A DNA stretch of 49,759 nucleotides from a virus. Taxonomy: Duplodnaviria; Caudoviricetes. The notes under the pieces were generated by a model. The model was given only the letters and a program-made list of their open reading frames with translations. It did no database searches and was not told the origin of the DNA. Positions 1 through 49,759 of this stretch are shown here, piece after piece. The stretch spans positions 1-49,759 of the IMG/VR virus record IMGVR_UViG_3300037483_000961; one strand, 5' to 3'. How positions within the stretch are numbered: the stretch's first letter is position 1; each line of letters starts with the position of its first letter. The position numbers and the translations under genes were made by a program.

Positions 1-185
1 CTCGGATACCAGCGCTCTTCTTTCACCGAGATATAGCCATCGGCTTTGAGTTCCTTTACATTATGGTAAAGCCGGTAATTAGTCCTACCGGCAAAAACAG
101 AATAAATACTACATCCCGGTGATTGTATAATTTTTTTGAGTATGGTCGCTTTGCCGACCGCACTATTTTCTCTCCATACTCCCAT
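1..185 (-). CDS. Small hypothetical protein, possibly winged-helix DNA-binding; runs off window edge
   Basis: Manual translation from ATG at 185: MGVWRENSAVGKATILKKIIQSPGCSIYSVFAGRTNYRLYHNVKELKADGYISVKEERWYP; G-rich RBS upstream. Confidence 0.55.
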   Translation of the reverse strand, partial: MGVWRENSAVGKATILKKIIQSPGCSIYSVFAGRTNYRLYHNVKELKADGYISVKEERWYP

Positions 186-308
186 ACATCCCCCTTTTTT
201 GTAATAGTTGCTTATATTTCTTTATGTAATATACAGCCTTTTTATCATACCGAACATCTTTGTGCAATCTGTGTATTCTATTGAGAACATCCCGAATTAT
301 GGCTTCAT

Positions 309-797
309 TCATTCTTCGTACTCCTCAAACGATCTTCTAAGAATGGATTCAACTGTTTCTTCAGGAAGATTATGTTCTTCGGCAAGAATTTGAACCTTGG
401 TTCTTTTCAACGGACTGGATATATACTTCCAAGAATAAATTACTACAGATTCTTCATCTTGTAATTCGGAAAGAGAATCCGTAACGAAATGCTTATCTTT
501 GTGATGTCCAATATACCGCAGAACACCATCCTCATTTTTGGCCTTCTCTGCATCAGCTTCACTAAAATTACTCACTCCTACCAAATCCCAAAACTTGACT
601 AATTTTTGATTTCCAGGAATAAATGGAGGATTGTTTGCTACAGCAACAGTCTTTTGTATGAACAATGTTACCGTATTAATCGCCATTTCTATTCCTAATC
701 TGTCAGCAGCATTTGCTCTGTTCCTGAGCAGTTCCAATTCCTTAATCAAACTGTCTGCATTAATGTTCATTCGTTTCTCCTTTGTGCTTCTTCCCAT
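309..797 (-). CDS. Hypothetical protein
   Basis: 162-aa ORF co-directional with neighbours; AGGAG before the internal Met suggests a slightly later start. Confidence 0.7.
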   Translation of the reverse strand: MGRSTKEKRMNINADSLIKELELLRNRANAADRLGIEMAINTVTLFIQKTVAVANNPPFIPGNQKLVKFWDLVGVSNFSEADAEKAKNEDGVLRYIGHHKDKHFVTDSLSELQDEESVVIYSWKYISSPLKRTKVQILAEEHNLPEETVESILRRSFEEYEE

Positions 798-991
798 CTG
801 GTTTTTCTTAAATCTTGTAATTCCTCATAAGATTTGCCAAGTCTTTCTTTTTTGGAAAGAAAAACTTCATCCCATGGATGGGATTTTCTTATCACGCTAT
901 TGCTGGCTCGGTAACTGTGATTACCAGAAAACGGAATATCCAGCATTCCCGAAAACAACATTGTTGACATCATTTGGATGTATTTTTTCAT
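767..991 (-). CDS. Hypothetical protein
   Basis: 74-aa ORF, GAGG RBS, overlaps next gene. Confidence 0.55.
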   Translation of the reverse strand: MKKYIQMMSTMLFSGMLDIPFSGNHSYRASNSVIRKSHPWDEVFLSKKERLGKSYEELQDLRKTRWEEAQRRNE

Positions 992-1087
992 TCAAAAAAC
1001 CTCCTATTCTGTCTATTCCAAGGCGCAAGAACAAACTAAATCTGGACCCCAAAGCTTGTTATATCTCTTTACGAAATCCAAACATAT

Positions 1088-1477
1088 TTACTCCTTTTTT
1101 CCAATTAATAGGAAATTACCTCTAATGTAAAATTCTGTTGTTGAATCTTCAAAATTACTAGGAATTGGATTATACGTAGTAACAACAGGATGTTGACAAA
1201 AATGCCTAACTCCAATATCTATAAAATACACAGATAGCCAAGTTTCGATACTATATGTCATTGAATACGGAGTAAACCATGGTTCTGAATTTATAGGTAG
1301 TTGCATGTCAGTGCGAACAGCGCCTTTTATGTGCCAGAAATTCCACATTTGTGCATGAATATCTATATCGGCATACACAGAATTAGCCGGAGGAAAATAA
1401 TATGCGTCCTGAATTCTGGTACCGCCTGTTCCAATAAATCCGGTTTCCAAAGTTAATAATAATAATAACCAATTCAT
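1088..1477 (-). CDS. Putative exported / outer-membrane beta-rich protein
   Basis: Hydrophobic N-terminus (MNWLLLLLTLE), alternating aromatic beta-strand pattern, AGGAG RBS. Confidence 0.6.
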   Translation of the reverse strand: MNWLLLLLTLETGFIGTGGTRIQDAYYFPPANSVYADIDIHAQMWNFWHIKGAVRTDMQLPINSEPWFTPYSMTYSIETWLSVYFIDIGVRHFCQHPVVTTYNPIPSNFEDSTTEFYIRGNFLLIGKKE

Positions 1478-1521
1478 ACTTTTCTCCTTATAAGACTATA
1501 CCCAGGGAGTACCGTTGCGGG

Positions 1522-1839
1522 TTAAATGTCGAGTGATCGACACCCAATAATTATACCTTCCTTATCCCGTTGTACCCCAGCAGGTACAACTAAATCAGCT
1601 CTGGCAGGTAACGCTGATTTAATTATCTGAGACACTATCAATAGTGTCCCTTCCACTGCGTCGGGAAGCCCAGTGGGTTCTCCGAATACCGTCCGCGTCA
1701 GCGGAATACCGTCGACATCCCCTACGGACACGGTACTCGCACTGAGACGAGCAAGCCCAGTAGAATCAATAGTGCGAACAACAATTCCTTCATCCGATAG
1801 AATATGTATTGGATGTGGAGTTAAGTTGATAATTTTCAT
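1522..1839 (-). CDS. Conserved phage hypothetical protein (MKIINLTPHPI type)
   Basis: Start inferred at MKIINLTPH after AGGAG; NLTPH...IVS...DLVVP...RD..G.IIGC pattern recalled from a widespread phage family. Confidence 0.7.
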   Translation of the reverse strand: MKIINLTPHPIHILSDEGIVVRTIDSTGLARLSASTVSVGDVDGIPLTRTVFGEPTGLPDAVEGTLLIVSQIIKSALPARADLVVPAGVQRDKEGIIIGCRSLDI

Positions 1840-1868
1840 TATTTGCGTCTCCTTTTTGAAGGAAGGAA

Positions 1869-2192
1869 TTAATTTCCTCCGCATACAGCACAATCGAAAC
1901 CTGTACGTACATTTGTCGTGTCTGTACCGCAATAAAAACATATATCCCTGCCTGCTGGCACATCCGGGTGTACACGTCGATAATAACCAGTTACAACCTC
2001 AGTCTCTTCTTCTCCGTTCGAGAAGACACGCCATGTACGCAGCGCATCTCGGTGTTGCAACAACCCAGGACCGCTCTTCCAGTCGCCTACCGGACCGATC
2101 AAAACCTGCTCTGCTTCCAGAGAATCAAGATTACCGAGATTTCCTGTAACTGTGTTGCCGGAATAGCAACGATATCTGTATATTGTATCCAT
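1869..2192 (-). CDS. Hypothetical protein with C-terminal zinc finger
   Basis: CFYC...CAVC motif, AAGGAG RBS, promoter directly upstream. Confidence 0.65.
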   Translation of the reverse strand: MDTIYRYRCYSGNTVTGNLGNLDSLEAEQVLIGPVGDWKSGPGLLQHRDALRTWRVFSNGEEETEVVTGYYRRVHPDVPAGRDICFYCGTDTTNVRTGFDCAVCGGN

Positions 2193-2216
2193 TATTTTAC
2201 TCCTTAACTTAAATTC

Positions 2217-2245
2217 ATAGTATCACACTATTACAAACGTGTCAA
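2217..2245 (-). promoter_or_regulatory. sigma70-type promoter
   Basis: TTGACA-17 nt-TACTAT with extended -10 TG; the -35 overlaps the LRR gene stop codon. Confidence 0.7.
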
Positions 2246-2616
2246 GCTGTTTTTATTTGTTTCAAAATTTTTTCTCTCATAAATTTGCTACAATACAAAA
2301 AATAATTCCCCACACTAGTCACGTTGGGTAAGTCCAGTGACGTAAGGGATTCGTTGCAGTACAAAAAATAATTCCCAACACTAGTCACATTAGGTAAGTT
2401 TATTGACGTGAGGGAATTGTTGTGGAACAGAAACCCATTCCCAACACTAGTCACGTTGGGTAAGTCCAGTGACGTAAGGGAATTGTTGTAATACAAAAAA
2501 TCAACCCCAACACTAGTCACGTTGGGTAAGTTTATTGACGTGAGGGATTTATTGCTATGCAAAAACCAATCCCCAATACTTTCTAATTTGTTATCTGAAA
2601 CATTAATAATTTTCAT
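2242..2616 (-). CDS. BspA/LRR_5-type leucine-rich repeat protein
   Basis: 22-aa repeats SLTS(L/I)(D/N)LPNVTSVGxxFLxxN; paralog at 29014-29454. Confidence 0.85.
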   Translation of the reverse strand: MKIINVSDNKLESIGDWFLHSNKSLTSINLPNVTSVGVDFLYYNNSLTSLDLPNVTSVGNGFLFHNNSLTSINLPNVTSVGNYFLYCNESLTSLDLPNVTSVGNYFLYCSKFMREKILKQIKTA

Positions 2617-2628
2617 TTGAACACCTTA

Positions 2629-2859
2629 TCATGCTATCGGCCACTTGTCAAGATATTCAGAACGAGGTCTGGTAGGGGGCTTTTCAAGAAAAGTCCATCC
2701 TCCGTCCTCATATACGTACCGACAATTAAAAACCGGATCAATCGAGTATTCATCCTTATAAATAGGAAATCCTGTAAATTCTCCAGCTTGAACAGCTTCG
2801 TATATATTTTGAGTTATTACATCTCCACAAGAGTAATACGTTATATAAATATGATTCAT
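2629..2859 (-). CDS. Hypothetical protein
   Basis: 76-aa ORF with GGAGG RBS. Confidence 0.6.
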   Translation of the reverse strand: MNHIYITYYSCGDVITQNIYEAVQAGEFTGFPIYKDEYSIDPVFNCRYVYEDGGWTFLEKPPTRPRSEYLDKWPIA

Positions 2860-3206
2860 TTTTCCTCCTATGTTCGATTTTCGTAACAGTAATCATACCT
2901 GTTGTCTCCTTGTATTCGCTTTTCTCTTAACACCTTAACACAGTATGATACTACTGTCAAGTATTTTCTTAAAAAACTTTCGACTATAGCACTATTATTC
3001 CTGTAATGGCTGTGCTACAATTATACCGATAAAAGGTAAGCACAAATGAACGAAACAAACAAGAATACTCATATTTCGCATAATGGACATTCTATATACA
3101 AATACCAAAACCAAGATACATGCCAGCCAGCAACTCACTCGCCTCGATTTTTGCCTCGATCGATTTTGGACATTTTCCCCTACTTCCTGGACGGTTTTTT
3201 GAACAC

Positions 3207-3235
3207 AAAAAAATCCTACCCGGTTAGGTAGGATT
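3207..3235 (-). terminator. Rho-independent terminator
   Basis: 9-bp stem AATCCTACC/GGTAGGATT followed by a T-run on the minus strand, downstream of the ImmA-like gene. Confidence 0.6.
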
Positions 3236-3283
3236 CGTACATAAAATTATAAAACTTTTTAACAAAATCAAAAACTATATTTT

Positions 3284-3796
3284 CTAATCCAGTAAGTAAT
3301 CGCCAAGATTTCGTAATCTACTATTTACAGTTAGCACGGAAGTACCAAAATAATCTGCAATTTGTTGAACTGTGTATCCTTGATTGTTCAAATCTTTAAC
3401 AGCCCATCGAGGAAGTAGAAAAGACAAAGCAAATTGATTAGCTTCGTATTCCTGTTCATTATACTTTGTTGCACTGACATCACGAGAAAACATACTATCT
3501 ATCCATCGCTTTTCCTTACCTGCTTGGTGCAAAATCATATGTCCTAAAACATGCGCCAGAACAAAATTATTATCATCTCGCTTCGAAATGACAGGAAGTG
3601 CTATCACGAATGTATATCCCGTCAATTCAACCATTGCCGTAGCATCTACGTCTCCAGGAATAGCCTCGTAAGTAATGGTTCCTCCTAAACGAGAAATTAC
3701 ATCAGACATAACTAAACCGTCTTTGGTATCATATCCCAGTAGCTCTCGTGTCTGTTTTGATATATCCTCAATCTTTCTTTTCTTGACTATATCCAT
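3284..3796 (-). CDS. ImmA/IrrE-family (Peptidase M78/DUF955) protein with non-canonical HVLGH motif
   Basis: F.LAHVLGH in place of HExxH, E.EAN.FA..FLLP motif, C-terminal HTH (QQIADYFGTS). Confidence 0.8.
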   Translation of the reverse strand: MDIVKKRKIEDISKQTRELLGYDTKDGLVMSDVISRLGGTITYEAIPGDVDATAMVELTGYTFVIALPVISKRDDNNFVLAHVLGHMILHQAGKEKRWIDSMFSRDVSATKYNEQEYEANQFALSFLLPRWAVKDLNNQGYTVQQIADYFGTSVLTVNSRLRNLGDYLLD

Positions 3797-3891
3797 AATA
3801 TCCTACTTCTTTTTGATCCTTATACTCCTCCTATACCCCACCGGGTATACTCTCCTTAAATTAGGAAAGTATCATACCTTTTCGGGTATAA

Positions 3892-5112
3892 TTAAGGTCG
3901 ATACATTCTCACTTCAGTACACCCTCTTTCGTCGTCCCACAGCCTAGCCTGTGCTTCTCTCATACTGTGATACCCGTTATCACTATGCCACTGATCTGCC
4001 GGTGCCAATGAAGGTAAAAACACGATTTTTACTCCGTTTTTACTGTATGAACTTCTGGCCATTTCTTCATGATGGTGCAGATGTCCTACATGGATCTCTC
4101 TGAACTTAGCCTTAGCCCACATTTCAGGTTCACAAGTAGCGAATTCAAATATCAACTTATCTGGTTTTTGTTTGTCAATGTGAACCATCCTTATAGCGTA
4201 GTTTCCTCTGGCAAAGTTTTTCGCCTTCTTAGGACTACTATCTATAGTTACTGTAGGAATGTTTCTGTATCGTTGTTCAATAGCTTTACCTAAAAGATAC
4301 GTAGACAACCTGTCATGGTTTCCTGTAATAACAGGAACATGGACAGGTGCTAACAAAATCAAACGATCAATAACAGCGAAAACAGCAGACAATCCTGTTT
4401 CTATAGCTAAATAAGGATCTGTATTCCATTGAGGTGTTCCTGCTGTTGTAGTACTATTGAGATTATCGATATTTAAAAAATCTTCACCAAAAGGAAACAA
4501 AATCATCCCGAGTTCCCCAGATTGAAAACCTTTAGTCAAATTATTAACAGCATCCAAATACACATCTTTGGCTTCTTGTGGTCCGTAATTTTGATCATGT
4601 TCCACTGATTCAGAGTAAATAATCTGGCCCATATGAAGATCTGGTACAGATATTTCTAGTACCTTATTAGAGTAATTTTTAGGTTCATATTTGATTTTTG
4701 GAGGGATATAATCTTTTGTTATCTCTAAAAAGATTTCACCAAACCGGGTGATATCTATTTCTTTTTCTATTGGTTCGAATTCTACTTTGACTTGTTTGTT
4801 GGGGTTAGTAGTACTTCCCCAAGTATTAGTTGTAAGTTTTTTAATTTGGAAACGATCTTCAGGTACATCGTGAAAAGACAAACTATCTTGTAACGACTCG
4901 ACTTCATGGCTTTCTGTTATTTCTTTCTTAGGTTCTCCTGAAATCTTTTCATCTATATCCGCAATTATTTTTCGAACTTGCCTTGGATACCATTCTAACG
5001 ACAATTCCGATCCGGTTTCTTTTTTGAACAATTCATAATTCTGCATTGTCCAATCTCTGCCTTTACTAGTGAGTGACTGCCGTATCCAGTCGTTGCCGGA
5101 TATTTGTACCAT
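3892..5112 (-). CDS. Calcineurin-like metallophosphoesterase (phage nuclease/phosphoesterase type)
   Basis: DLHMG, GED, GNHD, H and GHLHH motifs in order. Confidence 0.8.
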   Translation of the reverse strand: MVQISGNDWIRQSLTSKGRDWTMQNYELFKKETGSELSLEWYPRQVRKIIADIDEKISGEPKKEITESHEVESLQDSLSFHDVPEDRFQIKKLTTNTWGSTTNPNKQVKVEFEPIEKEIDITRFGEIFLEITKDYIPPKIKYEPKNYSNKVLEISVPDLHMGQIIYSESVEHDQNYGPQEAKDVYLDAVNNLTKGFQSGELGMILFPFGEDFLNIDNLNSTTTAGTPQWNTDPYLAIETGLSAVFAVIDRLILLAPVHVPVITGNHDRLSTYLLGKAIEQRYRNIPTVTIDSSPKKAKNFARGNYAIRMVHIDKQKPDKLIFEFATCEPEMWAKAKFREIHVGHLHHHEEMARSSYSKNGVKIVFLPSLAPADQWHSDNGYHSMREAQARLWDDERGCTEVRMYRP

Positions 5113-5130
5113 TCAGTATCCTTTCTTTTT

Positions 5131-5159
5131 CAGAACCCCGGTAATGTACCGGGGTTCTG
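5131..5159. other. Perfect 13-bp intergenic stem-loop
   Basis: CAGAACCCCGGTA-ATG-TACCGGGGTTCTG between Hsp20 and phosphoesterase; no U-tract on the coding strand. Confidence 0.6.
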
Positions 5160-5165
5160 TATTGT

Positions 5166-5708
5166 TTACGTGATAGCTATAGCTTTTGGTTTTCTATTTT
5201 CATTCACAGGAATTTCAACGATCAGCACGCCTTCGTTCCACTTCGTGGAAGCTTTGTCAATATCGTATTTGTCTCCATCCACAACGTATTTATACTTTCC
5301 AGATGTGGACTGTTTTATGCCTGTTCTAACAAGTTTCCATTCTTGAGTTTTTGTTTCTTCATCTTTGGCTATTTTAAGAACCAAATTCCCATCTTTGTAA
5401 GACAACGAAATATTTTCCTTTTTAATACCAGCCAAAGCATATTCAAACTTCAATGCTCCTGTTTCTACGTGAATAGAAACATTAAAAGGCGGAAACGTGT
5501 TTGTCACATTTGCCCACGGATTACCGTTATCCTGAATATACGTATCAATTATTTTCAACGTATAAAGAGGACGAGAAAAATCAACAAACGGAACAGATCC
5601 CCCTGCGCTTATCCTGTTACCCTCATAAGGAACATCAGGGATACAACCAAGAATATCCGAAAACCATGTCGAAGTGCTATTCGACCCAGAAATAGTAGAG
5701 TGTTTCAT
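5166..5708 (-). CDS. Small heat-shock protein (Hsp20/alpha-crystallin)
   Basis: FPPFNV...ALAGIKKENI...GVLIVEIP...KPKAIAI (IxI) motifs. Confidence 0.85.
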   Translation of the reverse strand: MKHSTISGSNSTSTWFSDILGCIPDVPYEGNRISAGGSVPFVDFSRPLYTLKIIDTYIQDNGNPWANVTNTFPPFNVSIHVETGALKFEYALAGIKKENISLSYKDGNLVLKIAKDEETKTQEWKLVRTGIKQSTSGKYKYVVDGDKYDIDKASTKWNEGVLIVEIPVNENRKPKAIAIT

Positions 5709-5825
5709 ATGAACACCTCCGAAAAATAGTTATTCCCTCATACGAGGCGAATTGTGTTTTACGTGCAAGAGCATTCTCGCACGGTTTATTATATCATGTT
5801 TTTGATGTATTTTTCTTTCACGATA

Positions 5826-5899
5826 TGGCCAAGCTGGGATTCGAACCCAGAACACTTAGATTCTAAATCTAAAATCTCTACCGATTGGATTACTTGGCC
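5826..5899 (-). tRNA. tRNA-Leu (anticodon TAG), short variable loop
   Basis: GGCCAAG/CTTGGCC acceptor, TTAGA-TTTAGAA-TCTAA anticodon arm, CTGGG-TTCGAAT-CCCAG T-arm, A73. Confidence 0.85.
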
Positions 5900-6025
5900 T
5901 TTTCTTAGAAATTTGTCAACCCTATTACCACTGAAAATCAAATAATTTATTTAGCAGTAGGCATTTATTTTGTTATTTTGAAACCATTTTGTCCTGGAAT
6001 ATGTACCATTTTCCGGACAAAAAAC

Positions 6026-6096
6026 CACCCTCGCAAGGACTTGAACCTCGACCAGCAGATCCAAATTCTGCCGTGCTACCATTACACCACAAGGGT
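6026..6096 (-). tRNA. tRNA-Gln (anticodon TTG)
   Basis: ACCCTTG/CGAGGGT acceptor, GCAGA-ATTTGGA-TCTGC anticodon arm, TTCAAGT T-loop, G73. Confidence 0.88.
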
Positions 6097-6106
6097 AGAG
6101 TGCGTT

Positions 6107-6349
6107 TTATGGTGCTCCGACAACATCCTTAAAATAAGCTTTGAACATTTCAGTTACTTCTTCAAACGAACCATACGGACCGTAAAGATCATAAATTTCA
6201 TTTTCGAAGTACCACCCCGCTATATACTTTTCACCCCAAGCTGTTACTTTTTCCTTCTTAAAGCAATAAATATACTTATGAACTTTTCCATCCTTATCAA
6301 CATAATAAGAATCACTGGAATCGGCTTTATCAGTTACCATAGTTTTCAC
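6107..6349 (-). CDS. Hypothetical protein
   Basis: 80-aa ORF overlapping the upstream ORF by 4 nt. Confidence 0.65.
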   Translation of the reverse strand: MKTMVTDKADSSDSYYVDKDGKVHKYIYCFKKEKVTAWGEKYIAGWYFENEIYDLYGPYGSFEEVTEMFKAYFKDVVGAP

Positions 6350-6594
6350 AATATACTACTTCCTTTTGCATTAGTTAGTCTATAATCAAGCTCTTCAGAA
6401 TAATACTCAACCATGTCCATCAAATCTTCAGGACAATAAACATACATCAACGATAACGCATCCTGTACTACAGAAGCTTCTTTGTGCGTAAGACCGGAAG
6501 ATGCTATAGATTTCCATATTTCTGCTAACTGTTCAATACAATATTTTCTATCTTGATAAACATGTTCACTCATTAGTTTTATCTTCTTCTCCAT
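6346..6594 (-). CDS. Hypothetical protein
   Basis: 82-aa ORF in a tightly packed minus-strand run. Confidence 0.65.
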   Translation of the reverse strand: MEKKIKLMSEHVYQDRKYCIEQLAEIWKSIASSGLTHKEASVVQDALSLMYVYCPEDLMDMVEYYSEELDYRLTNAKGSSIL

Positions 6595-6868
6595 AATGAA
6601 GAAGCACTTCCGTTAAGCCAATTTCTTTGGCTCTTTTGAAATTACTTCCGCCGTCTGTTACGAATCTTTCTAGTTCTAATTTATAAACTAATCGAAGTGT
6701 TTTCGTAGCTCCTAAATTCTGATACATCTTATAAAAGCGTTCTGCTTCATTTATACAAACCATTCTTTCTTCGTAACTAAAAGGATAAACAGGAAACTTC
6801 AATGTGTATCGTGTTGGCGTAAGAGTCAATCTAATATTTGTAATTCCTTCTTTGGTAAGGACTTCCAT
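6566..6868 (-). CDS. Hypothetical protein
   Basis: 100-aa ORF with AAGGAG RBS. Confidence 0.65.
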   Translation of the reverse strand: MEVLTKEGITNIRLTLTPTRYTLKFPVYPFSYEERMVCINEAERFYKMYQNLGATKTLRLVYKLELERFVTDGGSNFKRAKEIGLTEVLLHYGEEDKTNE

Positions 6869-6897
6869 CGTTGTGGCTCCTTTTTAAAAGGAGACTT

Positions 6898-7083
6898 TCA
6901 AACAATAAATGTTTGTAAAGTAACAGATATCGGTTTTCCATTGCCAAACATTTCTATTGCGGTAAAAAGATCTATACTCATGACACCAACACTCGTTACC
7001 TTAGTAAATTCTTTAATGATTTCTAATATTTTAGATTCTGTTTCTTTTTTCATAACTCTCACTTCATTAATCGTAAGTAGCAT
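6898..7083 (-). CDS. Hypothetical protein
   Basis: 61-aa ORF with AGGAGG RBS. Confidence 0.5.
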   Translation of the reverse strand: MLLTINEVRVMKKETESKILEIIKEFTKVTSVGVMSIDLFTAIEMFGNGKPISVTLQTFIV

Positions 7084-7236
7084 CGTCTCCTCCTGTGTTC
7101 ATTTCCAAAACTATTTGTGCTAATCTGTTTATTATCAAATATACGGTTTGCTCTGGTTGCAACATTTTTTACTTCAGCCCCAAACTGTGGGTGATCATAA
7201 AAAACAGAGCCATAAACTACTTCACCGTAAAGCACA

Positions 7237-7310
7237 TAGCAGGGACAGGACTCGAACCTGCAACCTTCGGGATATGAGCCCGACGAGCTAACCAATTGCT
7301 CTACCCTGCT
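7237..7310 (-). tRNA. tRNA-Met (anticodon CAT), initiator-like
   Basis: AGCAGGG/CCCTGCT acceptor, TCGGG-CTCATAT-CCCGA anticodon arm with three G-C pairs. Confidence 0.9.
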
Positions 7311-7337
7311 AAAACCATCATTTTGTAAAAATTAGTT

Positions 7338-7520
7338 TTAACCACCAAGTGTATCAACTATGCTACGGAACAAAGATAGCACAACACTTGTCCACAATAA
7401 ACTAACAATATAATAAGGCGTCACGTAATCCTTATCTAATATCGACAAGAAAACATTGATTACAGCAATAATCAGTGCTACAATCCTAATAACAACCCAT
7501 ACAATATCTAATACACCCAT
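7338..7520 (-). CDS. Small membrane protein (2 TM)
   Basis: 60 aa, two hydrophobic segments, AGGAGG RBS. Confidence 0.65.
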   Translation of the reverse strand: MGVLDIVWVVIRIVALIIAVINVFLSILDKDYVTPYYIVSLLWTSVVLSLFRSIVDTLGG

Positions 7521-7574
7521 ACGCCCTCCTTAACAAATTTTAAAAAAGCAAAACCTTTTGCCTTTTCTCATATA

Positions 7575-7945
7575 ACCAACGTCCATAATCGAACTGGTAT
7601 CCTACGCAACCGCAGAACATACCCCAAGCCTGTTTACCGGGCTCTCGAAGGTTTCAGTCTTTCCCGATGTCATCGGCTCTTCTCCGTGATTGCGCTGACA
7701 CGAAAAAAAGTGTTCGATTATACCGTTTTGTTTTGTTTCAGCTCTCATCTTCTAATGGATTAGCTCTCCAGTCTAAACGGTTTGACTGATTGACCATCGT
7801 CCTGCGCGACCAGGATACTCAGCTACGATCAGCAGTGTGAACAATAGCGTCCTATTGTCGAGTAGCATCAGTTACCACACCACGTTGTACCGTGTGTACC
7901 ACCACATACTTGTGGTCTCGATGATTCTTGGTCTTTCCCAAGTGT
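7575..7945 (-). ncRNA. Putative large structured non-coding RNA directly 3' of tRNA-Tyr
   Basis: No credible ORF, GC-richer than flanks, many hairpins, long-range helices (ATAATCGAAC/GTTCGATTAT) and a possible pseudoknot; family not identified. Confidence 0.65.
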
Positions 7946-7946
7946 T

Positions 7947-8029
7947 AGCGCCGGGCAGGATTCGAACCTGCAACGTTTCTCGTGTAACGGATTTACAGTC
8001 CGCCCCCTTCACCATTTGGATACCGACGC
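7947..8029 (-). tRNA. tRNA-Tyr (anticodon GTA)
   Basis: GCGTCGG/CCGGCGC acceptor, GCGGA-CTGTAAA-TCCGT arm, long variable arm; discriminator reads U rather than the usual A. Confidence 0.88.
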
Positions 8030-8060
8030 ATATTTTATTCAATAATTGGTTTTTAAAACC

Positions 8061-8118
8061 AACCACATCCACAGAAAACAGGTAGAGTTTCTACCACAAT
8101 TTTTCTGCTTCAGTGGTT
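8061..8118 (-). ncRNA. Conserved 3' hairpin of pentamer array 1
   Basis: AACCAC/GTGGTT, GCAGAAAA/TTTTCTGT, GGTAGA/TCTACC helices; homologous to 14819-14872. Confidence 0.7.
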
Positions 8119-8120
8119 AA

Positions 8121-8291
8121 TTTCCGTTCCGGCCTTGCGTAGCCATGCCCCGCCTATCCTTGTCTTGTCCGGCCCCGCCATGCGTAGCCATGCCCCGCCT
8201 GCCTCGTATCGCCACGCCGTGCCTTACCCAGCCGATCCGCGCCTGCCTTGTGTCGCCACGCCTTTCCGGTCCGTGCCTTACCCTGCCTGCC
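8121..8291 (-). repeat. Pentamer-periodic GGH-NN array 1 (candidate guide-RNA array)
   Basis: 171 nt parse exactly as 31 pentamers plus 4 tetramer delimiters (GGCA x3, GGCC); starts ~22 nt after the accessory gene stop. Confidence 0.9.
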
Positions 8292-8313
8292 GTGTACTAA
8301 AACTTAAAAACTT

Positions 8314-8796
8314 TTACCCTGTAGTCTTGATCTTATCTCGAACTTTTTCGATAACACTTGTCACCATTTTGATTTCGTCACCAAGACCTAACACTTCAGC
8401 AACACCTCTTGCTCTGTTTATTGCTGCATCGGCTCGATCAATTTCCATCATCAATGCACTAATTGCGCGATCTCGATCGTTTCGAAGATCCGCAGCTCGC
8501 GCATATCCTTGCTGGTTTCCTCCAACATCAGGGCTACGAACAAACTCAGGTAAAATCTTTCCTTTCGGACTAAAAGAAACCGTTTCGTATGTAACCAAAA
8601 TTCTTACTCCGCGAATAATACGACGAGCTGTTTCCCGCCAAGCCTGCATAGCAGCCTGATTAACATCCCAATTAAATTGACTGTGCAACGGAGAATTTTC
8701 CTGTTTTGCATCAGCAATTACAATATCAGGCGTTATTCTGCCATGTTGGTTGTATAATTCACGAATCCTATTTTCAACCAAAAGCCTTTGATCCAC
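8314..8796 (-). CDS. Accessory protein of the Cas7-like/pentamer-array locus
   Basis: Start overlaps the stop of the RAMP-like gene; ITPDIVIADAK..NSPLHSQFNWD...AA...R..ARRIIR motif; function unknown. Confidence 0.8.
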   Translation of the reverse strand: MDQRLLVENRIRELYNQHGRITPDIVIADAKQENSPLHSQFNWDVNQAAMQAWRETARRIIRGVRILVTYETVSFSPKGKILPEFVRSPDVGGNQQGYARAADLRNDRDRAISALMMEIDRADAAINRARGVAEVLGLGDEIKMVTSVIEKVRDKIKTTG

Positions 8797-9560
8797 TAAA
8801 CCACCCCCTTGAAACCTCTCTTATCTACTTCACCTACAAACCACGAAAGAAGTTCTTCTGTTTCTTCGTCATACGGTTCTGCTCTGTCCATTCCTGCAAT
8901 CTGGACATCTCGTCCACCTTCAGACATAATCTTTTGAAAACGAATATCTTCAGGATCTACGATTTCAAACTGTCCATACGTACCTGATCCCTTTTCTGGC
9001 CTCCAATCGCCTACTCCTTGGATAAGACCTGCGGCAGAAAAAAGGTTAAAAACGACTGTTTCCTTCAAAATCGGTGTAGGGAAAGCAACTGTTACCTTTG
9101 CTGCCCATTCGGGTACAATACAACGAGTACGGACATCCGGTGTTCGAGCCATGTCAGAACTTCGAGTAATACTCATAAAAAGCTTAGGAATTCCATAAAT
9201 TCCAATCTTTTCCCCTTCAACCCACATAAGACGAGACATTTGTGCCTTCTTAGCGCCAGGGATATCCAATGCTGCGCTGGCGATTGATCGCTTAAACGCT
9301 GTTGACAAATGTGCCAAAAGGGTCGGCGCTGTTTCATCCTTGAGAATATAAGGAGAAGAACGGAATTCCTCAAACGGATTGTGCTTCAGTCCTGAAGCCT
9401 TTTCAGCAGAGGTCTTTCTACCAGACGGCATCAACAACTGGTGTCGAGCCTTTTCCGCAAGTCGATTAAGAATAATCGGTGTACGACCGAGAACGCAAAA
9501 ATCAACTCGGGCCATGTTGATTTCCATCGAAACAATTTCTGTCTGATCTTTTGTAGCCAC
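8796..9560 (-). CDS. Stand-alone Cas7-like RAMP-fold protein
   Basis: GTG start after AGGAGG; beta1 + TP (VDFCVLGRTPIILN), helix AFKRSIASAA, thumb-like segment then PEWAAKVTV, C-terminal glycine loop GLIQGVGDWRPEKGSGTYGQF. Confidence 0.75.
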   Translation of the reverse strand: MATKDQTEIVSMEINMARVDFCVLGRTPIILNRLAEKARHQLLMPSGRKTSAEKASGLKHNPFEEFRSSPYILKDETAPTLLAHLSTAFKRSIASAALDIPGAKKAQMSRLMWVEGEKIGIYGIPKLFMSITRSSDMARTPDVRTRCIVPEWAAKVTVAFPTPILKETVVFNLFSAAGLIQGVGDWRPEKGSGTYGQFEIVDPEDIRFQKIMSEGGRDVQIAGMDRAEPYDEETEELLSWFVGEVDKRGFKGVV

Positions 9561-9605
9561 TGCTACCTCCTATTTTTGTAACTCCATATGAAGTTAATTT
9601 GCAAC

Positions 9606-9634
9606 AACTTACATTATTCCCAAACATAAGTCAA
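9606..9634 (-). promoter_or_regulatory. Possible sigma70 promoter for the RAMP-array operon
   Basis: TTGACT-17 nt-TAAGTT, ~45 nt upstream of the GTG. Confidence 0.4.
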
Positions 9635-9774
9635 GCTGTTTCGGATTTTTCTATAAAAACTATTTCAAAGAGCCTGAAGCACAACGTAAAAATTCATTCG
9701 TACCTTACAATAGTACATTTTTTATTGGAATTCCGTGTGCTTCGTTGCTCTTGGAATAATGTAAACACAGTTTA

Positions 9775-10356
9775 TCATGAATCAGAATTGTTGTCAAGTC
9801 CTTTTAGAATAATAAAGCTCATTATTGTATCAATCTTACGAAACAATTGATCTCGGGAACCTGAATTATCTACTATAAAATCTCCCATAATACGATCTGC
9901 TTCTTTTTCTGATGGATGGTCATCTGTTTCATCCCCTCGTCCAATCATTTTTATTATATATCCACCTCTTTTTCCAATTTCCGAAACCTCAGTATCAGGA
10001 AATCGAACATCGGATATTGATATATTCTGACCTTGGTAGTCTTTGAATAATCTTTTTACCCATAGAGTCCTTCCTGTTTCCTTTTCGAATTCAGGATATA
10101 CAGCAGGCAAGAGCTTCTGCGCCCACTCAGTACCTATATTCTGTGCAATTTGCCTAGGGGATATTCCATAGAACGGATCAATTTGTTCCTTTAGTACCTC
10201 GTCTTCAAAAATAGATATATCCCATCCGAATGCAATACATGCCATTTGTTTTATAGGATGTGCAAAAGATGTTTGTTTATAATCATACTTTGCTTCCAAA
10301 TACGATGCTACGGTGTTTTTACCGGATCTTTTTCGGCCTGCTATTCCTACAATCAA
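9775..10356 (-). CDS. Deoxynucleoside monophosphate kinase (T4 gp1-like)
   Basis: IVGIAGRKRSGKNT P-loop, SFAHPIK, PRQIAQ.IGTE, ISDVRF, H.SE. Confidence 0.9.
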   Translation of the reverse strand: MIVGIAGRKRSGKNTVASYLEAKYDYKQTSFAHPIKQMACIAFGWDISIFEDEVLKEQIDPFYGISPRQIAQNIGTEWAQKLLPAVYPEFEKETGRTLWVKRLFKDYQGQNISISDVRFPDTEVSEIGKRGGYIIKMIGRGDETDDHPSEKEADRIMGDFIVDNSGSRDQLFRKIDTIMSFIILKGLDNNSDS

Positions 10357-10762
10357 GCTCTTCCTCCTGAATCATTTGATCTGTCACATAAAATAATTTA
10401 TCATCGTCGTCCTCGGCCAATGTCGGAGTGGCTATTGTTAACTCTCTGACGATCCAACTAATATAGGAGCTTCTTCGTCCCGTCAATCTGGATAACTCAT
10501 CTTCAGTAATGAATGGATGCAGTTCAATTGCTGTTTGAACCTCCTTCATGAGTTTTTCCTTCGTTACGCAAAAAAATTCCTGTAGAAATGAGATGTCCTC
10601 ATCGTTCACAATATTATCTTTCCCAAAGCCAAACCTATTGCAAACTCTTTTTACTTCTCGATACTTTCTATTGAGGTCTTTTGCGACATGGTGAATATTC
10701 ATTGTAACCTCTATCGTATATTTATTCATAATTATTATAGCACAAAAAAATAATCTTGTCAA
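10319..10762 (-). CDS. Hypothetical protein, possible HTH
   Basis: True start probably downstream (MNIHH, after GAGG) because the track start lies inside the promoter; helical ITEDELSRLTGRR segment. Confidence 0.6.
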   Translation of the reverse strand: MTRLFFCAIIIMNKYTIEVTMNIHHVAKDLNRKYREVKRVCNRFGFGKDNIVNDEDISFLQEFFCVTKEKLMKEVQTAIELHPFITEDELSRLTGRRSSYISWIVRELTIATPTLAEDDDDKLFYVTDQMIQEEELDCRNSRPKKIR

Positions 10763-10816
10763 GTCACAAATTAGACATTTTTTAATATTGACTTTTTTTT
10801 ATGGCTGTGCTATAAT
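10734..10816. promoter_or_regulatory. Divergent back-to-back sigma70 promoters at the strand switch
   Basis: Minus: TTGACA(10762-57)-17-TATAAT(10739-34). Plus: TTGACT(10788-93)-17-TATAAT(10811-16). Both have TGn extended -10. Confidence 0.85.
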
Positions 10817-10848
10817 TACAGTGGACAATTCTATCTTTCGGAGGAACT

Positions 10849-12798
10849 ATGAGAGAAAAAAGAAAGGCACTAAAGCAGGGAGAAGTTAACCTATTTAGTC
10901 CTGAGCAGTATGTATTTGAAGAAATGGAAGAAAATATCTGGGAACACCAATTTAACGTGTCTTCTCATTATTTCAATGAGGAAATCGCAATTAAATACGG
11001 AATAGTCGAAGCAGTAATTTTACAATCTATTGCTTTTTGGATCAAAGAAAACAAGAAAAAATCAATAAACTTTCACCACGGTCTCACTTGGACCTATAAT
11101 TCGGTCAAGGAGATGAAAGAAAAAAGACACAAATATCTGACAGAAGACCAAATCAGGTACGCCCTGGAGGGCCTTGTAAACAAAGGGGTACTCATAAAGG
11201 CCAATCTGAACTCCTGGGCAGCAGACAGAACTCTCTGGTATACGATTATTGATCCATATGTGAGATCCGCTTTTGGACTGCCTTCTTATGCCTTATCTTG
11301 CTTCGATTTTCCCATTTGGGAAAAGACGAAATCCCATTTGGGAAAATCCATAAATGGGGATTCCCATTCCGTAAATTCCCAAATGGATTTGGGAAAATCC
11401 ACAAATGGATTTGGGAAAATCCACAAAGCAATACCAGTTAATAGTAACAAGTTAATAGACAGTCAGATACTAGTATCAATTATTTATCTAAAGATAAATA
11501 ATTCATCAAGCCCAGATTACCCGCTACCGCAGGTAATCCAGGAACCGGATTCAGGAGTCGCTATCGCTCCGCCTGAACCGTTCCCTGTGTTAACTTCGTC
11601 GTCTTCGACTGATTCAAAAAAGCAAAAAGAAACATTATTCGAAACATCAGAAACAATATCTTCCCTGCCTATTAAAAATAATAAACCAATATTCGGCTCG
11701 GCGTTGCCCCCGGCTCGGCCCTCGCTTGTTACGTCACCGAATAAAAAGCTTGTCAAACTAACAACCCGAGAAGCTTTGTTTATTCCTGTCATAGAATTTT
11801 GGAACAAGAAAGCTTCAGAACTCAAAGAGGACAAAATCAATACTCCTGGAATGTATGGTGGATGTCCGAATGTATCCGTTATGAAAATTGATAATTCTGG
11901 ATTTGCGTCAAAAAGCGCAAAAAGCGTTCTTCAGAAAATGGTTCTGTTGGATGCTGGTACCTTTTTCCAACAATACAAAACCATTACCCGATGCACGCAA
12001 CTTCCTGCATTGCGCCACAACACTAAACAAGGATCGTTTACTGAGTCAAAATACAACATTGATGCTATTTTGATGGTTTTGGAAGCTTACTGGCTGAATT
12101 ATAGCCCTGAGTACATGCCTATTAGCAAATCTGCCTTAGCCACAACTATCCATGAGTTCTTTGGTCCAGGAAACGGAGGGAAAAACCAAGATCACAACAC
12201 CACATCATGGTTCTACGAGACCCTTCATCGTCCTGCCGTAAGAAACACAATAGGCGCAAATGGTCTGGAAAGAGTTAAGCAGGATTTCAAAGATGAGATA
12301 ACCAAGATTCATTCTATTTGCGAGGATCTGAAAATTCAACAGCGTAAGCATGTTGCAGAAGAAGTTGTAGCGAGTTTATTCGATGAGTACAACAGGGTAA
12401 ACAGAATTCTAAGTCCGTTGTACATTGATACAGGTTTGAACAATGAGTATGTTCATGCTTTTGGGAATTTCAAAACATATCTGAACGGATTTATTTCTTT
12501 CACTTTGTCCCATTTTGATAAAGTATGGGCTTCACACTTTAGACCGGAAAGGCCTACTTACAGGGAACAATTCAAATCCGCTGTCATGACCAAATACGGG
12601 TTTAACATTTTACCAAATAACTTGGAAGTAAAAAAGCTTGCCCTTGTACGATCTCAGATATTAATCAATCGCGGATGGAAAAACGAAGAAGACCAGATGT
12701 ATGTTGATGGTGAAGTTTCAGGCTATTTTGTTGATGAAGGTTCGATGATAGAGACCGGGAAAATTATTCCTTGGTGGAAACTGGCATCTATTGGGTAA
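10849..12798 (+). CDS. Putative replication initiator (N-terminal winged-helix, phage replisome-organizer-like)
   Basis: IAIKYGIVEAVIL...FWI..N...WTYNS...QIR.AL..LV.KG...DRTLWYTI N-terminal domain; internal DNA repeats; S/P-rich linker. Confidence 0.7.
   Translation: MREKRKALKQGEVNLFSPEQYVFEEMEENIWEHQFNVSSHYFNEEIAIKYGIVEAVILQSIAFWIKENKKKSINFHHGLTWTYNSVKEMKEKRHKYLTEDQIRYALEGLVNKGVLIKANLNSWAADRTLWYTIIDPYVRSAFGLPSYALSCFDFPIWEKTKSHLGKSINGDSHSVNSQMDLGKSTNGFGKIHKAIPVNSNKLIDSQILVSIIYLKINNSSSPDYPLPQVIQEPDSGVAIAPPEPFPVLTSSSSTDSKKQKETLFETSETISSLPIKNNKPIFGSALPPARPSLVTSPNKKLVKLTTREALFIPVIEFWNKKASELKEDKINTPGMYGGCPNVSVMKIDNSGFASKSAKSVLQKMVLLDAGTFFQQYKTITRCTQLPALRHNTKQGSFTESKYNIDAILMVLEAYWLNYSPEYMPISKSALATTIHEFFGPGNGGKNQDHNTTSWFYETLHRPAVRNTIGANGLERVKQDFKDEITKIHSICEDLKIQQRKHVAEEVVASLFDEYNRVNRILSPLYIDTGLNNEYVHAFGNFKTYLNGFISFTLSHFDKVWASHFRPERPTYREQFKSAVMTKYGFNILPNNLEVKKLALVRSQILINRGWKNEEDQMYVDGEVSGYFVDEGSMIETGKIIPWWKLASIG
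11308..11428. repeat. Iteron-like repeats, candidate replication origin inside the initiator gene
   Basis: Four ATTTGGGAAAA copies (11314, 11336, 11387, 11409; two pairs spaced 22 bp) plus inverted TTCCCA half-sites. Confidence 0.7.
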
Positions 12799-12951
12799 TA
12801 TATAATCACAGACAAAAGAATGAATCCTGTTTTCTGCTTCATATAGCCCCGTGGTGAGGCTTTACAGGATATTTTAGAGTATGGATACCACTTAGAAAAA
12901 ACAGGCTCCTAAAAAGCCTGTTTTATGAGTTAGTTATTTTTCAAATACGGC

Positions 12952-12980
12952 TTGACATAATGTTTGTGGTGTGTTATTAT
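12952..12980 (+). promoter_or_regulatory. sigma70-type promoter for the recombinase-SLT-array 2 unit
   Basis: TTGACA-17-TATTAT with TG extension. Confidence 0.7.
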
Positions 12981-13002
12981 GTTTTTGAAATCAGGAGGCA
13001 AC

Positions 13003-13908
13003 ATGACTGAAATAGCGCAAATCAACAGTGCCAATGTGAGCCAACTAACTCAGGAGCAAATTCAGTATGTAATGAATGTATTGAAATTTGAGGAAGCGAA
13101 AGCAAATGTGAAAAAATCATTAGTTAAGCAGGACATGGATATGAGAGCCTTGCTGGATACGTTCCTTGCTCAAAAAAGCATTAATACTCAGAAAACGTAT
13201 CGACCAATTATTCTTGATTTTCTGAACAACGTGTCTCATGTTGTGGATATTACCCCTGTGTTTGTGGATCAGTATATCGAAGAGTTGACAACAAGGTTCT
13301 CACCGGCAACAGTGAGATTAAAGATTTCTGCCTTGAGTAGTTTTGTTTCCAAGATCGTTAGGTGGCAGTACTTGGATCGAAATCCGTTTATTGGATGTGA
13401 GTTGCCCAAAGATGAAAACACTGAAGTGGTGGTTCCGACACAAGAAGAAGTGGTTGCCATATTGGATTACGCTCAAGTTGCTGATAGAAAAATAGTTTTT
13501 GATTCGGTTACCCTGATGTCTGAGCTTGGTGTGCGGGTCGGTGCAATAGAAAAATTGTTCATAGATGTGGAAAAATTGGTATTCGAAAGTGAATCTAAAG
13601 GAAAGAGAATATCAGGAAAGATTTCACAGGACATTCTGGATAAGTTAAATATCCATGAATCTGGTTTTCATTTTTCCCGATATAACAAACCTTTGATACA
13701 GTTTCATCTTGACAAGTGTGTATCGTACCTTGCAAAAATAGGTAAAGTACAAAATAAGATACACGCTCATAGTTTTAGGCATTTTTATGCAGTCAAATTG
13801 TATAAATATACAAAAGATATCTATGAAGTGAGCAGAAAATTACACCATAGTAGTGTTACAATTACGCAACGATATCTACGTTCGATAAATTTACTGGAGG
13901 AACTATGA
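13003..13908 (+). CDS. Tyrosine recombinase (XerC/D-like)
   Basis: ATG 13003 after AGGAGG; SAM-like N-domain; catalytic R (GVRVG), K, HSFRH, H (LHHSS), Y (TQRYL). Confidence 0.9.
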   Translation: MTEIAQINSANVSQLTQEQIQYVMNVLKFEEAKANVKKSLVKQDMDMRALLDTFLAQKSINTQKTYRPIILDFLNNVSHVVDITPVFVDQYIEELTTRFSPATVRLKISALSSFVSKIVRWQYLDRNPFIGCELPKDENTEVVVPTQEEVVAILDYAQVADRKIVFDSVTLMSELGVRVGAIEKLFIDVEKLVFESESKGKRISGKISQDILDKLNIHESGFHFSRYNKPLIQFHLDKCVSYLAKIGKVQNKIHAHSFRHFYAVKLYKYTKDIYEVSRKLHHSSVTITQRYLRSINLLEEL

Positions 13909-14531
13909 GGCATAATACGATTTTACTATTTTTGTGCATGGCGGTAATTAGTTTGGCACCGTTTGGTTATACTAACGTTTCCGATGTAGCCGACCAAGTA
14001 AGTCAGCAAATCGAATATCAATCATTACCAAATTCACCCAGGGATAGAGATGTTGCTCAGTTTTTGTTTGAGTATAACATTGAGTTGGAATTCTGGCTAG
14101 AAGTAATTCCTAATAAAGAACTTGTGTATCAAGTTGTGGATAGTCGTTTGGGTGTTCCAAGATCGTTGGTGTTTGCATTGGTAGCAACAGAAAGCCAGTT
14201 TGTTTCTCATGCAGTAGGAAGAAATCCTGTATCAAAGGATTACGGTTTGTTTCAGTTGAATTCTGTTACGTATAGTGCCTATTCTGTTACTCAGTTGTTG
14301 GATGAAAATGTGAATATTTCTTTAGGACTTAAGCATTTATACGATGAAATGAAGCGGTTTGATTGGGACATGGAGTTGGCTGTAAAGGCGTACAATGCTG
14401 GGCCGTACAGGGTGAGAAAAGGAACTGAGCCTGAATCAACGAAAAGATATTCTCAAAAAGTATTGACACAGAAAGAGAACTATGATATCATGTTTAAAGA
14501 GTTTCGAGCTTCCTTTGGGAAGTATCGTTAA
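13905..14531 (+). CDS. Lytic transglycosylase (SLT domain) with N-terminal signal
   Basis: ALVATESQF (catalytic E), GLFQLN, AYNAG motifs. Confidence 0.9.
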   Translation: MRHNTILLFLCMAVISLAPFGYTNVSDVADQVSQQIEYQSLPNSPRDRDVAQFLFEYNIELEFWLEVIPNKELVYQVVDSRLGVPRSLVFALVATESQFVSHAVGRNPVSKDYGLFQLNSVTYSAYSVTQLLDENVNISLGLKHLYDEMKRFDWDMELAVKAYNAGPYRVRKGTEPESTKRYSQKVLTQKENYDIMFKEFRASFGKYR

Positions 14532-14552
14532 GGTTTTTCAGTTTTAGTACAC

Positions 14553-14816
14553 GGCAGGCAGGGTAAGGCACGGACCGGAAAGGCGTGGCAGGAGAGGCAA
14601 GGTTTGGAATGGCTCGGATGGGACAGGCAAGACAACGCAGGAATGGAATGACAAGGCTCGGAACGGCCCGACAGGGTGATACGAGGCAGGCGCGGATTGG
14701 CTTGGAGCGACCAGGACTGGTGAGTCGGGGCAGGACGGGCAGGGCAAGGAATGGCTCGGATGGGACAGGCAAGACATGATAAGGCATGGCCGGGCGCAAC
14801 GAGGCAGGAACGGAAA
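14553..14816 (+). repeat. Pentamer-periodic GGH-NN array 2 (orphan candidate guide-RNA array)
   Basis: 264 nt parse exactly as 48 pentamers plus 6 tetramer delimiters (GGCA x5, CGCA); 14540-14589 is identical to the reverse complement of 8255-8304. Confidence 0.9.
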
Positions 14817-14818
14817 TT

Positions 14819-14872
14819 AACCACAAAAGCAGAATTTAGTAGAGTGATCTACTGTTTTCTGCGGATGTGGTT
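14819..14872 (+). ncRNA. Conserved 3' hairpin of pentamer array 2
   Basis: AACCACA/TGTGGTT, GCAGAA/TTCTGC, AGTAGA/TCTACT helices with compensatory changes versus the array 1 copy. Confidence 0.7.
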
Positions 14873-14895
14873 GGTTTGAAACTATAGGAGTCAAG

Positions 14896-15132
14896 ATGAG
14901 AAATGTTCAAAATTTAACAGCAAATGAGATACTAAATGCGACAAAACCTCACCATATATTCACCCGAGATAACTATAAAAATGAATACAGATTATTGGCA
15001 AAAAAATGGCACCCAGATGCAGGTGGCGACGATCAAGTTTTTCAACATATTGCTATTTTGTACAGTGAGGCGGAAAAATCAATATCCGACCATCACTGGG
15101 GGTTTGCTGGATCTTACGAGGATTCCAAGTAG
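14896..15132 (+). CDS. Small J-domain protein
   Basis: YRLLAKKWHPD motif; AGGAG RBS; 78 aa, possibly truncated. Confidence 0.75.
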   Translation: MRNVQNLTANEILNATKPHHIFTRDNYKNEYRLLAKKWHPDAGGDDQVFQHIAILYSEAEKSISDHHWGFAGSYEDSK

Positions 15133-15172
15133 GATGGACACAAGCTATATCTTTGAAAAATAAGGAAACAAA

Positions 15173-15499
15173 ATGAAGTGGACCGTAAGCAAACATATTC
15201 AAGAAAAGATAACAATGCTGTCTATGACCATAGATATGGCTATGATTATTTTCGAACAATTGAGGAGTAACCATAATATTGTAGCTCTTATCAGGAGAAA
15301 ACTCGAACGAAGAGAAATAGCTGAGGTACCTATAGAATCCATTCACGATAAATATCTTGAATGTTTACATAAAACAGGATTGCATTATTATTTTTTCCCA
15401 TCTTACGGAGCTATTCCGTTTGCTTGGAGTCCTAATATGTGGTTTGTAAATTTCTTATCAGAGAACAATATAGAAATTTATGAACAAATATTACGATAA
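15173..15499 (+). CDS. Hypothetical protein
   Basis: 108-aa ORF, AAGGA RBS. Confidence 0.6.
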   Translation: MKWTVSKHIQEKITMLSMTIDMAMIIFEQLRSNHNIVALIRRKLERREIAEVPIESIHDKYLECLHKTGLHYYFFPSYGAIPFAWSPNMWFVNFLSENNIEIYEQILR

Positions 15500-15538
15500 G
15501 GGATTGCACAACTTGCAATATTATGGTATACTTGGTGA

Positions 15539-17245
15539 ATGATAAAGATTTTTCAAGAAGAAAACCAATTACGATTAGCTGTTTCTGGTACTGATTTTAC
15601 TGGAAACATCCAACTCATAAAATCTATCACAGGGAGGAAATTTAATCCGCAAACAAAGTTCTGGTACGTACCGGATAATGCAGTCTCAAGAGAGGCTTTG
15701 AAAGGCTACTTCGACGGGGACAGCGACGAAGAATCAGAGTTTGAAATTGATCAAACCTGGAAGCAAATCCCTATTGATGCGCCAGACTTTATGTATCATT
15801 TTCAAAAAGACAGTTTACGTTATGTAAAGCGTCATAACAATCGAGCTTTGCTCGGTCTACCAATGGGAAGTGGCAAAACTCTCATAGCCCTTTCGTTTAT
15901 TCTTTCTCAGAGCCAAGACAGACCTTCTTTGGTGATCTGTCCTGCGTCTGTAAAAAGAGGATTCGAAAGAGATTATAAGAAATTCTTTCCGAACGAAACA
16001 AAACAAATCACTTTATTAAAAGGAATTAACTCATTAACTTATTATTCTGAACCTAACATATACGTAGTAAATTATGAAATACTTAGTAGAAATATCGTAA
16101 AAACAGTAATTGAATACAAAACTAAATATGGTAAAACCAAAACACGTACAATTTTTAAACCATCTGAAAACTTATTACAATTTATTAGCAGTAACTTTAA
16201 CACAATTATAGTAGACGAATGTCATAAACTTAAAAACAAAGAAAGTCAAATTTATCAAGCTTTTACATACTTACAGCAAGAAACAAAAAACGTTATAGCA
16301 ATGTCTGGTACGCCGATATTGTCAAAGCCATCAGATTTGTGGCCGATGATGTCTATTTTACAACCTGAAGTCTTTTCCCATGAGTATTGGTATTTGAACA
16401 GATTTTGCAATCCTACTAGTACATTTATCGGAAAAGGCCGACGAATAACAACCTACAATGGTGTTACCAGACCAAAAGAACTAAACGCATTACTGATGAA
16501 CAATGGCATGTTAGTTTATAACAAACAGGAAATAATGCCTGAACTACCGGAATTCGAACGTATAGTTGTGCCTCTCGAATGTGAAAACGTTGCCGAATAT
16601 CTGGAATATAGAGAGGAACTTCTTGGTCAAATAGCCAAGAATCCCTCTATGGCATTGGCGATGATAGAGAAACTAAAGCAAGCTGCTGTGAATCAGAAAA
16701 TGGCAATGGTGTATGATTTTATTGACAACTTTATTGAATCGGGAGAAAAATTCCCAGTGTTTGCGATTCATCAGTATATTGTGGATGCAATTGCGGATCG
16801 TTACAAAGAAAAAGCTGTCAAATTTTACGGGAATAGTTCCGACAAACAGAAAGAGCAATCAAGAATTTCGTTTATCGAAGATCCAAACGTTCAGATAATT
16901 GTTGGAAATATTCAATCTCTTGGAACAGGAGTAGACGGATTACAAAAAAGTGGAGCTTCGTTTATGCTCACTATTGAATTACCGTGGAATCCTGCCGAAA
17001 TGGACCAAGCTGATTCTAGGCTTTATAGAAGCGGATATACTCAAGACAGAGGCATAAAGTCTTATGTACTTGTAGCAGAAGAAACTATAGAAGCTGAAAT
17101 AGTAGAAAAGCTTGATCTGAAGAAAGATACAACTCACAAAGTTCTTGTAGGTGAAAGCGCCGACAGTACTTCTTTGTTGCAGTACTTAATTGATACATAC
17201 AAAGAAGAAGCTGAAAACAGAAAGGTGGTTCCAATTGGAAGATAA
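15539..17245 (+). CDS. SNF2-family helicase/translocase (HARP-like N-terminus)
   Basis: PMGSGKT, DECH, SGTP, WNPAEMDQA.SRLYRSG; N-terminal KFNPQTKFWYVP. Confidence 0.9.
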   Translation: MIKIFQEENQLRLAVSGTDFTGNIQLIKSITGRKFNPQTKFWYVPDNAVSREALKGYFDGDSDEESEFEIDQTWKQIPIDAPDFMYHFQKDSLRYVKRHNNRALLGLPMGSGKTLIALSFILSQSQDRPSLVICPASVKRGFERDYKKFFPNETKQITLLKGINSLTYYSEPNIYVVNYEILSRNIVKTVIEYKTKYGKTKTRTIFKPSENLLQFISSNFNTIIVDECHKLKNKESQIYQAFTYLQQETKNVIAMSGTPILSKPSDLWPMMSILQPEVFSHEYWYLNRFCNPTSTFIGKGRRITTYNGVTRPKELNALLMNNGMLVYNKQEIMPELPEFERIVVPLECENVAEYLEYREELLGQIAKNPSMALAMIEKLKQAAVNQKMAMVYDFIDNFIESGEKFPVFAIHQYIVDAIADRYKEKAVKFYGNSSDKQKEQSRISFIEDPNVQIIVGNIQSLGTGVDGLQKSGASFMLTIELPWNPAEMDQADSRLYRSGYTQDRGIKSYVLVAEETIEAEIVEKLDLKKDTTHKVLVGESADSTSLLQYLIDTYKEEAENRKVVPIGR

Positions 17246-17960
17246 ACTCGACATAAAGCAGTACAAGATTTTACAGCAGATGTATGAGTATTTTAATAAC
17301 AAATTATTTGATTCAGTTCTACCTGATGTGATTTTTCTGTTAGAATCCAAGAAAGTGAAATATCATGGATATTTTCACTTCGAAAAACAGAAAACAAAAG
17401 ACGGGAAGCTGATGTCAGTTATTAATTTAAATACTGAAACATTCGACCGTGAACCTGTAGATGTTCTTAGTACTGTTGCACACGAGATGGTGCATTGTTG
17501 GGAGTTTTATTTCGGGGAGCCGCCTTCTAAAGGCTATCATGGGAAGCAATTTGTTAAAGCTATGGAAAAGATAGGACTTATTGCTTCCTCAACTGGTGAA
17601 CCGGGAGGAAAGCAGTCAGGTCGAAGAATGACCCATTACATTGCTCCTGGTGGAAGATTCGAAATAGTAGCTAAGGAATTTCTTGCTATGGAAGAGAATG
17701 TTCTTTTATTTGAAGGCATAAAGCAAATGATTGCCGAAGGAGAAAAAAAGAGCCCATCGGGTAGCAAGATTAAATACTCATGTCCTGAGTGTTCAAGTAA
17801 CGTATGGGGAAAGCACGGTTTGAGAATTATTTGCGAACCATGCGGTTGTGAGTATATTGAACCGGGACAAGTACAGGATACTGAAGGAGATTCCGATGAG
17901 GAACAAGAAAGAAGAGACATGATGCGTTTTCGGGAAAGGCTTTCCGGGAGCAAGGAGTAA
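17190..17960 (+). CDS. SprT-like zinc metalloprotease with C-terminal zinc ribbon
   Basis: HEMVH, YHGKQF, CPEC...CEPC; likely start TTG 17235. Confidence 0.85.
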   Translation: MIHTKKKLKTERWFQLEDKLDIKQYKILQQMYEYFNNKLFDSVLPDVIFLLESKKVKYHGYFHFEKQKTKDGKLMSVINLNTETFDREPVDVLSTVAHEMVHCWEFYFGEPPSKGYHGKQFVKAMEKIGLIASSTGEPGGKQSGRRMTHYIAPGGRFEIVAKEFLAMEENVLLFEGIKQMIAEGEKKSPSGSKIKYSCPECSSNVWGKHGLRIICEPCGCEYIEPGQVQDTEGDSDEEQERRDMMRFRERLSGSKE

Positions 17961-17987
17961 AGAAGTGAATTTCATCGAAGGAAAATT

Positions 17988-19487
17988 ATGGCACAAAAGT
18001 TCACTAGAGAAGTTATTGATAATTCTTCCGAGAAAGATATCGTCATTTCGGCTATTCTTTCAACCAATTATCTTGCGGGTACGGCACACTTATTAAAAAA
18101 TACCTACATATTCCAAGAACCTCATATTCGGCTGGTTCTTCAGTGGTGTTTAGAGCATTTCAAACTACATAAGGAGGCCCCTGGAAAACTAATCTATGAT
18201 ATTTTTACGTCCAAGCAAAAAGGACTATCTGCTTCCATATCCGAAGGAGTAGAAACTGTTCTTCAGCATTTGAATGAAAAATATCTAGAAAAACCAGACA
18301 CGTATTCCGACAGTTACTACATTGCAAAAACTAAATCTTATATAGAGGATCAATCTCTTCTCAAACTCGCTGAAGAAATAAAAGGCCATGTTGTTGTAGG
18401 GCAAGCAGATAAAGCACAAAGAGCTTTGATGACTTACAACAAAGTGGATAAAGTTTTATCCACTGGCATTGATCCTTTTAGAGATAAAGAATTCATTGGT
18501 AAAATGTTTTCTGCTATGAAAAAAAGTGTCATCCGGTTCCCTTACCCTGCTTTAGAGGAATTATTCAAGGATGTCTATCGTGGAGAGATCATAGCTGTAG
18601 CTGGTCCTGCTAAAAGAGGTAAATCCTTTCTCATGAATCAGTTAGGGTACTATGCCCTATATTCAGGATTAAATGTAGCTGTATTCTCTTTTGAAATGGA
18701 CAGCGAGGTTATGGGAATGCGTTTGTTTCAGAATTTTATGGGTCAACCCAGAAAAGATATGGAATGGGAAGAATTGATTCCGTATTTTGATAAAGAGAAT
18801 AATATCCAGTACCATAAAATACTGAAAGAAGGATTGGATTACTCCGAAACACTTGCTTTTCAATCAGATCTGGCTACATATGGAAATATAGGAACGTTTA
18901 AGTTTTTTGACCATCATGAATGCGGACGAAAGGTTTCCAATATTTGTGACGCTTTAGACCGCATTGAAAAATATGACGGAATAAAAATAGATGTGGTAAT
19001 TATCGACTATGATAAGCTGTTAGAAAACGAAGACGGCTTTAAGGGCAGTTCCTATGAAGGAATAAATGACAACTGGAAGGATGTCAAGGCGAAAATCGCC
19101 CAAGACAGAAATACTCTGGTTGTGTTCGGAAGTCAGTATGGAAAAGAAGGTGCTCAGAATGAAGTAGGACCTGAAAGTGCTTCAGGCAGTAGTAGAAAGT
19201 TTGATTATGTTTCCCATTGGGTAAGCATATTGGCTACTGAAGCTGAGAAGAAAGCCGGAATAATGCGTATTGATGTGCTTGGTAGACATGATGGATTTTT
19301 CAAATCTGATAAAGTTGTCTGTCTTCAAGCTTTGTCTTTAGCTCGTCCTATTCTTGATGCCAGATGGCAAAAGGATATTCCGAATTATGATCATGTCGTG
19401 GCCTCCCATGAGGAAGACAAAAAAGAGATAAAGTTGGAAAAAAGAATCGATAAGAAAACTCAAGATTTAGATGATTGGGTGTTCTAA
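17988..19487 (+). CDS. dnaB: Replicative DNA helicase (DnaB-like SF4)
   Basis: GPAKRGKS Walker A, FSFEM, VIIDY, GSQ motifs. Confidence 0.8.
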   Translation: MAQKFTREVIDNSSEKDIVISAILSTNYLAGTAHLLKNTYIFQEPHIRLVLQWCLEHFKLHKEAPGKLIYDIFTSKQKGLSASISEGVETVLQHLNEKYLEKPDTYSDSYYIAKTKSYIEDQSLLKLAEEIKGHVVVGQADKAQRALMTYNKVDKVLSTGIDPFRDKEFIGKMFSAMKKSVIRFPYPALEELFKDVYRGEIIAVAGPAKRGKSFLMNQLGYYALYSGLNVAVFSFEMDSEVMGMRLFQNFMGQPRKDMEWEELIPYFDKENNIQYHKILKEGLDYSETLAFQSDLATYGNIGTFKFFDHHECGRKVSNICDALDRIEKYDGIKIDVVIIDYDKLLENEDGFKGSSYEGINDNWKDVKAKIAQDRNTLVVFGSQYGKEGAQNEVGPESASGSSRKFDYVSHWVSILATEAEKKAGIMRIDVLGRHDGFFKSDKVVCLQALSLARPILDARWQKDIPNYDHVVASHEEDKKEIKLEKRIDKKTQDLDDWVF

Positions 19488-20001
19488 AAGGAGAAGTGTT
19501 ATGCAACCAAGAATTGAATTGATACGATGCCCTTTACATAAGTACACATTTACTGTGGCAAAAATAAGAAACTGGGTACTCCAACATTGTATCGGTAGAG
19601 TATTAAACTTATATGCAGGACCGACCGTTTTGTCTGAGTATGGATTGAAAAATGAAATCAGAAATGATCTAAACGAGGACATGCCAGCCCACACTCACTT
19701 TGATGCTCTTGATTGTGTTATACAATACGATAATCCAGAATTCGATACGATAATCCTCGATCCTCCTTATGCTGCAAGAAAAAGTATGGAAATGTACAAT
19801 GGAAAACTCGCAAGCTCTTTCATGATGGTTAAGTCTTATATCCCTAGGATACTATTTCCTGGTGGCAGGGTTATTACTTTGGGATATCATTCAGTATCGA
19901 TGGGATCAGTTAGAAATTTTGAGGTAGAATCTATCGCAATTTTTAGCCATGGAGGAGCGATTCACGATACAATAGGAACAGTAGAGGTACTTCAATCATG
20001 A
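19471..20001 (+). CDS. Putative amino-methyltransferase (DPPY)
   Basis: VLNLYAG (motif I-like), FDALD, ILDPPY. Confidence 0.75.
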   Translation: MIGCSKRRSVMQPRIELIRCPLHKYTFTVAKIRNWVLQHCIGRVLNLYAGPTVLSEYGLKNEIRNDLNEDMPAHTHFDALDCVIQYDNPEFDTIILDPPYAARKSMEMYNGKLASSFMMVKSYIPRILFPGGRVITLGYHSVSMGSVRNFEVESIAIFSHGGAIHDTIGTVEVLQS

Positions 20002-21002
20002 ACAGTGTCCGAGTTCAAACTAAGGTCATTATGGATTTTATCTCTGATACAAAACCAATTTGGTCAACAATAGGTTTGTTACAGCATACTGAATGGATTT
20101 TGTTTAGTGCAGGAAGAGGGTATACATTTAACGGGTTTCATTACTGTTCCGCTGTTGTTCCTTTTAATGAAACATTTGCTCTACCTGGACACCAAGTTGA
20201 AGTGATTTTATCAGGAACTAAAGAAGATTTTTGTGACGTTTACTACGATGACAAAAAATCAGGCATAAAAATCAAGGATAGCAAGGGGCAGTTTTCATAT
20301 CCGTTTTCAGTAGAAAAACAATTGAATCATTTTTATTCAGATATCGATTCATCTTTGTGGCAACTGTGTCATGGTTTTACTGAAGCTTTGAATGTATGTT
20401 CTCAAACAATTCACAAGAATAACATAGAGTTTAGTAACTGCTATGTTATTGATAAAAAAATGTATTCAACAGATGGCATCCGGTATTCAGTTGTCGAAAC
20501 AGATTCAATAAGCTGTTCAATTCCTATTGGTACTGACAAGGTTATAAACAACAGACAAATTAGAGCAATTCAAGAAAACAATACTATGGTCTCTTTTTTA
20601 GTAGACACGTACATCATATCTGCAACAAAAAACATTGGGAGTGGAGTGAAAATAAAGACGCACGAACCCAAAGAAAGACCGGGAATTCGGGTTTCGTATA
20701 CAAAGGAATTGGTTTCCCTGTTTGATACAGCTAAGAAATTTGACAACGAATTCAAATTGAAAGACCTTTATGTGGAAGTGAAATTCGACAATAATATGTT
20801 ATACTTGTCGATTACTGGCGTCAAAAATATGTTCAGGAAAGAATTCCCTGTAGATACAGCGGTGCCTTTTGTATTCAAAGTTAATCCAGGTTTATTCACT
20901 ACAATAGCCAAAGACTACTCGTCATTTTTTTATGATCCAGGAATGAGCTATCTTCTTTTTTCTGAAGGAGAACGGTCGCAGTACCTATGGATCGAGCGAT
21001 AA
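19998..21002 (+). CDS. Putative sliding clamp (DnaN-like)
   Basis: 334 aa, YSTDGIRY resembles DnaN ATDGHRL; lies next to the polymerase and a clamp loader is present. Confidence 0.6.
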   Translation: MNSVRVQTKVIMDFISDTKPIWSTIGLLQHTEWILFSAGRGYTFNGFHYCSAVVPFNETFALPGHQVEVILSGTKEDFCDVYYDDKKSGIKIKDSKGQFSYPFSVEKQLNHFYSDIDSSLWQLCHGFTEALNVCSQTIHKNNIEFSNCYVIDKKMYSTDGIRYSVVETDSISCSIPIGTDKVINNRQIRAIQENNTMVSFLVDTYIISATKNIGSGVKIKTHEPKERPGIRVSYTKELVSLFDTAKKFDNEFKLKDLYVEVKFDNNMLYLSITGVKNMFRKEFPVDTAVPFVFKVNPGLFTTIAKDYSSFFYDPGMSYLLFSEGERSQYLWIER

Positions 21003-21014
21003 CAGGAGATCAAT

Positions 21015-24000
21015 ATGACATCTGCTGCTTTTCTTGGTCTAAAAAGAGTTATTCATTTTTTGTTGGCTGTTCTAAGTATTGTATTTTCTGTTATCTTATT
21101 TGTTCAGTTTTCTAATCATTTTTGGGGTAGATTAATTTTTGGCACTAGTGCAACTATTGTTGAATTGTTCAAGATTTATTCTTTGATACAAATGAAAACT
21201 ATGTTCGTTGCTGGTCTAAAGCAAAATGGAAAAATGTTTTTGGTTTGTTTTGGATTTTTCATTATTTATACAGGATTGACGGCGTTCAGTATTGTAGCTA
21301 CATTAGGCTATAACTTGAACACTATTCAAGGGCAGTCCTTCTATGCTGTGGTTCGTAATATTGAAACTGAATCAGCTATTCGAGATATTGAACGGATCGA
21401 TGATGAAATAGACACCAAACTCCGCCAGCAAAGTGAATTACCATTTGATTATGTTACAGCAAGTGATAGGTATACTAAGCAAATAGAAGAGCTGAGACAG
21501 ATAAGAAGAAACCTGGAAACCAGCATAGCAAATGCAGAGAAAGTCCAGGATTCAGCAGACACATTTTCGATGTTAGGTGAGTTGATTCGTATTTCAGGAG
21601 AACGAGTTCTTTTTATCTTGCTATTTGGTTTATCGATTATTTTCGAAATAGGAATAGCTGTTACTGGAGATGTGATTACAGAAAAGAAGAATAAAACACC
21701 TAAGAACAATGAAGTTATAGAAAAGGAAGAACAAATGGCTGGTTTTTTAGATATACCTGAAGAGAAAGTAAGAACTACAGTAAAGAAAGAAAAACGATTA
21801 GGTGGATGCGAGACATGTCTTTTATACACCATGTGTAAAACTCCTAAAATGGAAGTTTATGGACAAGGAAACAAAAAGATATTACTACTTTTTGATCATC
21901 CTTCAGCTACAGAAGACCATTCAGGTAATCCTTTTGTTGATGGCACGTACAAGTACATTTTTGAAATATTCGAACAACACGGAATAACAAAAGAAGATAT
22001 TTGGGTTTCGCACGCTGTTCAATGCTATCCCGGAAATCATAAGAGCAACAAAAACAAACAAGAAGATTCAGTACCGGCAGAAGCGATAGCCGGTTGTTAC
22101 ACCCGACTCATGGCAAACATCAATAAGTTACAACCAGAAAAGATTTTCGTTTTTGGTGGCGTAGCTATGCGTACATTATATCATAATGTCGATTCAGGTC
22201 GATTTAGTTTTGCCAAATACAAGAAATTCCCAGGACATATAATCTCTGATCAGAATTTGGATACCGTAGTTATTCCAGTTCAAAGCCCTCAGTACGCCCT
22301 GTCGATTCTGGAGAAAAGAAAAAAAGGAATCATGAAGTACAAGCCGGATTCTAAATTTGCTAGGGATATTTGGAGGGACCAGTACTTAACACAGACAGAT
22401 GATTTTAGGCTTCATGACAGGACTATCAAAACTCAAATCAGTAAAGGAATCGGTGCCAAATTTATTCCTTACAAAAACAGTACTGTACAATACGTTACAG
22501 AGTATCAAGATGTTTTAAAACTTCTCCGTCACCTTACGACAGTAAAAGAGTTTGCTTTTGATATCGAAACTACAGGACTAAAGCCTTATGCTGAAGGACA
22601 CGAAATAGATGTTTGGGGGTTCAGTACTGGGGATGCTTCGTATGCTTTTCCTCATTTCACCGATGATAGATTTATTCGACTGATGCGCCGAGTTATGGAC
22701 AGCCCTGCTAAGAAGTATGGCGCTAACATAAAATTTGAACAAATATGGATTAAGCATTTTTTAAACGTTGACATTCAGAACTGGGAAATGGATACAGTCA
22801 TTGGCGCTCATGTTATAGATAACCGAGACGGAATAACCAGTTTGAAATTTCAATCATTTGTTCGTTTAGGTAAAGTTGGTTATGATAGCGAAATAGATCC
22901 ATTTATTACTACTCCTAAAAATTCCGGGGGCAATGCCCAAAATAGAATAAAAAATGTACCTTTGGGTAAACGATTAGAATATGTGGCTATGGACGCTGAG
23001 TATACTTTTTCCCTGGCCAAAATAATGATGGAGATTATTTTTAATGACCCTGTTATCAGTCAAGGGTATCAACTTTTTCATGAAGCTCAGTTATCTTTTG
23101 CGGATATGGAATACAGAGGATTCAGGGTAGATTCTATTCAGCTAGAAAAAAATATTATAGCTGAAGAAAAGAAATCGTACATGCTTTATAGCGAAATCGT
23201 AAAGCAACCAGAAATTCAAGATTGGCCTTCTTTCAATCCAGGAAGTAACTCAGATCTAATTGAGTTGTTTTACAATCGATTGCATTTTCCGGTTATAGAA
23301 TACACAGACAAAGGCCAGCCAAGTACTAAGAGCAGTGTTTTGGATGATTTCTACGATGTTCATGGTTGTAAAATAGCGCATCTGATTTCTGAATACGCAA
23401 CAACACAACAAACATTAAATACATTCCTAAAAGGCATTCAAAGAGAAACGTATCAAGAAGAAGTACATCCGTCCTTTTCGGCTAACTTGGTGAGTTCATA
23501 CAGAACAAGTAGCCAAAATCCGAACTTTACTAATCTTCCAGAACGAAACAAAGAAGCTATGAAAAAGATCAAATCCCCATTGGTTCCGCGACCGGGATTT
23601 GTTTTTATTGATGCCGACTACAAGTCCATAGAAAGTTATGTCGGAGCAGCATACCATAACGATTCTACATTTGTGACGTATCTTATGGATGAAAATACTG
23701 ATGCCCATGCTGATAACGCACAAGATATTTTTATGTGCAGAAAAGAGGATGTTGATCCTGAATTATTTGAAAAATTAAGAAAGGTGGGAAAAACATTCAG
23801 TTTTGCTATGCAGTATGGAATTGCTTCAAAGAACATTGCTACAAAATTGTGGAATGCCCATATGGATTCATCCCATAAGGATTTCCTGAAAACCAAGAGC
23901 ATTAACTCTTTGCAGGAATTCATCGAGCATATGAAGGGTATGTATTCAAATTATTGGGAGGTAAAATATAGGGAACTGAATACTTGGAGAAATGACACAT

Positions 24001-24401
24001 GGGAAACTTTTGTCACCAAAGGTTTCATTGAAAGCAAAACTGGATTCAGGTATACAGGAATCAGCTCTAAAAACCAGATATGTAACCTACCTATTCAGGG
24101 ATCTGCTGCACATTGTTTGGTATTTGGGCTTAATGAGTTCAATAAAGAAAGAAAGAAACTTAATCTAAAATCAGGGGCAATAGCAGAAGTGCATGACGCT
24201 ATTATCATTGAAACAGCTATTGATGAAATTGAAATAGTTAAAGAACTTATCAGAGAGTGTTTCCTTAATAGGGTATTTGCGAAATTTGGTTGGATCACAC
24301 TTCCTCTTACGATTGCAGGAGAAATATTTGAAAGCAATTGGGCAGAAAGTAATTCTGATCTTGATTTCACATTGGGTCGTTCTGATAAGGAGGTAGCTTG
24401 A
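21015..24401 (+). CDS. polA: Family A DNA polymerase with UDG-like and 3'-5' exonuclease domains; ORF begins with a 240-aa membrane/coiled-coil region (internal start 21735 possible)
   Basis: CETC..C and HAVQCYP (family-4 UDG-like), FDIETTGL exo I, DADYKSIE motif A, RKVGKTFSFAMQYG motif B, EVHDA motif C. Confidence 0.9.
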   Translation: MTSAAFLGLKRVIHFLLAVLSIVFSVILFVQFSNHFWGRLIFGTSATIVELFKIYSLIQMKTMFVAGLKQNGKMFLVCFGFFIIYTGLTAFSIVATLGYNLNTIQGQSFYAVVRNIETESAIRDIERIDDEIDTKLRQQSELPFDYVTASDRYTKQIEELRQIRRNLETSIANAEKVQDSADTFSMLGELIRISGERVLFILLFGLSIIFEIGIAVTGDVITEKKNKTPKNNEVIEKEEQMAGFLDIPEEKVRTTVKKEKRLGGCETCLLYTMCKTPKMEVYGQGNKKILLLFDHPSATEDHSGNPFVDGTYKYIFEIFEQHGITKEDIWVSHAVQCYPGNHKSNKNKQEDSVPAEAIAGCYTRLMANINKLQPEKIFVFGGVAMRTLYHNVDSGRFSFAKYKKFPGHIISDQNLDTVVIPVQSPQYALSILEKRKKGIMKYKPDSKFARDIWRDQYLTQTDDFRLHDRTIKTQISKGIGAKFIPYKNSTVQYVTEYQDVLKLLRHLTTVKEFAFDIETTGLKPYAEGHEIDVWGFSTGDASYAFPHFTDDRFIRLMRRVMDSPAKKYGANIKFEQIWIKHFLNVDIQNWEMDTVIGAHVIDNRDGITSLKFQSFVRLGKVGYDSEIDPFITTPKNSGGNAQNRIKNVPLGKRLEYVAMDAEYTFSLAKIMMEIIFNDPVISQGYQLFHEAQLSFADMEYRGFRVDSIQLEKNIIAEEKKSYMLYSEIVKQPEIQDWPSFNPGSNSDLIELFYNRLHFPVIEYTDKGQPSTKSSVLDDFYDVHGCKIAHLISEYATTQQTLNTFLKGIQRETYQEEVHPSFSANLVSSYRTSSQNPNFTNLPERNKEAMKKIKSPLVPRPGFVFIDADYKSIESYVGAAYHNDSTFVTYLMDENTDAHADNAQDIFMCRKEDVDPELFEKLRKVGKTFSFAMQYGIASKNIATKLWNAHMDSSHKDFLKTKSINSLQEFIEHMKGMYSNYWEVKYRELNTWRNDTWETFVTKGFIESKTGFRYTGISSKNQICNLPIQGSAAHCLVFGLNEFNKERKKLNLKSGAIAEVHDAIIIETAIDEIEIVKELIRECFLNRVFAKFGWITLPLTIAGEIFESNWAESNSDLDFTLGRSDKEVA

Positions 24402-24577
24402 ACAGATGTCCTATTTGTGGAAAGGAGAACAATTGCGCTTTAGCGAAAGGAAAATCTGTTTTTCATTGTTGGTGTATAGAATCTTCTATTGACCCAGAAA
24501 TGATGGAAATGTATGAACAAAAAGATGGATGTTTTTGTAAAGAATGTGTAGTAAAATTTAACAAGGAGAAAAAATAG
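24398..24577 (+). CDS. Cysteine-rich CWC-family small protein (not in ORF track)
   Basis: TTG start after AGGAGG: MNRCPICGKENNC...CWC...CFCKEC, 59 aa. Confidence 0.8.
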   Translation: MNRCPICGKENNCALAKGKSVFHCWCIESSIDPEMMEMYEQKDGCFCKECVVKFNKEKK

Positions 24578-25378
24578 TTGAACAAAGTTGATTTCACAAC
24601 TAATAATGTAATTGATCAAAGAGATGTCCTTGACAAAGGATATGTAAAATTTATTGACTATATGGGAGATTCTTATAAGGTTTTGCGAAGTGCCAGAATA
24701 TCTACTGGCGGTGTTGCTTGCAAGGGAGAAAAACAAGATAAAGGACTGCTTAGGTATTTATACAAGAATAACCACAGTAGTCCTTATGAACAAGTGAGTT
24801 TGTCTTTTGATATCAAAGCTCCGCATTTCGTTATAACACAATTTTTAAGACATAGAACAGCGAAAATTAATCAATTCTCCTTAAGGTATTCGCCTGCCAT
24901 TGATGATGTGTATTTTCCTAATAGTTGGAGAAAACAAGGTGAAAAAAATCACCAAGGATCAGGCGATTTATTTTCTTATCATGAGAACGTAAGATTCAAT
25001 ACCTGGATCGACGAAGCATATTCAAAAAATTTAGCTACCTATGATATGCTTATTGAAAACGGAGTATCCAGAGAACAAGCAAGAACAGTTATACCTATGG
25101 GTAATTATAGTCTTCTTACTTTTACTATCGACTTACGAAACCTATTTCATTTTTTGGAGCTTCGATTACATGAACATGCTCAACAAGAGATAAGAGTGTA
25201 CGCCGAAGCAATACACGACATGCTGAAAGATAGAGAAGAATTTAAATGGATGTTTGATATTTTTAATGAGTTCAATGAACTAAAAACATTGTATCAAAAC
25301 GCGATTAACAAGTTTTCGGATACAGAGAAGCTTAAAAAGATGCTATCGGATTTCATCTCAGAAGCCGAGCAACACTAA
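24578..25378 (+). CDS. thyX: Flavin-dependent thymidylate synthase
   Basis: HSSPYEQ, RHRTAKINQFSLRY signature, REQAR, HAQQEIR. Confidence 0.95.
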   Translation: MNKVDFTTNNVIDQRDVLDKGYVKFIDYMGDSYKVLRSARISTGGVACKGEKQDKGLLRYLYKNNHSSPYEQVSLSFDIKAPHFVITQFLRHRTAKINQFSLRYSPAIDDVYFPNSWRKQGEKNHQGSGDLFSYHENVRFNTWIDEAYSKNLATYDMLIENGVSREQARTVIPMGNYSLLTFTIDLRNLFHFLELRLHEHAQQEIRVYAEAIHDMLKDREEFKWMFDIFNEFNELKTLYQNAINKFSDTEKLKKMLSDFISEAEQH

Positions 25379-25398
25379 ATACACGGAGAACACAGCCT

Positions 25399-28300
25399 AT
25401 GCCTATTGAATTTTTAAACGACGACAAACAGCCATTATCTGCAATCATTCACCATATGAAATATGCTCGGTATCTTGAAGATAAAAAGCGAAGAGAAACA
25501 TGGGAAGAAACTGTTGAACGAAATAAACAAATGCACCTAAAGAAGTATAGTAAAAACATTCAAGAATTTCCTGAACTGAGAGAAGATATTGAGGAATTAT
25601 ACAATAAGTATGTTTTTACAGGAAAGGTTCTTCCGTCTATGAGGGCGCTTCAGTTTGGAGGAAGGCCCATAGAGCTTAATCCTGTTCGTCAGTTCAACTG
25701 TTCGTTTCTGCATGTATCGGATCAAGTTGCTTTTTCGGAAGCTTTATTCTGTTTACTATCAGGAACAGGGGTGGGATATTCTGTTCAAAAACACCACATC
25801 GAACAATTACCTCCAATCTTAGGAGTACAAAAGGACAACATCAAACGTTTTCTAATCGGTGACTCAATAGAAGGATGGTCTGATGCAGTTAAAGTATTGA
25901 TAAAGTCTTATTTTGAAGGTAGCGAAGATGTTGAATTTGATTTTAGAGATATACGATCCAAAGGTACGCGACTAGTAACTTCAGGAGGTAAAGCTCCTGG
26001 ACCTGAACCACTGAGACTTGCTCTTATTCAAATAAAATCTATTTTTGAAAATGCTTTACAAACTAGAGGATTTGGTACGAAACTTAAACCTATTGAAGCC
26101 CACGATTTGATGTGCTATTTGGCCGACGCTGTATTGTCAGGAGGAATTAGAAGAGCAGCAATGATTTCTCTTTTTAGTTTTGATGATCATGAGATGTTAG
26201 AATCAAAGTTTGGTGCTTTCTGGGAATTAAATCCTCAAAGACAAAGAGCTAATAATTCTGCTGTTATTCTGAGGGATAGGATCACTGAAGATGAGTTTTG
26301 GAATTTCTGGAGAAAAATAGAAGAATCGAAAAAAGGAGAACCTGGAATATTTTTTACGAATAATAGAGATCTGGGCACAAACCCATCACTAAGAGCAGGG
26401 ACTAAAGTTTTAACTAAGTCAGGTATAGTACCCATAGAGAAACTACAAGATACATCTTTTGAAGTCCCTAATTTGGATGGACATTGGAGCTATGCACAAT
26501 GTTGGAAGTCTGGAGAGAATATAAGATTATGGAAACTAAAATTTGATAATGGTGTAGAATATTTCTCATCTCCGCAGCATGAATGGCCTGTTTATAACAA
26601 TGGTAGATACCTAAAGTGCCAAAGTAATAAATTAAAGCCTGGAGACAGGATGCCCATAAACGCATTTAACAGAAAAGAATTATTTGAAGGAACTAAAGGT
26701 ACTTATGATATTGGATTTGTAATAGGGTGGTTATACGGAGATGGTTCTTTGACAAAACGATCTGATACTGGAAAATACGTAGCTTCTTTTGTTGTTTCGA
26801 AAAAAGAAACCGAGGTATTAGATATATTACTGAATACAATTAATCAGATAGACGGAGTCAGTAGAAAGTTATATGAAAGAAATTCTGTTTTTGAATTCCA
26901 AGTCGGATCTCCTAAATTTATAAATTTAATTATGAATGAGTATGGCGTAAATAAAAAGGAAAAAGGCATACCTGCAAATTTGTGGACCCAGTGGAACGAC
27001 ACTTGTATACGAGGATTCATCGATGGTTTATTTTCTGCTGATGGACATATAAGTGCTGACTCTCATGGGATAAATATTGTTTCTTCTAGAGAGAAATTAG
27101 TAAAAGATGTACAAGAATTATTAGGTTTTTATGGTATTAAATCTAATATTAGCCACAAGTCAATTCGTGGAGGCGCTTTCCCTAATAAAAAAACATATGA
27201 CAAAGAATACAACAGCTATGTGCTACGAACAACACTATCAGGAAGATTGAAATTTCATGAGTTATTTCAATTATCTGTACATCACAAACAAAAAAATCTT
27301 TCTGAAACTAAACAAATTGATAAGAGTACTATAAATCAGCAATTTATGATACTAAGGTCAATTGAAGAAACAAATATTCATGAAGATGTTTGGGATATAT
27401 CTGTAAAAGATAGTACCCACTGTTTTCATCTGTCTACTGTCACTACCGGCAATTGCAGCGAAATCAGTTTGAAAGATCAAGAATTCTGTAATTTAACCGA
27501 AATCAATGCTTCTAATATTGTATCCCAAGAGGATTTAGAGGGTAGAGTTTGGGCAGCCACACTTCTCGGTACACTACAAGCCGGATATGTAAATTTTCAT
27601 TATTTGAGGTCTGGGTGGAAAAAGAATGGAGAAAAAGAAGCATTGCTAGGTGTGTCTATGACAGGAGTATGTTCGCCGATAATTGAAACACTGGATATTA
27701 AAAAGGCTTCTTCGCTCACCAAGTCAATAAATAGCAAATATGCTAAAATGATAGGGATTAAAGAATCTAGACGTATAACAGCTATAAAACCAGCCGGAAC
27801 AACGAGTCTTGTCTTAGGAACTTCTTCAGGAATACACGCATGGCACAATGATTACTATTTAAGACGAGTGAGAGTAAATAAAAATGAAGCTATTTATGTT
27901 TACCTGAATATGTTCTACCCTGAACTTTTAGAAGATGATTATTTCTCTCCCGAGAAATCTGCTGTAATTACAGTACCACAAAAAGCACCAGAAGGTGCTG
28001 TATTAAGAACTGAATCCCCGATAGACACATTAGAAAGAGTCAAGTCATTTCACAGAAATTGGATAAAACCCGGACATAGACAAGGAGATAACACCCACAA
28101 TGTAAGTTGCACTATTAGCATAAAAGATGAAGAATGGCAAACAGTAGGACAATGGATGTGGTTAAATAGGGACCATTATACTGGAATATCTGTGCTTCCT
28201 TATGATGGAGGAACATATATTCAACCTCCGTTCGAGGATTTGGTAGACGGATATGTGTTTAAATTATCTAACGGCGAAGTGATACGAAATAAAGCTTCTG

Positions 28301-28575
28301 ATGATATGCTAACAGTGAAGTTCAATGGAGATGAAAAAACAGAAACAAAAACAGTTTCAGAACTTGCTAATAATTTTTCTGATTACAAATTACGCAGCTT
28401 AAAAGGTTCTTTTGAGGATATAAACTCTATTAAATATATGACAAAAAAGGAGCAATATGAAGAATTAGTACAAAAACTAAAATCGGTGGATGTAAGTTTT
28501 GTTCCTGAAGAAGAAGACGGAACTGATCTATCAGGAGAATTAGCATGTGCAGGCGGAGCTTGCGAAGTAAAATAA
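25399..28575 (+). CDS. nrdJ: Class II (B12-dependent) ribonucleotide reductase containing an intein
   Basis: RRETWEE, FNCSF, GTGVG, GGIRRAA, NP/CSEI split by the intein, TAIKPAGTTS, C-terminal CAGGAC. Confidence 0.93.
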   Translation: MPIEFLNDDKQPLSAIIHHMKYARYLEDKKRRETWEETVERNKQMHLKKYSKNIQEFPELREDIEELYNKYVFTGKVLPSMRALQFGGRPIELNPVRQFNCSFLHVSDQVAFSEALFCLLSGTGVGYSVQKHHIEQLPPILGVQKDNIKRFLIGDSIEGWSDAVKVLIKSYFEGSEDVEFDFRDIRSKGTRLVTSGGKAPGPEPLRLALIQIKSIFENALQTRGFGTKLKPIEAHDLMCYLADAVLSGGIRRAAMISLFSFDDHEMLESKFGAFWELNPQRQRANNSAVILRDRITEDEFWNFWRKIEESKKGEPGIFFTNNRDLGTNPSLRAGTKVLTKSGIVPIEKLQDTSFEVPNLDGHWSYAQCWKSGENIRLWKLKFDNGVEYFSSPQHEWPVYNNGRYLKCQSNKLKPGDRMPINAFNRKELFEGTKGTYDIGFVIGWLYGDGSLTKRSDTGKYVASFVVSKKETEVLDILLNTINQIDGVSRKLYERNSVFEFQVGSPKFINLIMNEYGVNKKEKGIPANLWTQWNDTCIRGFIDGLFSADGHISADSHGINIVSSREKLVKDVQELLGFYGIKSNISHKSIRGGAFPNKKTYDKEYNSYVLRTTLSGRLKFHELFQLSVHHKQKNLSETKQIDKSTINQQFMILRSIEETNIHEDVWDISVKDSTHCFHLSTVTTGNCSEISLKDQEFCNLTEINASNIVSQEDLEGRVWAATLLGTLQAGYVNFHYLRSGWKKNGEKEALLGVSMTGVCSPIIETLDIKKASSLTKSINSKYAKMIGIKESRRITAIKPAGTTSLVLGTSSGIHAWHNDYYLRRVRVNKNEAIYVYLNMFYPELLEDDYFSPEKSAVITVPQKAPEGAVLRTESPIDTLERVKSFHRNWIKPGHRQGDNTHNVSCTISIKDEEWQTVGQWMWLNRDHYTGISVLPYDGGTYIQPPFEDLVDGYVFKLSNGEVIRNKASDDMLTVKFNGDEKTETKTVSELANNFSDYKLRSLKGSFEDINSIKYMTKKEQYEELVQKLKSVDVSFVPEEEDGTDLSGELACAGGACEVK
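26386..27453 (+). mobile_element. Intein with LAGLIDADG homing endonuclease (356 aa)
   Basis: Starts SLRAGTKVLT, block B SPQHEW, LAGLIDADG motifs GWLYGDG and GLFSADG, ends VWDISV...TTGN before Cys+1. Confidence 0.92.
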
Positions 28576-28585
28576 GGAGAACGAT

Positions 28586-28954
28586 ATGTACAAAACATCT
28601 ATTAAAGATAGATACAAGGATAGTTTTAAGGGATTCTGGTGGAACGATAGCGGAACAGAAGATTTCCTCGTGGTGATGACTATGGGGAATATGTCTCTTC
28701 TGTATTGTGAAGAAACAGGATTGTTACTGGATATTTACAACAACAAGATAGAAAAGTTTCAAACAGTGGAACTGCCTTGTATTATTGTTGAAGCAAAAAA
28801 TGTAGAATATGCAGATAGATTCGATCTCCATGGACGATTTCAGATTGTCGGACACACAGGAGAAGATCCTGTATTGTTGAAAGTTTGCGGAATCGAGGAT
28901 AATAAAGAGCATCTTATGTTGCCCTCACGACTAAGAGTTGTTGAAATAACTTGA
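28586..28954 (+). CDS. Hypothetical protein
   Basis: 122-aa ORF, AAGGAG RBS. Confidence 0.7.
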   Translation: MYKTSIKDRYKDSFKGFWWNDSGTEDFLVVMTMGNMSLLYCEETGLLLDIYNNKIEKFQTVELPCIIVEAKNVEYADRFDLHGRFQIVGHTGEDPVLLKVCGIEDNKEHLMLPSRLRVVEIT

Positions 28955-28979
28955 CATAGTTAGATTTTCATGGTAGTAT
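28951..28979 (+). promoter_or_regulatory. sigma70-type promoter
   Basis: TTGACA-17-TAGTAT with TG extension. Confidence 0.7.
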
Positions 28980-29013
28980 GTCTTCTTGTAGGTTAAATAC
29001 TCGGAGGCATACA

Positions 29014-29454
29014 GTGAAAATTAAAGGTGTTTCAGATCACAAGTTAGAAAGTGTTGGGAATTATTTTTTGTATTACAACAAATCTCTCACGTCACTGGAC
29101 TTGCCTAATGTGACTAATGTTGGGGATTGGTTTTTGTCGTACAACAAATCTCTCACGTCACTGGACTTGCCTAATGTGACTAATGTTGGGGATTGGTTTT
29201 TGTCGTACAACAAATCTCTCACGTCACTGGACTTGCCTAGTGTGACTAGTGTTGGGAATAGGTTTTTGTGTTACAACAGATCCCTCACGTCACTGGACTT
29301 ACCCAACGTGACTAGTGTTGGGGATGATTTTTTGGGTTGGAACGAATCCCTTACGTCACTGGACTTGCCTATCGTGACTAGTGTTGGGAATTGGTTTTTG
29401 CGGTGTAGCAAATCCATGAGAAAAAAAGTTTTGAAACAAATAAAAACAGCTTGA
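29014..29454 (+). CDS. BspA/LRR_5-type leucine-rich repeat protein
   Basis: GTG 29014 after GGAGG; five 22-aa/66-nt repeats; ends KQIKTA like the 2242-2616 paralog. Confidence 0.85.
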   Translation: MKIKGVSDHKLESVGNYFLYYNKSLTSLDLPNVTNVGDWFLSYNKSLTSLDLPNVTNVGDWFLSYNKSLTSLDLPSVTSVGNRFLCYNRSLTSLDLPNVTSVGDDFLGWNESLTSLDLPIVTSVGNWFLRCSKSMRKKVLKQIKTA

Positions 29455-29479
29455 CAAATGGACGACGATAGAATAGGAT

Positions 29480-29755
29480 ATGGATATGAAAATTACAAAT
29501 GTTTTTGATGACAAACTCGTTCGCATTGGGGATAAGTTTTTGCAAAACAATAAATCTCTTATTTCGTTAGATATGCGTAGTGTAAATAGTATAGGAAGTT
29601 GTTTTTTATCTCATAACAATTCTCTTGTATCGTTAAATCTTTTCGATACGGCTGTTGTAGAAGATAGTACTTTTTGGCAGACTAGTACAGCGAGAAAAAG
29701 ATGTTCAACAGATTTTACATTAAATAGAAGGGGTTCCAATGAAAGGACTAAATGA
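29480..29755 (+). CDS. Divergent short LRR paralog
   Basis: Same MKI.NV.D.KL..IGD.FL..NKSL N-cap; two degenerate repeats. Confidence 0.65.
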   Translation: MDMKITNVFDDKLVRIGDKFLQNNKSLISLDMRSVNSIGSCFLSHNNSLVSLNLFDTAVVEDSTFWQTSTARKRCSTDFTLNRRGSNERTK

Positions 29756-30506
29756 AGCAGAAAAGAAGGCACTTATTCCAGATGATCTGATCTTTTTGGG
29801 GTACAGAGGGAGTATTGCTCATAGTATGTACGTACCGAATACCGATCCGAATAGTATTGACGATAAAGACGTAATGGGTGTATATTTGTGTTCTCCATCT
29901 CACTATTTAGGAATACACAAAGAAAAAGACGTTCGCGAAAAATGGTACAAAGAGTGGGACTGTGTTTACTATGAGTTATTGAAGTTGGTTCATTTACTGG
30001 AAAAAGGGAATCCTAATGTACTTTCCCTTCTGTGGCTTGATCAAAAACATGTAATCTATAAATCAGATATTTGGGAAGACTTATTGTCAATAAGAGAAGC
30101 TTTTGTTAGTAAAAATGTTTATCATTCTTTTGCAGGGTACGCACGAGGCCAGTTACATCGGATGACTCATATGAACTTTGAAGGATATATGGGTGAGAAA
30201 CGAAAAACTCTCGTTACAAAATACGGTTATGATACAAAAAACGCAGCACATCTTATTCGGCTTCTTCGAATGGGAATAGAATTCTTAACTGAAGGTGTTC
30301 TTTATGTAGAGCGAAAGAACGACGCATCACAGCTTCTTGAGATTAAAAAAGGAGAATGGACTTTGGAACAAGTCAAAAAGGAATCTGATAGATTGTTTTC
30401 TTTATGTGAAGAAGCTTATATCAGAAGTCCTTTACAGGCGCAACCCGACAGTAAGACAATAAATGACAAATGCGTTGATATTTTGTTGAAACATTTTACT
30501 CAATGA
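29739..30506 (+). CDS. Pol-beta-superfamily nucleotidyltransferase (RlaP / T4 NrdC.11-like)
   Basis: GS.AH...DxD (DDKDVMG), GNPN, YDTKNAAHLIRLL, LLEIKKG. Confidence 0.85.
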   Translation: MKGLNEAEKKALIPDDLIFLGYRGSIAHSMYVPNTDPNSIDDKDVMGVYLCSPSHYLGIHKEKDVREKWYKEWDCVYYELLKLVHLLEKGNPNVLSLLWLDQKHVIYKSDIWEDLLSIREAFVSKNVYHSFAGYARGQLHRMTHMNFEGYMGEKRKTLVTKYGYDTKNAAHLIRLLRMGIEFLTEGVLYVERKNDASQLLEIKKGEWTLEQVKKESDRLFSLCEEAYIRSPLQAQPDSKTINDKCVDILLKHFTQ

Positions 30507-30509
30507 GTA

Positions 30510-30538
30510 TTGACAAGCTAAAGTATCTATGGTACACT
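30510..30538 (+). promoter_or_regulatory. sigma70-type promoter
   Basis: TTGACA-17-TACACT with TG extension. Confidence 0.7.
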
Positions 30539-30574
30539 CTTTACAGATACGAAATTGATTTGTAAGGAGTTTTC

Positions 30575-31033
30575 ATGAAAACAAATAGAGTATTTTTGTT
30601 TTTTATTTTATTGCTCACGGTAATATCATGTGACGTCATGCAGGACTACTCTATCAATGGAGTAAATATAGATCATACATTTGGATCAATGAGTGAAGCG
30701 TGGGAGTGGACAGCCAACAATATACAATACGAAGTGTACAATTATTGGCCTCGTCCTGAAAGAGTATATAATGGACGAAAAGGTGACTGCCAGGGATATA
30801 GTGTATTGCTGGGATACTTCTTGACAAAATTAGGATATGAGGTTGAATTTATTGTATTTGATTTGAATAAGTATTACGGGATTCCAAGTTCTGGAATATT
30901 GCATGTTGGGTTACTTATTAAGGATACAGGACAAATAATCGAGCCACAGATTTCATATTATGTTTTTGATACTTCAAGAATTTCGGTTATTGCTCGATAC
31001 GATATGAGAACGATATTGTCTATGGGACGATAA
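30575..31033 (+). CDS. Lipoprotein with transglutaminase-like Cys-protease domain
   Basis: Signal ending LLTVISC; GDCQGYS and HVGL motifs. Confidence 0.75.
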   Translation: MKTNRVFLFFILLLTVISCDVMQDYSINGVNIDHTFGSMSEAWEWTANNIQYEVYNYWPRPERVYNGRKGDCQGYSVLLGYFLTKLGYEVEFIVFDLNKYYGIPSSGILHVGLLIKDTGQIIEPQISYYVFDTSRISVIARYDMRTILSMGR

Positions 31034-31066
31034 ATCTGGAATGTTATACTGATAAGTATAATCATT

Positions 31067-31806
31067 GTTATACAGGCACTACGCAGGAAACAACAAATCG
31101 TTTCCTAACTTTGTGCAAAAGGGGAATAAAATGAAGCATCCGGCAAAATACAGTGATTGCTTTTTACCTGTATTCAAAGAAATGTTACAACACTGTGAAA
31201 ATGTACTTGACCCTTTTGCTGGAACTGGAAAGTTGAGAAATGTATTTCCAGAATGCACTCTGTTAGAGATAGAGCCGGAATGGGCGTCCATATCTGGTGC
31301 TATTGTGGGTGATGCCACGCAAATGCCTTTCAAAGATGGAGAGTTTGATGCTATATGCACAAGTCCTACATATGGCAATCGGATGGCAGACCATCACGAA
31401 GCTAAAGACAATTCACAGCGTAACACATACAGGCACACACTCGGAAGGAAGTTGTCAAAGAATAACTCAGGCTCTATGCAATGGGGAGAATCTTACAAGG
31501 AGCTTCACAAGAAAGCATGGCAAGAGTGTTTTCGTGTATTAAAAAGCAAAGGGCTGTTTTGCCTTAACGTATCAAACCATATTCGCAAAGGAGTAGAGAT
31601 TAATGTTATAGGATGGCACATAGAATCATTGTGTTCTATTGGTTTTTCTGTTATCGAACACAGAAAAATAGAAACAAAACGGCAGAGAATGGGGAAAAAT
31701 GGTAATTTAAGGGTTTCATACGAAAGTGTGATTTTATTCAAGAAGGACGTATAACAACCGCTTCAACCTGACTCAACGCAGTAACGTTTCACAGGTTAAG
31801 CAAATG
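31067..31806 (+). mobile_element. Integron-type gene cassette carrying a DNA methyltransferase
   Basis: Starts at core site GTTATAC (31067-73), the exact complement of inverse core GTATAAC (31749-55) that overlaps the gene stop. Confidence 0.8.
31131..31754 (+). CDS. DNA amino-methyltransferase (probably m4C type)
   Basis: HPAKY, VLDPFAGTG (motif I), ICTSPTY (SPPY-like motif IV), ECFRVLK..G. Confidence 0.85.
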   Translation: MKHPAKYSDCFLPVFKEMLQHCENVLDPFAGTGKLRNVFPECTLLEIEPEWASISGAIVGDATQMPFKDGEFDAICTSPTYGNRMADHHEAKDNSQRNTYRHTLGRKLSKNNSGSMQWGESYKELHKKAWQECFRVLKSKGLFCLNVSNHIRKGVEINVIGWHIESLCSIGFSVIEHRKIETKRQRMGKNGNLRVSYESVILFKKDV

Positions 31807-31812
31807 TTATGC
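31749..31812 (+). other. attC recombination site (64 bp)
   Basis: R'' GTATAAC, L'' GCTTCAAC, L' GTTAAGC (one extra base in L''), R' GTTATGC; central CCTG/CAGG stem. Confidence 0.85.
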
Positions 31813-31880
31813 GGGCGTTTTAGTGACATACCGCCTTCGGCACTATGTCGGCACTCGCAAATCGCAAAAGGAGGAAAACG

Positions 31881-32027
31881 ATGGAATACTTATTAGCTTG
31901 TGTCATAAGTTTTTTGGTTGGGTTTATGGTTTGTGCGCTCCAGGTTGGTAGTTATACAGAGCTAAAAAGTGAACAAAAAGCAGAGCTTAGTATTGATGGT
32001 AAAAAATATAAAGTTGTTAAAATATAA
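31881..32027 (+). CDS. Small membrane protein
   Basis: ATG after AGGAGG; MEYLLACVISFLVGFMVCAL hydrophobic segment. Confidence 0.6.
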   Translation: MEYLLACVISFLVGFMVCALQVGSYTELKSEQKAELSIDGKKYKVVKI

Positions 32028-32054
32028 GAACCATAGTAACTAAAGGAGAAACAA

Positions 32055-32225
32055 ATGAGGCAGTTATCAGAGAACGTAAAAGAAAAACTAAGTGAAACTG
32101 TTCGGGCATGGGCAAACGAATATTTAGAAGAAAGACCCGCTATAATAGGGCAGGGTGTATTTGATAAACTGGAGGAAGCTTTGTTGCAGATACAAGAAGA
32201 AATTGAAGAAATGTTTCCTCGGTAA
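32055..32225 (+). CDS. Small hypothetical protein (56 aa, not in ORF track)
   Basis: AAGGAG RBS, MRQLSENVKEKLSETVRAWANEY... Confidence 0.65.
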   Translation: MRQLSENVKEKLSETVRAWANEYLEERPAIIGQGVFDKLEEALLQIQEEIEEMFPR

Positions 32226-32238
32226 CGAAAATAGATAC

Positions 32239-32312
32239 GGACCGATAGCTCAATTGGATAGAGCAACGGCTTTCTAAATCGTAGGTTGTAGGTTCAAGCC
32301 CTACTCGGTTCG
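32239..32312 (+). tRNA. tRNA-Arg (anticodon TCT)
   Basis: GGACCGA/TCGGTTC acceptor, D-loop GGATA, loop TTTCTAA, C-A mismatch at the base of the anticodon stem. Confidence 0.85.
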
Positions 32313-32331
32313 AATTTTTTTATAATAGTAC

Positions 32332-32361
32332 TTGACTAACAATGTTAATTCGTGCTATAAT
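32332..32361 (+). promoter_or_regulatory. sigma70-type promoter upstream of small ORF, tmRNA-like RNA and tRNA-Thr
   Basis: TTGACT-18-TATAAT with TG extension. Confidence 0.7.
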
Positions 32362-32519
32362 AAACAAGATAAAAAAGAGTTGGTTTTACATCGAAAGCCT
32401 ACTCTTACAGTCAAGGAGTTCAAAATGGATATCATGATTGCAGTAGGGTTTTGTGTTGTGTTTGTTACTATTATTCTTGTGTTTACTTATGCAGAGCGAG
32501 TAACAAGACAAAAGTAAAT

Positions 32520-32625
32520 GGGGATGCCTTGGTTTCGACTGTTTATTTGATTAAGGAGACGAAAAGCCCAAGTGACGAAATCCCAGAGTAAGCAGGACCG
32601 GAGTTCAACTCTCCGCATCTCCACA
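32520..32625 (+). ncRNA. Miniature tmRNA-like RNA (tRNA-like domain with only a ~37-nt internal loop)
   Basis: GGGGATG/CATCTCC acceptor with G3-U70 and A73, stemless D-loop ending GGTTTCGAC, P2-like helix, GGAC linker, CGGAG-TTCAACT-CTCCG T-arm. Confidence 0.8.
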
Positions 32626-32627
32626 GC

Positions 32628-32701
32628 GCCGTCTTAGCTCAGTTGGCTAGAGCACGTGACTTGTAATCTCGGGGTCGTTGGTTCGAATCCAACAGACGGC
32701 T
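32628..32701 (+). tRNA. tRNA-Thr (anticodon TGT)
   Basis: GCCGTCT/AGACGGC acceptor, loop CTTGTAA, GTTGG-TTCGAAT-CCAAC T-arm. Confidence 0.92.
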
Positions 32702-32724
32702 TTAGTGTATAAAAAGGAGACAAG

Positions 32725-32973
32725 ATGGAATATGTACTTTCCAAGAATTTTACAATTCCGGCAGGAACGGTTTTCCAATGTGTTGATGGAGAACTGGTTA
32801 GATACATCAGCGGAAACTATTTGGCAACGGTTCCTATCGAATCCGATGGTCACAGTTTTTCAATAGTTATTAATTCTGATATACTTAAAGACCACAAGAA
32901 ATTTCTAAAGCCAATTATTGAAAAAGATGACGTAGAAGCCCAATCAGAAGAAGAAAATCTGATTAGAAACTAA
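32725..32973 (+). CDS. Hypothetical protein
   Basis: 82 aa, AAGGAG RBS. Confidence 0.65.
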   Translation: MEYVLSKNFTIPAGTVFQCVDGELVRYISGNYLATVPIESDGHSFSIVINSDILKDHKKFLKPIIEKDDVEAQSEEENLIRN

Positions 32974-32985
32974 AGAGGAGACAAT

Positions 32986-33159
32986 ATGAATAAAACAGTT
33001 CGCAATTTGTTTGCTAAGGTTATTCGGTATTTGAAATTCTTGTTTCCTTTAACATACCGTGTGACACATGTTCGAGAAGACGGTATTTACTTTTGCGTAT
33101 ACAAACAATGGCTTTGGTTTGTGTACAATGTTGATGATGTTTTAGTTACTGAACAATAG
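32986..33159 (+). CDS. Small hypothetical protein (57 aa, not in ORF track)
   Basis: GAGGAG RBS; ends 1 nt before the primase ATG. Confidence 0.6.
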   Translation: MNKTVRNLFAKVIRYLKFLFPLTYRVTHVREDGIYFCVYKQWLWFVYNVDDVLVTEQ

Positions 33160-33160
33160 T

Positions 33161-34054
33161 ATGGGTTTTGATGTAATAAGATTCCTTGATGACTTTGGTG
33201 TTCCCTGGTGGCCTCCGGGAGAAAATGTATCAAGAAATCATGTAGGCGTTACATGTCCGTTTTGTGACGACACGTACAACCATCTTGGTATCCATGTTTC
33301 GGGAGATAGAGTTCCTACTTGTTGGAAGTGCGGGAAACACAGTTTACAATCATATGTAAGGACAATTAGTTCAGAAAACTTTGATACACTATCAGAGAAA
33401 TATGGGGAAATTCTTAGTTATTATCAATTTACTGATAATTTTGAAGAAAAAATAAGAGGCGGTGCAAGTTCTTGTATTCCTCCAGGAAGTAAAAACTTTA
33501 AACCGGCACATAAGAAATATCTAACTGACAGGGGATCTGATGCAGATTATTTGATTCACAAATATGATCTATTAGTAACAAGCAGTACAGATGACTATCC
33601 GTTTCGGATAATATTTCCGATCAAACTGAACAACAAAATCGTATCCTATCAAGGAAGATCGTTTATTGGAGCTGCACCAAAGTACTTGACTTGTCGTCCT
33701 GAAGATGAGGTAATATTCCATAAAGATATATTTTTTAATCTGGATAATTCAGACAAAGATATTTGTATAATTGTGGAAGGAGTCTTTGATGCTGTAAGAC
33801 TAGGTAATAATGCGATAGCTAGTTTCGGGACTTCAATCACACCGGAACAGTTACTTTATGTAAAAAGCAAGTATAAATATGTGTTTCTGCTTTATGACAC
33901 TGAAGAAGAAGCTCAGAATAAAGCAAAAAAAGCAGCTTTAACGTTGAATGGTTTTGGGATACAAGTTGAAAACATTAAACTTGATCACGGAGATCCCGGA
34001 GAAATGACTGACGAAGATGCTTTATATCTGAAAAGAGAATTACACTTGTTATAG
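33161..34054 (+). CDS. dnaG: DNA primase (zinc finger + TOPRIM)
   Basis: CPFC...CWKC, RIIFPI, YQGR, KYL, IVEGVFDA, YDT.E, DPG. Confidence 0.9.
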   Translation: MGFDVIRFLDDFGVPWWPPGENVSRNHVGVTCPFCDDTYNHLGIHVSGDRVPTCWKCGKHSLQSYVRTISSENFDTLSEKYGEILSYYQFTDNFEEKIRGGASSCIPPGSKNFKPAHKKYLTDRGSDADYLIHKYDLLVTSSTDDYPFRIIFPIKLNNKIVSYQGRSFIGAAPKYLTCRPEDEVIFHKDIFFNLDNSDKDICIIVEGVFDAVRLGNNAIASFGTSITPEQLLYVKSKYKYVFLLYDTEEEAQNKAKKAALTLNGFGIQVENIKLDHGDPGEMTDEDALYLKRELHLL

Positions 34055-34063
34055 GAGGTTATT

Positions 34064-34171
34064 ATGGACTACCCTGAATGGGAAATTGATGTACCAGACG
34101 AACCTGATTTCGAGGATGAAGACATTGATTATGAATACGATGAAACTGGTCCTATATATTTTTATGAATAG
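34064..34171 (+). CDS. 35-aa highly acidic peptide (not in ORF track)
   Basis: AGGAGG RBS; MDYPEWEIDVPDEPDFEDEDIDYEYDETGPIYFYE. Confidence 0.65.
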   Translation: MDYPEWEIDVPDEPDFEDEDIDYEYDETGPIYFYE

Positions 34172-34186
34172 GTTAAGGAGACAAAA

Positions 34187-34567
34187 ATGAAGAAGATAAT
34201 TTATGCTTTGGTTCTTATTGCCATAATTTCGGTGACAGGGTGCAGTGATGCAATGGTAACATCAAGTAATATTTCACGAGCTGCTGATCAGTTTGAAATT
34301 TATCGACGAGTTGTTTTCTATAATGGCATAACTGATCAATATATCTTAATGGTTGAAGGCTATTCGTCAATCAATAAAAGCGTCGAAAAACAACAGTTTG
34401 AAATAATTGTTAAAACTGATGATGGCCAGTATATGAAGCATTTTCTCGGCCTATCTGACAATGTAACATATTTTGCAGAACAGATTGAGCCATCGAAGGT
34501 CCGTAGTGACAAGTATAGAGTAATTTTCAAACCTTCTGCTATTGTACCCGATATTGATTTGAGATAA
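34187..34567 (+). CDS. Phage lipoprotein
   Basis: Lipobox VTGC; ADQFEIYRRVVFYNGITD...GLSDNVTYF pattern recalled from a common phage family. Confidence 0.8.
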   Translation: MKKIIYALVLIAIISVTGCSDAMVTSSNISRAADQFEIYRRVVFYNGITDQYILMVEGYSSINKSVEKQQFEIIVKTDDGQYMKHFLGLSDNVTYFAEQIEPSKVRSDKYRVIFKPSAIVPDIDLR

Positions 34568-34613
34568 TTAGAAGAAGAGGGAAAAAGACGGCATCAATTA
34601 AAGGAAAAACAAA

Positions 34614-34799
34614 ATGGAAACGATTCAACAAAATGAACTTGTAACTTATGAGTGTCCAAATTGTGGATATATTACAAGAGATAAACGAGATGAAAAAATA
34701 AATTGCCTGAAGTGCCAACCAGACTTTGAAGGATGGACGCAAACCATCAAAACACTTGAACGAGTTAATCAGGTTCCGTTGGAGGAAAAGTGGACCTAA
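34614..34799 (+). CDS. Small zinc-ribbon protein
   Basis: CPNC...CLKC. Confidence 0.65.
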   Translation: METIQQNELVTYECPNCGYITRDKRDEKINCLKCQPDFEGWTQTIKTLERVNQVPLEEKWT

Positions 34800-35698
34800 A
34801 GCTCGAACTAAAGTATCGCCCTCAAACGTGGGACCAGATTCTTGGCAACAATACCGTAGTACAATCTGTTAGAAATAGTCTTGATCGTAATGAAAACAAC
34901 ACGTTCCTTTTTGTCGGACCTAAAGGATGTGGTAAAACATCTATTGGAAGAATCATTGGACAACATTTAGGTATTGATTCTATTTCAGAATTTAACTGTT
35001 CTGATGAAAATACAATTGATTTTGCCAGAGAAATTGTAAAAAAATCTATATACAAGGGATTCGAAGGTAACAAGCTATTCATTTTTGATGAGTGCCAGCG
35101 CCTAACGGACGGAGCCCAGAATGTCCTATTAAAGATAATGGAAGAACCCCCGGACCACATTAGGCTGGTATTCCTGACTACAGATCCACAAAAATTGGTC
35201 CCTGCATTTGTTTCTCGGTGTAGTAACTACACTATATCAAAACCAAATAGAGAAGATCTGATTAATCATTTGCAAATTATTGCAAAAAACGAAAACATAA
35301 TTACGAACGAAGAAACACTCAAATTAATCGTTCGTGCTTCTGAAAACACTCCAAGAGATAGTTTGATTTTGTTAGGCCAGTTAAAAGATGTGCCAATTGA
35401 AAATCAAAGTGAACTAATTCGAAAAACAGAGACAAAGTCTTCAGATTTTGCTACAATTTGTAGAACTATTTTAACTGGTGTGTGGGACACAAATATTGCT
35501 CCATTATTTAAGGATATTGCGTTCGATCCTGAAGGATTTAGAAGATTTGCAATTGGGTATTTTGGTAGAGTACTTGTAGGACAAGGAGGGAATAAAGACA
35601 GAGCAAGTAGGATGATTAATATTATGGCGAATATTCCAGTGGGTTCGCCAGCAGCAGTAGTAATTAGCGGTTGTTATACCGCAGTAAAAACAACATAG
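34790..35698 (+). CDS. Clamp-loader AAA+ ATPase (DnaX-like)
   Basis: KYRPQTW, GPKGCGKT, DECQRL, NVLLK.MEEPP, SRC. Confidence 0.9.
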   Translation: MDLKLELKYRPQTWDQILGNNTVVQSVRNSLDRNENNTFLFVGPKGCGKTSIGRIIGQHLGIDSISEFNCSDENTIDFAREIVKKSIYKGFEGNKLFIFDECQRLTDGAQNVLLKIMEEPPDHIRLVFLTTDPQKLVPAFVSRCSNYTISKPNREDLINHLQIIAKNENIITNEETLKLIVRASENTPRDSLILLGQLKDVPIENQSELIRKTETKSSDFATICRTILTGVWDTNIAPLFKDIAFDPEGFRRFAIGYFGRVLVGQGGNKDRASRMINIMANIPVGSPAAVVISGCYTAVKTT

Positions 35699-35708
35699 GA
35701 GGGTCACA

Positions 35709-35945
35709 GTGATGACTTATGAGATTGAGGAAGACGGAGTAGGGCAAGTTATTGTACATGATGGTATGGGAAACATAGTTGTAGGCAAGCCTATATTTGT
35801 GACAGGAAGATCGGTAGGTACTAATGAACGACCTTGGCAGGAGTTCATGGATGTTTTTGTTCAAAACCTTAGAGGACTTGGTTACATCATCGGACGAAAA
35901 AATCTGATCAACTACATTAATGAATCGGAGACCATTAATGAATAG
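35709..35945 (+). CDS. Hypothetical protein
   Basis: 78 aa, AGGAGG RBS. Confidence 0.6.
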   Translation: MMTYEIEEDGVGQVIVHDGMGNIVVGKPIFVTGRSVGTNERPWQEFMDVFVQNLRGLGYIIGRKNLINYINESETINE

Positions 35946-36507
35946 AGACAGAACAGTATCTTTAGTTCTGGAAAAGTTTCTAATTTATAGCCAATGGACG
36001 GCCACTACGTCTGTGCATAAGGATGCGCAGACGGCCATTTTGTGTTGCCTATTGGGTATGTCGGGAGAAATGGGTGAATACATAAGACACACCGAAGATG
36101 GTTTTGTTTCAGTTGATGAATCAGAGCTTCTTCAAAAGGAAATTGGTGATATCCTATGGTATATAGGGCATCTTGCTTATAGATTAGGTATTACTCAAGA
36201 CATAAAGATTATTCCAGACGAAGTTGATTTTGGTATTTACGATAACGGATTTGATTCTGTTTCAAAGATCCATGAAATGTTCAAGAAGGTGATTAGGGAT
36301 TTTGATTTTGATGTAGATGAATCAGGAAAAAAACCGGAAATCATCAAGCAACTTTCAGTTCTATTGACTGCCGTGTTTAATGAAGTGGAACAGGATGAGT
36401 TCTCAGAATCAGATGTGGATTTTATTTCTATTCTTGAAACCAACATGGAAAAATTAGAAAGCAGAAAGAACAGAAATAAGATAAGAGGTGACGGGGATGA
36501 GCGATGA
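35920..36507 (+). CDS. MazG-like nucleoside triphosphate pyrophosphohydrolase (duplicated domain)
   Basis: LGMSGEMGE, KEIGDILWY, N.EKLESR..R.KIRGDGDER. Confidence 0.85.
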   Translation: MNRRPLMNRDRTVSLVLEKFLIYSQWTATTSVHKDAQTAILCCLLGMSGEMGEYIRHTEDGFVSVDESELLQKEIGDILWYIGHLAYRLGITQDIKIIPDEVDFGIYDNGFDSVSKIHEMFKKVIRDFDFDVDESGKKPEIIKQLSVLLTAVFNEVEQDEFSESDVDFISILETNMEKLESRKNRNKIRGDGDER

Positions 36508-36988
36508 AAGAGACATTCAAGCTGATTTGGAAATCGATCCTAATAATCTTGAAATAGCTGCTGTACAACATGCAACACTTCTTGACCATTATTCTGAAGA
36601 GTACACTAAAGCTAAAGATGAATATCGATTTATGGAATTGGATTTGAATGTTTTAACTGCCAAGAAAGCTGCTTTGATTCGATCTAAAAGATACCCTGAT
36701 CTCGGTGAAGATTTCAAACCAACAGACAAGTCGGTTGAATCTATTCTTACAGCAGATGAAGAAATCGTAGCCGAAACAAGGAAGGTATTGAAACAAAAAA
36801 GCTACGTAGAAAGAATGGGTTCTGTGGTTGATGCTTTCGGCCATAGAAAAAGCATGATTCAAAAACTAGTTGATTTATTTATTTACAATTATTATAGTGA
36901 TGTTAAACCAAGTAAATTAGGAAAATCAGTAATTTCTACCAATGATCCTCAGTTAAAACATTTAGCCAATTTAGAGCAAACACAGTAA
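36488..36988 (+). CDS. Coiled-coil protein, possible UvsY-like recombination mediator
   Basis: DLEIDPNNL N-terminus, helical content, position before SSB and RecA. Confidence 0.5.
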   Translation: MTGMSDERDIQADLEIDPNNLEIAAVQHATLLDHYSEEYTKAKDEYRFMELDLNVLTAKKAALIRSKRYPDLGEDFKPTDKSVESILTADEEIVAETRKVLKQKSYVERMGSVVDAFGHRKSMIQKLVDLFIYNYYSDVKPSKLGKSVISTNDPQLKHLANLEQTQ

Positions 36989-36998
36989 TTTTATTTTT

Positions 36999-38237
36999 AT
37001 GGAGGAATTCATGTCAGATGTTGATTATGGCGTATTCATGGGCTCGACCTACACGAATACAATTTCGGCACCACTAAGACCGAAAAGTAAGTATTTGTCG
37101 GTGATAGATTATCCGGCAATTAAACAGAAATACGGAATAGAGAAGATCAAACTTGTTCCTAATGGAGAATATGTTTTTGATTTTCTTCCCTTTCCTGTTT
37201 CTCCAGCTCATCCTAGATTTAAGGAACTCACAGCTTTATTCCAAGGCGGAACCCCACTTGATTGGCAACTAAGTGTTTTCTTACACAAAGTACAGGGAGA
37301 AAACGGAGAACAGAAGTTCATTTGTCCTAAAAAGACATTCGGTAAGCCTTGTTTCTTTTGTGATGAAAGTTATCGATTGTATCTTCTTGGTACCCCTGAA
37401 AGCAAAATAGAACGAAAGAAGTTCAACGATGTTCAGCGGGATTTCTATATCGTTCGTAATCATGCTGATGGCAAAGTATATATCATGGAATATTCCAACT
37501 ATTTATTTGGAGAACGACTTCAAAAGAAGTTGAGTAGAACCAATAGTTCTAATGTTCAGGTTATACTTCCTAAACCGACAGCCAACGGGCATTCTTTGCA
37601 TTTCTGGATTGAAGAATCTACTACCATGGGAAAAGACGGGAAGCCGTTCATTGGAGAGATTAACGAGATTGAATTTGTTCCTCGACCAGAGCCTATCGAT
37701 CCTGAAATATTAAAGTCCCTACCAGCTCTTGATGAGTTTCTTGTGCAATACACCAATGAAGAAATTATATCGTTTCATGACGGTACCTATTTCATAGGAG
37801 CCCAAGAAGACGAAGAGGGGTCTGTAAATAATTTTGCACCAGTTAGTCAGCCAGTTACAAGTCAAGTTAATACTACACAGCCTGTTGTAAATCTTACATC
37901 CAATGTAGAACAAAAAAGTAACGTAGTTATTGGAGGACGCGCTCCGATTGGATTCCAGACTTCTGAATCTGTTGCTGAAGCACAGAACCCGTTCCCACAA
38001 GTTTCACAAGAACCTGCAACGAAACATGTAGAGATACAACAACCTTCTGTTTCAGATATGACCCGAGAAGAACGACGAAAGCTCAGGGGAGCACGAAATA
38101 CTCAAGTGGTAACACCTGATCCTGTTTGCCCTGCTGGTGGAGAATTTGGCCGTGATATCGACAGCTTTGATTCGTGTCTTGAATGTGGTCTGTATCAGGC
38201 ATGTGAAGAAAAATACAATAGTACCAACAATGTGTAG
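36999..38237 (+). CDS. Single-stranded DNA-binding protein (gp32-like), Cys-rich C-terminus
   Basis: DFLPF, H...CPKKTFGKPCFFC zinc motif, low-complexity tail; sits before RecA. Confidence 0.65.
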   Translation: MEEFMSDVDYGVFMGSTYTNTISAPLRPKSKYLSVIDYPAIKQKYGIEKIKLVPNGEYVFDFLPFPVSPAHPRFKELTALFQGGTPLDWQLSVFLHKVQGENGEQKFICPKKTFGKPCFFCDESYRLYLLGTPESKIERKKFNDVQRDFYIVRNHADGKVYIMEYSNYLFGERLQKKLSRTNSSNVQVILPKPTANGHSLHFWIEESTTMGKDGKPFIGEINEIEFVPRPEPIDPEILKSLPALDEFLVQYTNEEIISFHDGTYFIGAQEDEEGSVNNFAPVSQPVTSQVNTTQPVVNLTSNVEQKSNVVIGGRAPIGFQTSESVAEAQNPFPQVSQEPATKHVEIQQPSVSDMTREERRKLRGARNTQVVTPDPVCPAGGEFGRDIDSFDSCLECGLYQACEEKYNSTNNV

Positions 38238-38246
38238 TTTTTATAG

Positions 38247-38274
38247 AGCCCTGGGAATCCAGGGCTTAGGTTTT
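38247..38274 (+). terminator. Stem-loop / possible terminator after SSB
   Basis: AGCCCTGG-GAAT-CCAGGGCT followed by a T-rich tract. Confidence 0.5.
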
Positions 38275-38279
38275 CGATC

Positions 38280-39539
38280 ATGAAATACGATAAACAGATC
38301 GACAACTTAGCAACATCGAGGGCAAAATTGCAAGAAGAAAAACAACAAGAAATTAATATAACCACTGGATCGGAATTATTTGATTTGATAATCGGCGGAG
38401 GAGGATGGGGTCCATTTGGGCGCATAGTCAATATCATTGGGGATTCTAGTTCGTTTAAAACGTATTTGGTTTGTGAAGCTATTTACCAAGCAAAGAAAGC
38501 TTTTAAGACTTCACTAAAAATCAGATACAATGATGCTGAATCAGGATTCAACTTTAATACACAAGAACTGTATGGTTATTCAATGGAACCGTACGTTGTG
38601 CGTACACCAACCATAGAAGCGTTTGCGTCAGATCTTCAATCATTTTGCAAGGAAATAAACACAAAAAAAGGAGAGCTTGGTATTTATGTCGTAGACTCTT
38701 TTGACGGATTAGCTAGTGATGCTGATATTGAAGAATTCGAAAAAAGACTTGAGGCATATGAAGATGATAAAGACTTTAAAAAGGGTTCTTATGACATGTC
38801 CAAACAGAAGTTTAGTTCTAAACTATTTAGAACCTTGAGTCAGAATATCATTAAAGCCAATGTTTTACTTATTATTATTTCTCAAATCAGAGACAATGTA
38901 GGTGTTTCTTTTGGACAAAAATGGACTGTATCAGGCGGACAAGCGTTAAAGTTTTATAGCACAATTAGAGTATTTCTGCAATTGGTAGACAAGTATTCGG
39001 TAGAAGACAGACAAATCGGAGCAACCGTTAAAGCCACAGGTATGAAGGTTCGAGCAAAGCATCCGTTTAGAGAAGTATTTGTTAATATGCTTTTTGAATT
39101 TGGAGTGGATGCAGTGTCAACTCATATTGACTATTTATACGATCTTAGAGATAATTATGGAAAGTTGAAAGAGGCTTCCGTAATCAATAACATTGCATGG
39201 ACTGAAGACACAAAGCCTGTTAATTCGGTTTCACTGAAAGAATTTCTTCAAGAAAAAGATCTCTTAGAAGAAGCTACGATGTATATCAAAGATAATCTCG
39301 GGAAAGATGGTTCTAAGGGTAGAATGTCTCAAGGGAACATTATTGAATATATAAAACTTGACCCAGAACTCTACTCTGAGTATCTTTCTACTTTCGGAGT
39401 AATTGATAGGGATTCTCTTATCCAACATGTTCTCAATAATGACATGGAAGATGAAATTGCTCAGAAAGCAGTGGCAAAATGGTTTGCTGTAGAAAAAAGA
39501 ATAAAGCCTGTTCGTAAACAAAAGACACTGAAGGAATAA
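38280..39539 (+). CDS. recA: RecA/UvsX-like recombinase
   Basis: TTGS..FD..IGGGG.PFGRIV.I.GDSSSFKT, DAE, VVDS, SQIRDNVG, SGGQALKFYST.R. Confidence 0.9.
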   Translation: MKYDKQIDNLATSRAKLQEEKQQEINITTGSELFDLIIGGGGWGPFGRIVNIIGDSSSFKTYLVCEAIYQAKKAFKTSLKIRYNDAESGFNFNTQELYGYSMEPYVVRTPTIEAFASDLQSFCKEINTKKGELGIYVVDSFDGLASDADIEEFEKRLEAYEDDKDFKKGSYDMSKQKFSSKLFRTLSQNIIKANVLLIIISQIRDNVGVSFGQKWTVSGGQALKFYSTIRVFLQLVDKYSVEDRQIGATVKATGMKVRAKHPFREVFVNMLFEFGVDAVSTHIDYLYDLRDNYGKLKEASVINNIAWTEDTKPVNSVSLKEFLQEKDLLEEATMYIKDNLGKDGSKGRMSQGNIIEYIKLDPELYSEYLSTFGVIDRDSLIQHVLNNDMEDEIAQKAVAKWFAVEKRIKPVRKQKTLKE

Positions 39540-39540
39540 C

Positions 39541-39837
39541 ATGTGGGAAGATATTAGGAAATACTTGAAGCTAATTGAAACATCGGAACAGGACACGGAA
39601 GAAGCCGTGTTCCGGCTAATTGAATTCTTGCAAGGTGTTCCTGGGCTATCTGTAGAAAAACAAGAACAAATAGAATCAACGTTGTATGATCTTATGGATG
39701 AAACTGAAAAAGTTACACAATTGTTCAAAAAAGCTCGACCGTTTATTGAAAGTATCGTAACGACAGAAGAAGTACAATGGGTACTTCATGGAGAATTTGA
39801 AGAAGATCCCGTTATGGAAGGGGATGAATTTGAATAG
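39541..39837 (+). CDS. Hypothetical acidic protein
   Basis: 98 aa, coupled to the RecA stop. Confidence 0.65.
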   Translation: MWEDIRKYLKLIETSEQDTEEAVFRLIEFLQGVPGLSVEKQEQIESTLYDLMDETEKVTQLFKKARPFIESIVTTEEVQWVLHGEFEEDPVMEGDEFE

Positions 39838-40288
39838 GAAGGATTTGAAGTCTATTTCAGAGATCCTGTCTTGTATAGATTCCCCTGAAGCATTAAGACT
39901 TTATAAGAAACTTCAAAAAGAATTGGTTCCTATTTCTGTTTCCTCTCGTAAAGCAAAAGGACGAGGGCTACAGCAAACAGTAGCCCAAAGTTTTAGCGAC
40001 GGAACAGGGATTCCTTGGGGATATAACAACGAAGAGATACAACCTAGACTTATGGGCGGTAGCGGAACAGATGTGATAATTACAGGAAGAGCCAGAGAAC
40101 TTATTCCGTTCGACGTGGAATGCAAAAATACAGAAAGCTTTAGTATCAAATCTGTTATTCAACAAGCAAAAGCTAATACTGAACAAGGCAGATATTGGCT
40201 TATCGTCCACAAAAGAAAAGGCGAAGATCCTGTAGCAATAGTCGATTTTCAAATATTTTTGAAATTGTTATTTAAGACGCTTGAATAA
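39788..40288 (+). CDS. Holliday-junction resolvase-like PD-(D/E)xK nuclease
   Basis: SRKAKGRGLQ, GTDV, VECKN. Confidence 0.8.
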   Translation: MENLKKIPLWKGMNLNRKDLKSISEILSCIDSPEALRLYKKLQKELVPISVSSRKAKGRGLQQTVAQSFSDGTGIPWGYNNEEIQPRLMGGSGTDVIITGRARELIPFDVECKNTESFSIKSVIQQAKANTEQGRYWLIVHKRKGEDPVAIVDFQIFLKLLFKTLE

Positions 40289-40299
40289 ATAATCAAAAT

Positions 40300-41022
40300 G
40301 TGGTAAAATACAAGAAAAGGAGTTCATTTGTGCTATACATTTCAGACAAAAGGGACAGAGAATTCAAAGATTTTATTCGCAATAGAAAAGAGTACAATTA
40401 TCTAATAAAGCAGTCAAGTGATTATGTCGTTGAATTAAATACTCCTGTATTTATGGGTTATCGATTTCATGTTGTTCTGGATGATAGAAAAATAAGAAAT
40501 CTTCATCCAAAAACAATAGCTTTGTTAAAATACTTAGAAGCGAACTGGACTCGGTATGGTGTTGTTTTTGATTCAAAGAATCCTAAAGAACTAATCGGAT
40601 ACAATATCGTAGATGATAAAATTAATTATGGGAAGCGGAATTGGATGTTTCTAAGTGGGGAAGGTTTGTTTTATGTCTTGTATTTGAGTCAACTTTCTCA
40701 AAATGTACCTGACGAATTTATGAAAGCATTATCAATAAAGCACACAGTAGAATACTTTGGTAGACATAGTATCGCTTACACCGTATCAGTACAATATAGA
40801 AAGTTTTTTCGATTGAAAAGAACTAAAGAATTCAGAACAACTTTACTACTTAAAGATACCGAATATCAAAAAAGATTAGATTTTTTGTCACAAGAAATAA
40901 ACAAGTACTACCTGTTGCATGTTGGATACGGAAAACTCACACAGAGAGAATATGACCGTAAAATGAAACGAAAACTACCTATTGTATCTGAAGAAGATGT
41001 TACGGAGGCATTGAATGTTTGA
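40300..41022 (+). CDS. Hypothetical protein
   Basis: 240-aa basic ORF within the operon. Confidence 0.65.
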   Translation: MVKYKKRSSFVLYISDKRDREFKDFIRNRKEYNYLIKQSSDYVVELNTPVFMGYRFHVVLDDRKIRNLHPKTIALLKYLEANWTRYGVVFDSKNPKELIGYNIVDDKINYGKRNWMFLSGEGLFYVLYLSQLSQNVPDEFMKALSIKHTVEYFGRHSIAYTVSVQYRKFFRLKRTKEFRTTLLLKDTEYQKRLDFLSQEINKYYLLHVGYGKLTQREYDRKMKRKLPIVSEEDVTEALNV

Positions 41023-42238
41023 ATCTTTGGAAGTAGAAAACTTCCAATCTCACAAAAAAACGAAAATAGAATTTTCTCCTGGTGTAAATACTATTATCGG
41101 GACATCCGACAGAGGCAAGTCAGCACTTATACGGTCTATGGTTCTGGTTTCAACTAATAAACCAGACGGTACTGATTATGTGAGCGATTGGCTAACTAAT
41201 GAAAAAGGTAAGATAAAGGGGAATAGTAAATCAACAATAGTTACAACTGACGGATATACTGTTTCGAGGGTTCGAGGCGAGCTAAACCAATACGAAATAA
41301 AAACATCTGATGAAGATGCTGTAGTTTTAAAAGCCTTTGGCCGAGGAAGTGTGCCTGATGATATCACAGAGATTCTTAATTTGAGCGATATCAACATTCA
41401 AAAACAAGAAGATAACTTTTTTCTATTAGGTGTTTCGTCGACTGAAGTCGTGAAAGCTATAAATTCATTTGTTAATCTTGAACTTATTGATATTGTTGCA
41501 TCAAACGGACACACAGCATATGTTAGGAATAACAGAGAGCAGGCTGTAGCTGTTTCCCAAATAGAAGACGTTGATTCTAAGTTATTGGGTTTTGAGGTAA
41601 TAGACGCACTGGACCCGATGTTACTTTCTATAGAAGAAGAATTTGATTCTCTGGTGCAGAAAAAAGTAACTATTGTCTCTTTGACTGAAATAGTTGACAA
41701 AATCAAAAACATCAAAGAGAGTTTGCTTATATACCGAAATCTGGAACGGGTCGATAGAATGGTAACTTTGGCTGTTCAACAACAAAACGAAATTAGAGAA
41801 ATCAAGGCCAAAACCCAACGCATTCAAGATCTGCTTACACAGTACAAACTACTAAAGGCACAATACATCGTCATTCCTGGTACGTTGGAAAGCGAAATCC
41901 AAGAAGCAAAGAATGTATCAGATAAGTTACTATCTGTTCAAACGAGAATAAATAAGATTCAGGAAATACTTGCTCAGATTTCCAGAATAAAGTTGGAAAT
42001 AGATAATAGCAGACTACTTGCTGAGGCAGAAATCAATGATTGTTTTGGAATTCAGAACGGGATTGTTAAAAAGAAAGAAACCATTACAAGAATACAGGGT
42101 TTGATTGATTCTGCAAAAAGAATAAAACAAAATATCACAATACTATCACAAAGTATTGCAATCAAAGAAGAAGAGTTCAAAAAGATCATGCCTGATGTTT
42201 GCCCTTTGTGTGGCAGTGTGCATGAGAGGGAAGTGTAA
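41015..42238 (+). CDS. SbcC/Rad50 N-terminal half (Walker A, Q-loop, coiled coil, zinc hook)
   Basis: ENFQSH, GTSDRGKS, NIQKQ, terminal CPLCG. Confidence 0.88.
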   Translation: MFESLEVENFQSHKKTKIEFSPGVNTIIGTSDRGKSALIRSMVLVSTNKPDGTDYVSDWLTNEKGKIKGNSKSTIVTTDGYTVSRVRGELNQYEIKTSDEDAVVLKAFGRGSVPDDITEILNLSDINIQKQEDNFFLLGVSSTEVVKAINSFVNLELIDIVASNGHTAYVRNNREQAVAVSQIEDVDSKLLGFEVIDALDPMLLSIEEEFDSLVQKKVTIVSLTEIVDKIKNIKESLLIYRNLERVDRMVTLAVQQQNEIREIKAKTQRIQDLLTQYKLLKAQYIVIPGTLESEIQEAKNVSDKLLSVQTRINKIQEILAQISRIKLEIDNSRLLAEAEINDCFGIQNGIVKKKETITRIQGLIDSAKRIKQNITILSQSIAIKEEEFKKIMPDVCPLCGSVHEREV

Positions 42239-43128
42239 TGGAATACCCTAAATTTATTATGTCCAGTGATCCTCATCTTAGACCTGATACCCCAGAGGCA
42301 AGACTGGATGACTATCTGGAATCGCAAAAAAAGATTATCGAGTTATTAAGGCATTATGTAGAAGATCTTGGTTATATTGCATTGTGTTCGGGCGACGTGA
42401 CTCATAGAGCGAGAGAAAGAAAAGAGCCTGTAACATTTGTGAATTTCTTATTGGAAAACCTGCCTTTAATGTATGGTGTAGAAGGAAATCACGACGAACT
42501 TTATCATTCTTCAGATCATTTACGGCACACAACTTTAGGCTCTTTAGTTTTTGCCAATAAGTACAAACGAATAGAGCATGAGGTTTTCGGAAATGTGCAT
42601 GTTTATGGGTATGGGTATGGTAAAAAGATTCAACATGTTGGAAGAGGAAATGCCCAAGATTTTGTCAATATAGCAGTGTATCACGGAATGGTCTTACAGG
42701 AACGCAATCCTTTTTTTGACGGATTAATAGCTGAAGATATCTTGAAAGAGTTCCCGGAATATGACATTATCTTAACTGGAGATAACCATAAAACGTTTGT
42801 AGTTTCTTTGGACAATCGAGTCCTTATAAATGCCGGTTCTTGGAAAAGAGATTCGGTGGATCAAATCGACCATAAACCTGTTATGTTTACCTTTGATTCT
42901 TTTACTAGAAAAATAGATATTGTTCCTATACCCACTGACAATGATATTATTTCAACCGAACATATAGAAAAGGAAAAAGCCAGAAACGAAAGACTTGAAA
43001 CACTATCTGATACGTTTAAAGAAGTTAGAAACATAACTTTGGATTATGAAAATAATTTATACAATTTCTACGAGGAGAACAAAACGGAACAAGATGTACA
43101 AAGGAAGATAGAAACATGGATGCACTAA
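42238..43128 (+). CDS. sbcD: SbcD/Mre11-like nuclease
   Basis: SDPH, GDV, GNHD, YHG, GDNH, NAGS. Confidence 0.88.
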   Translation: MEYPKFIMSSDPHLRPDTPEARLDDYLESQKKIIELLRHYVEDLGYIALCSGDVTHRARERKEPVTFVNFLLENLPLMYGVEGNHDELYHSSDHLRHTTLGSLVFANKYKRIEHEVFGNVHVYGYGYGKKIQHVGRGNAQDFVNIAVYHGMVLQERNPFFDGLIAEDILKEFPEYDIILTGDNHKTFVVSLDNRVLINAGSWKRDSVDQIDHKPVMFTFDSFTRKIDIVPIPTDNDIISTEHIEKEKARNERLETLSDTFKEVRNITLDYENNLYNFYEENKTEQDVQRKIETWMH

Positions 43129-43784
43129 AAAATCAGATAAGATTGTTCAGGAACGAGATTGAACAATTAAAAGGTCAAAAAGATGCTTTACTTTTAATGA
43201 AAAAAGAAGCCGAATTCAAATTGGTTACGCTTGTAGAAGACGGCTTGATTATAGAAAAAGGTATAGCCACAGCTCAAGAAGTAGCTGCAATGACACAGAA
43301 CACATTGAAGTTATCCATTGAACCTATTGTGGCATCGGCTATGGAAATAGTATACAAAGAACATGCTTACGGTTTTGAGTTGGAGTTCGACAAGAAAAGC
43401 AGTAAAACAGTATGTAATTTGTGGTTCACCAGGGAGGGAAGAAGATTCGAACCACTTGCATCATCTGGATTCGGTGTAGTTGATGTGGCAGCTTTTGCTA
43501 TGAGATTAGCTTTATGGAACATCAGCAGACCAGCAACAAGACCGGTGTTTATTCTGGATGAACCATTTAAGCATGTATCTGAAGATCTTCAAGAAAGTGT
43601 TATGGAAATGGTTCAGGTACTTTCCAGCAAACTTGGATTACAAATTATTATGGTAACACACAATAAAGAATCTGATGTAGTTAGTGCTTCTAATAAAATA
43701 TTTGTAGTCAAAATGGACAATAAGTTTATTTCATTTGTTAAAGAAATGAAAGAAAGGGCTGATTTTGGAGAACACAAATCCTGA
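43116..43784 (+). CDS. SbcC/Rad50 C-terminal half
   Basis: Coiled coil, signature-like SSGFG, Walker B/D-loop ILDEPFKHVS, H-loop MVTH. Confidence 0.88.
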   Translation: MDALKNQIRLFRNEIEQLKGQKDALLLMKKEAEFKLVTLVEDGLIIEKGIATAQEVAAMTQNTLKLSIEPIVASAMEIVYKEHAYGFELEFDKKSSKTVCNLWFTREGRRFEPLASSGFGVVDVAAFAMRLALWNISRPATRPVFILDEPFKHVSEDLQESVMEMVQVLSSKLGLQIIMVTHNKESDVVSASNKIFVVKMDNKFISFVKEMKERADFGEHKS

Positions 43785-43925
43785 TAGAGTTTCTGTTCCA
43801 ATTTTGATCATGAGTAGAATAATGAATTTAATAAGGGAAGGAGAGAATAGTGAAGCTATAAATACTTTTGTATCACTGTATACGCTTTTAAATGTGGACG
43901 ATTTACGTAATGAATTCTTTTCTCA

Positions 43926-44141
43926 GTGGGAGGAAAAATGAAAGTAACTATAGAGTTACAAAATGAACAGGAAATTGTTCAGTATCTGACTATGAAGCAA
44001 CAATTAGAAGATTTGTGTGTACTGGTACGACAAATAAAAAATAAGTTTGTAGTAGATGGGTGTTCAAGGGCGCTTTACCAGGAAGCAATCATTAATCTTG
44101 GTATTGACGAAGAAAAATATAATATAGGAGATACGCAATGA
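43926..44141 (+). CDS. Hypothetical protein
   Basis: GGAGG before MKVTIE suggests an internal start. Confidence 0.6.
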   Translation: MGGKMKVTIELQNEQEIVQYLTMKQQLEDLCVLVRQIKNKFVVDGCSRALYQEAIINLGIDEEKYNIGDTQ

Positions 44142-44380
44142 GTGATTTACTTTTAAAAATGAAAACAGAAATTGATAGCGACAAAAACAAAAATAGCCGT
44201 CTTGAGGGAGAATTAGATGGTGTGATGAAACAATTGAAGGATCAGTATGGATTGTCTTCAGAAGAGGAAGCGCAGGCAGAAATCGACAAGCAAATAGAAG
44301 AATCAGGAATTATGGAAGCCTCGCTTGCTTCCAGAATAGATAAACTAAAGACATCTTACACTTGGAAGACTATTTCATAG
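44138..44380 (+). CDS. Hypothetical coiled-coil protein
   Basis: 80 aa, ATGA overlap, AGGAG RBS. Confidence 0.65.
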   Translation: MSDLLLKMKTEIDSDKNKNSRLEGELDGVMKQLKDQYGLSSEEEAQAEIDKQIEESGIMEASLASRIDKLKTSYTWKTIS

Positions 44381-44918
44381 ATAATATCGTAGCAACATCA
44401 TTTTTAAATGTTTGCCATCGTCTTTCATCAATAAACCATAAAGGACACATTTTTCCAGTTACATCATAATGTCTGGAAAGATGTGTCTCGTTTTTTTTAT
44501 AAATGGTACACAAATGAGACACTATGTTTAATAAATTATTGTATGTCTTGTCTGTGGGTTTTCCTGTTGTATCTGGGTGACAAAAACAAACTCCGATGGT
44601 TCTCCAATTTTGAATTGAATACCCGTCATGCATTCGTTGACGACCGAATTTCCATTGATATTTTTCGGTCATAGTTCCGCCCACATGAGGCGTCAATTCC
44701 TCAATACCTGCAACTTGTAGAATTTCATTATCATCTACAATATAAGAGTATCCTCCAAAAGTGGTTCTATTTTCGAGAAACTTTCTAACTTGTCGAGCAG
44801 ATTGATTAGGGCCTTGTACATAATGAACAACTATTTCGTCTGTTAGTAATCGATTTTTTCCGGGTCTGCTAAATTTATTTATAGGCAATAAATATGGTGT
44901 TATCATTATGTACTCCAT
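44370..44918 (-). CDS. Endolysin, N-acetylmuramoyl-L-alanine amidase (Amidase_2)
   Basis: IVVHY, YIVD, HVGG, NWRTIG, RHYDVTGKMCP. Confidence 0.88.
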   Translation of the reverse strand: MEYIMITPYLLPINKFSRPGKNRLLTDEIVVHYVQGPNQSARQVRKFLENRTTFGGYSYIVDDNEILQVAGIEELTPHVGGTMTEKYQWKFGRQRMHDGYSIQNWRTIGVCFCHPDTTGKPTDKTYNNLLNIVSHLCTIYKKNETHLSRHYDVTGKMCPLWFIDERRWQTFKNDVATILSMK

Positions 44919-45766
44919 TTATAGTAGAAAACTTGAGAAAACTCTGAATCAGTTGTTTTTTTCTTTGGTACTCTAAATAATTCTTTTCCTGTGTTGTCAG
45001 TAAGTTTATGTTCTTTTGTTTCCCCTACGTTGTATTCATATATAGCAAATTCGTGATGCTGTTTGGTACAACGAACTAAATACTGAAAAATACCCAGGTA
45101 CATTTTTGCATCGTACGTTACAAGATAGTCTTTATTTCCCATAGTACAATATCGATCCATTATGGCAGGATCTTTTCTGGCTTGGTTGTAGATATCGACA
45201 ATTTCTGACGAAACAAGTCTACCAAATTTAATTTGCATAGGAGCCAGTAAACAAAACAAATGGCTACCATATTTTTTTATTAACGGGCCTTCGACGAAAT
45301 TAAGGAATCCTTCGTCAGTGTCATCTATTGGGTTAAAATTATTACGGGCACTGCTATTACCCCTATTACTCCCAGAACTATCGCTGTCGTTGACCAGATT
45401 GTCACTCGTCTTTCTAGTTTCGCTATTTGTAAGTTTTTCTGATCCAACACTATCTGAACTTCCTTGGTTATTTCCTGTCCCATTTCCCTGATTTGTTCCT
45501 CCGCTATTTCCCGGATCATTTGTATAGCCTCTATCACTAAAAAGCCCTCGTACCACTTGTTCGGATCTATTCCTAAATTTGGTAACGTTATCCCGAATAA
45601 TGGGGTCTGTAATATCACTAGCAGAACGAGTATCATTTTTTTCATATCGTTTTACTCCTATAAATATGAGAATACCTAACCCTATCCATTTAAGATAGGG
45701 TAGTATTTTTTTAAAGAATTCTTTAATGTTATTGAGTGCTTTCTTCATTGTGTTTTGCCTTTTCAT
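44906..45766 (-). CDS. Membrane-anchored lysis-region protein (spanin-like position)
   Basis: N-terminal TM (WIGLGILIFIGV), low-complexity middle, between holin-like gene and endolysin. Confidence 0.5.
   Translation of the reverse strand: MKRQNTMKKALNNIKEFFKKILPYLKWIGLGILIFIGVKRYEKNDTRSASDITDPIIRDNVTKFRNRSEQVVRGLFSDRGYTNDPGNSGGTNQGNGTGNNQGSSDSVGSEKLTNSETRKTSDNLVNDSDSSGSNRGNSSARNNFNPIDDTDEGFLNFVEGPLIKKYGSHLFCLLAPMQIKFGRLVSSEIVDIYNQARKDPAIMDRYCTMGNKDYLVTYDAKMYLGIFQYLVRCTKQHHEFAIYEYNVGETKEHKLTDNTGKELFRVPKKKTTDSEFSQVFYYKWST
45325..45645 (-). CDS. Nested membrane protein (signal + coiled coil + C-terminal TM)
   Basis: MKKMILVLLVILQ signal-like start, heptad helix, C-terminal IVLGVIGVIAVPVII; fully inside 44906-45766 in another frame. 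Confidence 0.6.
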   Translation of the reverse strand: MKKMILVLLVILQTPLFGITLPNLGIDPNKWYEGFLVIEAIQMIREIAEEQIREMGQEITKEVQIVLDQKNLQIAKLERRVTIWSTTAIVLGVIGVIAVPVIILTQ

Positions 45767-45965
45767 CTAGTTCAGGGCGATACCATATACTTTTACCTAA
45801 GTCTGTAGCTGTTTTAGAAACAAACCAAAAACCTAATATAAACTGAACCATGGTAGACCACATGTTCCATACTTCTGGCTCTGCTCTTTGGAAGTAAAAC
45901 CCTGTACCTAATACAATCAAGAACCCAAACGTAAAAGCTGCTACTTTATTTCTTGTTTCTTTCAT
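45729..45965 (-). CDS. Putative holin (2 TM)
   Basis: 78 aa, two hydrophobic helices, charged tail, AGGAGGAG RBS, upstream of the endolysin. Confidence 0.6.
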   Translation of the reverse strand: MKETRNKVAAFTFGFLIVLGTGFYFQRAEPEVWNMWSTMVQFILGFWFVSKTATDLGKSIWYRPELDEKAKHNEESTQ

Positions 45966-46019
45966 AACTCCTCCTATAATTTATCCAAATCCATTCAGGT
46001 ATCATTTCCTGCCTCCATT

Positions 46020-49000
46020 TTAAATTATTCCAAAATTTAACCGAGTTAATGCTAGCTTCGAATTTGCTTCACCGGTAAGAGATAAACCGTACCGACCATT
46101 ATATCCTACACCGAATACAAATCCTGCATCAGTCAAGAACATGATATAATACCCTCCAGAATCATACCCATTCCACTTCGCATCAATTATATTTCCATAT
46201 CTTGTGTCGTAAGGAATGCGGACCCATGATGTTTGCAGAGTTTGATTTCCATTGCCTAATTGCCCATTACTGTTATGTCCGGCTGCCCAAAGCTCGTCAT
46301 TCGTGTCTATGATAAACGCTTGATTACTATATGAATAAGTATGTGCATATGCTCTTGCGAATATATTTTTTGTATTACTCCTGGATTGAGGAGTAGGTTG
46401 ATTCGAAGTTGATCCTATCCCAAGTTGCCCATTTCCATTGTGTCCCCAATCCCACAAAACATTGGCATTTGTCAGTGCATATGCAGATGCGGGTCCTCCG
46501 CCTGCGTATTGTATTTTAATAATAGTGTCAGGAACTCCAGTGGGAGCAATCGGAGTTGTTCTTGTTGTCGTGGTTGTATCCCCGAGGCTTCCCCATGTAT
46601 TAGTTCCACAAGTTCTGACCCGCCCATAGACTTGGTTATCCGATATAAGCATAATCATACTTGATGAAGAGCTTACTCCGGAATCAAAATATCCAAATAC
46701 ACCAAGTACATCTAAAATTTGATCTGATCCGGTGATACCCCAATCTGAGGTTATGTCAATCCACGTGTGATTTATGGCTGTAGCACTTCCAATACCAAAA
46801 TGCCCCTGCCCGTTGAATCCAGCTATCAATGTAGTACCATCATTTTGTTGAACAACGACACATCCGTAAGTTGTGCCCAGATTCCAGACTTCTCTCACAT
46901 CAGTCCCCAGTGCTGTTAACTGTGTGAATGTGGTTCTGTGCGTCGTATCCCCCAACCCCAAGGCGCCATTTGCATTATATCCAACGCCATACCAATAGTT
47001 GTCTGATTTTTTGACCAGTAGTCTCCAGTCGTTGTGATCGTAACTCATGCAAGCAGGTCTACGATATTCAGTAACATCAGTCGTAACTAGAGTAAGTATT
47101 GCCCTGTGGGTCGTATCCCCAAAACCTAATTGACCTATATTGTTATAACCACAAGTATAGAAATTACCTGTGGAATATAAAGCGCAGCCACCGTGTGCCC
47201 ACATATCCACTTGTATGAGGGTTCCTGTTTCCTGAATTGGTTTGAGCAATAAATAAGGAGAAGAATAGGTATCGCCGCCGTTCTCCCCGTTTAGAGTCCC
47301 ACCATAAACGTTGGTTCGTCTGCCAAAAGTAATTACATCTACCGAATCGTACATGATACCATTGGATACATAAGACGTTTCTGCGATCAATCTAGTAATT
47401 TTCGAACGTTCTGATATAACTTCTCCAATCTGCTCTGTTATGCTTTGTGAAACCACTTCCCCTATCAAATGAATCCTGCCTTCATCTTCGGCAGGTGCAA
47501 TAATCAAATCTTTTTCAAAGTCGATTCCTTCAGACCAAGGAATCTCAGCACCTATGTACTGGTTTACTAAGTCAGAATCAATAGCATCGTTGTACCAAAG
47601 AATTTCGTCAATAACGTATGAGAAATCCTCATACAGATTTATGACAAGATTTGATGATCCACCAGTGTAGGCAAGAGTAAACAAAACTGAATCGGCACCT
47701 ACCCGCATTCTAAAATCTGTACCGTCTCGCTCTAAGGCGAATAGGCTGAAAGCACTTTGCGGAACCGGGATGCTTCCCTTAAAGACTCCACTTTCGAAAA
47801 TCCCTAATGACCAATCCTCATCCACTTCCACATCGTACAGATAAGCTATGGATAAAGGAGTCCCAAGAGTCATGTAGATTAGTGGATCAACGTTGGGGGA
47901 GAAGCCCTGAACTGTTCGAGTAATTGTCATTGTGGAATCAAGTTCGTCTGGGACATCTACTGGACCGGAAAAAGTAGCAGTTAAGAAAAGATCTGTGAAT
48001 TGTCCACGGAACAAGCCTGCGTCTCCAACAATGTAGTAAGTAGAGTAATCTGAAGATAGAGCAATCCCCCAAATAAACGATGAGCCAAATCCGACATCAA
48101 TAAGTGAAGACCAAGTAGCACCGAAGTCATCAGAGATAGCAAATTTACCTGATAATCCACCAACATAAACATTTCCAGCTATGTCCGACACAACAGATAA
48201 AATAAGTGACGTACCAAATCCCACATCAACCAAACTTCCAAAAGTAGCCCCAAAGTCATCAGAGATAACAAATTTACCTGACTCCCCCGCAACATAAACC
48301 ATACCGTTTATATCAGAAGAAACAGAATTAATAGAGGAAGTACCAAATCCAACATCAACAAGTGAAGACCATGTTGCTCCAAAGTCATCAGAGGTGGTGA
48401 ATTTTCCACCAGCCCCGCCAACATATACTATGCCGTTTATGTCAGATGATACGCCTCGAATGATAGAAGTACCAAATCCAACATCAACCAGACTGCCAAA
48501 AGTAGATCCGAAATCAGTAGATATTACAAATTTTCCTAATACTCCACCAATGTACACCGTCCCGTTTATATCTGAAGAGATTGATACAATGTCAGATGAA
48601 TCAAAACCGATGTCTATCAGTGAAGACCATGTTGCCCCAAAGTCATCAGACACGGCAAATTTACCTGCCTGACCCCCAATGTACACGTTTCCGACATTGT
48701 CACACGAGATCGCAAAGATATCAGAAGTGCCAAAACCAACATCAATTAATGAGGACCAAGTTATTCCATAATTAGCCGATACAGCAAAACTTCCGTCTTC
48801 ACCCGCTATATAGATATATTTGCCCCCGGCACAAGATGCTACTGTGAATACAGTCAAAGCGCCAAAACCAACATCTACTGTTTTCAGAAGTAATTGTGAA
48901 TCAACAGTAAATAAACTAGTATCTTCCAGTGCTTCCTTTATAGCTGTTGTAAGATCGTTTTGGAATTTTATCTGTAATGGATAGTCTGCTGTAGGGGGAG

Positions 49001-49759
49001 TGAGATTTGCTATGGATCGAGTATAGTAACCTGCCTGTCCACCAATATAGACATTCCCATTAACGTCTGAGGATGCGCTATACACAGGATTTGATAAAAA
49101 TTCTATAACTATTATTGACCAAGTTGATCCGAAGTCAGTAGAAAGTACAAAATACCCATCTCCTCCTCCAACATAAACATTGCCATTTATATCGCAGGAT
49201 ATTATATTGATGCTATTTGTCTCAAACCCAATATCAACTAAACTACCAAAAATAGCTCCGAAATCATCCGATATGGCAAATTTACCGGAAGCACCTCCGA
49301 TGTAGACCATGCCGTTTATGTCAGATGATACACCACGGATAGCAGAGGTTCCGAATCCCACATCAACCAAACTTCCAAAAGTAGCCCCAAAGTCATCAGA
49401 GATAACAAATTTACCATCATCACCACCAATGTATACGTTTCCATTAATATCTGAAGAGATGCTGTAAATGTAATCGGTACCAAATCCAACATCAACAAGT
49501 GAAGACCATGTTGCTCCAAAGTCATCAGAGGTGGTGAATTTTCCACCAGCCCCGCCAACATAGATATTACCGTTTATGTCAGATGATATTTCGTTTATTA
49601 TTGAAGTACCGAACCCAACATCAACAAGTGAAGACCACGTAGCTCCGAAATCATCCGATATGGCAAATTTACCGGAAGCACCTCCGATGTAGACCATGCC
49701 GTTTATGTCAGATGATACACCACGGATAGCAGAGGTTCCGAATCCCACATCAACCAAAC
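46020..49759 (-). CDS. Large virion/receptor-binding protein with Asp-box (BNR) beta-propeller repeats and C-terminal RCC1 repeats; 5' end outside window
   Basis: 43-aa repeats DVGFG...SSDING.VY.GG..GKF..SDDFGATW; C-terminal G.N..GQLG.G repeats. Confidence 0.8.
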   Translation of the reverse strand, partial: LVDVGFGTSAIRGVSSDINGMVYIGGASGKFAISDDFGATWSSLVDVGFGTSIINEISSDINGNIYVGGAGGKFTTSDDFGATWSSLVDVGFGTDYIYSISSDINGNVYIGGDDGKFVISDDFGATFGSLVDVGFGTSAIRGVSSDINGMVYIGGASGKFAISDDFGAIFGSLVDIGFETNSINIISCDINGNVYVGGGDGYFVLSTDFGSTWSIIVIEFLSNPVYSASSDVNGNVYIGGQAGYYTRSIANLTPPTADYPLQIKFQNDLTTAIKEALEDTSLFTVDSQLLLKTVDVGFGALTVFTVASCAGGKYIYIAGEDGSFAVSANYGITWSSLIDVGFGTSDIFAISCDNVGNVYIGGQAGKFAVSDDFGATWSSLIDIGFDSSDIVSISSDINGTVYIGGVLGKFVISTDFGSTFGSLVDVGFGTSIIRGVSSDINGIVYVGGAGGKFTTSDDFGATWSSLVDVGFGTSSINSVSSDINGMVYVAGESGKFVISDDFGATFGSLVDVGFGTSLILSVVSDIAGNVYVGGLSGKFAISDDFGATWSSLIDVGFGSSFIWGIALSSDYSTYYIVGDAGLFRGQFTDLFLTATFSGPVDVPDELDSTMTITRTVQGFSPNVDPLIYMTLGTPLSIAYLYDVEVDEDWSLGIFESGVFKGSIPVPQSAFSLFALERDGTDFRMRVGADSVLFTLAYTGGSSNLVINLYEDFSYVIDEILWYNDAIDSDLVNQYIGAEIPWSEGIDFEKDLIIAPAEDEGRIHLIGEVVSQSITEQIGEVISERSKITRLIAETSYVSNGIMYDSVDVITFGRRTNVYGGTLNGENGGDTYSSPYLLLKPIQETGTLIQVDMWAHGGCALYSTGNFYTCGYNNIGQLGFGDTTHRAILTLVTTDVTEYRRPACMSYDHNDWRLLVKKSDNYWYGVGYNANGALGLGDTTHRTTFTQLTALGTDVREVWNLGTTYGCVVVQQNDGTTLIAGFNGQGHFGIGSATAINHTWIDITSDWGITGSDQILDVLGVFGYFDSGVSSSSSMIMLISDNQVYGRVRTCGTNTWGSLGDTTTTTRTTPIAPTGVPDTIIKIQYAGGGPASAYALTNANVLWDWGHNGNGQLGIGSTSNQPTPQSRSNTKNIFARAYAHTYSYSNQAFIIDTNDELWAAGHNSNGQLGNGNQTLQTSWVRIPYDTRYGNIIDAKWNGYDSGGYYIMFLTDAGFVFGVGYNGRYGLSLTGEANSKLALTRLNFGII

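Follow-up and report, generated by a model that had tools for sequence, protein, structure and literature searches.

A pentamer array beside a vipr-like gene in a viral genome: a probable staggered VIPR RNA with several guides

The vipr locus and its two arrays

The stretch of DNA analyzed here ("the window", 49,759 nt) is a whole virus record, IMGVR_UViG_3300037483_000961, and carries genes for replication, an integrase gene, and six tRNAs. Among DNA data sets, the one that best contains it is a sediment metagenome, possibly the origin of the phage; no RNA data set was listed as containing it. A search for relatives of this phage via its DNA polymerase found none. Its class II ribonucleotide reductase gene (25399-28575, plus strand) carries an intein and a LAGLIDADG domain. 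On the minus strand, a vipr gene is followed by a vap-like gene and then by the first of two pentamer arrays; the second array lies elsewhere, on the plus strand. The features are these:

9769..9797, minus strand: promoter-like site upstream of vipr, a consensus match only (10/12 with TG)
8796..9560, minus strand: vipr, 254 aa, RAMP/Cas7-like fold, AlphaFold pLDDT 84
8314..8796, minus strand: vap-like accessory gene, 160 aa, mostly helical, model pLDDT 89, phrog_15946
8292..8304, minus strand: leader of array 1, opening a 50-nt block that recurs unchanged in array 2
8121..8291, minus strand: array 1, with three predicted guide units, four 4-nt marks, and a 2-pentamer stub, 171 nt in total
8248..8287, minus strand: predicted guide unit 1, 8 pentamers
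8204..8243, minus strand: predicted guide unit 2, 8 pentamers
8135..8199, minus strand: predicted guide unit 3, 13 pentamers; a stretch of 20 nt is duplicated internally (starts 8200 and 8155)
8055..8124, minus strand: 3' hairpin of array 1, -29.9 kcal/mol, z -5.4, a stability reached by none of 200 shuffles
14540..14816, plus strand: array 2, with a leader, units of 6, 9, 9, 8, and 14 pentamers, and a stub; repeat part 14553-14816
14814..14877, plus strand: 3' hairpin of array 2, -32.1 kcal/mol, z -7.7, 85% column identity with the array 1 tail

Promoter-like sites number seven in the region, compared to 3.5 in shuffles.

Of 1716 candidate proteins, 1404 are homologs of the 254-aa protein. 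Pfam gives no match for it or for the 160-aa ORF. Its model, when searched with Foldseek, has Csm and type VII Cas7-family chains as top matches (E 4e-5), and VIA-align places it on 9g9a_D with Z 9.1 and an rmsd of 3.6 over 150 aligned residues. Alignment to the Vipr of SUSP1 by hhalign gives a probability of 92.8 (E 3.9e-7) over 52 columns. The SUSP1 ORF used for this match agrees with the Vipr of the cryo-EM paper at H17, R138, D177, W178, and R179. The equivalents of R138, D177, and R179 in the window protein are R146, D185, and R187, and these are kept in 129, 128, and 129, respectively, of 129 homologous proteins. The window protein is a RAMP-fold Vipr, having the G-loop and thumb residues, and it stands outside a CRISPR locus. 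Distant Vipr homologs (27-31% identity), annotated as hypothetical, also occur in 32 Mycobacterium and Gordonia phage records.

The accessory gene has a counterpart in 126 of the 139 vipr loci having at least 1500 nt of downstream sequence. Its protein matches no solved structure in Foldseek at E ≤ 0.001, a search in which no nuclease fold was found, and in the Atlas it meets unnamed viral clusters only. The locus is a viral one reduced to vipr and a single vap gene, the minimal composition by which a VIPR locus is recognized.

In SUSP1, one Vipr subunit sits on each pentamer, where the GGY is held by the protein and the NN is paired to DNA with a one-base skip; silencing is by binding, as transcriptional repression (bioRxiv 2026.04.26.720920, and the accessible part of 2026.04.26.720927). 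Array 1 is built from similar pentamers. Read on the minus strand from 8291 to 8121, it consists of runs of 8, 8, 13, and 2 GGH-NN pentamers, each run preceded by a 4-nt mark; the marks are GGCA at 8291-8288, 8247-8244, and 8203-8200, and GGCC at 8134-8131. The original prediction, made from the letters of this stretch, had given these letters and their 4-nt phase shifts exactly, and was also correct in assigning 44 nt to each of the first two units. The pentamer periodicity that it claimed is real as well, as GG pairs at lag 5 occur 20 times in array 1, more than in any of 5000 dinucleotide shuffles (mean 8.0, sd 2.5, maximum 17). It had further held that the third base is never G. In the two window arrays, the base after GG is C in 34 cases, A in 24, T in 6, and G in none (n = 64), and in homologs it is G in 89 of 8152. 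GGA makes up 38% of the GG pentamers of the window; its scaffold is GGH, not strict GGY. The repeat tract of array 1 has no significant fold of its own (z -1.9). A tRNA-Tyr gene starts 26 nt behind the array 1 hairpin.

A scan of the whole window for such arrays gave one in addition to array 1. This is array 2, which follows a transglycosylase gene, at a distance of 5 kb from vipr and with no vipr adjoining. It shares with the leader and first unit of array 1 a 50-nt block that is 100% identical, and a 29-nt block is duplicated between two of its units. Unit 2 of array 2 has a variant in one low-depth contig from another study, where 4 of 30 letters are changed (three in NN, one in H, none in GG); this is weak evidence. 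A structured 3' tail follows the repeats of both arrays, as a single hairpin for each array, with no tail for each guide. Between these two hairpins, the loops differ and the stems are kept, with, on our reading of the alignment, one G-C changed to A-U and one G-U to G-C, a comparison of two sequences only. When viral contigs were scanned for the tail motif, three matches were obtained, none adjoining an array.

Array grammar across homologs

The homologs come from 163 viral and metagenome loci; counting the window, an array is present in 144 of 164 sources. They provide 143 non-redundant arrays, drawn from 123 loci. Where these arrays depart from the 5-nt step, the departure is one of 4 nt in 1073 of 1226 cases (88%), with a parser that penalizes steps of 3, 4, 6, and 7 nt equally. 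The 1073 marks thus defined read GGCA in 684 cases, GGCG in 137, and GGCT in 73, and within single arrays the dominant mark is 77% pure. Among arrays with at least two shifts, 82 of 127 have a mark close to their start and 80 of 114 have one close to their end, where chance would give approximately 32%. Rfam searches of 18 homolog loci found no ribozymes.

Units, too, have a preferred size. Their median length in homologs is nine pentamers, and 74% of 617 clean units have 8-12, compared to 18% with random placement; the guide size of about 8-14 that was originally proposed is in line with this. One-pentamer units account for 25 of the 617. Of 121 homolog arrays, 10 have blocks of four pentamers in common between units, where 1.1 would be expected.

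The entropies at the five pentamer positions, over 143 arrays, are 0.59, 0.87, 1.49, 1.95, and 1.99 bits, where the scaffold values are somewhat low by construction, as the parser rewards GG and penalizes a third G. The expectation that NN would be more variable than GGH across homologs is thereby upheld. Beside delimiters, NN is slightly constrained (3.62 and 3.69 bits, versus 3.94 inside).

One part of the original grammar has a narrower reach. The pentamer before a delimiter was said usually to lose its GG. It does so in the two window arrays (7 of 8 cases, versus 8 of 71 elsewhere; Fisher p 1.6e-5), but not clade-wide, where GG is missing from 127 of 552 pre-mark pentamers (23%) and from 940 of 4491 interior pentamers (21%). 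The loss is seen again in three homologous loci (L004, 4/4; L005, 2/3; L128, 6/9). It is an extension of the boundary motif belonging to a sub-clade, that of the window, L004, L005, and L128.

Several variations deserve mention in their own right. The class of mark tracks the Vipr sub-clade, with GGCA or GGCT followed by GG in one case and GGCG followed by GT in the other, a correlation from which phylogeny is not removed. GGCA is absent from all 15 arrays whose Vipr has P at position 87 and is present in 54 of the 63 whose Vipr has T there. The fraction of GGA runs from 0 to 1 across 129 loci, and the scaffold of L182 (11247-11389) is almost all GGA. A scan of Vipr residues against this fraction gave column 91 as the best, at p 4e-5, uncorrected and with phylogeny not removed; no change in a binding pocket is claimed from this, because the mapping of SUSP1 E71/M72 is uncertain. 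In alphaproteobacterial arrays (L185, L187, L192, L195), the first mark is preceded by two single pentamers with a step of 7 nt, GGATCAY, lying between them. This step recurs twice inside L192 and is perhaps the leader of a sub-array. In L010 (2724-3252), the array is broken by approximately 170 nt of non-pentamer sequence, for which Rfam has no match at gathering score.

Targets of individual units

What the runs between marks might recognize was asked first of the homologs at large. Comparison of 964 units with 1.77 Mb of carrier loci gave only a slight excess of matches for a 1-nt skip; it pointed to Bradyrhizobium prophages. Here, one unit of L201, with at most two mismatches, finds matches in 10 of 171 genomes, compared to one for its reversed control; three of these matches represent one homologous prophage gene.

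The target test itself used 17 units from four carriers, defined as segments of at least seven pentamers preceded by a 4-nt step, against sister prophages with the carriers excluded. For Bradyrhizobium, that prophage gene as query retrieved related prophages in 12 of 401 genomes; for Methylobacterium, the tail sheath of the L192 carrier retrieved them in 9 of 146. The Vipr proteins of these homologs are 37-39% identical to that of the window.

Eight of the 17 delimiter-bounded units match virion genes of sister prophages at a shuffle p ≤ 0.05, six of them at the floor of 0.005, and every one of the eight scores better with a 1-nt skip than with skips of 0, 2, or 3. One of the eight (L201 unit 3) had chosen the Bradyrhizobium database and is not, of course, independent. 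No significant match in sister prophages was found for the other nine. Matches include 20/20 bases in two prophages and 16/16 in four; others are 14/14, and 22/22 across the 11 dinucleotides that precede the last of 12. For all eight units, the sense NN-x frame is open in the printed context, and the skip is the third codon base, the wobble position. Judged from these matches, targeting with a 1-nt skip placed on wobble holds in homologous arrays of two genera (8 of 17 units). In a broader set of 74 alphaproteobacterial units, seven beat all controls, two of them clearly, and 67 are no better than controls.

The sites are separate. Five Bradyrhizobium units go to four different ORFs, and two of the Bradyrhizobium target genes match transglycosylase and tail/tail-collar PHROGs. 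In Methylobacterium, the tail sheath gene has the sites a short way downstream of it, those of three consecutive L192 units being 1.7-2 kb apart. For two adjacent L196 units, the sites are in reversed order and separated by 288 nt; the second unit has p 0.095, or an expectation of 0.03 once its last pentamer is trimmed off. Nor do matches run on past a mark: the delimiter dinucleotide is fully matched at 0 of 14 junctions (3 of 28 bases), and extension into neighboring units matches 55 of 180 bases. Thus, the proposal that the tetramers bound individual guides finds support in homologs, where neighbors match separate sites, matches end at the delimiter, and the delimiter dinucleotide is left unpaired. 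The guides also differ from the homologous sites of their own carriers, by 2-5 bases in five of five Bradyrhizobium cases, compared to 0-3 in sister prophages.

In L192 (10001-11853) and L195, the VIPR cassette is itself within the tail module of myovirus-like prophages. Four L192 guides match that same tail module in sister prophages.

The window's own units gave no target. Exact 16-base gapped scans of viral contigs, made for four of its eight units, gave 59, 22, 16, and 11 matches, with no convincing extension or convergence. For unit 2 of array 2, 8 of the 59 extend to 18 bases, in three unrelated groups; unit 3 of array 1 has no match with fewer than five mismatches of 26. A candidate target for unit 2 of array 1 was rejected. 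Two identical matches fall within a ribonucleotide reductase that shares 38% identity with the one encoded in the window, adjoining what we take to be the active-site loop, and two lie in another gene family, and these are inseparable from chance. Within the window there are no self-targets, the best having 3 mismatches in 16, or 2 in 12 for the 6-pentamer unit.

Proposed separate guides, predicted cutting at the marks, and comparison with known systems

The array beside this Vipr-like RAMP gene is, we believe, likely to be a staggered multi-guide VIPR RNA. Best supported are the repeat grammar, the fold, the homology to Vipr, and the separate targets of units in homologs. That the runs between marks are independent guides is, from the target matches, highly probable; that the RNA is cut at the marks is a prediction that we consider probable, with slightly less assurance than the reading as a whole. 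Several considerations count against that reading. No target was found for the four window units scanned in viral contigs, target support coming from distant homologs. Among these, nine of the 17 units have no significant match, one of the eight that do is not independent, and the broader comparisons (964 units, and 74 alphaproteobacterial ones) showed little beyond controls. No nuclease was identified. Further, perturbing GGY abolished silencing in SUSP1, with GGA among the substitutions tested (bioRxiv 2026.04.26.720920, fig. S12B), and the window scaffold has 38% GGA.

The rival that survives best accepts separate guides but leaves the RNA uncut. Here, several Vipr filaments would form one after another on a long transcript, with the 4-nt step serving only to stop the register from running on. 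This fits all of the target data equally, and it sits well with a single 3' hairpin per array, with an accessory protein in which Foldseek finds no nuclease fold, and with an Rfam scan of 5500-15300 that returned tRNAs only, with no hammerhead or other RNA. Breaking a register, however, needs neither a mark specific in sequence (GGCA in 684 of 1073, and the purity within arrays noted above) nor marks at both array ends. The legend to fig. S18 of bioRxiv 10.64898/2026.04.26.720920 also mentions processed vrRNAs, although the sRNA-seq in the main text confirms only the other two architectures, the ribozyme and single-vrRNA layouts. On balance, we regard an uncut transcript as unlikely.

Far less probable is the view that the 4-nt steps are tolerated slippage deletions in one long guide, or in a decaying repeat, with no role as boundaries. 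Duplications do occur, of course, as in unit 3 of array 1 (20 nt), between units of array 2 (29 nt), and at the excess over expectation seen in homologs, and one-pentamer units exist. Slippage would not, however, be expected to make 88% of breaks exactly 4 nt with narrow spacing, and it is largely refuted by adjacent units whose matches end at marks and whose targets are distant from one another. Least probable of all is a repeat that codes for low-complexity protein, or that binds proteins as DNA, in place of a guide RNA. The 174-aa plus-strand ORF (8135-8659) that overlaps array 1 could be cited in its favor, but no minus-strand ORF of at least 55 aa covers that array. Of 145 arrays, 143 are on the coding strand of vipr or, in the window, are oriented as given above, and it is through its NN positions that the repeat matches distant genes in gapped form.

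For the multi-guide array, a course of events can be proposed. The vipr gene, the vap gene, and the array would be transcribed together, each unit being a separate guide against rival phages. The 4-nt step would break the 5-nt register of the filament, such that one filament ends and a site is exposed, and this site would probably be cut by Vipr or by a host RNase, leaving each guide bounded by a mark at both sides. The 3' hairpin would cap the transcript, and array 2 would add guides in trans. Because blocks are shared between units, both in the window (20 and 29 nt) and in homologs (10 of 121 arrays), recombination of blocks between units may be one source of new guides.

A more speculative hypothesis, which we consider possible but doubtful, takes the 4-nt mark to be a minimal proto-CRISPR repeat. 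Under it, the Vipr filament would read the register break and cut there, so that one RAMP protein both matures and deploys a polycistronic array of guides without Cas6 or ribozymes; the sequence of the mark (GGCA-GG versus GGCG-GT) would be suited to the sub-clade of the protein, and recombination of pentamer blocks between units would generate new guides.

The window array is a probable member of the VIPR staggered arrays, and neither family nor layout is new; both are in a 2026 preprint, and the grammar adds nothing new to them. "Staggered arrays with overlapping vrRNAs", with a 1-nt overlap, are named there (bioRxiv 10.64898/2026.04.26.720920, fig. S18 legend). If, as that legend implies, the 1-nt overlap of guides is the 4-nt step, it is found at 4 of 4 marks in array 1 and at the 1073 homolog steps. 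Orphan vrRNAs are known already (accessible part of 2026.10.15.759431, in which the word "stagger" has no occurrence), as are non-canonical pentamer motifs (accessible part of 2026.10.21.760802). A literature search on the staggering and processing of VIPR and vrRNA found no paper that tests staggered arrays, and the text and legends of 2026.04.26.720920 hold neither sRNA-seq nor target analysis for them. Compared to the arrays as published, the units in homologs here match separate sites and leave the overlap dinucleotide unpaired. What is new is this target-level support, in two bacterial genera, for 4-nt marks that set independent guides apart without contributing to targeting themselves. 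Named pairs of guide and target, in turn, make the maturation of staggered arrays directly testable.

With the type II VIPR of SUSP1 and P. fulva, the system shares a homologous RAMP protein with the same G-loop and thumb residues and, in homologs, the code with a 1-nt skip on wobble and targets in related phages with mismatch to self. SUSP1 guides are stand-alone tracts of 12-16 pentamers, with no 4-nt step and a tail for each; in the window, the predicted guides follow directly on one another, with a single 3' hairpin to an array. Unlike SUSP1, the scaffold is GGH with its share of GGA, Vipr has 254 aa rather than 195, and the accessory protein has no BLAST similarity to its SUSP1 counterpart.

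Class 1 CRISPR, with its Cas7/Csm3 backbones, offers the wider comparison. There, too, a RAMP filament lies on a guide RNA, and several guides are held in one transcript with a fixed mark at both sides of each, where filament and transcript are in our case predicted. Unlike Class 1 CRISPR arrays, those of the window have no long repeats and no contiguous spacers, and a Pfam scan of 27 window ORFs finds no Cas match; unlike a CRISPR repeat, the mark is 4 nt and is predicted to work by register. If the register break alone yields single guides, programmable DNA binding could be multiplexed very compactly, with 44-54 nt for each guide, and such arrays would be candidates for an intermediate between those of VIPR and CRISPR.

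Follow-up and report, generated by a model that had tools for sequence, protein, structure and literature searches.

What is the role of a second array of guide-like pentamers that lies 5 kb away from the vipr gene of the same phage genome? This question is raised by the IMG/VR record IMGVR_UViG_3300037483_000961 (Duplodnaviria; Caudoviricetes), of which positions 1 to 49,759 (49,759 nucleotides, called the window here) were analyzed. VIPR guides consist of pentamers of a GGY (or related) triplet and an NN dinucleotide, are aligned to the wobble positions of their targets with a 1-nt skip and can be organized in staggered arrays with 1-nt overlaps (Yoon et al. 2026, 10.64898/2026.04.26.720920); the staggered vrRNA array architecture is depicted in fig. 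S18 of that paper (PMC13142463). Only two period-5 GG arrays were found in the window, compared to 0 in each of 30 Markov shuffles. Array 1 belongs to the vipr-vap operon, while array 2 is found on the opposite strand at a distance of 4,970 nt from vipr. Taken together, our analysis indicates that array 2 is probably a separately transcribed guide array, cut at its junctions and loaded onto Vipr, which would bind the DNA of competing elements in a gapped manner and silence them.

The vipr-vap Operon

Using sequence profiles and a structure model, we assign the 8796-9560 protein to Vipr and the locus to the VIPR systems. The protein is without a Pfam family, and 1404 homologues were obtained among 1716 candidates. 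When a 96-sequence Vipr profile was compared to 177,635 PDB sequences, the Vipr of SUSP1 was the sole match (E 7e-4). The hhalign alignment to SUSP1 Vipr reached a probability of 92.6 and extended over 51 columns, among them the thumb arginine and the D-W-R of the G-loop, with R138, D177, W178 and R179 paired with R146, D185, W186 and R187 of SUSP1 Vipr. In SUSP1 Vipr, G1, G2 and Y3 are read by those thumb and G-loop residues (10.64898/2026.04.26.720927, cited here and below from the accessible part of its text). The AF2 model (pLDDT 84.6) showed a structural match to Csm3/Cas7-type RAMPs. A Pfam scan of 30 window proteins found no cas families; in total, 105 ORFs of the window reach 70 aa, and many of these are shadow frames.

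Of the 206 related loci, 157 had a vap homologue at a distance of up to 1.5 kb from vipr. Compared to SUSP1, the vap gene of the window is unrelated to vap1, with no detectable likeness between the two. On the same strand as array 1, tRNA-Tyr starts about 25 nt past the array-1 tail hairpin (7947-8055, minus strand), and the 3' end of the array-1 RNA could therefore be generated by tRNA processing. An Rfam scan of positions 7500-15500 gave tRNA-Tyr as the sole match.

Architecture of Array 2

Two independent segmentations resolved positions 14553-14816 into pentamers of a fixed triplet (in most cases GG with C, T or A in third place) followed by two variable bases, NN (Table 1). The original prediction, made from the sequence alone, had described units of 6, 9, 9, 8, 14 and 2 pentamers separated by GGCA or CGCA and had listed their NN strings; both were reproduced without change. 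Equally correct was the placement directly behind the SLT gene, as the array starts 21 nt past the TAA that ends at 14531. The six GGCA/CGCA steps between the units are 4 nt long, corresponding to a 1-nt overlap, which is the feature of a staggered array. Unit lengths of 9, 9 and 14 fall inside the published range of 9-16 repeats, while units 1 (6) and 4 (8) are shorter.

Table 1. Position of the two arrays, their genes and their predicted signals in the window.
Feature	Position	Strand	Basis or remark
Predicted sigma-70 promoter	14463..14491	+	within the 3' end of the SLT gene, facing array 2
SLT-domain lytic transglycosylase gene	13905..14531	+	contains the predicted array-2 promoter; outside the effector
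Leader of array 2	14532..14552	+	directly behind the SLT stop codon; homologue of the array-1 leader that follows the vap stop codon
First GGCA junction and unit 1 (6 pentamers)	14553..14586	+	equals the first 6 array-1 pentamers; variable in run X4
GGCA junction and unit 2 (9 pentamers)	14587..14635	+	5-pentamer run common to unit 5
CGCA junction and unit 3 (9 pentamers)	14636..14684	+	segmentation
GGCA junction and unit 4 (8 pentamers)	14685..14728	+	paralogous to unit 2 of array 1, in register
GGCA junction and unit 5 (14 pentamers)	14729..14802	+	paralogous to unit 3 of array 1
Terminal junction and two trailer pentamers	14803..14816	+	common to array 1
3' tail of array 2, long predicted hairpin	14814..14877	+	kept in array 1
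vipr, 254-aa RAMP-fold protein, G-loop GVGDWRP	8796..9560	-	profile, hhalign, AF2 model
vap, accessory gene, 160 aa, phrog_15946 (family of unknown function)	8314..8796	-	abuts vipr
Array 1, operon-linked, staggered, units of 8, 8, 13 and 2	8121..8291	-	segmentation
Array-1 tail hairpin	8055..8124	-	z -6.0; then tRNA-Tyr (7947-8029)

Analyzing the triplets, 37 of 46 pentamers started with GG (21 GGY, 16 GGA), which places array 2 closer to the NNNGG consensus than to a strict GGY (consensus: Yoon et al., 10.64898/2026.04.26.720920). The share of GGA was 16/46 in array 2 versus 4/29 in array 1. The predicted tail hairpin had a folding energy of -32.1 kcal/mol (z -6.5), and 0 of 200 shuffles were as strong. 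Covariation was not detected when RNAalifold was applied to a MAFFT alignment of the two tails (0 compensatory and 1 one-sided change in 17 pairs). Single folds of the two tails suggested one A-U to G-C change in an inner stem, a stem that was lost in RNAalifold. The trailer of array 2 also terminates arrays in three of the related loci (L001, L214, L220).

Relation Between the Two Arrays

By sequence comparison, array 2 is a diverged copy of the operon array, enlarged by an 88-nt insert; the similarity starts at the stop codon of the gene in front and includes leader, units, trailer and tail. The leader and first six pentamers had been predicted to match array 1, and indeed 50 nt are identical between 14540-14589 (plus strand) and 8255-8304 (minus strand). 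The last two pentamers agree as well, as predicted, preceded by a GGCA junction in array 2 and by GGCC in array 1. The further claim of a different interior held only in part: the 88-nt insert is specific for array 2, but unit 4 lies in register with array-1 unit 2 (8 N, 3 third-position and 3 G differences) and unit 5 lies opposite unit 3.

Identical pentamer runs had lengths of 6 (between the arrays), 5 (units 2 and 5) and 3, compared to a maximum of 3 in 2000 shuffles, and array 2 contains an internal 29-nt duplication. Runs of at least 4 pentamers were also observed in 8 of 122 non-identical related loci versus 0.4 expected. Comparison with 729 units of relatives did not yield common NN runs beyond those of shuffles. 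In run X1, possibly the source sample, the shared 50 nt collapsed to one 50-nt contig with a depth of 15.5, compared to 6-9 for its flanks.

The arrays are mutually inverted (8255-8304 and 14540-14589) and bracket a segment of 6.2 kb. A tyrosine recombinase gene with an H-x-x-R-H motif is located at 12964-13908 within this segment. Recombination between the inverted arrays would invert the 6.2-kb segment and swap the array interiors. No strand-changing joint was found among the run contig matches listed; the contigs break at the 50-nt repeat.

Variation Between Samples

A contig of 206 nt from run X4 (depth 3.2) spans 14468-14674, from the end of the SLT gene into unit 3. It carries 18 substitutions and a 1-nt deletion in the leader; among the 16 substitutions listed, 15 are located in the array and 1 in the leader. 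For units 1 and 2 of array 2, the substitutions listed affected N at 10/30 positions, third bases at 4/15 and G at 1/30, and none of the 8 junction positions was changed. The contrast of N versus G positions was significant for this single contig of depth 3.2 (Fisher p 0.006), and the sole G change listed concerns a non-canonical triplet in front of a junction. We regard these differences as genuine, since sequencing errors would not sort by position class.

The original prediction had counted the first six pentamers among the constant ends of the array. This did not hold for X4, where unit 1 carries seven listed changes (5 in NN, 2 in third positions) next to a nearly unchanged leader. With unit 1 variable and the leader near-constant, the 50-nt identity is best read as the result of recent copying between the arrays, and the first six pentamers as putative recently copied guide content. 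Array 1 was unchanged in run X3. Run X5 gave no contig match, and no RNA run was among the matches listed. In run X2, an array-2-type tail was followed by a different sequence; the difference begins right after the tail, before 15110 (positions 14881-15110 of the window). Due to this divergence, the slot of a small DnaJ-like ORF (14896-15132) looks variable between relatives. From the combined sequence data we infer that guide content may be rewritten by in-place NN substitution and by block copying within and between arrays.

A Predicted Promoter for Array 2

The predicted promoter of array 2 consists of TTGACA, a spacing of 17 nt, an extended -10 TG and TATCAT, with a score of 11/12. Only 4 sites of at least 11/12 were present in the 49.8-kb window, all with TG, while 0.025 sites with TG per window were expected from Markov shuffles. 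The remaining three sites are intergenic and located ahead of genes. Judged from these signals, a predicted promoter and a 3' hairpin, array 2 appears to have what a free-standing RNA gene needs.

A second explanation concerns the use of array 2. It might be a donor or reservoir of NN blocks that reach the operon array through gene conversion or recombination, or it might be drifting, and would then provide few or no guides of its own. Such a role would suit the exact 50-nt block, which is common to array 1 here and not in X4, the internal 29-nt duplication, the higher GGA content compared to array 1, the short unit 1 and the lack of a target in our searches. We nevertheless consider it unlikely, because the near-consensus predicted promoter is aimed at array 2, the tail is intact, and the substitutions fall on NN but spare the G positions, unlike in neutral decay.

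Related Loci and Known Systems

Arrays were called in 206 partly redundant loci with Vipr homologues from viral, genome and metagenome scans, with flanks of up to 10 kb; 14 distant or partial matches (L049-L062) were excluded, and at least 5 kb were available on some side in 118 loci and on both sides in 50. An array was found in 180 of 206 loci, with 4-nt junctions in 179 of these 180 and a mode of the unit length of 8-11. Almost all arrays (234 of 235) were located within 2 kb of vipr in the 206 loci, the exception being a low-complexity purine run, so that the distal placement of array 2 is unusual. In whole viral records, junction matches were obtained in 32 of 35, and among the matches listed, the junction clusters adjoin vipr in those records that were checked against vipr coordinates. 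Lone junction matches with 1 mismatch away from vipr numbered at least 5 versus 9 in the control (35 records; among the matches listed). Four candidates for far arrays, obtained by the first caller in 82 viral loci, were all rejected as collagen-like coding repeats.

Closer relatives were searched by several routes. The exact 18-nt trailer was absent from the viral collection, a blastn search for sibling arrays in phages found nothing, and a search with SNF2 gave no close relative of the phage (at most 28% identity). Among cultured phages, 32 records of Mycobacterium and Gordonia phages (H1-H32) carry a distant Vipr homologue annotated as hypothetical.

GGA triplets made up 11.5% in relatives, reaching up to 80% in some vipr-adjacent arrays. 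Six relatives (L173, L176, L177, L081, L082, L166) have vipr-adjacent arrays with 53-80% GGA triplets. As the Y3 pocket of SUSP1 Vipr excludes purines (10.64898/2026.04.26.720927), these GGA-rich arrays form a natural set for the study of third-position specificity. Following GGCA, the next commonest junctions in the related set were GGCG and GGCT; eight loci (L013, L017, L020, L028, L036, L041, L044, L045) showed no GGCA junction in a simple count, with GGCG-GTC-type steps apparent.

The locus shares with the published staggered VIPR systems the phage RAMP-fold Vipr with one accessory gene, pentamers of fixed triplet and NN, 4-nt (1-nt-overlap) junctions, a structured 3' tail and the lack of a self-target. 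It differs from them by a second array 5 kb off, on the opposite strand, with a predicted promoter inside an unrelated gene, and by the GGA triplets that make up about one third of array 2. Compared to SUSP1, where a pseudoknot follows each vrRNA, one long hairpin tail is found per array. With the Class 1 CRISPR systems (Cas7/Csm3) the RAMP fold and a multi-guide precursor with a leader are shared; in contrast, array 2 has no direct repeat/spacer structure, and specificity is spread over NN dinucleotides. A comparable arrangement is that of isolated CRISPR arrays acting in trans.

Solo vrRNAs, defined by the lack of a Vipr on the contig or by a nearest Vipr more than 20 kb away, occur in F5 satellites and in vipr-null SUSP1-family phages (Lopez et al. 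2026, 10.64898/2026.10.15.759431, cited here and below from its accessible part). They resemble array 2 as cassettes apart from vipr with a kept cognate tail and expected loading in trans. Array 2 differs from them in its staggered multi-guide build and in being a duplicate of the operon array in its own genome, and with vipr 4,970 nt away it is not solo by the published definition. The accessible parts of the VIPR literature, which include a further VIPR-related paper (10.64898/2026.10.21.760802), do not mention a second distal array under separate promotion in any vipr-positive phage, though the supplements of Lopez et al. could include such phages; in the accessible part of that paper, the terms "gene conversion" and "distal" have 0 occurrences. 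VIPR as such is already published, and the split layout is new relative to the relatives and texts examined.

The solo vrRNAs introduce another possible use of array 2, as the guide of a foreign Vipr, of either a co-infecting phage or a paralogue in the missing half of the genome, where it would act as a decoy or anti-VIPR RNA. The record is linear and about 49% complete, so that another Vipr could sit in the missing part. Published solo vrRNAs redirect Vipr (10.64898/2026.10.15.759431), and the independent predicted promoter and the GGA share above that of array 1 are compatible with a separate client. We find this explanation quite improbable, as leader, trailer and tail are those of the own operon array, vipr is only 5 kb away, and no unit matched vipr genes or arrays of the related loci above shuffles. 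Array 2 reads as repertoire expansion rather than hijacking.

Searches for Targets

A gapped search of the NN strings against host and co-occurring phage genomes, with shuffled controls, had been proposed as a check. In our searches, no unit was clearly above shuffles (61 loci; 242 sequences, 2.7 Mb). The best match in the 242 sequences, unit 5 at 22/28 in L026, was equalled by 1 of 60 shuffles, and the best match of array-1 unit 1 (15/16) was reached by 4 of 60; with 10 queries, both were rejected as targets and attributed to chance. The own genome was searched with 8 units at skips 0-3 with masked arrays, and none was found above 30 shuffles, which agrees with the lack of a self-target in VIPR systems. 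Without masking, at skip 1, again no unit exceeded shuffles in this record of about 49% completeness.

Exact 1-nt-skip scans of the viral collection gave a match for 1 of 4 patterns. NN 1-11 of unit 5 matched with 22/22 bases in the record L004, on the antisense strand of a gene of the IMPDH/GMPR family. Exact matches were not found in the viral collection for NN 4-14 of unit 5 or for units 2 and 3, each taken with a junction, nor in the metagenome collection for NN 1-12 of unit 5. The chance of a match of the L004 type is about 1e-13 per position, and for a viral collection which we take to comprise about 5e10 bases, roughly 0.01-0.05 such matches would be expected by chance. The L004 match skips codon position 1, not the wobble position, and the last three NN of unit 5 match in 2 of 6 bases. 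On the 29-kb L004 record, no other unit was above shuffles. Allowing up to 3 mismatches, NN 1-11 of unit 5 had matches in 0 of 5 genomes and in 7 of 401 genomes of one phylum, all with 3 mismatches (control 1), and unit 3 had none in the records G001 and G002. Overall, the IMPDH/GMPR match may be taken as a tentative lead to a target of unit 5, with a small but real chance to be correct. We were aware of the fact that exact-pattern scans miss the 80%-match targets which Yoon et al. accept. A natural target of array 2 was not established by these searches.

This outcome could be explained if the arrays of this Vipr clade were guides under another rule, for example with a different skip, an RNA target or read-through of the junctions. 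The 1-nt rule left us without a convincing target and its sole exact match is off the wobble phase; moreover, the Vipr is remote from SUSP1 Vipr, with one stretch of 48-51 residues aligned, and is accompanied by a different accessory gene. However, the G-loop and thumb residues are kept, and protomer geometry sets the 1-nt skip in two solved systems (10.64898/2026.04.26.720927), which makes a different rule very unlikely. Finally, we give next to no credence to an artefact or non-guide origin of array 2 (a copy of array 1 produced by mis-assembly, a neutral microsatellite or the reverse strand of a short protein-coding gene), although the X1 contigs break at the 50-nt repeat, so that X1 alone cannot phase the flanks, and minus-strand open frames of 77-110 aa run over array 2: the repeat depth in X1 is twice that of the flanks, array 1 is unchanged in X3, the independent X4 contig links units of the array-2 type to the SLT end, a period of 5 with shifts of 4 nt does not resemble a codon pattern, the shadow frames of the two arrays share only short low-score matches, and the substitution pattern spares GG.

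Proposed Function of Array 2

A guide array that loads onto the Vipr of this phage is the most probable reading of array 2. The original prediction had proposed a programmable guide-type cassette and argued against a neutral microsatellite; this agrees well with the concentration of variation in NN, the predicted promoter, the conserved tail and the presence of a Vipr-family RAMP in the genome. Array 2 is likely transcribed from its own predicted promoter. By analogy to the SUSP1 and P. fulva systems, the transcript is predicted to be cut at the 4-nt junctions, resulting in about five guide RNAs, which would likely be taken up in trans by the Vipr of the same phage. Also following these two systems, one protomer would bind per pentamer with GG-n held by the protein, while NN would pair with dsDNA, skipping one base per step and causing transcriptional repression. 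The loaded Vipr would in this way bind and silence the DNA of rival phages or satellites. Points that weigh against this reading are the lack of an established target, the low number of pentamers in units 1 and 4, and the GGA triplets (16/46), which the Y3 pocket of SUSP1 Vipr would disfavor, although some relatives reach 80% GGA. Judged from the comparison of the two arrays, the second array would widen the guide repertoire.

If so, a staggered array is predicted to function on its own, as a multi-guide cassette under a separate promoter that serves a remote, GGA-tolerant Vipr, and a cassette of this type would be useful for multiplexed guide design. In addition, surveys of vipr neighbourhoods can miss part of the guide repertoire of a phage. 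The accessible parts of the VIPR literature do not describe how the NN code of the guides is written or updated. The two paralogous arrays and a natural allele, in which NN are substituted in place within a constant scaffold and blocks are copied between units, make this question testable.

A bolder proposal is that the inverted array pair is an active guide-rewriting device, operating by block copy or exchange and possibly by inversion of the 6.2-kb recombinase-bearing segment, and that unit 5 may target the IMPDH/GMPR gene of a rival with a non-wobble skip. We regard this as speculative and rather doubtful. If true, the pair would represent a Cas1-free route to new guide specificities, and rewriting should be catchable in this phage population, since unit 1 has both an array-1-copied and an independent allele.

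Further Observations in the Window

The window contains genes of replication and nucleotide metabolism and six tRNAs. Three near-tandem 41-nt repeats with ATTTGGGAAAA cores were found at 11305-11427 inside a replication-initiator-like gene (10849-12798); by their sequence, they are a candidate iteron-like origin. For the Hsp20 gene (5166-5708, minus strand) the nearest Atlas clusters were viral and Spirochaetota, which is a weak lead to the host. Furthermore, a PolA with an N-terminal UDG-family domain is encoded at 21015-24401, and a class II ribonucleotide reductase with a LAGLIDADG intein at 25399-28575.
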